Source of the DNA: Octopus vulgaris
Taxonomy: Eukaryota
Assembly: GCA_951406725.2 (NCBI GenBank)
Contig: OX597815.1
Location: forward strand, 114,948,001 to 115,012,000
Direction of reading: 5' to 3'
DNA length: 64,000 nt
The position numbers and the translations under genes were made by a program. Shown in pieces: positions 1-64,000 of the stretch. The notes beneath the pieces are model-generated. The model was not told the origin of the DNA, searched no databases, and was given only the letters and a program-made list of their open reading frames with translations. Position 1 is the stretch's first letter, and each line of letters opens with the position of its first letter.

Positions 1-135
1 GTATGGAAATAACTCCATGTCACGTGCACATGTTTTTGAGTGGCACAAGAGATTCAAAGAGGGGTGCAGGGAGGTGGAAGATGACTCCAGGAGCAGAAAG
101 CCTTCAACAAGCAAGACTGAGGTCAACATCGAGTG
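1..135 (+). mobile_element. mariner transposase N-terminal fragment, cut by the window edge and interrupted by a SINE
   Basis: Translation MSRAHVFEWHKRFKEGCREVEDDSRSRKPSTSKTEVNIE matches the mariner HTH/linker pattern (W..RF..G...VED..RSGRP). Confidence 0.8.
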
Positions 136-136
136 G

Positions 137-432
137 TGCAAGCATAACTGTGTGATAGAAAGTTCGATTCCCAATATATGGTTTCAGGTTCAGTTCCACT
201 GTGTGCCAACTTCTTCTATAGCCTATGGCTAACCAAAGCTTTGTGAGTGGATTTGGTAGACAGAAATTGAAAGAAGCCTTTCGTGTATATATCTATGTAT
301 CATAATTATCTTCAACAATGTAACAAAATAATAATCAATATTAAAAGCAACTTAAATGATTGTTTTAATAATCAGTCAAACAGAGCTCCTTAATCATTTT
401 GCTGTATAATGGCATTAAAACTACATTGCCAA

Positions 433-471
<39 letters not shown>

Positions 472-700
472 CTAGGTTTGTTCACCACCACTGCTTGACA
501 ACCAGGATTGGTGTGTTTATAACCCCATAACTTAGTGGTTTTGTAAAAAAAAACACAGTACCAGGCTTTAAAAAAATAGTATTAGGGTTGATTTCTTCAA
601 CTAAAATTCTTAAGGTGGTGCCCCAGCATGGCCACAGTTTAATAAATGAGACAAGAAAAAGATAAAAGATAAAGGATAAAGATAAAAGATAAAAGAAGCA
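137..700 (+). mobile_element. bipartite tRNA-derived SINE (head about 137-285, tail about 475-700) split at its central microsatellite
   Basis: Head ...GGTTCAGTTCCACTG...TTGTGAGTGGATTTGGTAGACAGAAATTGAAAGAAGCC and tail ...GGTGGTGCCCCAGCATGGCCACAG...(GATAAAA)n both recur many times in the window. Confidence 0.8.
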
Positions 701-1177
701 CATTGGATAATCTAATCCTTGATATATAAAAAAGAAAAGATGTTCATGGTTGGAATGCCTTTGATGGTATGCCTGCCCAATCAGAGCTGACTTGGAGCTA
801 ACTGCTAACAACAATAATATGATACCAGAAGAATTTGAACTTTAAGGTCAATAGTCAAGCTCCTTATAACCTATCATTCACCCAGCTCTCGTACTTCCAG
901 TGTTCCTAACAGACAGAATCTTTCTTAATCTCTCTCTCTCTCTCTCTCATGTCCTTGTGTGGGACATTCATTGCGAGATATTTGAAATTAAATGTCTCAA
1001 ATACTTGTTGAGTGAGAAGGAGACACAGGATACAGTGTAATGATTGCTATGTTTGATAGAGGGTTCAACTTCCAACAAACTTGAGATATCATCAGTAAAT
1101 TTAACAGTATAGAGAACTATTTTGTTGCATGCGCACACATACAGACACACAAATTCATACATACATACATACATACA

Positions 1178-1210
<33 letters not shown>

Positions 1211-1510
1211 GTACGTGCGTGTTTTTCTTCTCCACCACTTGACAAGTGGTATTGGTTTGTTTATGTTGCCATAACTTAGCAGTTCAGCAAATGTGACTGA
1301 TAAAATAAGTATTAGACTTTAAGAAAATAAGTATTGACTTCAACTTGTTTAACTAAACCCTTCATGGCTGCACATTAATGACTGAAAGAAGTAATACATA
1401 CATACATACGTACATACATATATACATACATACATACATACATACTTACATACATACATACATACATGCATGCATGCATGCATGCATGCATGCATGCATG
1501 CATGCATACA

Positions 1511-1544
<34 letters not shown>

Positions 1545-1672
1545 CATATACATATAAATATATACATATATATATATTTAATTAGGTGAATGAATTATCC
1601 TAGTATTGATAATTCGGTTAATCGATACCTGGGTAGCAAATTCACGAGGCTGATAGAGGTTCTTTGTCTTTC

Positions 1673-1743
1673 CTGATGAGAAGACAGCATAATGCACCCT
1701 TTATTCCTTCGGAATTAAGAGTATGCAGTCTTTGAAACATGTC
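1673..1743 (+). ncRNA. degenerate type-I hammerhead-like motif in a Penelope-like fragment
   Basis: CTGATGA 1673-1679, stem II GAAGAC-A-GCATA/TATGC-A-GTCTTT, GAAA 1734-1737, palindrome CATG, TC. Stem I is not evident. A second CTGATGA-ACA gctt TGT-GAAA follows at 1761-1781. Confidence 0.45.
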
Positions 1744-2234
1744 TGTACTATCACAACCATCTGATGAACAGCTTTGTGAAACTGATTAACTGTTTGTGAA
1801 GTTTTTCAGCTCTAATAGAATATATATATTATAATAGGCTCGAAACATTAAAGACTTTTTCCACTTCCCGAGCATTAAACTAATACATCCGTTTGTTGTC
1901 TACACCGCCTGTCTTCGTCTTTTGTTTTTGTTTTTTTTTTTTGTGAATTCTCCCCCTGTATATATCATACACACACACACAGCTGACATGGTAACCTGAT
2001 TGGTACTAAGTCACTCACAGACACATCCCAGCCCCTGACCCACAGGCATACTGTCTCTTATCCGTAACTCTTCTACTGGTCTTTCCTTCAGGTCTTCTGG
2101 AATTCCTTCCCTATTCCTGTCTTTCTTTGACTTACAAAGAAGAATATTAATGGGTATCAATATCACCAGCATAGAAGAGCCTGCAAAAGCCAGGAAAGTA
2201 AAAACAAAAACAACTAATCCTGCAATGTGTATAC

Positions 2235-2774
2235 ATAAGTGTAAGCATGGCTGTATGGTAAGAAACTTGCTTCCCAACCACATGGTTCAAGGTTCAGTTC
2301 CACTGCACGGCACCTTCGGCAAATGTTTTCAGCTATAGCCCCAGGCCAACAAAAGCATTGTGAGTGGATTTGGTAGACAGAGACTGAAAGAAATTTGTTG
2401 TGTGTGGCCAATGCCAGTGTCACATATCTGGCACCCATTCCGTGACATGTAAAAAGCACCCTTCAAATTTTGTGCCTCACAGAGGCAATGACAAGTGACC
2501 AAGACCTTTGGTAATATACCATGCTTGAGACCTGTAAAGCCAAGTGAAATTGTAGTCATGGCTGATGCTGGTGTTTCATAAGTGACACCCATGTTGGTGG
2601 CACATAAAATGTGCATACTACAGTCTTGGAGTGGTTGGCTTTAGGAAGGGCATCCAGCTGTAGAAACTATGCCAAATAAGATTGAATCTTGGTGCAGCTC
2701 CCCAGCTTACCAGTTTTCAGTTAAAGCATCCAACCCATGACAGCATGGAAAACGGATGTTAAATGATGATGATG

Positions 2775-2820
<46 letters not shown>

Positions 2821-3050
2821 GTGTGTGTATCTATGTGTATGTGTCTTTGTGTTTGTAGTCCACCACTGCTTGATAACTGGTATTGGTGTGTTTACATCTC
2901 CATAACCTAGCAGTTCAGCAAAAGAAACTGATGGAATAAGTAGTAGGGTTTGAAAAGTAAAGTGCTGATGTTGATTTGTTCAACTAAAACACTCCGAGAT
3001 GGTGCCCCAGCATGACTACACTCAAATGACTGAAAGATAAAAGGCAAAAG
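2235..3050 (+). mobile_element. bipartite SINE with an RTE 3' fragment (about 2400-2775) inserted in its middle
   Basis: SINE head 2235-2400, then RTE tail ending ACGGATGTTAAATGATGATG, then microsatellite, then SINE tail 2845-3050. Confidence 0.75.
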
Positions 3051-3076
<26 letters not shown>

Positions 3077-3082
<6 letters not shown>

Positions 3083-3361
3083 ACCGACCAGACCATCAGA
3101 TGTTGTTACACATCGCTGGTCACAATGCGTTCGCATTGTTTTAGCCTTCGAATGACGCTACCCCGCTGGCTAAGCGAGCAGGCCAAACAGAAGAAAGAGT
3201 GGTGAAAGAGTACAGCAGGGATCACCACCCCCTGCTGGAGCCTCGTGGAGCTTTTTTAGGTGTTTTCGCTCAATAAACACTCACAACGCCCGGCCTGGGA
3301 GTTGAAACCACGATCCTACGACCGCGAGTCCATGGCCCTGACCACTGGGCCATTGCGCCTC

Positions 3362-3363
<2 letters not shown>
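3077..3363 (-). mobile_element. young CpG-rich tRNA-derived SINE (second family)
   Basis: Minus strand GTGGAGGCGCAATGGCCCAGTGGTCAGGG (A box)...GGTTTCAACTCC (B box). A related head lies at 24400-24500. Flanked by (TA)n/(CA)n. Confidence 0.75.
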
Positions 3364-3393
<30 letters not shown>

Positions 3394-3471
3394 ACAAAGT
3401 GAAGTTACATATATATATATATACATACATACATATATATATATACACATACACACACACATATATAGTGA

Positions 3472-3522
<51 letters not shown>

Positions 3523-4203
3523 AATGTGATGTTGTTTGATGTAAAAAGATGAATAGTGAAAAATAACCAGAAAAGAAACAGTGGGTGTATATTTATTTGT
3601 GGCTTGTGCTGAACTTCAAAACTAGATATAAGATGAAGTCGTGGGCAGAAGTCATATAAAACTCATTCTTATACAGCAGAACACAACAAGGATGTTGGAT
3701 ACAGAAAGAATTTGTTCAAAATGTAAGAAAAGACTTATAAACAAGACTCTTTCTTTTAGCTTATATGCTAAATCAAAAGTAATTTTCATAGGGAATAAAC
3801 AAAAAACAAAATAAAATAAATTAAATACACTTGATAAAATGTTGATTTTTTTTTTCAATGACATGTAGTTATTTGAAAATTAAATAAAACATTCTAAAAT
3901 TCTATTTTATATATGTAGTAAGCACATGGTGATAGCGGAATGGTGAAAAACAACTACCAACTGTTTCATCCAACAGTAGGAGCAACAGCAGCAGCAGCAA
4001 CTGTTGGAAACAAGTGAAGACAAATGAGGCAAGTCTTTATCTGAGATGAGTCAACAGAGAATTGAACAGAAACATCATAGGGAAATAATATGTGAGTGTG
4101 TGTGTTTATATATATATGTATATGTGTGTATGTGTGCATGCATGTAAATATATATATATACATATCTATCTATCTATCTATCTATATATATATAATATGT
4201 AGA

Positions 4204-4271
<68 letters not shown>

Positions 4272-4284
4272 AAGACACACATAT

Positions 4285-4318
<34 letters not shown>

Positions 4319-4451
4319 ATATATATACATACATATATTATATATCATCATCATCATCATTCTTTAACGTCTGTTTTCCATGCTAGCACGGGTTGGACAG
4401 TTCAACTATGTGCATGCGTGTGCATGTAGATGTATATATACACATACATAC

Positions 4452-4539
<88 letters not shown>

Positions 4540-5090
4540 ACCAAAGTCGCCTTACTGGCACCGTGCTGGGGACATGTGTAAAAGGATTCGAGCGAGGTTG
4601 TTGCCAGTATCGCCTGACTGGCCCCCGTGCCGGTGGCACGTAAAAAGCACACTCTCGGAGTGGTTGGCGTTAGGAAGGGCATCAAGCTGCAGAAACTCTG
4701 CCAAATCAAGATTGGAGCCTGGTACAGCCTTCCGGTTCGCCAGCACTCAGTCAAAATCGTCCAACCCATGCTAGCATGGAAAGCGGATGTTAAACGATGA
4801 TGATGATGATGATGATATATACATCATCTTCATCATCATTGTTTAACGTCTGTTTTCCATGCTGGCATGGGTTGGACAATTTGACTGAGGACTGGCAAGC
4901 CAGTAGGCTGCACCAGGCTCCAGTCTGATCTGGCAAGGTTTCTACAGCTGGATACCTTTCCTAATGCCAACCACTCTGAGAGTGTAGTGGGTGCTTTTTA
5001 TGTGTCAACCACCTAACAGAGTGTGCTGGGTGGCATGGGTGCGTTTATAGACCACTGCCACAGGTACTTTTTATGTGGCACTGGCACCTT
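4540..5090. mobile_element. two tail-to-tail RTE LINE 3'-end fragments (+ 4540-4815, - 4830-5090)
   Basis: Both contain GAGTGGTTGGCRTTAGGAARGG...CAACCCATGC.AGCATGGAAA...GTTAAAC-(GAT)n, the same as the 3' end of the RTE at 20172-21930. Confidence 0.8.
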
Positions 5091-5296
5091 ACTGGAAAGG
5101 AATCACTTGGGGTAGATGTTTATTGTGAAATAGTACAAAGTCCCTGGAAGCATTGACAATGCTAATTAACTATTTATTAACTAAACAAGTAGATAAACAA
5201 ATTATGATGGATCTCACTTGTATACAGTGTTGTAAATATTGTAACACAACAATACATGTATAGTTACTAACTCTATTCAATATAAGCTGTTCATAA

Positions 5297-5510
5297 GGTG
5301 GCAAGCAGGCAGAATCATTAGCATGCCGGGTGAAATGCTTAGCAGTATTTCGTCTGTCTTTACATTCTGAGTTCAAATTCCGTCAAGGTTGACTTTGCTT
5401 TTCATCCTTTCAAAGTCAATAAATTAAGTACCTGTTGCATACTGAGGTTGATCTAATCGCCTCCCCACTCTCCCAAAATTTCAGGCCTTGTGCCTAGAGT
5501 AGAAAAGAAT
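5297..5510 (+). mobile_element. tRNA-derived SINE (third family)
   Basis: GGTGGCAAGCAGGCAGAATCATTAGCATGCCGG...GAGTTCAAATTCCG (A/B boxes). Further copies at about 33655, 43240-43380, 51945-52155 and 52315-52515. Confidence 0.75.
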
Positions 5511-5689
5511 ATAAGTTGTTCATAGTCACATTTAAACTGTGATGTTAAGTATTTTCTCAATTATATCTATTTCAGTTAATAGCATTGAGTGCTTTACTAA
5601 ATAAACAAAACATTTTCGACATTTTTACAGTTGAGGGTATATTAACTGAACATAATAAGGTGAAATATACATTAGAGGTGCTTTATCCC

Positions 5690-6120
5690 ACACTGAAACT
5701 TCAGGAGCTACTCAAGTGGTTTTGCAAGCTCTTTTAAATTCAGTGCAATACTGGAAACCTTTCTGTATCACCAGCAGGTATCTCAAGGTCACAAGTGTCT
5801 CACCCCTTTATCCTGTATGCTTTACCTGAGTAGGACAGCAAGGACTGAGCTAGTCTTCACCTATAGAAGGGTTCCAGTGCAGTATCTTATCAACCATAAC
5901 CATCTATAGCTAGTTTCAGCTACTGTGCCAATTTTCTTCATGTCTTTCTTCAGTTGTCTGGGTTCCAGACCTATCTTCTGCTGGAAATAATGCACTGATC
6001 CAGATGGAAAGCTGCAGCAGTCAACTTCAATGGGAAATGAGGCTGCATGCCAGCCCTTCACAAAGGCCTCATTGACTAAGTCCCAGTATTTCTATTTCTT
6101 TACCTGGTGGGGAATATTTC
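5690..6120 (-). mobile_element. 3' remnant of a restriction-like-endonuclease (R2 group, HERO-like) non-LTR retrotransposon
   Basis: Translation YWDLVNEAFVKGWHAASFPIEVDCCSFP...IGTVAETSYRWLWLIR resembles the KY..L......GW.A...P(V/I)EVG.RGF...AE..S.WLW..R C-terminus. Confidence 0.6.
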
Positions 6121-6344
6121 CCTTTATTTCATTTAATCCCAGTTTACTATATCATAGACACAAGTGTAGCTGTATGGTTAAGGAACTTATTTCCTAACCA
6201 CGTGGTCAGGGATTCAATCCCACTATGTGGCACTTAGGGCAAGTGTCTTCTACAACAGTCATAGGCTGAAAAAAGCGTTATGAGTGGATTTGAAAGAGGG
6301 AAACTGGAAGAAACCTGCCATGTACATACATGTATGTATTCATA

Positions 6345-6580
6345 TGAGGGGTGTTCATTAAAGATTTCCCCTGACCCACTTCCAGTTATTGCAGGAAACG
6401 GAACTTGTACAGATATAATTATACGTGTCACTACATGTCACATTGTAAACTGAAGCTTTCCACTGGTATTCATTTGTCTTTTATAGCTGCTGAAGTGGAC
6501 TAAAATGTTATAATGGAGGTAGTTGAATGCAGATCAGTGGTCAGGCTCTTATACTTAAATGGTCATACACGATCATTTTC
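6345..6580 (+). mobile_element. mariner-type left end remnant
   Basis: TA followed by TGAGGGGTGTTCATTAAAG (mariner TIR-like), then a decayed start of transposase (...RSVVRLLYLNGHT). Confidence 0.45.
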
Positions 6581-7966
6581 TAGCCAACTTCTGTGTTGTT
6601 ATTGTTTAAACCCAGATCAGCCATTTTTGAGACAATCTACAATTAAAAGCTTTCCAGCATGACCACTTCGTCGTTTTACTTTGATAAGGTATATTTAGGA
6701 TGACTATTTTTTAAAGAGATTTAGGTGTATTTTGAGGAAGGTTTGACTGCTACTTCTAGCAAATTCAGTAACCATTGAGATGTTCCCTCAGCAGTGGTTA
6801 AAATATTGACATGGGTCTGACAGTTTTTGGAAAATGAGTACAAAGTTCCATATTAAAAAAAAGGAAGAAAAGAGAATCCTGAATGAAGGACCCACCCCCA
6901 TCCCAACATTAGATCTGAATGCAGAAGTTTAAAGTTTAACCAGAATTGAATGATACAGAGTTATATGATCTAATTTATTGGACAAGCGAAGATGGCAGAT
7001 AACACCCATAGCTTTTTCAACACCTTATAGACAAGGAATATTATATTTTTGTTCCTGCAAAAATTATGTTAATGCTGTTAATGTCCAGCTTAGTTTTATG
7101 ATAAGGGGACATGAGCAGAAAGGGAATTCTGGGAAGTAATTTTGAAGGAAAAGGGTTGGGAAAAGTGTTATATTCTCCATATGAGAGTTATTAGCTAATA
7201 ATTTTAAAAGGATGGAGTAATAAACAGTCAACAAATTTCATAATAGTGCCTGTTGTGGTAGCAATGGTTACAATAGGATGAGACAAAGGGTATAGGACAT
7301 GGCTTGGAGGTAGAAACATATCTGCTTCTAATATCTGGCTAAAGCTGGCGCTCCAACACAAAATCTTTTAATAGCTTTCATACTGATTGCCAAATTAATA
7401 AATAATTTCATCTTTCATCAATATCAGGGAACATATGTAAACAAAAAAAAAAAAATATATATCTAACTAGTTATTTTCTTATCACTGTTTCATAAGGTCC
7501 TCTTCTAGTTTCATTCTGAATGGTAGCAAAGCATTAATTCTTTTTTCTTTTTTTGTTTTATAATATAAACCAGTTAGAAGAGATGTCAATTTCATAAACA
7601 TTTCTTTTCTCTAAATGGCCCAAGGCATTGTCTACCACTAATTAAAAAATTTGCTTTTTTGATGAGGTACAAAGGCAACCTTACAGTATGACCTTTCCTT
7701 ACTGACAGGTGTTGGGTGAATCATCACAATTAGAGCCAGCATGCATTTGAGGGTACTGTCCTCCTAGGCAGGTTGGAAGACCACAACACGCTCTCACTAT
7801 TTATATTAAGAAGCATCTTCAGCATTTATGAAACTGTTATAGTCCTAAAAATCTTACTGTAATGTGGAAGTCAGTGGAATAATACATTTTATGTTAGTGA
7901 ACTGAATATTCTGGGAAGATTCCAGTAGCACAACAGTTATATACACAATACACACATGTATATAAG

Positions 7967-8010
<44 letters not shown>

Positions 8011-8256
8011 TACATATGTTGAGTTGTATTTCATTAAGAACGTATAAAAGTACAAAATAGAGCTAGTTCACTCTTAGAATTACCAGATAGCCAGTAGTAA
8101 TATAGTATACCACCAATTCTAGGCTTAAATCCTGTATATATGTGGATCTGTGTTGTATCGAAACATGCGTAGTGTTCATTAAACAGCAGTCAACTTGTAC
8201 TCCCTCTTCTTTTTGAATCTATTCATTCTTTCCTTTTTATATATATACATATATAT

Positions 8257-9133
8257 ACAAGGTACGGTGAATGAATTGTTGTCTAAATTATGCAAAAATG
8301 AAAATAGGACTGACATCTCATTTTAACAGATATATTTAGCAAAATTGCATAAAAATATCTTGAAATACTAAAGAGTAAATTTATTCAATAAAATTGCCAA
8401 TGGCTTCAACCACAACCTCCAGATGACTTCAGAATCTCCTGCAACTCTTCTGGATGGTCTCCTTGTTTAAGTTGGTCAATGCTGCCATAATCCTTGTCTT
8501 CAGTTCATCTTAGGTGTTACAAGGAGTTTTGTTGGTCTCTCACTCAACTACACCCCACACATAATAGCCAAGGAGGTTGCATCTGAGGAGTTAGGTGGCC
8601 AGATGTTAGAGGTGATGTAATCGCAGAAATTGTCTGACAGCCAAACTAGGTTCTCCTGTTTGTATGGCATGGTGTAGAGTCCTATTGCCAGACATAGAGT
8701 CTTCTAGCAGCCACTCTCTTGAATAAGAGCAGCACTACTTCCTCCAGGTACTTGACATAGACCTGTGTGTTGAGTTTGATGGCGTGTGGGAAGATAAATG
8801 GAGGTATAATGTCACCATCACTAGTGATCACTCCAAACACCATGATGTTGACTGGATGTTTGATCTTTATCACTTTCAGTACATGTTTTGGGGACTCAGA
8901 TTGACACCCATCACTCTGAAATATTCCTATTGGAGCTTTTGGCTTGAATGCCAAGCAGTACAGCATGTTGTTTCCCAATTTCTAGCAGAGTGAATTGCGT
9001 CATGGTGCTGTTTTTCTCACAGACAGTGCCCAACTAACCCTACCATACTGTGTAGTTGACAAAATCAAAAACAAACACTGTGCATGCATAAAATTAAAAA
9101 TATAAACTGTGACAATTTACCCATCACACCCTG

Positions 9134-9134
<1 letters not shown>
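8257..9134 (-). mobile_element. internally deleted Tc1/mariner element (maT/DD37D-like) inserted in (TA)n
   Basis: Degenerate TIRs (CAGGGTGTGATGGGTAAATTGT vs CAAGGTACGGTGAATGAATTGT). Translation KHPVNIMVFGVITSDG...PPFIFP...YVWQ*DSTPCH...WPPNS.D, with stops and frameshifts. Confidence 0.8.
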
Positions 9135-9182
<48 letters not shown>

Positions 9183-9567
9183 TGATGATGATGATGATGA
9201 TGATAATGTAATATAAATAAAATATCAAATGTTGTGGTTCATACCTTTTGACCCACATGTGTACATACATATGTGTGTGTGTATGAATGTGTGTGTGTAT
9301 ATATGTTTGTGTGTGTGTCAGTGTGTTTGTCTCACCCTAATGTTTGACAACCAATGCTGGTTTGTTTACTTCCTTGTAACTTAGCAAATGAATCAACAAA
9401 ATAAATATCAAACTTTAAAAAATAGCAACTATGATAAATTTGTTTGACTAACCCCCTTCAAGGCTGTGCTCTAGCACTGTTGTAGTCCAATGACTAAAAC
9501 AAGTGGAAAATAAAAGATAGATTCATAGGTGCAGACATGACCGTTTGTTTAAGATGATTGCTTCACC

Positions 9568-9601
<34 letters not shown>

Positions 9602-10035
9602 TTTCTCGTCCACACTGGCATGGGTTGGACCACCCATTTTAGCAAAAAAATTGGCATACATACTACATGGTCTTAAACTAATTTTGCCAGTAAATTTGAA
9701 ACGTTTATATTAATTTAGCATTAGAATTCTTCAAGTTGTATAAAAATAGTTATTGCCTGCATCATTTGAAAGAGAAATAAATTCTGCATAAGGTGTAAAA
9801 GATGAAATAATTTGTATGGTGTCTTAAATTTATTTTTGCCAGTGTAAGTACTGCCGTTAACTTGATCAATGAAAGACTCCAAAGTGATGCCCCAGCATGG
9901 ACAAAATCTAATGACTGAAACTGGGAAATAAATAAAAGATTATATATAAATATGACATATATTATAAGGGTATATGCATCTATGATAAGTATGTGTAATA
10001 TCATATATATACACACACACATGTGCATCTGTATA

Positions 10036-10078
<43 letters not shown>

Positions 10079-10126
10079 GTATGTACATATATGTATATGT
10101 GAATATATATATGTGTATATATGCAT

Positions 10127-10173
<47 letters not shown>

Positions 10174-10297
10174 GCATGCACATATATATAAATGCATACA
10201 CACGTACAAACATAAGTAATATTCATAAATATGAGTGTAATATATCTAAATCTATCAACCTATCAATCTATCAGCCTGTGTCTATATATATATGTAC

Positions 10298-10339
<42 letters not shown>

Positions 10340-11714
10340 ATACATATATATATATATATGTATATATATACATACACACACACACACACACACATATATA
10401 TATGTATATATATATATATATATATGTACACACACACACATGTATGCATACATATCCAGGAATGAATTTCTTCAGATACATGCATATCTACGGTATAATT
10501 GAATTTTCACTTTACACTGCAGTGGGACATTCCTTATATCAATTGTTGATTGGAGATCACAAATGTCAGAATATCCCAACAGTATTATTCTTGCTAGTCG
10601 TTGCTAAGCAGCACTGATGCTACTAGGGAATATCCAGGTACATACATGCCGACATAGATTCAAATGCATAATTAGATATAAACATGTGCCTACACACACA
10701 ATATGTAAAATCAATACAGCTCATCTGAACACTTAATATATGTGCATGCATGTGTGTATGTGCATGTATGTGTGTATATATATATGTGCATATGTATATG
10801 AGTGAGTGTGTGTGTGTGTGTGTGTATGTGTGTGTATATATATATATCATCATCATCATCATCGTTTAACGTCCATTTTCCATGCTAGAAATTTAAAATG
10901 GAGAAATCCACTTGATGCAAACTGTAAGGTCATATTGACCTGACATGAAGTATTACAAGAGGGTTTTTTTTTTATTCATAACATATCAACAAATGTCTAG
11001 TTTACATAGATCGGTTCTTGTCGTGGATTCTACAAGGTGAATGCAGAGCGGAGTAGAGCAGAAACAGAATTGTGCAAGCACTGACTGCCACTTTGCTAGC
11101 ACACTTGTCAGGTAGAGTGAGAGGGAAAAACTGAGAAGGCAAGGAGGAAGGGAAGGCAAAAAAGAAAAAGTGAGTAGGGATCGAAGGGAGCTGGTGTTAA
11201 CTAACTCACTCTAAAGTCTCGTTTAGCAACTGCTCTTTATCGCAACAACACAAGCAAATAGGGTGGCTATGTTCAATGAAAGGTGTTAGTTACTCAGCAT
11301 GTTGGGTAAAAATGAGGCGAGATGCTGAGACAGAACAAACACACACACACACACACACAAATGCATGCACTCACACACACACATTTACACAAGAACATGT
11401 ACACAAACACAACTTTCTATAAAAAGGAATGTAAAGTTTGTAGCAATGTATAAGGAAAATGGGAGGAATGAAGGAATGAAATATCTGTTTACATTTCAAG
11501 AAAAACCATGCATGTTTCTTGCATAAACTTCAAGAAATATTACAGCCCCCTTGTTCTAAATTTAACGTTTGGAAGGAAGACTGGTGAATCCAAACTAGAA
11601 AATTTGGCAGATTTCGGCAGTTTTATAAATGTAGTGAGATAAACATTATAATACAATTTTCATTATCATTAATTAACGCAACTGTTATTTCCTCATAAAT
11701 ATTAATACCATTAT

Positions 11715-12010
11715 TAAGAGTCATCATCATCGCAGTCATCGTTATCGTCACCACCACCACCACCACCATTGTCATGACTACCACTAATATCACAATCACC
11801 ACCGTCAACATCGTCACTACCACAAGCATTACAATGATCAGTATCATAGTCGTCATCATCCTCATACTCAGCCATAGCATCACCATCCCAATCATGATTT
11901 ATCATCATCTTTGTCATCACACCGCCACCACTACCATAACTACCACCAACATCACTACCATGACTAATAGCATCACCACCATCACCACCACTGCCACAAT
12001 CATCATCATG
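11715..12010. repeat. degenerate (CAT/CAC)n trinucleotide tract
   Basis: Imperfect CAT/CAC/CAA triplets. Explains the poly-T/D/V ORFs in the track. Confidence 0.9.
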
Positions 12011-12277
12011 TACCTCACTAGTTTGTTACTGTTTAGCTGGACCATGGAGCTAAAAATATCCAGTGAAGTAGGACATGGATTAGTAATTCACAGTCAATCA
12101 GGTAGAACATAGAGGTGTCACGTCTAATGACTAGCATAGCAGTATTATTATACACTGCTACTAGTTCAAAAGAAGCAACAACTACACAGCATCAAAATGA
12201 TAGACCAGGCTATGAAAGTAACAGGAAGAGTTATAGTACCACTGACTAGAAAGATTATCAACTTAGAATAGATAAAC

Positions 12278-12706
12278 TTAACCCTTTCACTGTGAGATTG
12301 AATTTCATGGTTATTCCAGTAAGGATGTTAAACATCTACCAAAAAAGTAGAATTAATATTTTCTGCAAGCTACATTATCATCATTTAACACCCGTTTTAC
12401 ATAGTGGCAAGCTGGAGAGCTGTACCAAGCTCCAGTTCTTTGTTTTGGCATGGTTTCAATGGCTGGTTGCCCTTCCTAATGTCAACCACTTTACAGAATG
12501 TATTGGGTGCTTTTTATATGGCACCGACACCAGTGCTTAATGCATGGCACCAGCATGGGTGCTTTTTACATAACATCAGAACAGAAAATAGTTTCAGACA
12601 TGACGTTCCTCAACAAAAGGTAGGTTGGTATATAAAACTACTTTCCACTGTTAAGTGTAATGAAATTTGAGTGGATATTAAGCTATGTTCTGCTGTAAAA
12701 GGGTTA
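12278..12706 (+). mobile_element. piggyBac-like non-autonomous element with an internal RTE tail
   Basis: Starts TTAA-CCCTTT and ends AAAGGG-TTA. Both ends are homologous to 16430-16490 and 17030-17148. Confidence 0.55.
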
Positions 12707-12879
12707 GGTTTATGCCAGAGTAGGATACCACCAATGCTCTCTTGCTAGAGTACAAGTTTGTGGCTAATTGTAAGCCACTACACCTAGCATTTGTCCACCC
12801 GGAGAAGGCCTTTTAAGGAGTGCATTGCTTTGTAGCTTAGTGGTCACTCAGAAAGCTAGATGTTGAATTCCTTGCTTGG

Positions 12880-13520
12880 AATTTATCAATTCCCTTCACA
12901 ATTCCAACCTGTTGGTGAATGTGACCTCGACATTACTGTCAACAATGATTAGCATTGGATGACCCACATTTCTAAAAATCTTCAAAAAAGGCCAAAGGTG
13001 TCTTATTATCATTCAGTAAGGCATTGTCAGCCGTTCACCAGCTATCTATCTGAAGCTGTATATACAGCTGTGGTATGTCCTCACTTACAGTTTGCATCTC
13101 TAGTCTGGGTCCCCTTCTTGTCCAAAATATCAATCTGCTGGAAGCTCTTCACAGACATGCAACCAGACAAATACCTTCTGTCATTCCCTTACCATATCTT
13201 AGAATGCATTGCTTCTCTGGGCATCAACACATTAAAGTTCTGGCATACACCAGCTGACTTAGCAAAAACCCACAAATTTATCCACCATTTTTCCAACAAT
13301 ATCTTTGGTTACCTTTTTTAAATTTAATATCTCTACCATTTGTAGATGTGTTTATAGAATCAAAAAACAGTACAGCATCCATGATATTTCTGAAACATTT
13401 GTTCATGCTCAGAATTGTTGAAGCTTGGAATAAATCACTTGCATCAGTTTAGTTGTCAGGACACTGCATCCCTCAAAAATTCTACATACCCTGAAATTCC
13501 CCAGTACTTCTCCTGATGCA
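12880..13520 (+). mobile_element. CR1/L2-group LINE 3' remnant
   Basis: YTAVVCPHLQFASLVWVP (cf. Y...VRPHLE.A..VW.P), INLLEALHRHATR, and later RIVEAWNK. Confidence 0.7.
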
Positions 13521-14149
13521 TCCTTTCCTCTTTATAGCTTTTTATACTGTTCACTTTTCTGTCTTTTTATGTTTTATTCTGTGTACTGTGCATGTACTTC
13601 TAGTTTATATTGGTGTCTTTTTATTTGACTTATGGCTGCTTTCTGTCCCTCTTTTAACCTTTTCTAAAGAGTTGTAGTTCACTTTAGCACTGTATTGTTT
13701 TTATTAGTTTACAAGAATTATATAAGAATGTTCTCCAGACATTCTCTCTGGATTGCTAATGACCCAGAGAAAATGTCCAGAGAATTAAAAAGTTTAAAAA
13801 TTCTTCCTGGTAAAGTCTAAAATGTGTGTTTGAGAATATTTGAATTAAATTGCTAACAGTCAGTGTGTCAAAATGTATTTATGTGTGTAGTGTACAGATG
13901 TCCTTTGTAGTGTAAAGAAATAATTACATGTGTGAATGCAGGGTAAGTTTAAATATTTGTTGATACTAGTTTCTGACAAGTGTGTGGTGTGTATATATAA
14001 ACAAGCTTGTTAGTAGTCCTGGTATCAAAACTTGATGTTGCAGTTTAGATACTAGGCCCTGAAAGCACACAGGACTTAGAACAGAACAGTAAATATTTAG
14101 GAAGATATTATTACCTCAGCAGACAACAAAGGAATTCATTCTTCAAATA

Positions 14150-14590
14150 AGGGGTTAGGACTGATGATGCTTGTATAAAAAATGTAAGATGCATAGTAGC
14201 AAAACATGGGCACTGAATACAGAGAGCAAGTGAAGACTGGAAACAAATGTTAGTATTCTATTGGGTGTGTAATGCTAGAGTGCATGAGCAACAGAGCATA
14301 AATGAGCTTTAAGAAAAACTGTCTATAAGAAATATCAGATGGGATATGTATAGCAGATGACAAATGGATGAAGAAGTACTAAATGAAACCAGTAAAAGAA
14401 GACTAGGGAAGTCATGGTAAGGTAAGAAATGGAAAGACTGATCTCACAAAAGGGATGACAAAAGCTATCAAATGTGGTATGACACTGTACTGGAGAAGAC
14501 TCATCCAATTCATAGAAGCATGGAAAAACAGAAATAAAAATTATGACAAAGATGATGACGACGACGACTATGATGATGATTATGATGATA
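14150..14590 (+). mobile_element. highly decayed RTE 3' fragment
   Basis: Similar to 21040-21420 (GAAGACTGGAAACAAATG...GGAAGA..AGGGAAG.CATGG) and ends in (GAT/GAC)n. Confidence 0.55.
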
Positions 14591-14593
14591 TAT

Positions 14594-14910
14594 GTGAAGG
14601 CACGTGGCTTAGTGGTAAGGGCATTTGGCTCAGAAGTGTAAGGTCGTTAGTTCAATTCCTGGCAAAGCATTGTGTCCTTAAGCAAGACACTTTATTTTAC
14701 ATTGCTCCATTCCACTCAGCTGGCAAAAATGAGTAGTATCTGTATTTCGAAGGGCCTGCCTAGTTATACCGGATCTCACTGAGAACTACATTAAGGGTAC
14801 ACGTGTCTGTGGAGTGCTCAGCCACTTGCACGTTAATTTCACAAGCGAACTGTTCCATGATCATATCAGCTGGGACCCTTGTCATCATAACCAATGGAGT
14901 GCTCCTTTTT
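14594..14910 (+). mobile_element. tRNA-derived SINE (fourth family)
   Basis: GTGAAGGCACGTGGCTTAGTGGTAAGGG...GTTCAATTCCTGG...TTGTGTCCTTAAGCAAGACACTTTATT. Related copies on the minus strand at about 22780-23127, 29700-29990 and 45540-45740. Confidence 0.7.
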
Positions 14911-16429
14911 TGATGATATATATCATAATGAACAATAACAAAATGAAACAAGACAACAGAGGAGAAATAAGTTTCAACAAATATCATATTAGTTTAACTC
15001 TTAAAAAGTAAGTGAGAGGGAGTCTTAACATTTTTGCTGCTTGTCCTTTATCAGAAGAAAAACAAGAAGGAGTGAGGAAGATGAGAAATGGCTGAGAAGA
15101 AAGAGATAAAAGAGAAAATTGTATGTATAGGTGCAAGGTGCAGGCATGGCTGTGTGGTATGAAATTTGCTTACCAACCACATGTTCTAAGTTCAGTCTCA
15201 CTGCGCCTTCTACTATAGACTTGGCCAACAAAAGCATTGTGAGTGGACTTGGTTGAAAGAAACTGAAAGAAGCCCATTGTGTGTGTGTTTGTGTGTGTGT
15301 GTGAATATATATATATATATATATATCTATTTCAGAACTGCATTATTGCTGAATGAGGGGGTTCAAGCAGTCACGGTCCAAATCCTTTTTAGAAGTGTTG
15401 GTATCCACTCCACACATATATCCTTTATATTGTGATGGAAAACACTGAAGTGAGGTGGCTCCTTGAAATTTAGGCAATTGCAGTTATCTGGTACATGTTT
15501 GAGTGAAAGAAAGTGGAATTTTTGAATCTATGGGATGACTTACTGTTTGGAGATTTGTATAATTTTGAATACTGCAGATTGATACTAAAGACCTGAGGAC
15601 ATTCTAGATATAGAAAGTGATGACAATGATGGCGATGACAACAATGGCAATGACAACTATAGTGATGATAACAATGGTGACAACAATGTTATGTGTGATG
15701 ATAATATGTGTGTGTGCATGCATGTGTGTGTGTCTGTGTATGCATGAATGCATGTACATGTGTCTTCAAATTTGTTCTCACTGCCATTTGACAACTGCTG
15801 TTGGTTTTATGTCCCTGTAACAGCAGTTCAGTAAATGAGATGACAGAATAAGTACCAGACTTGAAAATGAGTACTAGGGTCAATTTGTTTGACTAAACTC
15901 TACAAGGTGGTGTCCTAGCATTTGTCACAGGCTGAAACAATTAAAGATAAATGTTATCTTAGTTCTTCACATTCCTAAACCAATGTAAATAATGATTTCG
16001 TAAACTGACACAAGTGCAGTAATTTGGTTATTTTGTAATTCTTGGTTAGATACATCATCAAAGTCATCCCACGTGTAAACATTGTATCTTTATTTTCTTT
16101 GTCACTCAGTTTCACATTAACAACTGGTTCTTGGAGCCTACCAGTGAAATCCAGTTTGTTGCAAGCATTCGAACCAGTGTCCAGGCTGAAGATTAAATTT
16201 TTCCTTTCGTTTCACCAGTTATAAAAACCCATTAAAAAGTCACAGCCACTGTTCTTTTTCCTCTGACAAATCCATATAAACAAATGAAAAAATGATTTTT
16301 TTTAAAAACAACAGGCTGTGATCTGAGGAAGATAAAAGTTTTGTCTCTAGCAGACCAAGATATTGAGATTAAGGTTCCCTCAATTGTCCAAAGGGAAGTA
16401 GGTATAGTCAACGGGTATTTATCTTAATG

Positions 16430-17148
16430 ATACTAACTTCAAAACTAAATTTCATGGTTATTCCAGTAATGTTGCTAAAAATTATCATCATGTAATGTCT
16501 GTGTTCCAAGCTGGCATGGATTAGATGGTCTGACAGGATCCAATGTGTCCAAGGAGTGTATCAAGTGTCAGTGTCTGCCTTGACATGGTTTTTACAGCTG
16601 GATGCCCTTTCTAATGCCAACTACTTTACTGCATGGACTGTGCTACTTACATTATTGAAGATGTCATGCAGTTTATAGGACTTTGAGCCCTGGTGGGGGT
16701 GGGGTCGACTTCATGCTAGGGATGAGGAGATTACTGGGGGTGGGGGAACAGAGCAGATACCTGCAGAGGGAACTGCATGGTTGTTCACATCTAATAGAAA
16801 AGTAGTGAGGAGAAAAAGAAAATGATCAACAGGGGCTGTAAGAAATAGATAATAGTAATAAGGTGCCCAGGTGGCCCCACAAGATACAAGCTGAGTAAAA
16901 GTGGGTGGGTGGGTGGTTTGCAATATTGCATGGGAAGGTGAATGTGAGGTAGGGAGGCAGACTGCCAAAATAGAATTGGTATTTTCCACATGTCACATTG
17001 TCTCAATAAACCTGACATATCTCAACAAAAAATAGTTTCAAACATGACATTCCTCAACAAAAGATAGATTGTTATATAAAACTGCTTTCTACTGTAAAGG
17101 TTAATGAAGATTTGAGTGAATATATCTGATTTCCGGAAAAAGGGTTCA
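16430..17148 (+). mobile_element. second copy of the piggyBac-like element at 12278, also with an RTE tail inside
   Basis: Shared AATTTCATGGTTATTCCAGTAA and AAAATAGTTTCA.ACATGAC.TTCCTCAACAAAAG...AAAAGGGTT. Confidence 0.55.
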
Positions 17149-17541
17149 ACTGATGATGGAAAGGAAGTTAGTAAACTAAATTCTGCAAGGCATTTTATCT
17201 GCCATTTTGCCATTTCTGAGTTTTCACTGAACAACTGAACTTCAGACTAGTGTAAATGAAATGATAAAATAAAAGACATTTACAAAGAGAAATTCCAGAA
17301 AAGGTTAAAAAGAAAACAACCTTTTGATAGATTTTTGAGAGGAAAAAAAAACTTTCTTTACCCTTCATACACAAAAGTAAACTCTCTCCCACTCCATAAC
17401 CCAACCATCTCCATATGTAAATGAGCTCTCAGTACACAAACTAGATAATATGGTGTTTGACAGGTCCCTGTTTAGGGTTTTGATTTCCTCTTCTCTACAT
17501 CCTTTTAAGTAACTCCAACACACATTTTCTAAGGGTATGCT

Positions 17542-17572
<31 letters not shown>

Positions 17573-18043
17573 TTGTGTGTGTGTGTATTTCTATATAGAG
17601 GAAGCTAGTTAATTGGCAAGAGTAATGATGTTCTTGTTACTGTTGTCGCTGGTGTTGTTTAACTCCTGGTCAGTCCTTTTGAAGCAAACCAATAATCAAA
17701 AACAATTCACCAAAGACTATTCCATCCATCTTTTTTTGTTTCAGGCATTTCGTTTCCTTGATTATATAACCTAATGTAACCGTTTTTAAAAAAAATTTCT
17801 TAAGACAATAAGGGGTAGTCTGAGGGAGATTTGGCTGCTATTTCTAGTAGCTTGAGCAACAACTTATTGGTTCTCTGGTTGTGGAGGTGGTAGTGGAGGT
17901 GGTGGTTGTTGTATTGCTAATGATACAAGGAGTGTGAATAGGAAAGGGAAGGTAGGGAATACCCATGTCTTTGTGGCTAGACCCATTGTTCAGTAAGATA
18001 TAGAATACATTATGCTGAACTGCTAAGCATCTCATCTAGAAGA

Positions 18044-18075
<32 letters not shown>

Positions 18076-19080
18076 GGAAGGGATGCTGGATCTTCGCCAG
18101 CTGTCTTTGCCACAGCAACCTAACAACAATACTTCATCCATCCAATACCCTCAACTCACACACATCATACTGAAAACAAATACAATACAAAGAAAAAGAG
18201 AAAAAACAATAATAATAGCATAACAACAGTTAGCAGTTGCCATGAGTCACCATTGGGTTCTGCAAAAAGGAGCAGGGTGGAGAGGAAAGAAGCTTAACTG
18301 TAATTTACCCTGGAATAAAGATTTATCAAGATGCTTTCTCCAGCCCTTTCACAACATGTGTATTGAGATTAATCTGCACACAAGAGGCAGACACACCGCA
18401 CACTAAAATATGTGTGTGTATGTATGTATGTATGTATGTATGTATGTATGTATGTATGTATGTATGCGTGTGTGTGTGTGCGTGTGTAAAGAGAGGGCGA
18501 GAGAGTGAAAGAGAGAGGAAGAATGAAAGTGAGGCATACAACCATACATGTTATGTCAAGGGTACAAAAAAAAAACATCTTGATATTGCTTACAAACAAA
18601 TATGATCGTGCGTGCATATATATGTACATAGGTTTAAACAAATGTGTATGCGGCATGGGGCCAGTTCATATGTGAGGAAGACCACTATTTCAATGATTTG
18701 TAACCTCCCCCCCCCTCTCTCTCTCTTTTGCACACACACACATACACATTTGTAAATCAGTATACAAACTATACATAGATAAGCAGATGAGCAACCAAAT
18801 AGATACAAAGATGAGGGCCACCTGATATTCCTTAGTCCCTGTGTTCCTAAAATGTTTGAAATTTTCATTTCTTACATCTACCATGATACTCTAATAGACT
18901 GTATAAACTGTTTTAATATATCTATAATGCTCTATAGTCAGGATGTATTTTAGGGTAGATTAAAAGCTTATGCTAAGTACCACTTGACTGGTGCCATTAT
19001 AAATTAATGACAAATATGTGGCTAATACACACACACACACACACACACACACATTTATATTCATATATATATACTAATTA

Positions 19081-19424
19081 TGGAGATGTACTTGCATAGC
19101 GAGTGACTTGATCTGAGATCGTGTGCTGGAACGAAAACAATTGCAGCGTGGAAGGTGTTTATAAGCCATTTAAGAAACACACAAAACCGTTAGATTCTCT
19201 TCAACATTTAAATTTAATTTGTCAAAATATTTTCGTCACTTTGAGACCATGACCTGTTCACTGACAAAGCTTTGTGCTGCATCTCGAAGCTTTGTCAGTG
19301 AACAGGTCACAGTCTCAAAGGGACGAAAATATTTTGACAAATTAAATTTAAATGTTGAAGAGAATCTAACGGTTTTGTGTGTTTCTTAAATGGCTTATAA
19401 ACACCTTCCATGCTGCAATTGTTT
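19081..19424. mobile_element. fold-back Penelope-type insertion with 138-bp inverted arms and a 12-13 bp target-site duplication
   Basis: Arms 19135-19272 and 19287-19424 with a 14-nt spacer. (T)ATATACTAATTA occurs at 19068-19080 and 19424-19436. Confidence 0.85.
19218..19268 (-). ncRNA. minimal type-I hammerhead ribozyme, G3-C8 variant
   Basis: TTTGTCA-GTGAACA-G-GTCAT ggtctcaaa GTGAC-GAAA-ATAT-TT-TGACAAA: 7-bp stem I, 5-bp stem II, palindromic stem III. Mirror copy on + at 19291-19341. Confidence 0.7.
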
Positions 19425-19433
19425 ATATACTAA

Positions 19434-19695
19434 TTAATAAAAGACAAAGGAAAAGAATGGGATCAACTTCATTAGCCTACAACTGTTTCTGCCATTAGAA
19501 GTAGTCACTCAGAGCTGAATGCTTGTGAATTTAAATGCTTCTTGAAATAAACATATACTTCATTTAATGGCTCTGAGGAAGTTATAGAATGTTTTACAAG
19601 CATTTAGCTCTGAGCATTTTGTTTCTAATAGCAGAAATAGCTGTAAGCTAATGAAGATGATTACTTTAACTCCTGTTCTCTTGTCATTTATTAAT
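19434..19695. mobile_element. older fold-back element with a hammerhead on + (19569-19649)
   Basis: Imperfect arms at about 19434-19530 and 19596-19695. GGCT-CTGAGGA(19573)-long stem II-GAAA(19634)-TAGCTG-TA-AGCT. Confidence 0.65.
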
Positions 19696-19968
19696 CAACA
19701 TTACACACTGTACACATCTAAAGCTTTACTCTAAGACATATATATACTGAATTTTTATAACAGCTGTTTTTTAGTATCACTATGCCTAAGTAAAATCAAT
19801 TTACATATATAATATACACACACACATATCATCATCATCATCATTTAACGTCCGTTTTCCATGCTAGCAAGGGTTGCACCAGGTTCCAATCTGATCTGGC
19901 AAGGTTTCTATAGCTGGATGCCCTTCCTAATGCCAACCACTCCAAGAGGGTATTTTTTACGTGCTACC

Positions 19969-20025
<57 letters not shown>

Positions 20026-20171
20026 TTTCATATTTATTATATACATTAGTGTAGCTGGGGTACTTTTGGGTCTGCTGTAGGCAATATGTGGTTTTTTGTG
20101 AGGTCTGGGGGCAACAAACGGAAGGGCCACCCCAGGTGGCACACACTAACTAAACTACTGCATATATTTAT

Positions 20172-21930
20172 GAGAAATACCTAGCCAAAGATAAACCCCT
20201 ATATTTGGCTTTTGTGAACTTAGAGAAAGCCTTTGATAGGGTACCCCGATCCCTTATCTGGTGGGCGATGCGTAAACTGGGGATTGACAAATAGTTAATA
20301 AGAGCTGTACAGGCCCTATACAGAGATGGCGTTAGTAGGTTTAGGATTGGAAATGAGTTATAGTGAAGAATTCCGGGTAGACGTTGGGGTCCACCAAGGA
20401 TCAGCCCTCAGCCCCCTCTTATTCATCATAGTCCTCCAGGCAATAACAGGAATTCAAGACAGGTTGCCCCTGGGAGCCCCTTTATGCTGATGACCTGGCC
20501 CTCATAGCAGAATTACTACCAGAACTAGAGAAGAAACTTCAAGTGTGGAAGCAAGGTTTAGAATTGAAGGGCCTTAGAGTCAAGATTTTAAAGACCAAAG
20601 TTCTAGTAAGTAGGAAGGCAAATACATCACATACCCCTTCAGGTAGGTGGCCTTGCTCAATCTGTTGCAAAGGTGTAGGTAGAAACTCCATACGATGAAC
20701 CCAGTGTAAGCTATGGACACATAAGAGGTGCAGCAACATCAAAGGAAGATTAACCAGGAAGATAGCTTTTGCGTGCAGCAGATAAACAGGGGCAATAAAC
20801 ACAACAGATGCTCAGAAAACAGACTCCACCACATGCCAGGGGGAGAAACTAGAAGTAGTTGATAGTTTCCGTTACCTAGGTGACCAAGTTAGTAGTGGAG
20901 GTGGATGCTCAGAGAGTGTCACCACTAGAATAAGAATAGCCCGGGCAAAGTTTAGAAAGCTTCTACTCCTACTCGTGACAAAGGGTCTCTCGCTCAAAGT
21001 GAAAGGTAGATTGTATGATGCATGTGTGCGAAATGCCATGCTTCACGGCAGTGAAACATAGGCTGTGACTGCTGAAGACATGTGTAGGCTTGAAAGAAAT
21101 GAAGTTACCATGATCCACTCTATGTGTAACATCAGTGTGCACACACAACAGAGTGTAAGCACCCTGAGAGAAATGTTAGGCATAAGAAGCATCGGATGTA
21201 GCACGCAAGAGAGACGTTTATGTTGGTATGATCATGTACTGTGGATGGACGAGGAGAGATGTGTGAAGAAGTGCCACTCCCAAACAGTTGGAAGGAATCT
21301 GAGGTAGAGGGAGACCCCGGAAGACATGGGATGAGGTGGTGAAGCATGACCTTCAAACGTTGGACCTCACAAAGGCAATGACAAAAGACCGAGACCTCTG
21401 GAGTTATGCTGTGACTGAGAAGACCCGGCAAACAAAGTGAGTTTGCAGCTGTAACCTACACCAGTGTCACATAACCAGCCCACTCAAAAATACCTTGGAT
21501 CGTAGGGTGACATGCCGTGCTTGAGGAGACCTATTGAGTCAAGTACATCAACATCAACATCAATATCAAAATGAAATCAAATGGAAATTGTAGTTGTGAC
21601 CCCCATGCCGGTAGCATGTAAAAAGCACCGTCCAAACGTGGCCGATACCAGTGCTACTTTGACTGGCTTCTGTGCTGGTGGCATGTAAAATGCACCATCT
21701 GATCATGGTTGATACTAGCTCCTCTGTCCCCTGTGCCAGTGACACGTAAAAAGCACCCACTACACTCACGGAGTGGTTGGTATTAGGAAGGGCACCCAGC
21801 TGTAGAAACACTGCCAGATCAGATTGGGGCCTGGTGCAGCCTCCTGGCTTCTCAGACCCCAGTTGAACCGTCCAACCCAGGCCAGCATAGAAAACAGACG
21901 TTAAACGATGATGATGATGATGATGATGAC
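20172..21930 (+). mobile_element. 5'-truncated RTE-clade LINE (RT pseudogene, 3' UTR and (GAT)n tail)
   Basis: LAFVNLEKAFDRVPR, GVHQGSALSPLLF, LYADDL, FRYLG, ERRLCWYDHV, with stops and frameshifts. Ends GACGTTAAACGATGATGATG. Confidence 0.92.
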
Positions 21931-21980
21931 GACACACACACATAAATATATATATATATATATACACACATACATATATA

Positions 21981-22392
21981 GGTGCAGATGTGGCTCTGTG
22001 TTAAGAAGCTTGCTTTCCAATCACATGGTTTCAGGTTCAGTCCTACTGCATGACACCTTGGGCAAGTGTCTCCTACTATAGCCTCAGGCCAACCAAAGCC
22101 TTGTGAGTGGATTTGGTAGATGGAAACTGAAAGAAGCCTTTTGTATGTATATATATGTGTGTGTGTGTGCGCGCATGCGCGTGTCTTTCTGTTGTCTGTT
22201 TGTCTTCCCACCACAACTTGACACCCGGTGTTGGTGTTCCTATAACTTAGTGGTTTGACAAAAGAGACTGATAAAATAAATACCAGGCTTAAAAAGATAA
22301 ATACTGGGGTTGATTCATTTGACTAAAAATTTAAGGTGGTGCCCCAGCATGGTCATAGTCTAATGACAGAATAAAGTAAAAGAATAAAAGAA
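21981..22392 (+). mobile_element. complete bipartite SINE (tRNA head, microsatellite, LINE-like tail)
   Basis: GGTGCAGATGTGGCTCTGTGTTAAGAAG head, central (TA)/(TG) tract, tail GGTGGTGCCCCAGCATGG...(AAAGAAT)n. Confidence 0.85.
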
Positions 22393-23654
22393 TATACACA
22401 CACATGCCCATATACAAAACACACATATGTATGTATGTACATATATTTGTGAAGAACAGTTAAAGCTTATTCCTTATTTATAAAAATTCTTTCATGGGAT
22501 TCAGGGAACATAATAATGCACCCCTTGTTAGATATCAATACAGAATCCTCGTCATTACTTTAATATATTTTCCCCATCTAATGGAACAATAAGTTAAATG
22601 GCTCTAGAAATACATCATTTCTGCACATATCTTAAATTTTTATCTTGCATTCCTTCACTACTTCTGAACACTGAGTTTTAAAAAAATTACCAAATTTCTG
22701 TTTCACTTCACATATTTGATCCTTTTATATTTAATGTTCTAGCATTCCCTATTCCCTTAAATATCCTAGCATGAACTGGCCAATCCCATTCAATGTGTTA
22801 GCATGTGCCATCTATTCTCATCTAGTATCCAAGCATAAGAGTAAAGACCATGAGATTGCACCAAGAAAGTTACCCTCCGAGGCACAAGTCCAGGCAAGGT
22901 TGTTTATGGAAGACCAGTAGTTGCCACTGATGTTGAAGGGAAAGACAAAGCCCGATATAGATTGACACCAGTGATGTTGCAACTTATTTCTACAGCTGAA
23001 TGAACTGGAGCAACATAAAGTAAAGTGTCTTGCTCAAGAACACAACACACAGTCAGGTCCAGGAATCGAACTTACTGCTTCATGATTGTGAGCCTGACGC
23101 TCTAACCACTGAGTCATATGCCTTCACAATATCCAAGCATGTATCAGTCATTCACATTTCATGACTATCCTGCAAATAAGGTCCAAGGTTTTGATAGCCA
23201 GTCATTTTCTTTGTTCATTTACTAAGTTAACACTGATGTACCACACTGCCATACCAATACACCAGTCTCTCCTCCTTTAGTCAGTCCTACTGTGTTTCAC
23301 CCTCATTCCAACCCTCCCCCACACTAAACACTATTATCAATCCTTCTTTTTCAGAACATCACCCACCCTATGTTACCCTCCCCCACCCTGTGTTTCCCCT
23401 CCCCCATCATGTTTTTTCCTGAAAACATTGACCTACATATGTTCAAACTGATCATTAATCATATAAATTTCATGAGTCCAGGGTGAGTCTGCAAAAGGTT
23501 ATGAGCCTTGCCCCTCCTTTTCTGAATAATTTAAAATCTTCCTTCATAACAACAGCTAATTGCATATCATATCAAAAAGAAGATGGTTTATGGGTGGGGG
23601 TGGGGGTCTTGGGACAAAAGAATCTTCATAAAAAGATTAAGAATTTTACATATA

Positions 23655-23809
23655 TAAGGAAGCTTGCATCCCAGCCAATTGGTTTTAGATTCAGTCCCAC
23701 TGCACAGCATCAGGGGCAAATGTTTTCTTCTATAGTACTGGGCCAACCAGAGACATGCGAGTTTGGTTGATGGAAACTGAAAGAAATTCCGTTGTATGTG
23801 TGTGTGTGA

Positions 23810-23895
<86 letters not shown>

Positions 23896-24125
23896 CTTTG
23901 TGTTTGTCCCCCATTACTGCTTGACAATCCGTGTTGGTTTGTTTACATTCCTGTAACTTAGCACTTCAGCAAAAGAGACCAGCAGGATAAGTACTGGGCT
24001 TAAAAAAAAAACAAATAAAAAAAAGAGAAAATATACACAGAGGTTGATTTGTTCAACTAAACTCTTTGAGGCAGAGCCCTAGCATGGCCACAGACCAATG
24101 ACTGAAGCAAGTACAAAATAAAAGA
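23655..24125 (+). mobile_element. bipartite SINE with an expanded (GA)n(GT)n centre
   Basis: Same head and tail as 21981-22392. Confidence 0.75.
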
Positions 24126-24237
24126 TAGCAATTCCCTAAATTTCTTCCACTCCTTTCAAATCCTAGTCCCTATGCCATCACTAACCATACCCACCATCCT
24201 AATACAATATAAAATATCACTAATGCTTCATTTGCTT

Positions 24238-25035
24238 AGTCCTTTAGCATTTAAATAGGCCATATCAGTCCCAGATATTCTACCTGTTCTATGTTTAACA
24301 CAAAGCACAACAGGCCATGATTGTGGCCCAGATAGATGCATTTAAATTATAGGCGTTTGTTGTGGTCTAATGTCACTCAGATGCTCTGATACTCCCTAAA
24401 ATGGCCTAGTGGTTAGAGCAGCGGACTCGCAGGTTTGAATCTCAGACCAGGCGATGTGTGTGTTTATGAGCGAAAACACCTAAGCTCCACGCGGCTCCGG
24501 CAGAAGGTAATGGCGAACTTCTGCTGACTCTTTCGCCACAACTTTCTCTCACTTTCCTCCTGCATCTTGCAGCTCACCTGTGACGGACCGGCGTCCCATC
24601 CGGGTGGGGAACCTATACGCCAAGAAACCGAGAAACCAGCCCTTATGAGCCAGGCATGGCTCGAGAAGGAACTCCCTAAAATGCAAGAGGACTAATAGTT
24701 CAACTAATGACTTTTCAGATGATGTAAAACTCACCACCATTATATACTAAGAAGATATTTTAACTATTTTTTTTTTTTTTAATGTGTGGATGGTAGTCTC
24801 ATTTTCATAAAATGTGCTCAGCAGTCCATGCTATGTAAGAGCAAATACCAGTGCTTTATGAGTTAAACCAGCCAGATCCTGACTCTCACACATACCCTAA
24901 AATATCAGAGTTAAATATATACGGTTATATCACTGAAATCTCAAAGCTACGAGGCTACGAGATAATGCATGATTAATTCAAAACAATTTGAATAAATATT
25001 ATATTTGACAGAGTAATCTGAATGCTAAAGGGTTA
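24238..25035. mobile_element. piggyBac-like MITE with nested insertions (SINE at about 24400-24672)
   Basis: Termini CCTTTAGCATT / AATGCTAAAGGG-TTAA. ACTCCCTAAAATG occurs on both sides of the nested SINE, TSD-like. Confidence 0.55.
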
Positions 25036-25344
25036 ATAAGCCCCATGATGTAAGTCTATCAATGCAGAGTTCAATGAACTAAAACATCAACACAAATCTC
25101 TACACAGTAGTCTGATCTACAGAAATAATAGCAATAGCTAAACCTTCCTCAAAATCACTGCCCCCTACCCCACAAAATAATAAAAGGATACATTAGACAA
25201 TGTTATCTTAGGGACATTTATGTTTAAATAAAAGATGGGATGGTCACAATTAGAAGGCCTTTGATCATAGGTCTACCCCAATCAAAGTTGACTTTGGACT
25301 AGAAAACAATAGTAACAGTAACAGCAATAACAATAACAACAGAA

Positions 25345-25414
<70 letters not shown>

Positions 25415-26460
25415 TTACTACTACTTGTCATTTAGGTGAGAGAACTTGTTTGTATGACTTATAGCGCAATATCAATACAGTTCAAAGTCTTTCATTCATA
25501 TTTTCTCATGCTGTCGTTTACCGCAGTGCACCTGGTGCACCTAAAATTCTGTTACCAGTCACTCTCAGACATTCCATACTGCACCTCTAGAGAACTCATT
25601 GTTGACTGACAACACAGTGTGAAGTTTCTGTACACACACACACAAACGCACGAATGCACACACACACACACACACACATATATATACATATACACATGCA
25701 TATATACATACGCATCAACCAAAAGGCTATTTTCTTGCTGCTGCTATTGCCGGGCTTAGGGGGAAGTGGTGATAGGAGTAGGGGTGGGTCTCCTGACACC
25801 AAGCAGCACCTTAGTCTTTAACATGTCCCTCGCAACAGATAACTGCTCATACAAATATTTACCCACTCACTCACACACTGTACAAATATATAGGTAATCA
25901 TCATCATCATCATCATCATCACCACCACCACCACCACTACCAATATCATCATCATTATCATAATTACTTCAACATGAAGTTATTTCATGCTGACATGGCT
26001 TAGAATGGTCTGTAAAACAACATCTTTCTTTGCTCACCCCACTCAGCTTTAAGTCAACCTTGTTTGTGACACCTAGCATATTTAAAAAGCCAGATGTTCT
26101 TATGCTTTTCTTTATTTTAAAAACCTATAAATCGAATGATTATCTGTGGCTTTTCTAAGTTCTTTTGGACTGCAGGATTAATTTTTGTGAAGATCCACAT
26201 GGTTAATATTCTGTTAGAATTGTAAGGGATTAGCAATTAGAAGCTAAATAAAAGCAGTGAGAAGAGCATAGTTCTGGAGTTAGAGTGGAGTAAGCTGCAC
26301 ACCTCCCATACTATCAGACATCTCCTACTCCGCACCACTCATTCTTGGCAGCCCTGTTCTGCCCTGTCCATTCCTACCCACCTTAGACCATGAAGGTCCA
26401 CTCTGACACCACAATACCACTTATATCACTTTCCAAACCCCCGCCACCCCCAAACATTCC

Positions 26461-26997
26461 CTTTACTCTTTTACTTGTTTCAGTCATTTGACTGTGGCCA
26501 TGCTGGAGCACCACCTTTAGTTGAACAAATCGACCCCAGGACTTAATCCTTGTAAGCCTAGTACATATTTTATCAGTCTCTTCAGCTGAACTGCTAAGTT
26601 ACAGGGACATAAACACATCAACATTGGTTGTCAAGCAATGGTGGTGGGGGGACAAACACTGACACATAAGCATATATATATATATATATATATATACAAT
26701 TTTTTAAGATGCTCGCTTTGAGAATTGCATTCCCTCGTGTTCGGTAAAATGTGTTTATTATGGTAGTTTTGACTTTAAGAGCCCCTCATAGCATGAGGCA
26801 TTTATGTAAAGTAATGCCCTTAATATAAATAACTATATGAGCTTCTTCCAGTTTCCATCTACCAAATCCACTCACAAGGCTTTGGTTGGCTTAAGGCTAT
26901 AGTAGAAGACACTTGCCCAAGGTGCCACGCAGTGGGACTGAACCCGGAATTATGTGGTTGGTAAGCAAGCTACTTACCACACAACCACTCCTGAACC
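26461..26997 (-). mobile_element. bipartite SINE with a foreign segment (about 26700-26835) in its (TA)n centre
   Basis: Tail 26461-26670 and head 26840-26997 are reverse complements of the common SINE. Confidence 0.8.
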
Positions 26998-28299
26998 TAA
27001 AATATGACTAATAATATTGCTCCTCTTACAGCAAGAAGTCGGTTCTGCACTAGTCCTTTCTCTCATACGGTATCCCTCTCTACCTCTTAATTTCCTAGCA
27101 TTCATAGTCTTGCAAGCTGCATGGTAACCTCACTAGTGGAAGTGGCATGTAAAAAAGGGACTCAACACATGCTCTGAAGTGGTTTGCAGTAGAAAAGGTA
27201 TCAAGCCATAGAAGCCATCCCAAATAAACACTGGGGCATGATGTGGACCTTGGTCCAGAATTTTAAATAATGATGATGATATTGATGAGGGTGATTGAAT
27301 CTGGAGTGTGATACACAATATGGATTGTTGCTTCAGCCTTGACTAAATAAACTTACAACCAAAATCACTCCAGTTATGACCAACTTAACTGTTTTGGACT
27401 AATTAGAACATTATCTAATGTCCTTCTTTTTTAAGAGAGTAACACTTGATTTGAAGTAGACTTACTGCCTATATCTAGTACATCAGGCAACTATGAAAAG
27501 GTTCCTTCAGTTGGAGGAGAGTCAGCAATTTCAGAGATACAAGAGTCATGATAATAGTTGGTGAAAGATGCAGAGTGGAGCAAGAAATATATTATGGGCC
27601 ATTGCTTTGTCAGTGTTGACAAATGTGGGCCTGACTGTTAGAGGTGCAGCCTTTTCCTGAATGTTGCCTCTAATGTATGTGTGAGTTCAGTGGGTGCACT
27701 GTATTAGACAGACGAACAGTATACTGGTTGTAGTGTGTGTAACTGTGCTGTATTAAAGTTGACCATCTGTTTAAGCTTGAATCATCCTGAAGAGAAAGTT
27801 CAGCCTTTGTGAGACTATTGAGAAAATTGTCAGAGAAGAAATAGAACAAATTGAAAAACCAAACGTTGGTAGGAAGTTTGTTGTTTATAATTGAGTGCTG
27901 TTTAAGAAAAGTGAATGAAATATAGTAGATGTGATTTCTTCAGATATTTTTTATCTGTATTTTACTGCTATTGAAAAAGTCTTTGTTATTAACCCTCACT
28001 GCACTGATTAAATTTCTACTGGTGATGTAATATGCTAATCGTATAAAAATCAGTTCTTGCAGCTTCTTTCTAATGGCCAATAAAAATAATGTGCATTCTA
28101 TGTCATATGAAATGGAGAGAATTCCAGTAAGTACATCTCTATCAAAAACGAATTAACTCTTTTCCAGTGTCTAAAGTGTACATGCACAGAATCGAGTATA
28201 TTCAGATCCTGTACAGTAAGGGTGAAGCCACTCTCACCATTGCAACATGCATGTTAAGATGCTTTATAAGAAATACTGGAATAATTTTCTTCAGTGGAG

Positions 28300-29080
28300 G
28301 AAAAAGTTCTGAAGGTGTAGTTGCTACTATAAGAAGGGGCTGAGCAAAGTTCAGAGAGCTTCTACTTTTGTTGGTAACTAAGGGCCTCTCCCTCAAAGTG
28401 AATGCTACATGGCAGTGAAACATGGACCTTGACTACAGAGGACTTGTGAAGGCTTGAAAGAAATGAAGCTAGGATGCTCTGCTGGATGGGTAATGTCAGT
28501 GTGCATGCATGACAGAGTGTGAATGGTATAAGAGGAAAACAGAGTACAAGAGGCATCAGATGTTGTGTGCAAGAGAGAAGACTGCACTGGTTTGGTCATG
28601 TGATGTGTATAGATGAGGACAGCTGTATAAAAAAAGTGCTGATCTCTAATTGTGGAGGGAACCTGTGGAAGGAATAAACCTAAGATGTGGGACAAAGTGA
28701 TAAGAAGGGATCTTTGGATCCTGGGCCACACAGAGGAAATGACAAAGGACCGGGAGTTGAGGTGATTTGCTGTACTTGAGAAGACATGTTAAGCTAAGTA
28801 AAATTGCTGTCATCTATACATATAAGCTTGACCTTTATAGGTGCTGATACCACATAAAATGCACTTGTGCCAGTGTTGCATGAACACACTTGTGCTGGTG
28901 GCATGTAAAAAGCACCTAACACACTCTGTAAAGTTGTTGGCATTAGGAAGGGCATCCAGCTGTAGAAACCATGCCACAACAGACAATTGGAGTCTGGACA
29001 GTTCTCCAGCTGGCCAGCTCCTATCAAATTGTCCAACCCATGCCAGCATGGAAAATGGATGTTAAATGATGATGATGAAG
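28300..29080 (+). mobile_element. RTE LINE 3' fragment
   Basis: Homologous to 20900-21930 (GGCAGTGAAACATGG, GGCTTGAAAGAAATGAAG, CAAGAGAGAAGACTGCACTGGTTTGGTCATGTG) with a (GAT)n tail. Confidence 0.85.
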
Positions 29081-31639
29081 ATGGATAAGTCATGGATTAG
29101 TCATGCATGACATTTTTACAGGTCTTCTAAGACAGGTAGGAAGAAGGGAGGAAGTTATCTACATACTGAAGACACAGCTCAGATATCTGCTATAGGTGCC
29201 CATGGGCCAAAAGGTCGATGTTTTGATGTAGCGAGTTGGAAAGGTTTGATCCTGAAAATTGAAGTGTGAAGTGCAAAAGAGAATGTGGTTCAAGATAATA
29301 AATAGCAATAAAACCTATAGAGGCAAATAACTAAGCCCTGGCACACTCCTGAGTTGATAACATGGAGGACAGTGTCTGCTTGAGCATATTCAATTGTGAT
29401 ATACCTATTACATACACCGCATAAAATAAACCAAAGGGAAAGTCTTGTATTCAGCTTACATGCAAAAAATATTAGTGAATTTTTCCACGCATCACACATT
29501 ACCATCTTTAAAAAAGAGCACTTATGATATTGCAATCCTAGATACACAATGCCTAAAAAATACAAATGGTGGGATAGTCAAAGCTCAAATGCCTTTAATT
29601 CTAAGTTTATTCAATCAAGGCTGACCTGGAGCTAAATAACAACAACACCCCTAGAGCCACTCTGTTGCTTCTGCTAAATATTAATAAAAATATACATGTA
29701 ATATATATGTCACTATTGATCAGCCCACTGAATGTTGTTATACACCACTGGTCACAATTCCCTTCCTCACACTCTTATAGCTTTCAAATGATATCACTTT
29801 GCTGGCCAACATTCCTCCTGAATGGAACATCAGTCTGTCACAGGGTTACCCATTCACAGATGAGTGAACTGGGGCAACGTGGAATGAAGTGTTTTGCTCA
29901 AGAACATAGTGCACTGCCAGTCTGGGAATCAAAACCATGATCTTGCAATCATGAGTGCAACACCCTAACCACAAGGACATGCACCTCCACACACACACAC
30001 ACAGTGTGTTACTTGTCGTATGATGGGTAACTTTGAAAATATACTTTTGTCATCATTGGTAATATAAGGAAGTATGGCACACATACAGTTCTTGGTGCTT
30101 ACAAAAAACAATGAAATGAATACTAATTTGTTAAGCTCGATGGTATATATTCATTATTTGGATCAATGTGAAAGGCTATACATTGCTGCTTAGCATGCAA
30201 AAAATATCACTTAAACCTTCATCAAATTATATTCTATCATCATCATCATCATTTAATGTCCACCTTCCATGCTAGCATGGGTGGTATCATCCAAAAACAA
30301 AAAAATGATATATTGCAATTTGAAGAAGATTTGATTGTTATTTCTAGCAGGTCAAGTGTCTGCATAGCAGTCCTTTCATTGGCACATAGCCGTAAATATA
30401 ATTAAAAGAATTCTTTGAGCATTGGAGAAAATACTTTGTGATGTTCATTCCATTTCTATACTTAGTTCAAATTCCTCTTAAGTCAACCTTGTTTTTCATT
30501 TTTTCTAGGCTTGGTAAAATAGTAAGATTGCTTCTTAACATTGGCATTTTTCTCATTTTTATACAAGCCTTCTGAGTGAACTGTAGATAGGAGGGCCCTG
30601 AAAGGGGTTTCAGGGAGTAGCATCCCTGCCTTCCTGAGCTAGTTTTCCACCACATTTCTTAAAAATCATGGTAGAAGCCTTGGTCTTCAACCACTCATGT
30701 CTAGAAACTGAGGTTGGGGGTAAACAAGGGTATGCTCCTCATAGAAAATCCAGCTTCAGAAAAGCCTCATATTAGCAGAGAAGAATGGGCAACAGCCAGC
30801 CCAAAAGTTGGGGTGGGATGCACTTGCCTTCCTTGGTTGCTGTAGCATTGAGGTAAATCCAGCCACCCCCGCTAATGGGGACAAAACCTGAACTTAAAAC
30901 ACTGGATGATAATGATGATGATGATAATGAGTGAATTTGGTAGATGGAAATTGAAAGAAGCCCATCACACACACAAACACGTACATGTGTGCACATGCCT
31001 GTGTATGTATGAATGCATGTATATGTATGTATATGCATGTATGAGTGTGTATATATTAAGGTCTCCTTGTCTTGACATTGCATGGTTGTTGTAAATGAAC
31101 GTCATTCATCCCCCTCCTCCTCCTCATCATCATCATCAACATTTTTATTTATTTCAAATATTCTGAAAAATATGTTAGGCTATGGGGGAAATGTTACCTT
31201 GTTTGAAAACAAGTGAGGGTTGACAATAAGAAGAAGGGCATCCAGCCATAGAAAATTTGCCTCAATAACCTCTGTCCAATTCATACAAGCACAGAAAAGG
31301 AGACATTAAAACAATGATGATGATGATGATGATGATGATAACCATGAGTGCAGAGGAGTGGATGCATCCTTAGAGAATCAGAGAAAATGACAAGTGTTGC
31401 TTTTTCTTGTTCTTTTATGTTCTAGTTAATTTCGTCACCACCACCACCACCATCAACATCATCCTTTAATATCCATTTTCTATGTTGCTATAAATTGGAC
31501 AGTTTGACACAATCTGGCAAGGCCAAGAGCCATATCAATCTTCACTGTCTGTTTTGGTATGGTTTCGGCAATTGGATACCTTTCCTAACACCCACCATTT
31601 TACAGAGTGTACTGGATTCATTTTATATGGTGCCAGATA

Positions 31640-32105
31640 CTTTTTTACTTGTTTCAGTCATTTGACTGCGGCCATCTGGAGCACCACCTTTAGTCAAACA
31701 AATCAACCCCAGGACTTATTCTTTGTAAGCCTAGTACTTATTCTATTGGACTCTTTTGCCAAGCTGCTAAGTTACAAGGGGATGTAAACACACTAACATC
31801 GGTTGACAAGCAATGGTGGGAGTCAAACACAGACACACACACAAATATATACATACATATATATGTATATATATGTATATACATATATATATTTATATGT
31901 GTGTATGTGTATATATATATATATACATATATATATATACACGACGGGCTTCTCTCAGTTTCTGTCCACCAAATCCACTCACAAGGCTTTGGTCAGCTCA
32001 AGGCTATAGTAGAAGACACTTGCTCAAGGTGCCATGCAGTGAGACTGTATCTGGAACCATGTGATTGGGAAGCAAGCTTCTCACCACACAGCCACTCCTG
32101 CACCT
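31640..32105 (-). mobile_element. complete bipartite SINE
   Basis: Reverse complement of the tail, microsatellite and head consensus. Confidence 0.8.
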
Positions 32106-34835
32106 ATATTTTAAAGATAATGAGTCCAGGTTAAGTGGATTAGTAGAATTATTTGCAGATTGGGCAAAATGACTTGTGAAATTTGTTGTAGCTCTTTACA
32201 TTCTGACATTACCAATGAAATCAATGGTGCCAAACTGTATCAGACCTTGCTTTTGGTCTTGGACAACATTAATAGCTAGATGGAAAACTTACAGGTATAG
32301 GAAACTGGTGGTCATCTTTGGAAAATAAAGAAGAAAACTTGCCCAGGTTTACACTCTGGATAACTTTCTACGTGCAGTCACATGGTCTCTCTGACAAATA
32401 TTTCTAGAGATTAGAGAATTGGCAGAATCAGAAGAACAGGGAACAAAGTGTTTTGCAATATCCCTTTGCATTTAGAGTTTGGATCTTCACCAAAGACGAT
32501 ATTTTCATTCATTCTTCTAGGATTTAGGTTGATAAAATAAGCACCGGCCAAGTCTTGGAATGAACTAATTGACTGCTCCCACTCACTCCTCAAACAAGAT
32601 AAAAATTATGGCCATATATCTATGAAAAGATAAATCAATATGTATGATCCTGAAAGATGGTAGTGCCCTCAACAAAATAGTAGAGAGGAATTCTGCATGA
32701 AACAATATGACTTTGCTACTCTGGTAGTTATGATTACACGCAGAAAACACACATACTCGAGCCAGTGAAGAAGCCTCTACATGCTAGACATATCTCCTGC
32801 AGATCATACCCTACCATTAAAAGAAAATGACACGCTGGAGGTGTAGCCCTGAAAAAAAAAATTACGGAACAGTCTTAGTTGAAATAAATTTGCTCGGTCA
32901 GGGGTAATCTGAGGTTAAACAAGACAGAGTGAGCGCTATAGCACTGGTGGTAATCTCTTGGGAAAAAGGATCTCTAAGTCTCAGTCTGATTTCCAATTGT
33001 AACAACTTTAACTTACTCCAATAATACCATTGATGAAAGCAGGAGCCCCACAACATCCACACATTGTCTGAAAACAGTTGTGACCGCCTGCAGATGAGTA
33101 TTATCAAATCACAGAAAGTCAACAAATTGACTGCACTTGTCAAACAGGTTCGAAGGGGTAGAGGTGGATACTATCCATACACAAGCATGTATACGGGGCC
33201 AAAGAAGGAACCACTGTGCTTGGAGGGGCACCTTTTATTAGTAGAGGGGAGGGGCGAATTGTAGGCACATAAGAACCTGTTGTGACGCATTTGTGTGTGT
33301 GTGTGTGTAAGCAGTATGAATTGAAATACGACGGTAGAAAGCTGATATTGTTATGGGTATCGATAAAATAAATAGTCGTATGATGCAGGGTGGATGTAAT
33401 CTAACTAAAAATATGTGAGGCATTATAGGCATCAATATATGCATCTTTTTGCCTCAATTTTCTTTTGCTCTCCCGAACACATATACCCAAGTTATAAAGC
33501 AAGGGACTGTCGACCAGTTTTTAGCAATGTAATAAAACATATATTATATCATATAAACATTGGCACACTTCTCGTTTCTGACGGCTTGTTAGACGATACA
33601 TGTATATGCGCGTGTTCTTTGATGAAACTGCTGATAGTATTTAGAAACCATAAAGGCGGCGTGCTGGCAGAAGCGTTAGCACATCGGACAAAATGCTTAA
33701 CGGCATTTCGTCGAGGTGCTAGGGATCAATGCAATCGACTTGCCCTCACTCCACCAAAAAAAAAAAAAAAAATTTCTAGGCCCCGTGCTTAAAGTAGAAA
33801 GAATTACTTAAAAACCCAAGGGGTGGCGAACTGGCAGAGTCGTTGATGTAATCGGCTACCTATTCCCCTAACAAAATTTTGAGAACCCTATACTGTTCAC
33901 GCCGCAATACTCATTAAAAGTTTCAATTTAAGTTTTATTCTATAAAAATTGGCATCGTAAAGCCAAGCATGCAAAAACAATCGAGAACGACTGACAATAA
34001 AGCCAACGTGCCAATGAAGGAGCCTCTACGTATTTGAAATAGCAGTCAAATTCACTCACTACTAATTACATCTGGGGCGTCTTATACAAGAACAGAACAG
34101 AAATCATGTAGTCTTACATCAAAAAGGTGGGATAGTTATGGCTAGAATACTTTTGATCATAGGTCAGCTCGATCAGGGGTGACCTGTGGCTAAACATCAT
34201 CAACCAGAAAGGTATCGATCTTACGTAATTAGTGAAGGTCTCGAGTGATCAGACTACAACTACAATGGAAATTTTAAAAAAAAAGTGTTCAACAAACAAT
34301 TTGTCATTCTATTGAATGAAAATAGTCTGCTCTTCAAAAATAAAGTTAATCCTTTGGTTATAGACTAGTTTGAAGTTTGAGATAAGAAGAAAAAGAAAAG
34401 AAAAGTAGGTGTGAAGAAAGAAGTTGTTGTTTTCGATCTCTTGGTAAATTAGTTCCATTAAGTCTCCAAATTTTACAAGGACGAAGAAAATGAGAGTGAT
34501 GTGTCATTTTCTTATAACGTTTAGTGATGTTAAGAGAAAGTGAAATTGGATTAGAAACTTAAAGACGTAGTAGCGAGCTGAGTGGCATTAGCGACAAAGA
34601 ATATTTATTTCTCAGACACACACACACACACACATACATAAACAAAGACACATGGGCACATATATACATACTTATAAACGTCTGAGGAAAGCGTCAATGC
34701 CACGACCCACATCTTGACCAAAGCCTACATATTTGCCCCAGGTACGCCTGTTGTTCAAGGATCAGTTTATATTGTCTCTTAGGGCTTGCCGCTTTCCTTC
34801 ATGACCCTCGGATATGAACAACTGTCATCATCTTC

Positions 34836-34867
<32 letters not shown>

Positions 34868-34898
34868 GCCTGTGTGTGTATGTATGTATGTATGTATG

Positions 34899-34929
<31 letters not shown>

Positions 34930-35334
34930 CCAACCAAGCTACAGAGTTAGGATTCGGAAATGGTTGTGCTTCAGTGGAACGGTATACTTTCTGTCTGTGT
35001 AAAGCAGTAATGTGTTCAGTGTGTGTAAAAGTATGACTGGGTGACCGGGCGGTAAGCATAAACAGTCTGTTTGTGCCTTACCCTTTCGCGTTTCACACAA
35101 CCTCTTCCCCCAGACTGTAAGGAATTTCGGGAAGGTTTTCACGAAATATTCTTTGGAATTCTAGTTTCAGAAGCAATTGATATCTTTACCCATTGAGGAA
35201 GTAATTTTTGACGCTAATAGTGAACACACACACACACACACACACACAGATGTGTGTATATATCAATCTATCTGTCTGTCTATCTCTCTCTCTCTCTCCA
35301 CCCATCTATCTATCTATCTATCTATCTATCTATA

Positions 35335-35376
<42 letters not shown>

Positions 35377-35639
35377 GATAGATAGATAGATAGATAGATA
35401 GATGGATAAAAAGAAAGGAAGAAAAGAGGAAAGAGAGAAATAGTATACCACCAAGACATCAACCATGAAAATCTTATAGGTATTGCCATTTGTTAAGGGT
35501 TAGCATTAGAAAAACACAGAAAGAGCGCTCTCCACCCACCCTATATATAATACTACTATTATATACGTTGTACAATATATATATTTTATTTAATAATTGG
35601 CAGAACTTACAGAGTGACTCAAAGGCCTCTCTCTCTCTC

Positions 35640-35691
<52 letters not shown>

Positions 35692-38415
35692 GTAATGTAT
35701 AAATATATAAATACATGTGATGTATATGTATGTGTATACACACACACAAACACATGTGTGCGGTGTAAAATCGAATAATCGTAAAATGTCTGGTGCTTTG
35801 CGTAGGAGAGTTGAACCTGGACTTCGTTTATTCATTGTGTAGGAGATGGAAAGAGAAAGGTTGGGAGTCGGTGACGCATCCTATGATTAGTACTACTAAA
35901 TAGTAAGATTGGCAATAGATGAGGAATCAACAATGACGAGGAAATAAATAAGTATTAATGTATATTACATCGCTAAGGAAGATTTTATTCAAAAGGGTGT
36001 ATTTAAAAGGAGTAGTAGTCAAGAAGTAAAAAGATCTGCTATCGTTAAAAGGTATTTGTTTACTAAATCCGAAAAGACGGTTCCAAAAAGAGTCGAAAAT
36101 AAATAAATAAACAACCATGTCTTTGTCTATGCCTGATGCAGGAAAAGAGTTAATCATTTAGCAAAGCTGGAGAGAACGGATGAGTGTGAAAGCGCAGTTT
36201 GGGTGAAAGGAAAAAATATTTCCCGCCCCCGTCACTGGATAACGACCCAGACATTAGTGACCTTTTACATCTTGCTTATCGGGAACTGATGGTGAACTGT
36301 CCAGGCGAGAACTAATATGTCTGTTAGTCTGTGTTCACCTATCTGTGTAACTTTCTGTCTAGTATTCTGTCAGTATATTTATCTATATAATTATCGTCAT
36401 CGATCTATCTGTATACTTATCTATCGGCCTGTATATATATTTATATCTATCGATCTGTCTGTCTATCTATTTTCCTTTTCCGTTTATCGAAACGCGTGTA
36501 CAGAATGAATGGATCGGAGTATTTTTGTTAAAAGGAACAACACTTGTTCTTAAACCCCTACCCACGATTACTTATCAGTCCTAATCACTTATCATTCAGG
36601 TTTGATTTCGCCTTTCCTCCATGAAGGGTCGATAGAATAAGTACTATCACGGATATATTAAGTAGGCACTCGGCTTGCAGGAAACAACAGCCAAATCTTC
36701 CTAAAATTACACTTCACTGCTTTAGAAAGAAATGACACATTGGATAATGCAGTCCTAGATACACTACGACTAGAAAAATAAAAAGAAAGGATTGTCGTGG
36801 CCAGAATACTTTTGATCGTAGGGCTTCACAGGCAGATTGACCTAGGGCTAAATGATAGCAATTGACATGATTCAACTGATTATACTACCATCCCCGCAGA
36901 GTAGGGATTTTGAGCCTAGCGAAAAGAAATGAAAGCCTTATCGTGTCGCACGTTGCTTCTATATTTCTTGTTTATTTGTTTTGTATCGCATTGAATTGGT
37001 CTATAATATTGTTGCACTTGCGACATACAATAAGAATGTGAATAGCAATCATTAAAATTGAAGAAATCGTAGTCGATTTCAGCCAACGCTTAAAAATCAA
37101 GAGACCCTTTTATCCGTTTAAAATAAATAATACATATTGAAGGGAAACAATGAGTAAATAGCCGGAAAAAAAAAACGAAAAAAAAACAACTAATTAGTCA
37201 CTCAGTCTCCCCATCCACTTCACACTTCTACACACCGCTGGGAGAAGTTAAACAATAGATGTTCAAAATACTGGATTAATTGGATACACGTCTGAGATTT
37301 GGCGAGAAAAACCCTTGTTAACTAAAGGATTTATTCGTTTTTATTATTTGATTAGTTCCGGTTGGAACCCCTTTCACGAGACTTGAGCTAATGCATTATG
37401 TACGCCACAACATCCCAATCCCTTGTAAATCAGATCGTTGTGTCAATATAACAATTTTTTTTTTGTGGTCACGGTTGTAGCCATTCTACCTACATCGTAT
37501 TTGCTCTTTGGAGAAAAGCATTAACGTTACAGCATCCCAATTTTTACCTCTTTTTAAACTTGTAGCTTCGTACCTAATCGATAATTAATATTTTTGACGA
37601 GTAAGTATTTTCAGTTGTGAGAAACGAGGCGTTATAGACAAAGAAATATAGGTGTCAAGATGATGGATATCGAATAGAGAGAGAAAGACAGAATGAGAGA
37701 GAGACCACCTCTACCATTTTAAAGGTGATTCTGTCATTAAGAGTCCTATTGTGATTACCACTACAGCAATATCATCATCATCATCATTACCACCACCACC
37801 ACCATCATCATCGTCATCACCATCAACAGCATCATTATCATCATCATCACCAGTTGCTATCTAGTGGCAAGAAAGTTAACTTCTATAAGAAAGACGTTGT
37901 TGATGTGTAATTGTTTAGCCCCAGGTCAACCCTGACTGTGCAGACATGATCAAAAGCTATCCCGCTATGACAATTCCATCTTTTTCGTATATCCACGAAA
38001 TTCAGGATCACAATATATACAACGTGTTCTTTTGTAAGACTTGTTGGATGTAATTGAAGAACATTTGGCAGTAAGCTTCTAGCAGGAGAGAGACCACGTA
38101 AAGATTTCCTCGTAGGATTGACGTTGATGATAGGTTGTATTGATGGGGAAAATTGCGAACAGAGCAACGGAACAAACGATAAGATGTAACTAAGTTCATA
38201 CAGTTCTTTGTGCGCGTGTGTATTCATGTGTAATGCTGTTGGTTAAAGTGACCTTATTGTTTTTGTAGTCATAATAATGCATACAAGTCCAAGAATTTTA
38301 TAAACCGGAACATAGGAAGTTGGGTCATTCATACCTTTCTCAAGGGCACTGGTGATACATACTGATATATGTATGTATAAACATAAATGAGCATGTATGT
38401 ATGTATGTATGTTTG

Positions 38416-38464
<49 letters not shown>

Positions 38465-39214
38465 CTATTTATTTGTATGTGTAAATATTTGTGTGTTTAT
38501 GTGTATACAAAATATTTTGGTAAAAGGGTCGCTTCCAAGAGATATAAAAGATTGATAAATATTATATACATTTAAATTTAAAAAAAATTTGAAATTAGCT
38601 GTTCAGGGAATGGTTTAAAAGACTTTCTCAACATACTGGTTGAAAAGAAGAAAAAAAGAAAAGAAAAGAAGAAAAGCCAAAACAAAACCCCTCTTTATTT
38701 AGAAGTCGGGAAAACGGCTTGATCGGGACAGTAAAGGGTCAGAAATTCAAGTGAGAATGTGTAGTAGTATAATTAGAACTAAATAGTTAGAAAATACTAG
38801 TCAGCAACAACGAAATACTAAAACAGTAACGAAACACTAATCAACAGTAGTGAAACACTAAAACTCTAAGCGATTGATTTCTGGAAGACACCAGAACAAC
38901 AAGTGATGGAAGAACTGTTATTTAACACGATATCGAACTGACGGTTGAGAAAGTGAGAGGTGGAAGAGGGGGAGAGAGACAGACATACAGAATGACAAGA
39001 GATAGAAAAGGGTAGCGCAAATTGAAAGAGTTAACAGGGTTGCTGCTGTAAAAGGAAATAGAAGCGGCGTTAGAACAAGACAGACCAAACCATTCTTGTT
39101 TTCGTTTTATACTAACATTGCTGTTGTTGACTTATCGTGTTTAGCTCTTTCTCTACGCTGTCTCCTACATTCAACACCAACACTGAAGGTTCAGCAAGGT
39201 CTGATGTTACCTAC

Positions 39215-39274
39215 CTGTAGTTTGTAGTAATCATTCTGCTTCACTGCTTTGAATAAGTCGTCTTCCTTTCCCAT
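39215..39274 (-). CDS. first coding exon of a CASKIN/ANKS1-like ankyrin-repeat scaffold protein (MGKEDDLFKAVKQNDYYKLQ)
   Basis: ACA-ATG-G start context, 20 codons, then donor CAG|GTAGGT (phase 0). Resembles the N-termini MGKEQELVQAVK (CASKIN1) and MGREQDLILAVK (CASKIN2) as I recall them. Non-repetitive and CpG-rich. No downstream exon recognised, so the family call rests on 20 aa. Confidence 0.72.
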
Positions 39275-39360
39275 TGTTAGTTACCACCTCCACCAGTTGG
39301 ACTGGGACGACTGGACAGCTTATGCCCAGCACCACTAATACATCCACCCAGTATCGAGAC

Positions 39361-39417
39361 TTAGCGCGTCAGCAGCGGTGGTAATCCCTTACGCATCACC
39401 GCCATCGCCTTAGCCAT
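39361..39417 (-). promoter_or_regulatory. upstream ORF (MAKAMAVMRKGLPPLLTR*) in the putative 5' UTR, plus a minimal uORF ATG-TAT-TAG at 39335-39343
   Basis: Read directly from the sequence. Both stop before the main ATG at 39274. Confidence 0.5.
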
Positions 39418-39529
39418 AGTCGAAGAGGATCGGTTCCTGCGCGCTATGTAGGGGCACCCAACAACAGCAACAGTGGGGGCGGCAGGGCAGCTGTTACTGT
39501 CGCAGTTGTCTAGTACAGCGCATTTTGCT

Positions 39530-39640
39530 CAGTAGGTGGGACTTGATCTTACGTAATCGACTAGTGTGCTATATCCGAACAAGTGGGTGGAGCGTGCGTG
39601 ACGTAAATCAATCTGATTGGTCAATTGCTGGTAAGTCGTT
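39530..39640 (-). promoter_or_regulatory. putative proximal promoter of the minus-strand gene
   Basis: TTACGTAA 39549-39556 and TGACGTAA 39599-39606 (bZIP/CRE-like), and CCAATCAG on the minus strand at 39613-39620 (NF-Y box), just upstream of a GC-rich leader. Confidence 0.55.
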
Positions 39641-40269
39641 GCTACTAGTAAAATGCCGATTTGACTTATTCATTGTTCTTCCCAATACATTACTCGGAAG
39701 TTTCTTTCTTGCATCAGATATGAATCAATAGAGAAGTTAGTCATGAAGTTTTTAATAGCGTTTTATATCATTATATGCTCTCCGATATGAGCAAAGGAAA
39801 GTCTGAACAGAATAACATTAGTAAACATGAAATCACAAAGAAAACAGTCTCACGATTTATAGAAAAAAATCATTAGAGACTGAATCGAGAAAAATACTTC
39901 AAAGAAAAAGACAAAAAGAACTTTTCCAACCCAATAAGTCGTTACTAATTGATAGTTTTTTTTTTATTGACAAGCTAATAATTTAACGCTAATATGATAC
40001 CATAGACTTCATAAAGGATTTTACGTTTTTCTTTTTCTCAAAGCAGCAACACCGATTGAAAATTAAGAGAAAATGAAGCTTTCAGCCCAAACATTCATCA
40101 TAACTATCCAACTATTCATTAACCCGTGATTACAGTATCAGTTCTATTATATTTCGCAGTTTTTATTTCTTTTTCAAAGTGTCTTGTTAACGCATACGAC
40201 AGTTACAAAACTTTGAGTGGTTCATAAAAGCCAGAGTCAGTGCTTCAAAATAATTCTCAGTCAATGAGA

Positions 40270-40770
40270 ATCCTATTTGCTGGCTACCTGTGGTAGGCAG
40301 GCAATAGTATTTGCCTGTCACAAGTAGAAGTGAACCTCGAGTTTAATTTATCACCTACACTTCCAGAAGTCATGAGAGCAATTCCACAAATGTCCAGTGG
40401 CAAGATCGCTGGTCCAGGCATCATTGTTGTTGAAATGTATAAAGACTGACCTCTTCTAATCTATGTGAGAAGAAACGAAAATGCCAGCATTGTCCGGCGT
40501 TGTCTTGAGACAACTACAAAGGAATCTCCCACCTGCTGGCAAGTTCCTGGCCTGGGTTCTGCTCAATCTCCTGTTTGAACACCGAGAACAAAAACCTGCT
40601 CATGCTCCTGGAAAATCAATGTAGCTTCCATGCTGATCATAGGACTGTGAGCACGAACTTCGCCGTACACAAACTCCAAGGAAAATGCCAAGAGCAATAC
40701 TGCAACCTGTGCACTACTTTTATCAATCTAATGAAGATTTTTTTATGTCAGCAGAGACGACAGAGGAATG
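40270..40770 (+). mobile_element. RTE (BovB-like) LINE RT N-terminal remnant
   Basis: PTLPEVMRAIPQMSSGKIAGP...EMYK, DNYKGIS, LLENQCSF, KLQGKCQEQYCNLCTTFINLMKIF (cf. ESQCGF...LQEKC.EQ...FIDLTKAF). Confidence 0.8.
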
Positions 40771-40949
40771 ACTTCTGGCCACAAGGAGAATCGGTCAACA
40801 CAAATTAGTATATATACAATTCTGTGAAGGAGGTAATAGTATCACGCTGTCGATGTACAACTGCTGAAAACGAGTATCAGGAGTTGAGATTGCGCCGAAA
40901 CGTGTTTTAACGTGTAGCCGAAGCTGGGTATTTTGACATGCGACATGGC

Positions 40950-43200
40950 TTCTTGTCCTTGTTAAGACCAATCTATACAAACGGGCTGATATCAATTTCT
41001 GTATAGAGTCGGTCAAAGTGCGATAAATTATGCAGAACCAAAAATCAACATGATATCTATGCTTTTGTGTGGCACATAAGGGCGTTCATGACCAGTAGAA
41101 AATTTACAGCAAACGTTCCTTGGAGAAAGAAATGAACAAACTGAAATTCCAGAGAAGCATATTGAAGCTTGAAGAGTCGTTCATCCCTTTCTTGATCAGT
41201 AGCAAGCTGTTGCAGATCTATAAATGCGCGAGTGTGCAGCGCATTAAGTTGGATTGGACGCGAAAAAGTGTATCGGTCGCAGAATTGTCCGAACCTTTAG
41301 TGTGACGAATATTAATGGTATTCTACAGTATATTGAAGTGGCATATTTCACTAGGCTAGTGGCGATCAGGTTTGAATTTGAAAGCGTAAGCGAGAAACTT
41401 GAGGTCGGTGTAAATATTAAAGACAGGACCATCCAGCATGCACGGAACATATTTAATACTAAAATAGACTTCTAACAGTTCTCTCCCAAAAGTATTGAAT
41501 TTTTGTTTCAACCTGCTTGAGACACTTTGAGAAGAGAGAACGCGATGCCGAACAACATTAACGCATTGAGAGAGAACGCCGCGCACACCGCCATCCTGCG
41601 TATCGTCTAACACTGATGCGTCGAAGTTGGGATGAATAGTCAGAGAAGCTTCATCCAAGATATTCTTAATTTTAAGACAAGCAGCAGATTGTGCATCATC
41701 AAGAAGGATGAGCTGGTTCTCTAATGTTCTACCCCGGAAGATATATGCGAGGGATTGATGAAATTCTGAACAGTGAGAAATGAAGTAGTGATATAAGTTA
41801 ATCAGACCAAGAATCTCAATTTCCTCGACGAAGTTGGAGCAGGAAAATCCAAGACAGATTTGACCATTCGTTGAGAGGGTAGATTCCATATTTGTCAAGG
41901 AAAGAGTCATAGAGAAAAAATTTAGTTGGAGATTGGTGATGATACCATTACAAAAAAGGAGAGAAAACTTGCAGTAAGTGGGGACATTTTAACAACTATT
42001 TTTCAAGAAGCTCTGCTACAACAGCAATGAATTTGGCATCCACCAGAAAATCAATTTCCATCGAAGAATTAACTGGGTCGCCGGGTCTGATTGCAGAAAT
42101 CGCGACACACCTGTTGCTTGTGGTCCATATAATACCTATACTACATATATTTCAGAATCATCGTCGTCGTCGTCGTCGTCTGCTTCTTCTTCTTCCCCCC
42201 ACCCTCCTCCTATGAAGTGAAGGCCTTTCGAGTTTAGCTTGAGGTTAAGGATATAAATGTACATGCAAGTGTTTACGGTGCAGCTTCAAAACATTGAACA
42301 TAGAGAGGCTTCGCAACAACATCGTGGTGTTTTCTTACTCGGCGCTCATTCTCGCCCGGCAGGCAAGGTTTCCTGGTGGTACCACTACAGATTCGGCTAG
42401 GACGTTGGTCATTGTACGCTATTTGTTCTTTTTCACAAGTAATCTTTTTATTATTAAGGAAAATGATACAGCGACATTTGCACCTGGCACTTGCGAACCT
42501 AATCGTTTCTTTTTCACCACTGACCGATCCACTAGTGCTCGTAAAAATCGAGAGAGTTTTTTGTCACCCTGCTCTTCTGAAATAAACAATGTTGGGAACC
42601 AGGCATCTACTTATTCAGTCCTCTTCTCAGTGTTTTATAGAAGACAGTGTAAAGTGAGAACGTCAGCGGATCCCATATTACCTGTACTATCTCTGGTGGG
42701 GGGCACTGCATACAGGTGCTGTTCACAACAATATGGTTAACTAAGTACTGGACCTCTAGCGACACAGACTGCTGGACAGATGCTGTCACTGCTGATGTGC
42801 AGAAAACAACATTTTAAAATTTCGTGAACAGGATTGCTGTGTGAGTGAAACGATGGTTTATAATGCAAAACGAAAAACAGAAGATGCCTGACTTTGAATC
42901 ACCAACAAAATGTAGATGGAATATGAAAAGGTAGGAGAGCCAAGGTGGTGTAGTCTAACTTGTTGAAGGCAGAAATTACAACGTGCTCTTCCATTCAGGT
43001 TACCAGCATAAATTTTTTTGTACATCAGTTTGGTCACCATTGTAGATGTTTGGTTTACAAATATATCTGGGGTTGGTGCACTGCAGTAGCTGTTGAATGT
43101 TGTTGTGAAGAGAAGAGAATGATGTGTTTACGAAAGAATAAGAGAAGAGTCTTCTGACACAAAAATGTTAAGAAAACATAAAAAAAGCATTGCTTTATAT
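40950..43200 (-). mobile_element. decayed Ty3/gypsy LTR retrotransposon (LTR end, PBS, gag, protease, RNase H)
   Basis: Minus strand ...CTACA-A-TGGTGACC (PBS at 43039-43032), DFLVDA protease-like motif near 42050, DAS...GVLSQ, and FGRELLEVYFSIKY...IYTDLKFLAYAF RNase H in ORF 41356..41910. Confidence 0.85.
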
Positions 43201-44016
43201 AGTTTTAGAATTTTAATCACTGCCTACTATCTTTTCTACTCTTTTATGCTATAGGCACAAGAAATTGAATCACCCCAAAAGGATGAAAGGCAAAGTCAAC
43301 TTGGTGGAATTTGAACTTAGAACGTAAAGATAGACAAAATAGAATTTTGTCTGGCATGCAAATGATTCTGCCAGTTTGTGACTTATTTGTTGCCTAATAA
43401 TGCCAATATTTCTAATAACATTCAGCACTAGTTTTGGAAACAGAACTTTGTTAGACTTCTAGCTTTTCAATATGATGATTATTAATTCCATTGATCATTT
43501 CACTCATCACCATCAGTTGGATCCATATCAACACACAAAATAATTGAAATTCTAATCCATTAATTTAACTTCATTTGGGTTTGATATCATATCTTTTTCA
43601 TTTTCACAACATAACAACCATTTTTGATTTCATATATGTCCCATGGATTAAAAGCTTTCGAGATACTTCAATAACCATTCAACATTTCCATAAACCACCC
43701 CATTAAAAGACTTCTCTTATCAGAACTCTTAAACAAAATCCTCATGCAAGTTAACATTTAACCTCTTTATTACTATGTTTCTGTTAAAATTACCCTGTCT
43801 TTGTTTCAATGAATTTTGAAGAGAATTAAGAACTTAGAAAAATAACTATGTCATTATTTAGCTGGTGTATGGAGCATAAATTAACATACAGGTGGAATGT
43901 TACCAAAAGGGTTAATAATATAGCTATGTCTGTAAGCTAGATTTTGATGTTTTCATGGAGAAAGAAAAATTACATCTACATGTTAAGTTTTTTTAGTTTG
44001 TTTTACCTAATATGCC

Positions 44017-44122
44017 ATGCTAGCTATGGCAGTACATATTCTAAAATTGGAATGATGCAAAGAAGATTAGCATTGCCCCTGTACGAGGATGACAGGCAAA
44101 TTCATGAAGCATTTCATATTTT
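44017..44122 (+). pseudogene. U6: U6 snRNA processed pseudogene (near full length, mutated)
   Basis: GGCAGTACATATTCTAAAATTGGAATGATGCAAAGAAGATTAGCATTGCCCCTGTACGAGGATGACAGGCAAATTCATGAAGCATTTCATATTTT aligns end to end with U6. The ACAGAGA box is mutated to GCAAAGA. Confidence 0.92.
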
Positions 44123-45120
44123 CTCACCCTTGCTAGCTATGGAGATGACACAAAAGACTCTCAGATAATACAAAATCCAGGAAATATTGCACCTCTGCAA
44201 TGGGAGTTGGATGCAATATACAGGTGGGCTGAGGACAACAACATGCAGTTTAATGCAGGAAAATTCCAAGCCTTGTACTACCAGTACACAAAGCTGAATA
44301 ACATGCAGACAGTATACACTGGCCCAGGAGGAATTGTAATCCCTGAATCAAGATCAGTGTGTGACCTGGGCATTGACATGAGCAATGATGCATCTTTACA
44401 AGTGCATATTACCAATTTGGTAATAAAATGCAGATGGCTAGTTGGATGGATCCTCTGAACTTTCAAAACAAGAGAAAAGGAAACAATGATGGTCCTTTGG
44501 AGGACATACTTCCTCAGCCACTTGGACTACTGGTCCCAACTATGGTCACCACACAATATAAAATTAACAGTGGAACTTGAAGCAATCTAATGAAGCTACA
44601 CAAAGAAAATTGCCTTAATGCAACATATCAACTACTGGGAAAGACTGAAAGAATTAAAACTCTTCTCTCTAGAATGAAAGCAGGAAAGATATGCAATGAT
44701 ATGCATCTGGAAAATCCTGAAAGGCCTTGTATCAAACTTTGGCATTGAAAGTTACATACACAGCAGAATAGGGCACCACAGCATACTGTCAATGATCCCA
44801 GCATCTCCATCTGCAGGACGTGATACTGCAACAGCTTGTGTTTCAAAGGTCCACAGCTCTTCAATATCCTTCCATAATGCCTGAGAGACTTGCATGGGGT
44901 GGATGTAGGTGTCTTCAAAACAAAACTGGATTTTCTCCGGTCAAGGTTTCCAGATGAGCCTACCTCATGGCAGAAAACATGGATGAAGGCAGCATCATCA
45001 AATTCCCTCATTCACCAAATGCCACATATCAGAGGAAGTTTCAAATGCTGGTGTAGCACAGTCAGTGGTGGTGCCCCAGCATGACTGCAGCTTCAAAGCT
45101 GAAACAATTTAAAGATTAAA
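44123..45120 (+). mobile_element. 5'-truncated CR1/L2-group LINE fused directly to U6
   Basis: LASYGDDTK (YADD box), LDAIYRWAEDNNMQFNAGKF, CDLGI, HLDYWSQLWSP, YWERLKELKL, FKTKLDFL. The 3' end is GGTGGTGCCCCAGCATG...GCTGAAAC. Confidence 0.9.
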
Positions 45121-46643
45121 GAGATCATGAAAGCCACACAAGCTTATTATCAGCTGTGATAAGTTCTTTTCAAACATTTATTATTAAGATATATTGAAAA
45201 ACGTTTTCATTTACTCATGTACTGATCCAAGCCTCTGAACCGTGAATTTTCACTGTTTTGTTTTGCATTTGTCAGTTGTAGCTATTTTTCCTTCCTGATA
45301 TTCTTGAGAAAGTTACAACCATCACACATAATTCCCTTTCTTAAATCCAAGGAATTTCCCCACTAAAATTTTGAGTATGCAACAATGTAAATACTGAGTA
45401 TGCAAGAATTTTACTCCTGTAAATTTTGGATATACAACAATTCTCAGTACAGTTAAAAAAGTTTCACTTACATTGCTTGTAGTGACATCTCTTGCTGTAA
45501 CTGACAGATGAGGATTCAGCAATTTCTAGCCAAACAACCTGCACAGGTGATTTATTTATAATGATCATGTTTTTGCTGGACATTAACTCATTCTCTCAAT
45601 CAAATTGACATTGCCTATGCAGGTGCATGGTGTATCACATGCCAGATATTGAAAAGGTCTCAGAGCAATGTGAGATGAAGTGCTTTGCTCAAGAATACAA
45701 CACACTGCCTAGTCTGGGAATTGAAACCATGATCTCACAATTTTTTTTCTGATCCCGCTTACACTCCAATTATTATTAATGAATCTATCGCACTTTTTGG
45801 GGACCAGACTTAACAACTGTAAATCCACCTTTAATATTTAGGAGAGACACAACATTACAGCCCTGGCTAGGCACATATAGTTATTGAAGGAAAGTTCAAC
45901 AGATTACAGCAACAAGTGGAGAATCCTGGAGAAGTGCAAGCCTTATATTAAAATAATCAGAAAGTGTAGGCTATACCTAACCAAGAAAAGAATTATGTTA
46001 AAATGTTGCATCACTGAGACATCTACATAAACTGCAGGAGTGAAATTTTTTTGTTTGTGCCCACATGAATGAAGATATATGATTACTTACCTATGAGTTC
46101 CATCATGATTGTAAATGCCAGGACTTCCACTATTGGTCCTTCCACCATCACAACTTCTGATCCCAGCAATGTTTTGATCAATCCATGTACACATAAACAC
46201 ACATGTTCATACACACCCACACAAGAGGTTAAAGGTTTGGTTTTGCCCCCAACCCTGCACATACACCCTTACAAACTTATCAACCCACTGCACTTTTACT
46301 GGCATCTCAACTGGATTTTTGGGGTTAAGGGACATAACACTTGATGAATCCCTCTCTTAATTGCCTCCTGCAACTTTGTTTCATCTTTTTCACAACACCC
46401 ACAAATCGGATGTAGCACTTCCTCACCTCCAGCAACAGAGAGCAGTTGCCATTCATTCTATATCTGCTATCACTGAACACAGTAAATAGATGATCCTCCA
46501 ATCACCTAATATCAGGTGCAAAACTAATTGGTTAGATCAGCTATGATGGATCTCTAATAATGCATACTTTGATTAATATACCCACTCCTATTGACAAATA
46601 TATGAGTGTCTACTATTTCTGACTTATGGTTTCTTAGATGACA

Positions 46644-46687
<44 letters not shown>

Positions 46688-46688
<1 letters not shown>

Positions 46689-46845
46689 GGAGTGGCTGTG
46701 TGGTAAGTAGCTTGTTTACCAACCACATGGTTCTGGGTTCATTCCCACTGCGTGGCACCTTGGCCAAAAGTGTCTTCTAATATAGCCTCGGCTGACCAAA
46801 GCCTTGTGAGTGGACTTGGTAGACGGAAACTGAAAGAAGCCTGTC

Positions 46846-46896
<51 letters not shown>

Positions 46897-47840
46897 AAAT
46901 TCAGGGTGAATACTTGATAACTGTAAGCACCTGTATATGCCAGTTAGTGGTGTAGGTGATAGGGTATATTCATCAAAAGAAAAACAGGATGCAATGGATT
47001 TAGCGGTACATATGTTTATGGCTTTATTGGACAGTTTATATCAATGCATAATTGATGTAACATGTATGTCAATAGCCTTCTTCAGCCGTGCACAATTACC
47101 ACACTAAAGACATGTATTACATTATAGCAGGTTTGAGAAGAAGTTTGGGAAAGAGACGAGTTTCTTCGTTGGGAATGCAAATCCTCATAGTTGTATATAG
47201 CAAAGCGAGACACCAAAACAAAACGTCCATACCGTTTTTTCACTGGATATAGAATGAGGAGGTTGGATGTTGAGATAAAGAGGGAAGGAGTGGGAGGGGG
47301 TGAATCTTTAATGAATTTGGGATCACAAAGAGGAAAAAGTATATGTATAAATCTAAACATTATTATACAGGATAATAGTAAGTGCAAAATGTAATAAAAG
47401 AGTAAAATGGTAAAAAAAGAGTAAAAATGTAAAAGAATAAGTATATAAAGATACAAAGGATGTCGTGTGTCTGGTCTAGAGTTCTAGAGCTGTATTGTGA
47501 CAGTGTAGCCGTGAAAAATAACATGGAAATATAAATAAATAAAGATAAAGAAGCGAAAAAAAAAATATAAAGGGATAAAAATTTTTTAAAAAAGTGGACA
47601 TAAGGATAAAGTAAGGTAAGAATAAGGAGATACAGAAAAAAATATATGCCAGGTTGAGGATGAAGCTTTAGGATGTATTAGTGAGTGTCATAAATTAAAA
47701 CTTAATTATCTGGGGAGCTGTATGATAGAAGGCGGATGGTCAGTTTAAGTTGTCTGCTCCAAGTTGGTGTGTGTCTATAAACTTATCTATTTTCTCATAA
47801 AAAACGTCTGCTCCCCCCCCCCCGTGTTATTATCAATCAA

Positions 47841-47881
<41 letters not shown>

Positions 47882-49409
47882 ACATACATATACACGTCCA
47901 CGCACACACATATGCATGCATATATATATACACACGCACACATATATATACACATGTATAATAGTACCGCCACGGATATACACATATACATACATACCGC
48001 TACACACAGATACCCAAACTAAATACATATATACATACGCACACCCATACATCTGCACACATATCCATATACATACAAATACATACACACACATACATAT
48101 ATACGTGCCCGCACATATACATACTCATATACGTACATACATATATATCTCAATATACACATACATACACAAACATATAGGTACGCATATACACACATGG
48201 AAAAATGTGCATGCAGCTAGGTATAAGAACCCACGCACATACGTACCTATGCACACACACGTACATACACACATACATAAGTAAGCAAATCTCTATGCAT
48301 ATACACACATGCATATACGCATATATATCATCATCATTGTTCGACCGGGGTCGAGACAATGGAATTTACCATGTTGCGCCAGACTATGTACACTCACACA
48401 TACATCCACCCCCAAACTAAAAATATATATATATACCCACACACATAGATACACACACGGGCATGTATACATACGCATACACACACACGCATATCTATAT
48501 ATACATATAATATATATATATATATATACATATATATACCCATCCTTACACCCATATATACAGTACACATACACACACACGCATGTATATGTATACATAT
48601 ACATATGTATAAGTACATGTGTACACATATTCCATGAAACCCATACACAAGCAAACACATGCATACATCGACATGTATGCATCCATAGAGGTTCATTCAA
48701 GTTCATGTGTACACACACCTGTTTATAAATGCATACATACACCCGTCCTCACGCATGCACGAGTGCACATAAATGCATATATATAAACACACCCAGATTC
48801 AAGAACATAGACATATATACATATATCCCCATATGCACAGAAACAGGTATACCCATTCACATGTCTACACACGTGCATATGTATCCTTATGCACTCGAAC
48901 AAAGAGGTACTAGAAATGTATATACATGTATACATACACATATACATACACACACATACACATAAGTGTACAAACATACACACATATACATATACACACA
49001 CATATATATACCTATGTACACATCCATACAAACGTGTATATACACCCACCACTACACGCACACACATGGACATACTCATATGCACATATATGCCCATATA
49101 CGCATATACACGCGCGTGCACTAATGTGTGTGCACCTGCGCAGGTACATACTTCCACACAAGGGTACGTGTAACTCCTGAAATATACAGGTCTCCACACC
49201 TATGTGTCCATATATATATATATATATATATATATGTATAGGTGTGTGTGTTTATGTTTGTCCCCCCCAACATCACTTGATGTTGGTATGTTTACGTCCC
49301 CGTAACTTAGTGGTTCAGCAAAAGAGACCAATAGAATAAGTACTAGGCTTACAAAGAATAAGTCCTGGGGTCAATTTGCTCAACTAAAGGCAAGTGAAAG
49401 AGTAAAAGA

Positions 49410-49410
<1 letters not shown>
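46688..49410 (+). mobile_element. bipartite SINE whose head (46688-46848) and tail (about 49250-49410) are about 2.4 kb apart
   Basis: Consensus head and tail, with a Penelope-like segment and a long cryptic (AC/AT) tract between them. Confidence 0.7.
47840..49240. repeat. about 1.4 kb cryptic purine-pyrimidine alternating tract
   Basis: Degenerate (CA/TA/CG)n. Source of the H/T/Y/I-rich ORFs. Confidence 0.85.
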
Positions 49411-49449
<39 letters not shown>

Positions 49450-50111
49450 ATATCATCGTCCTTTAACGTCCATTTTCCAGGCTGGCATGAGTTGGATGGT
49501 TTGACCAGAGCTGGCAAACAAGAGAGCTGCACCAAGTTCCAGGTTTGATTTGGTATGGTCTCTATGGCTGGATGCGCTTCCTAACACCAACCACTTTACA
49601 GTGTGCTGGGTGATTTTTACATGGCACTGGCATGAGTGCTTTTATGTGGCACAAGCATGGGTGAGGGGTTCTACCAAATTAACTCACAAGATGTTGATCA
49701 GCTTGAGGCTATGGTAGAAGTTACTTGCTCAAGATGCCATGAGTGGGATTGAACCTGAAACTACATAGTTTCAAAGTGAACTCCTTAACCACACAGCCAT
49801 ATATGTGTCAACGTCCATCACAGTCCCTTGTCCTACAAAAATTAGCAGTTAAATATCTCTTAAATCACACCCTTAAATAAGGAAAGGACACATTAGACAA
49901 AATTCCTTTGGAATGACCACAACTAGAATACCTCTGATCATGTTTGCTTCATCTGAGTTTACTTGGGAATTAAACAATGACAACGTCTACTGTAATTCAT
50001 TGAAAAGGTAGTGGTTAATTTTATTCTGCATTTAATTGATGTACATCAAACACTTTAAAACTAGTTTTCCATACTTACTATGGGATGGAAAGTTTCGACT
50101 GAATTATTTGA

Positions 50112-50498
50112 TACAGTTTTATATTTAAGAGATGAGGAATTCTGTACATTATTTACATTTGATGGATATTTATTCTCATCTTGTTTGTTGTTAACACAGT
50201 GTTTCCGCTGATATACCCTCCAGCCTTCTTGAAGTGTTTTGGGGAAATTTCGAACCTAGGTTCTCATTCCTAAGGTATTTTTCTATGTTATTATCATTAT
50301 TATTGTTGTTGTTGTTGTTAGTGTTCAGGTCACTGCTTGGAATCGAACTCTAACAAATAACATCGAAAAATATCTTAGAAATGAGAACCCAGGTTCGAAA
50401 TTTCCCCAAGACACCTGAAGAAGGCTGGAGGGTATATCAGCTGAAACGTGTTAACAACAAACAAGATGAGGACAAATATCCGTCAAATGTAAATAATA
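50112..50498. mobile_element. fold-back Penelope-type insertion with hammerhead remnants and a 12-bp TSD
   Basis: TGAATTATTTGA at 50100-50111 and 50499-50510. Arms at about 50148-50292 and 50357-50497. GACAC-CTGAAGA(50415)-A-GGCTG..CAGCT-GAAA(50443)-C-GTGTT, with the cleavage triplet deleted in this arm. Confidence 0.8.
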
Positions 50499-50691
50499 TG
50501 AATTATTTGAGTAAGTATCTTTGTAGCTTGGCTATTCCAATACTGACCAGTCAGTTGTTGCTGTTGTTTAGTCTCTGGTAGGCTGCGATTGAGAAGGCCT
50601 ATGATGGAACATGTTACAACCTTGAATATTTTGTCTTTTATTCAAATACAGTGTATTGTGTTCTTTTTAATGTGATATGCTGTGTTTAGGG

Positions 50692-50854
50692 CAGTCATGG
50701 GCTATCTGTGGCCTATGGGCAACATGCAGTCTGCAGGACTTTCTGAAAGACATGCCTAACAAAACATTACCTGCTAATTTTAGTAAGGCACCCTATCTGA
50801 TGATGAGGTATGTCTCATGCGACCTGCTTCTTGAAAAAAGGCTGCCTATGCCTG
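50692..50854. mobile_element. hAT-type MITE
   Basis: CAGTCATGGGC...GCCTATGCCTG termini and a degenerate 8-bp TSD GTTTAGGG/TTTTAGAG. Confidence 0.55.
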
Positions 50855-51081
50855 TTTTAGAGGGAAGAGCTATTTGTAACAGGCTGAGCAACCATGTAGA
50901 AGCACCCTTGTTGGCTTGGGGCAAGTCAGTTATAGAATGAGATATGAAACAATTACAATAAGATGCATTACCTGTCTAGACAACACAATGACTGATTAAG
51001 TTTTCCTTTTTTTAAATAAAACAAAATGCTTTACAGAGAATCAGTAACAAAATCTTTTATTATTACAATTGCATAACAGAT

Positions 51082-51129
<48 letters not shown>

Positions 51130-51320
51130 GTAGCAATTATAAATTTTTCCACTTAACACAAGGCCACAAATTTAGAAGGAAGAGACATAGCTATTACTTA
51201 TTCTATTGATATCTATCTATCACTGGGACGAAAAAAGAGTATCAAAATTAAATACAACTTACCAGACTGGTGTTCTACCATTCCTTTTACTTCATTACTC
51301 TTATAGTAATAATAATAATC

Positions 51321-51367
<47 letters not shown>

Positions 51368-51382
51368 CTTAATTATAATAAT

Positions 51383-51921
51383 ACCAGGCAGTGGCTCTCA
51401 TGGCTTCTGATCTTAACTGATTGGAAGTGTTATCATATACATTGTTTTGTCTTGGTATAAAAGATGAGCTACAGCAAATATTCTGCTCAATACCACAGAT
51501 TTGCTTGTCAGTTGTTTGACTGTAACCAGTTGAGCATGTCCCTTAGTGGCTGACGATATGTGCATCTCTGATCTCAAGCAGAAGTAGAGGGGGAGCATCA
51601 TTGCTATGTGTCGAGAGGGATTCTTTGGGGTTTGAATAATTCACCCCTGGAAACATGGGTGTTTCGTTCAACATTCTTAAACCCCTATTCAGGGACCTTT
51701 TGAGTGGGATGGGTTACTCGACCAGAAGAAAATTTCTAACTGGACCCCACCTGCAAGGCCATGTGCTGTTTATCTTGATATGTGATCACCATGTCACGCA
51801 CACATGGTTGTGATGCATGTGCCTAGTGTACTCTTATCAGATGGGTAGTCATGATGGGTATACTGGGCTTCGTATATTTTACCCCTGTGTCACTTTGATG
51901 GCATGCAATGCTCTCTCACTC
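51383..51921 (+). mobile_element. retroelement-like segment inserted in (AAT)n
   Basis: About 540 bp of complex sequence bounded on both sides by (AAT)n, ending GCTCTCTCACTC-AATAATAAT. Confidence 0.5.
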
Positions 51922-53148
51922 AATAATAATAATAATAATAATAATTTCTACTATAGGCACAAAGCCTGAAATTTGCGGGGAGGGGGCCAGTCAATTAGGT
52001 CAACTCCAGTACACAATTGGTACTTAATTTATTGACCCCAAAATGATGAAAGGCAAAGTCAAGCTTGGTGGAATTTGAACTCAGAATGTAGCGATGGGCA
52101 AAATACCACTAAACATTTTGCCCAGCATGCTAATAGTTCTGCCAGCTTGCCGCCTTCATGATAATAATAATAATAATGAAAAGAACGAGTAGCATAGGTT
52201 GCAGGTAGCAAGCCCGCTACGCATGCAAGACACCAGGAGCTCCAACAAAACCTGTGATAAAGAGAATTAATAATAATAATAATAATAATAATAGTAATAA
52301 TAACAATAACAATAATCCTTTCTACTATAAACACAAGGTCTGGATTTTGTGCAGAGGGGGACAGTCAATCACATTGACCACAGTACTCAACTGGTACTTG
52401 ATTTACCGACCCCGAAAGTCATCCTTGGTGGAATTTGAACTCAGAACATAAAGACGGCCGAAATACTGCTAAGCATTTTGCTCAGCATGCTAATGATTCT
52501 GCCAGCTTTCTGCCTTATAATAATAATAATGAAAAAGAATGGATAGCATGGTACTGTAGGCTGCAGGTAGCAAGCCCGTTATGCATACAAGACTCCAGGA
52601 GCTCCAATAAAAGGTACCCTAGTCATAACACCAAACTGAACTTCTAACTTGTCTCTTCAAGTTTCCGGGTGAGACTTGGAGTCAACTTGTGCAAATACAA
52701 AGCGAAAGCCAAACATATAATTATAATAGTAGTGAATAACTTGACTGGTATTTTTCATCTTTTTTGAAGAAAACATGAACATGACAAATTACTTATTCTG
52801 ATCCCTTATACAAATTGTGGCCTTGTGAAAAGTAAAAAAAAAAAATTATTTGAACTTGGTCAACATAAACAATAATAATAATCCTTTCTAAGAAAGGCTA
52901 GAAATTTGTGGGAGAGGATAAGTTGATTTAATCCCAGTACTAGACTGGTACTTTATAGTACTGATGCCAAAAGGATGAAAGGCGAAGTTGATCTTGGTGG
53001 GATTTGTACACAATCATAATAATTGCTTTTAACACAGACACAAGGCATGAAATTTAGAGAGAAAGGTCAGTCATTTAGTCAGTTAAATTAACCCCCATTA
53101 TTTGGTTGGTACCTTATTTTATCAAGGCAAAGTTGACCTCAGGGGGAC

Positions 53149-53221
53149 TTGAACTCAGAATATCAGAAGCCAGAACAAATACCACAAGTATTTGTTCTGG
53201 CTTCTGATATTCTGAGTTCAA
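53149..53221. repeat. perfect 34-bp-arm palindrome with a 5-nt loop between two inverted SINE remnants
   Basis: TTGAACTCAGAATATCAGAAGCCAGAACAAATAC-CACAA-GTATTTGTTCTGGCTTCTGATATTCTGAGTTCAA. Confidence 0.95.
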
Positions 53222-54978
53222 ATTCTGCCAAAATCAACTTTGTCTTTCATCCTTTTGAAGATGATTAAATTGACTGCACCCCTCACCAACAAATTTGTGG
53301 TGTTATGCTGATGTGAGAAATCATTTAAATCCGAGCATGGCGAATTATGCTTTTTCCCCTTTAGAGGTCAATTAAATAAACATTAGTCCCATCATCAGCA
53401 TCCTTAAATTGTGACTTTGAGTCTATGTTGGACATCAGGCAATAGAAAGATAACAGAATTTATAAAGCAGTGAACAAACTGCCTGGCTATATTTAGTAAC
53501 TTCCATTAGCTCTTTTGATACCAACCCACCTGACACCACTCTCGTTTTTATGATACAAATTTCTATCTTAATCCTTTTGCTACCATATTTACACAACTTT
53601 AGTTTTAATTAATTTTGAAACTAATGACAAATTTAGTAAAATAGTTTTATCATTATCCAACTGATGTTTGGAACATAATTAGCATCAAATTTTGATGGAA
53701 GATTTTAATTAAGATCTCTTTAAAAGAGATCATAGACTCAGGAGTAGTCTAGACAGGTTGGTATCAAAAATTAAAACTCTCCACCAAAATTTCATGTTAA
53801 TTTATGTATCAAACATCAGTTTAATAATGGCAAAGATTTTTTTTTACTAATTTCTGCATTAATATCAAAATTAATTGAAATGGACTTTGTGCATTTCAAC
53901 AGAAATATAGTAACAAAAAGGTTACCATTTGAGGTGAAATCTCAGATCAACTTAGCAGTTCCCATGTAGAGGTTGATAAAATTAAGTATTAGTCAACAAT
54001 TGGGGTTGATATAATCAACCATGTCTTCACTAAATTTTGTTATCTTGAGTATTCAGGATTTTTATGAACTGAGTTCTAATCTTGCTATGGTCGATATTGA
54101 TTTTAAACTTTTAGGGGGTCTATAAAATAAAGTACCTGTCAAATATTGAGGTTACTGGAATTTACTAACCTGTTCCCCTAAAAATTTTCTGGCTTTCAGA
54201 AATCAGAAACTCTTATAATTATTATCACTAGGGTAATCAGGCAACACCCTAATATCTTTTAGAAACTTGTTGAAATCTGTCCAAGGTCAACTTAACCTAT
54301 CATCATTAGCTTTTCTGGAGTAGATAAATTAAGTACTGATAAAGTATCAATGTTGAAAGAATTCTCTCCCACAGCAAAAGAGAGAGAGAGAAAAGAAAAA
54401 AGAAAAAGAAGACAAAATGTATAGTCTTGTACCTATGTTAGAAATCATTCTGAAAACTCATAAAAGTATCATCTTAAAAGATGTGAACTAGAAAATTCCT
54501 TTAGATTGTGAAAATATCCAAGTCAATGAGTGTTGATCAATATCTATATTTGCTTAACAAGCATTGGACTGGAGTAGATTGTGTCCTATGATACTGTTCA
54601 TTCAGATAAAAATAGAATTCAGATTTCTTCCAGCCTATTGTTCTGTAAAGAAAAAAGTCTCTGGTTTTCTATGTTTTTGTATTTAGTCAGCAGGACTCAC
54701 TCAGCATGCTCTTATTGTACCGGCCAGCATGTATCTTCCGTCTGAAAGGAAAGGGTTAAATAACTAAGAATTAGTAGCTTGATCAATGGTGATTTCAAAG
54801 AGTGGTACAATGTAGATTATTTACAATCTTCATTAGAACCAGTGCCAATAACACATACTAATTTCAGAATGTGAAAAGATGAATCTATATATTGCAACAC
54901 AATTAATTCTCCATTCTGTTATTTTTTTCACTTGATTTTGAATTTTCATGTGTGTGTGTGTGCATATGTATGTATGTG

Positions 54979-55010
<32 letters not shown>

Positions 55011-55101
55011 AATCATCTATTTATCTATATATACTTTGATACTTTGATAGGTTTCGGCCATTATTGGCCCAGGCCATGTCTAACTTAATAGCACCACCTG
55101 G

Positions 55102-55135
<34 letters not shown>

Positions 55136-55292
55136 TTTTATCTAGTTTCAGCTCACAAGCTGTGGCCATGCTGGGGCACCGCCATTTAGCTCTCCACCAC
55201 CATATATATATACACACATACACATAATATATATATCTGTGTGTGTGTGTGTGATGTATCTGTGTATATCTATATATAAATATATACATATA

Positions 55293-55366
<74 letters not shown>

Positions 55367-55375
55367 CACACATAC

Positions 55376-56310
55376 ATATTGTTGTATTTGGGGATGGTCA
55401 TGTTGCTAATGTAGCCAATGAAAACACATGCACTATTTATTTGGTGTTCACTTGCTTCAGCTTTATATTTTGGCCAGAGTTCTTTCGACACACTTCTGTG
55501 ACCTCATCAGTGTTCCTTTGATTTCTTCTTTCTTTTTTGTGTCTTTCCTTCCTCACGATCTGCCATTTTGTGTTCCTGTTGCATGTGTCTTTATTTGCGC
55601 ATGCATGTATCCCTGTGTGTGTCTATGTTTGATAAGTGTGTGTGTGGGGCAATGTGTATGGTACCTGCATTATTAGTATCCCCTGTTTATCCACGTTCAT
55701 TTTATTTTATTTTATTTATTTGTCTTTATATACTTACCTTTTTATTGTATTTTGTTTATGTCTTTAATTACTTAATTCCATTTATTTATCTATCTATTGT
55801 ATTAGTTTCATATTATTATTAGCTTATGGGGATCTTATTCCGTCATCAGGTTGTGGTGTGGGGTGTGTGTGCTAGTGTTTCATTCTAGTTTTCTATTTAG
55901 GCTAGCTTTATTTTCTATTATCTATGTAGCTTCTGTAATTTGTCTAAGTGTTGTGTCCATCTTATGTGGCAACAAAATTTTTTACTTCTATGTTGTTGAG
56001 TGATCCCCCGTGGTCCCACTCAGCATGTTGGTATAGTACCGACAAGCTCTTCTCTTCCTTGAGTTCCCTCCAATGCTCATTAACTATGCTACGTGTTGTC
56101 TCCCCTACATACGTCATTGTCTTGTTTTTGCCTTGTCCCTCTGTACATCTTATTCTATAGACTACATTTCTAGCTTTACAGTTTATAAAGAGTTAGCCCA
56201 CAAACTGTAAAGCTAGGAAATAAAGCTGAAGTAAGCGAACACCGAATAAATAGTGCATGTGTTTTCATTGGCTAAATTGGCAACATGACCATTTCCAAAT
56301 ACAACAATAT
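55376..56310 (-). mobile_element. truncated Penelope-like element: inverted pLTR piece, GIY-YIG remnant, pLTR with hammerhead
   Basis: Inverted repeats at 55376-55466 and 56220-56310. Minus translation of about 56170-55885 gives NVVYRIRC...TYVGETTRS..EHW...LYQHAEWDHG...LRQITEA...LNRKLE. Hammerhead CTGATGA(55510-55504)-G-GTCACA gaag TGTGTC-GAAA-GAAC-TC-TG. Confidence 0.85.
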
Positions 56311-56367
56311 CTGTTTCAACACACAAGTTCACATCAAGAATCTTGCAAAATGAATACATAAATATAA

Positions 56368-56446
<79 letters not shown>

Positions 56447-57056
56447 CTCACACACATATATATATTGAGTGAGAGGACAGCACATGCCATCAAAGTGAGA
56501 CTAGGGCACAAATATACAATGCTCAATTTATCCATCATGACTACCAATATGATAAGGGTACACCAGGCACATGCATCACAGCTATATGTGTGTGAGATGG
56601 TGATCTTATATCAAGATAAACAGCACATGACCTTGCAGGTGAAGCACCCCATGCACACTGTACATAGTGAACTCACATTAAACTGTATTAATAAAGAATG
56701 TTGTGTGTTTTAACCAACTGTCCAAGTTAATAAATAGTAGAGCTTAATGTCTGAGACATAACTACAGTTTAGTACTGAAATTCCCATTTACGTTTTATAT
56801 AAATTTTGTAGAGGGTACACGTCATAATTATGCTGATACAATTTAGAGACAAAAAATAATAATTATTATTATTTTGTTCAGAAACTAAATAAATCTTCAT
56901 ATCTGTAATCATTCAACAACTTGCTCATGAGCGTTAAACAACATGTTTGATGTTAGATGTATGAAAGGGGGAATATTGCAGAATATCATCCAGAATATTT
57001 TGATTATGAAAGGAAAATTTGAAAATTTTTTCATTAAACCTTCCAAATTCGTAATA

Positions 57057-58318
57057 TTAGGTTGTTCGGAAAATAATAGCCAATTTCAGAAACATAATTT
57101 TATTCTGGAAAAATTAACAATAGAAATGTTTTGATTGGTCAAAGTATGAGCCATGAACATCTATTCATCTTTGCCATTGATCAACAAGATTATTTATGCC
57201 TCATTGATAAAAACTTATTGGATTTGATGCTAAGAAATCTATGAAAGCTGATTCCACCTCTGGTTTGAACCTGAAAGTTTTATCACTTAAAAACATGCTT
57301 AAAGTTTTAAAAAATGGTAGTCAGTAGATGAAAGATCAGGAGAATATGGAGGATGTAGTAAAGCCTCATATCCCAAGTCTGTGAGTTTCTGCCATGCCAT
57401 TCTTGGAATATGTGGCTTTGCATTATCGTGGAGCAGAATTGGGCCATGCCGATTCACCAATGCAGGTCTCATTTTTTGCAAGTGAGCATGCATTTCAATG
57501 AGTTGATTGCAATAAACCTCTACTGTAATACTCTGATTGGCTTCCAGAAAGCTGTAATGGACAACATCAATTGCAGACTACCAGACAGTCACCATAATCT
57601 TTTGCTGATGCAACTTTGGCTTTGGGAAATATTTGGGGGACTCATCACGATCAAGCCATTGACCTGATCATTTACGGTATCATAAAGGATCCACTTTTCA
57701 TTACAAGTGACTATTCGGTCAAGAAAAGGATTATTGGTGTTTTGCAGAAAGAGCATTGAGCACACTTCAAAATACGAACTTTTTGATTTTCATTGAGCTC
57801 ATGTGGTACCCATTTATCAAACTTCTTCACCTTACCAATCTTCTGCAGATTGTGTGAGACTATTGTAATACCGACACCAAGTGCCTGAGACATTTCTCTG
57901 ACACTTTGACATGGTTTTGTTCAACAATTGTAAGCAATTGTTCATTGTCAAGACTGCATGACCGTCCTCTACCTTCTTCATCTTCAGGGCTCTCATCACC
58001 ACTACAGAATTTCTGAAACCACCTTTGTACTGTGCAGTCACTTGTGGACGCCTCTCCCCATGCTCTGTTGATATTAGCCGCAGTTTGGGAGGCAGTATGC
58101 CCAAGCTTGAACTCATGCAAGACAAGTAAGCAAAGGTCCTTTTTTGTCATACTCATAATTAAGGGCAACTAAGCTTCAAGGATGCAGAAAATTATTAAAG
58201 AGCATACATCAATTATTAGATATATCAAAATTCACTTAAACTATAATTAAAATACTATGATAAAATTGTGTTTCAAAATACAACACTTAGAGCGGCCATT
58301 ATTTTCGGAACAACCTAA
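57057..58318 (-). mobile_element. full-length (1262 bp) defective mariner element
   Basis: TIRs TTAGGTTGTTC(G/C)GAAAATAAT(A/G)GCC with TA on both sides. HEFKLGHTASQTAANINRAWG, KWVPHEL, LLHDNAKPH, PPYSPDLSSTDYH, frameshifted. Confidence 0.95.
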
Positions 58319-59206
58319 TAGTAGAGAATAATATCTACTGGAATAATATCATAGGTTTTTATGTCATGCAGAAAGTCATTGAATGGTTAAGAAGGTAAAT
58401 AACCATCCCTCCCCCCCCAAAAAAAAAGCAAATAATTTCATCAATGTGAGTTCATCCACATACCCAAAAACATATCTACATAAAGTTTCATGAAAAATTA
58501 TATATCATTAAGATATTAGAAAAAATTATTAGCAATAGAAGAAGTATTAGTATTAAAAGACTATCTTTAAATCCAACTTAAAGTGGAAGTCTTGTTAGAA
58601 CACCAAATACTGCAGTATTTGTCGTGAGAGATTCATAAAAACACATAGTATTTGCTTCCTTTGCAAATGATTATTTTTTAATAAGCCAACTGGCTATTTG
58701 CAAAACTAGTGGCTGAAAGATGCTATTACTCTATATATTGTTGGCAGAGAAATTTGGTTGATATGTGGTCACCAGTATGTACCACTGAAGAAGTGCAGTA
58801 TGCTGAAATCCTGTGATCTAGCAGTCCTGGTATCTATACTATATGATTTTCATCTGCTACACTATGTCTGTGCTTTTATGCATCATGTGTCTATATGAGA
58901 GGACCTCTCAAGGTGAATATCACAGTATTTGGTTAATTAATAATGCATCCATGTTGATTTGGACTTAAAAATTGCCATTATTAAGACTGTTATGAAGGGT
59001 GGTAGACTGGAAGAATTGTTAGAGTGTTGAACAAAATGCTTTGTAATATTTCTTCCAATTTTGAACATTGTTAGTTCAAAGCCTCCTCTCAATATTTTGG
59101 TTTTGTTTTTCTTTGTTAATAACAATTATTAAGGCAGAGGAACAGGGAGAGCTTTCGGGTATGGATGCACAATCTGTAAATTTCCAGTGAGGCTGGACAT
59201 AATAAA

Positions 59207-59306
59207 CTGAACATAATAAACATATAAATAAATGCTGAACATAATAAACGTATAAATAAATGCTGAACATAATAAACATATAAATAAATGCTGAACATAA
59301 TAAACA
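59207..59306 (+). repeat. 28-bp minisatellite, about 3.5 copies
   Basis: Unit CTGAACATAATAAACATATAAATAAATG in tandem with no spacers. Confidence 0.9.
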
Positions 59307-59686
59307 GTAACGAAATTATAAAAATACCACAAACATCATATAACTATATAAAACACACACACACACATAATCCTTGGATAGAATTTATAAACATTTAATG
59401 CATCGCTATGTGTGTTTCCACAAATCACAACTCTTAAGATCATAGTCTGTATTCCTAGGATGATAACAGTGTAGTTCGTAGTATCCATTGGTATCAGGTT
59501 GATCATCTTCAGTGATCCATTTCTTCAGGTGATATAGCATTAATGGATGTACAGCAGAGGGATGCTTATCCTTTTTGACCAGTATGAAGGCTAATAGGAG
59601 CTTTATTTGCATATTCAAAACATTTTCCACAAACAAATTTAAAAGATATCTATATTTATATTTATATCCACCCATCCATCCATAAG

Positions 59687-60277
59687 AATAGGACGAATGC
59701 TGCCGTTGATTAGCTCCAAGAGGCCATTGCCTCTAGCTAGCTATGTGACACACAAACCTGTGTCCATTATAACCTTCGAACAGGGGAGGTCAGCAGCTTA
59801 CCCTTGCTGGTCTGGCATCCACAGACTAGTTTTGAGGTGGTTGCTTCTTATCAATGTGGAGTAGCCGAACCCATCAGGCGTCACTGCTGACCGACTGTTC
59901 GAAGAATTATTTACCTAAATTCAGTAAAAACCAGTGGATGTATTCCACTGAATTTAGGTAAATAATCCTTTGAACAGTCGGTCAGCAGCGACGCCTGCTG
60001 GGTTAGGCCACTCCACATTGATAAGAAGCAACCACCTTGAAACTAGTCTGTGGATGCCAGACCAGCAAGGGTAAGCTGCTGATCTCCCCTTTTCAAAGGT
60101 TAAAATGGACACAGGTTTGTGTGTCACATAGCTAGCTAGAGGCGATGGCCTCTTGGAGCTAAACAACGGCAGCATTCGTCCTATTTTTCTGGACTGCCAT
60201 GTTAGCTTGGCGATAACTATTAATATCCAATACTACTGCCATAGTCTCCTTTAGAGAGAATTAGAAATAATGATATT

Positions 60278-60278
<1 letters not shown>
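59687..60278. mobile_element. fold-back element with 239-bp inverted arms carrying a U3-A8 hammerhead
   Basis: Arms 59687-59925 and 59947-60185 with a 21-nt spacer. The right side continues to a (TA)n tract. Confidence 0.85.
60012..60054 (+). ncRNA. minimal type-I hammerhead ribozyme, U3-A8 variant
   Basis: TCCACA-TTGATAA-G-AAG caaccac CTT-GAAA-CTAG-TC-TGTGGA: 6-bp stem I, palindromic stem III, GUC site. The mirror copy (59818-59860, minus) has the same TTGATAA but GAAA is changed to AAAA. Confidence 0.72.
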
Positions 60279-60355
<77 letters not shown>

Positions 60356-60358
<3 letters not shown>

Positions 60359-60702
60359 ATAATAAGAAAATTGAGATATTGAAGTAAATAAGAATTTATT
60401 ATAAGCAAAAAATCGATCATTATCCCTTACAGCTGTTTCAATTAAACTCAGTGAAATTTAATGAGTATTAAAATCATATTTCTGAGCTTAATCTCTTCAG
60501 AGGAAGGAAGAATATACCCTTAGATATTTTATATGTTAGTTATTTGAATCATCATGGCAGTATAAGATTAAGCTCAGAAATATGATTTTAATACTTATTA
60601 AATTTCACTGAGCTTAATTGAAACAGCTGTAAGGGATAATGATAAATTTTTTTGCTGATAATAAACTCATATTAACTTCAATATCTCCATTTTCTTATTA
60701 TT
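60356..60702. mobile_element. fold-back element with a canonical hammerhead
   Basis: Arms at about 60356-60494 and 60566-60702, directly after a long (TA)n. Confidence 0.8.
60423..60505 (-). ncRNA. type-I hammerhead ribozyme with canonical C3-G8 core
   Basis: TTCCT-CTGAAGA-GATTAAGCTCAG...CTGAGTTTAATT-GAAA-CAGCTG-TA-AGGGA: 5-bp stem I, 12-bp stem II, palindromic stem III, GUA site. Confidence 0.8.
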
Positions 60703-60989
60703 CATTTGCATGATTATAAACCATCATTTATATATAAACCTATTATTTTATGGATATTAACCTCCCTCACAAAAATATTAGGTATTGAACCAGTATTTCT
60801 TTGGGTGTTACCATCCCTTCATGAATTTATTATGACCTCTATTTGAAGTATATATATATATATAGATAGATATACAGGGTATTTTAGCTAAATTTGACAA
60901 AATTTTATATTTTCTTTTATCAGGAATACCTTGTATTGGTGAACAATGAACAGCGTTTGAGAGCATAAAGGTTAAAGTTGTAGCCGAGG

Positions 60990-61640
60990 AAATGTTAGCT
61001 GACATGGATACCTGGAAGCTGTTTGAATATTGGAAAAGTGTCACCTGTATCATGATGATTTGCATCAGGTATCAAAATGCTAACATTATGGCTGCTGTTC
61101 AATGCTCTGTGAACACTAAAAGCAGTAAGACATGACATGGGCAGCTGCAACAGAGACTATGAAGCTGTCACTGGGCATGTCTCCAGTAAGGATGGCATCA
61201 TGTCACTCCACATCTTTGAACAGAGCCTTAAGCTTAATTTAGATGACTATGCGAAGCTGATGCAGACTGGTCAAACCCTAGCTGAGAGAGTTGCTACTAG
61301 AAGGCCATATGTGCGACAGCAGGATTCAGTTCTTTGCCATACCACTGGAAAGAGTCAGAAGTGAGGGTTGGAGAATTTATATGACTCAACCATCCACAAT
61401 TTCTAGCCTCTTAATTCCCATGACTGTAGTCCCATGATTCACTGAATGTATGTATGTATGTATGTGTGGTGGGGTGCATGGTTGAGAAAAACACTAACTG
61501 CTCTGCTTGCAACACTAAGTCTGGGCCGAGGACCAAGATCAAGGAGATGGTCAAAGTTCTTCCTTGGGACACAGTGAGAAATGCATGTGCTAGGTTCTGG
61601 AGCTGTCTTGAGGCAATGGTGGAATCTGAGGGTAGCTAAG
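60990..61640 (+). mobile_element. decayed maT/DD37D-like transposase remnant
   Basis: HIFEQSLKLNLDDY...RVATRRPYVRQQDSVLCHT and VRNACARFWSCLEAMVESEG, homologous to 8400-8900. Confidence 0.75.
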
Positions 61641-61959
61641 TTGAGTATATAGGTATAGATAAATAGATCTATATCTATATGTGTGTACGTGTGTGTGTGT
61701 GTGTGTTTATGTGTGTTATACACAAATGCACACAAACATATAAGCATATATGCATACACTCACACACACACACACACAAAGTTTTTGGTAAAAATTCTTG
61801 ATTTAGTCATAATATTTAAAGAGAGATTTTTATAAATTAAAAATTAACTAAATAAAAAAGTCTTAAAAAAACAGACACAAACCTTATGGAAGGAAGTTTT
61901 CCTGTCATATAAGTACTTTATGCTGTTTCAAGCACACATGTTATAAGGTTATCTGTTGA

Positions 61960-63670
61960 GAAGCTGTTGTTTTTAGTAGTGGTGCTGAATATTTCCAGTT
62001 TAACTTTGGATTTGAAATTCTTATAAAATATTTTTCTTTTGGTTTTTATAGTTGATCACTCCTTTCCTTTATTTTGAAAAAAATTAAAATTTTGAGTTTT
62101 CCACTTGCACAAATATCTAGATGTTCACCACATGGAACATTTTCAAGAGATGAATCTTTGACTTGTTTATGAACCATAACCCAATCTACAAATTTTGATC
62201 CTGTTTGGCTAATATAATACTCATTGCAATGTGGGCATGTGATGTAGTAAATGAGATTTTTGGTTTTGCAATTCATATTTGCATTAACCTTCAGTTCCTT
62301 CTCATTCTCAAATTTTTTGGTTTTGCCCTGTTCAATTAACTCACATGTCCCACAAAACAGATCTTTACATTTTATTACTTGCTTTTCTTTTCTTCTTCTG
62401 GAGTAAATTTCACATTTGTTAAGAGTCTTTCAAGATTTGGTGGCTGTCTTCAGCTCTTAATAATTTGTGATTCTTCAGTTATTTCCTGAGTTTTGTGACT
62501 GGTATAGAATTGGAAGGTATTGTTTAACCAGCTGTAAGATATTATAGTTTCTAGCATTATGGGTGACTAGGACATGGAATATTTATGCTTTTGTTTTTAT
62601 CTTTACCCTCAGTGTGAGAGGTTCTCTATAAAACAGAGATTGAGATCTCTTTTACATTGGTTACAGTATTATTTACTAAAGTTTTCAGGTATTTTTGCTA
62701 CTAAAGGAATATTTTTAATTCCACCAGTCATCTCATTGACTAGAGCATATAATAATTGAACATATATGTATTGCTATATTAAGAGGGATATTCTTTTTAA
62801 TATATGATGGGTGACAAGATCTAAAATCTAAGGACTGGTGTGTGTCTATGTTTTTGCAGTAGAAATAAGCTGTAAAAATCACATTTTCAATAATTTTCAA
62901 GATGTCCAAAAAGAAAGTTCCCTTTCATTCATTTTCATAGTGAATTGGACCAATTCATTAATTTCAGAAATCATGTAAGATCTTCCTTAATTCTGTTCCA
63001 TGATATGAAGCAGTCATCCAGGAATCTTTTCCAGTTTTGTTTTAAATAGAATAGGAAATGCTGATTAAGTAATCCTAGATCATCAGGCATAGAGTGATTT
63101 TTCTTCAAGAAATCCTATCACTTGTGTTGCAAATGTGGGTGTAACTTTCATGCTCATTGCTGTCCCTTTTATTTGAAGGAATTATTGGTTATTATAGAAG
63201 TTGTGGCACTAATTGTAATCCTGCTAGGATAAATTCTTTTTAGAATCTCTCCTGAATTCTGTTTGGATATTTGTCTATCCATATCCAGAATTATACTGCT
63301 CCCAATCCTAATTCATGGGGGTTATTTATGTAGAAGCTGCTCATGTTGAAACTAACCAGGATCATCTCTATATTTACTCTTTCTAGAACATGGTTTAAAA
63401 AGTTCATATAATTTCTGATGAAACTAGGGACCAAATTTCAAAATTATGTCCAGTAAATTGATTAATTGTTTAGTGCTTGATGTTGTCTTGTGACACTTGG
63501 GCATAATTTTACATCAGACACTTTGGCAGTCTTTACATATGGTGTACTAAAGTCCTTTAAACAGATATGAATTTCTTAAGATTTATAAAGTTTTGGTAGT
63601 TCATAAAAGTTATTTGTTTTTACCTCCAAATTAGTCAGTAATCCAACATTTTTTTTGTTAACCTGTTAGC
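61960..63670 (-). mobile_element. Penelope-like retroelement pseudogene (RT, Cys linker, GIY-YIG endonuclease; Neptune-like)
   Basis: LVSFNMSSFYINNPHELG, QIKGTAMSMKVTPTFA, WKRFLDDCFISW, FLDI, LDFRSCHPS, KCKDLFCGTCELI, NCKTKNLIYYITCPHCNEYYISQTG. Many stops and frameshifts. Confidence 0.9.
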
Positions 63671-63681
63671 ATTTGAAATGG

Positions 63682-64000
63682 GCATCATCATCATCATCAT
63701 TGTTTAACGTTTGCTTTCCATGCTGGCATGCGTTCGACAGTTTGACTAAGAACTGGCGAGCCAGATCACTGCACCAGGCTCCAATCTGATCTGGCAGAGT
63801 TTCTACAGCTGGGTACCCTTCCTAATGCCAACCACTCTGAGAGTGTAGTGGGTGCTTTTACATGCTACTGGCACGAGGGCCAGTCAGGTGGTACTGGCGA
63901 CAGCCACGCTCACATGGTGTTCTTTATGTGTCACCTGCACAGGAGCCAGTCCAGCAGCACTGGCAACGACCTCATCCAAATGTTGTTTTTCACGTGCCAC
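63682..64000 (-). mobile_element. RTE LINE 3' end running off the window
   Basis: (CAT)n-GTTTAACGT..GCTTTCCATGCTGGCATG..., the reverse complement of the RTE tail. Confidence 0.85.

Follow-up and report, generated by a model that had tools for sequence, protein, structure and literature searches.

The locus near the end of the DNA stretch analysed here (64,000 nucleotides, referred to as the window) is best read, with a probability of roughly 0.8, as a decayed insertion of a protein-free retrozyme of 361 nucleotides, which belongs to a family with a U3-A8 hammerhead and for which a Penelope-like RT-EN was the likely agent of insertion into a TA tract, both of its own hammerheads being predicted inactive. 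Judged from sequence, the repeat is a dispersed non-LTR retrozyme with a family-wide U3-A8 type I hammerhead. The U3-A8 swap and the retrozyme element class are both already published (PMC3088659, PMC4209133, PMC7229834). A partial literature search found no paper on this family, which may be listed in the supplements of PMC4209133 or PMC7229834.

The locus consists of a full family unit on the forward strand (59927-60282), which is without only the 5-nucleotide link to a next unit, and of an inverted partial copy of unit positions 21-267 on the reverse strand (59679-59925), which lies head to head with it and is the left arm of a fold-back. This fold-back measures 515 bp (59679-60193), with arms of 247 nucleotides which are 94% complementary, and not 239 bp as given in a preliminary description of the window. 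The window copy reads through the first of two preferred 3' ends of the family (60220-60229, forward strand, unit position about 300) and stops at the second (60267-60282, forward strand, unit position 341-356), where it adjoins a (TA)n tract (60280-60355, strand not assigned) as the likely insertion target. On the far side of this tract lies an unrelated AT-rich fold-back (60358-60702).

As had been described, the right arm contains a hammerhead with a U3-A8 core, a 6-bp stem I and a GUC site (60012-60054, forward strand), which is of type I. It is built of stem I (60012-60017), the core TTGATAA (60018-60024), the stem II region (60025-60038), GAAA (60039-60042), the palindrome CTAG (60043-60046), the letters TC, and stem I' (60049-60054), with a predicted cut after 60048. 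TTGATAA was also correctly placed in the opposite arm, where the type I hammerhead on the reverse strand (59818-59860) has the U3-A8 core and, where the right arm reads GAAA, the letters AAAA (G12A at 59833), and is predicted to be inactive. The hammerhead sits at the tip of a long imperfect hairpin predicted for the unit (59967-60099, forward strand). A strict hammerhead descriptor had two matches in the window, the right-arm motif and a motif at 19298, and none in 150 dinucleotide shuffles, so that the window motif is not due to chance. Rfam at the gathering threshold detected only a U6 copy in the whole window and left the hammerhead model unmatched. This U6 snRNA copy (44017-44123, 84 bits) has several substitutions and may be a pseudogene.

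The repeat family and its hammerhead

A 23-mer from outside the ribozyme yielded 476 exact matches in the 2.8-Gb genome and a control none. Ninety loci were sampled among the matches listed (100 of the 476), all on contigs C1-C3, and removal of duplicates left a set of 86 loci (four removed) and a set of 85 (five removed); two overlapping loci were taken out of the set for the subfamilies with a CAUG loop. Two-hammerhead dimers have a unit period of 361 in four of five matches and of 360 in the fifth. Among 31 segments which reach the first base of the unit, 28 are joined upstream to the unit's own end, and no other shared sequence was found upstream of the unit start in these 31. None of 60 loci contained an RT-like frame in the unit or attached to it, and stop-to-stop frames of 150-222 codons lie across a few of the copies. 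The unit is predicted to be highly self-paired, with a fold z of -5.55 and none of 100 shuffles folding as well. In the CAUG subfamilies, at least 27 matches have two or more hammerheads, trimers included, with units of mostly 358-365 nucleotides. Loci L220-L239 belong to these subfamilies, which are about 80% identical to the window unit, are richer in dimers and trimers and mostly have A-U at 10.1-11.1.

Core searches left positions 3, 7 and 8 free. U3-A8 was present in 35 of 37 family cores in the first search, in 49 of 55 segments picked via a motif outside the ribozyme, in all 37 parsed cores of the CAUG subfamilies and, by hand count, in 94 of the 100 matches listed out of 102, the rest being three C3-A8, two U3-G8 and one U3-U8; C3-G8 was absent from these 100. 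As U3-A8 dominates in these samples, the swap is, at the level of sequence, the ancestral state of the family and not private decay, and CTGATGA, the consensus under which the preliminary description would have regarded the changes as decay, is not that of the family.

The co-occurrence of three pair types at 3-8 in the window had been taken as covariation evidence, which is a weak argument. The G3-C8 copy is real: hammerheads with this pair are found at 19298 (forward strand) and 19261 (reverse strand), in a family with G3-C8 in 48 of 54 cases. The only C3-G8 candidate found in the window (core at 50415) is in a copy without the usual UH site. Both motifs belong to families separate from the 361-nucleotide unit, so that the three types represent three unrelated repeat families. 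The two arms of the fold-back, which differ at 16 sites, six of them CpG-type transitions, have two private changes in common (60027 and 60072) and thus come from one template, so that at 3-8 they show no covariation. Within the family, two-sided changes at this pair occur in 0 of 91 distinct alignment rows. As to the other two families, a fold-back at 19135-19424 holds both G3-C8 hammerheads, and its family forms tandem arrays with a period of about 230-245 bp on contig C31; a fold-back at 50148-50497 is a member of an abundant family (1198 matches) whose minimal hammerhead has C3-G8, and in some copies of this family, including the right arm of this fold-back, three bases at the cleavage site are missing.

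The proposal that the arms, CTT-GAAA and CTC-AAAA, are two outcomes of deamination of one CpG agrees with the family data. In 60 copies of the window subfamily, a sample leaning to the query, the 11.1-12 step reads CG in 40, TG in 13, CA in five, and AG and TA in one each. Thirteen other CpG sites decay symmetrically (TG 147, CA 157, CG 681), which supports CTCGAAA as the ancestor of the window subfamily. Among the matches listed in the wider search (100 of 210) the step is TG in 90, CG in seven, CA in two and AG in one. The asymmetry at the C11.1-G12 CpG was considered as a sign of selection on G12 and discarded as a test, as the TG excess is a state inherited in older subfamilies (U11.1). 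At 10.1-11.1, usually G-C, these have G.U or A-U, and their loop 2 is CAAAUA, which presumably is the Schistosoma loop. A minor state of 15% was reached by none of 13 core columns and by 21 of 295 other non-CpG columns, a contrast which alone is not significant; about ten of the 21 variable columns lie in hammerhead helices and loops.

For the helices, an alignment (A1) of 94 copies with 91 distinct rows was used, with 18 of 112 segments omitted, mostly segments with indels, plus three sister copies of the same insertion. Over the distinct rows 93.4% of helix cells are paired. Two-sided changes are seen in stem I (C-G/U-A in 32 rows, A-U/G-C in 17) and in stem II (A-U/G-C in 34, G-C/A-U in eight), and the covariation score is 0.255 compared with 0.048-0.132 when the partners are slid. 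The number of pairs with a two-sided change, five, is not above that in shuffles (335/500). The covariation represents about five subfamily events and not 91 independent ones, and as far as sequences can tell helices I and II are supported by compensatory change between subfamilies. Stems I and II and loop 3, and not the 3-8 pair, are where the aligned sequences really covary; among diagnostic columns of the long hairpin outside the hammerhead no clear compensation was found. Loop 3 is CUAG in 52, CAUG in 46 and non-palindromic in two of the matches listed (100 of 210, hand count). Self-duplexes of the palindromes have calculated energies of -6.2 and -6.0 kcal/mol, which a single change raises to -1.1, and such self-pairing fits the dimer model of PMC4209133. 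All 17 adjacent unit pairs are CAUG/CAUG, the first unit of each being fixed by the search. The earlier conclusion, that the hammerhead fold is real, has U3-A8 in its core and goes back to a CTCGAAA ancestor, thus holds, by way of the family core counts and the covariation in stem I and in stem II as well as in loop 3.

Insertion footprint, RNA and proposed mobilisation

Of 133 3' ends in the 85 loci, 114 cluster at two sites, unit positions 294-303 (51) and 341-356 (63), and the 20-nucleotide flanks of the ends have a mean A+T of 79%. Inverted segments occur in 41 of the 85 loci, with the 3' ends outward in 38 of 39 adjacent inverted pairs. No target-site duplication was evident by eye. The 5' ends are scattered and do not peak where the cut is predicted (3 of 80 compared with 6.7 expected), so that this sign of in vivo cleavage was absent. 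Penelope-like elements are described as forming partial tandems, with 5' copies that are inverted and a tail which is optional (PMC8557442), and for Poseidon of Anolis two internal start sites and cleavage at ATT on both strands are described (PMC11167929); the distance between the two 3' ends here, about 55 nucleotides, exceeds the 30-40-nucleotide tail described for Penelope-like elements. Non-LTR retrozymes have been linked to Penelope-like elements in a preprint where one of nine tested Xenopus dimers was cleaved (Li et al. 2026, bioRxiv 10.64898/2026.07.22.740005).

In the proposed mobilisation, source copies would be transcribed as multimers, in which two hammerheads would pair via their palindromic loop 3, with a cut after GUC to release monomers, and these may circularise. 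A Penelope-like enzyme would nick AT-rich DNA, prime at either of the two internal sites and copy round the unit, and if both ends of the break served for priming, two outward-facing arms would result. Each arm would then decay neutrally after insertion, including one CpG deamination apiece at C11.1-G12.

Three raw RNA runs (X21-X23) from an organism which may not be the species of the window (organism B) contained 327-470 unit reads per 11.5-12.9 million. Among them is a single, nearly uniform variant whose U3-A8 core is intact and which crosses the cut site and the end-to-start join, with 32-42 reads per run at the boundary, an agreement of 0.98-1.0, and about equal mate directions. No pile-up of ends at the cut site was found in the three runs, the reads crossing it uncut or religated, and they fit either a circle or an uncut tandem transcript. 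An exact 22-mer search did not find the dominant variant in its own genome. In locus L070 (1420-1773) about half of the reads of organism B carry letters which are rare in contigs of run X19 (at 1469, 82 of 147 reads compared with a depth of 9 of 25,981), which points to a single source locus or to an RNA that accumulates.

The absence of 5' ends and of RNA ends at the cut site would also be expected if the hammerhead shape had been kept for protein binding or protein-assisted folding, self-cleavage being slow or dispensable for spread. The hammerhead of Anolis, which cut only with protein added and mutants of which inserted normally in vitro (PMC11167929), lends this some substance. A circular or multimeric template, however, would leave no 5' ends at the cut site either, and subfamilies which differ by about 20% have retained both the core letters and the loop-3 palindrome, so that a role of this kind appears rather unlikely.

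Fate of the hammerheads in the window copy

While intact copies of the subfamily have a stem II of GAGG/CCUC with a calculated energy of -3.5 kcal/mol and a predicted pairing probability of at least 0.98, in the right arm one position of this stem is an A.C mismatch and another a G.U pair. This stem is predicted to form with a probability of 0.0, at a forced energy of +1.5 kcal/mol. The underlying G-to-A change at 60027, absent from the preliminary description, is present in both arms, so that the left arm combines this mismatch with G12A. G12 is required by hammerhead ribozymes. The pattern of N3-UGA-N-N8-A, GAAA and UH with a Watson-Crick 3-8 pair is found in the family and in the right arm, and the left arm departs from it at G12.

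That the right-arm motif is an active ribozyme might be argued from its intact core letters, stem I and GUC site. Against this stand the stem II prediction, the fold predicted for a transcript with both arms, which is one duplex without a hammerhead (probability 0.0 for stems I and II), and the lack of a second hammerhead on the same strand near the window copy, as needed for a dimer. Activity of this motif is therefore improbable, and on the fold predictions the hammerheads of the window copy are probably dead, the left by G12A and the right by a collapsed stem II. With a stem II that by prediction does not form, the right-arm motif, which had been proposed for an in vitro cleavage test, is a poor choice of substrate.

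Relation to Penelope-like elements and known retrozymes

An autonomous Penelope-like element with intact RT + GIY-YIG frames of 781 amino acids is present in the genome (loci L198-L203 and L174-L197), with an upstream frame of 479 codons in L201. About 100 nucleotides from its end this element has a U3-A8 hammerhead of its own, the palindrome of which is CAUG, and it has two 3' ends about 37 nucleotides apart, both into (TA)n. A U3-A8 core was found in 20 of 30 loci with GIY-YIG. The Cys linker suggests, by analogy with PMC8557442, a position in the Neptune clade. Comparison of the unit with a small sample of 42 GIY-YIG loci (blastn, word size 7) returned short weak matches and no homology, the sole long match (L186) being a unit copy downstream of an element; the 781-amino-acid element is therefore only a candidate helper. 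A segment of the window at 62760-62863 has a 104-nucleotide match (71%) to a GIY-YIG-bearing locus (L204) and is possibly an old Penelope-like fragment. It may be speculated, at rather long odds, that autonomous Neptune-like element and 361-nucleotide parasite both use U3-A8 and that the youngest subfamilies of the parasite adopted the CAUG of the element, with possible helix III pairing and cutting or loading in trans, the intact variant being an abundant circle, possibly of both polarities.

Instead of being an element in its own right, the unit might just be a terminal repeat (pLTR) that persists as truncated ends of an autonomous Penelope-like element. Its insertion footprint is the same as that of Penelope-like elements, Xenopus retrozymes match pLTRs (bioRxiv 10.64898/2026.07.22.740005), and the 42 GIY-YIG loci compared come from 6136 first-look candidates. 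The long segments, however, run from unit start to unit end in 28 of 31 cases and never into other shared sequence, pure dimers and trimers exist, and the 60 loci are free of an attached RT-like frame, which makes this origin very unlikely. A MITE, or fold-back DNA transposon, in which a hammerhead-like motif arose by chance, as the near-perfect 515-bp inverted repeat could suggest, is largely refuted by helix covariation, the shuffle control and locus structure, since 44 of 85 loci are without the inverted arm, terminal inverted repeats are not fixed and the arm ends differ within the window locus itself, and hardly any weight is left for it.

As a non-LTR retrozyme, the family resembles those of other metazoans, which measure 350-390 bp in mussel and 330/350 bp in axolotl (Cervera and de la Pena 2020, PMC7229834), in unit size, which is about 170-400 nucleotides in this class, the lack of a coding frame, a self-paired fold, monomer, dimer and multimer copies, and a single type I hammerhead in each unit, its stem I of 6 bp and its stem II of 4 bp. 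The one-pair helix III with a palindromic tetraloop is also that of axolotl Amex1. It differs from them, as far as described, in having U3-A8 in every subfamily and G.U and A-U at 10.1-11.1, and in consisting mostly of dispersed partial tandems with inversions, with no long arrays found; it is known here from sequence and reads. Natural U3-A8 covariation has been described before, with in vitro activity cited from earlier work (Perreault et al. 2011, PMC3088659), and about 1,300 minimal hammerheads with U3-A8 belong to the Cercyon Penelope-like element of Schistosoma (Cervera and De la Pena 2014, PMC4209133). The compensated core pair is the same in the present family, which in contrast to the minimal hammerhead of the Cercyon pLTR has canonical geometry in a non-autonomous unit. 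Like endonuclease-bearing Penelope-like elements (PMC8557442, PMC11167929), it forms partial tandems, carries at its 5' end a 5'-truncated copy in inverted orientation, has two 3' ends, targets AT-rich or (TA)n DNA and has a hammerhead near the end; it differs from them by the wider spacing of the 3' ends, the missing RT-EN frame and the lack of homology to the sampled elements.

The insertion ends tie the retrozyme to Penelope-type priming. The family provides natural evidence of a dimer-forming palindrome and a helix geometry kept across about 20% of sequence drift, and since natural dimers and a candidate helper frame are available intact and one variant is expressed, both mobilisation by Penelope-like enzymes and the need for cleavage become testable.
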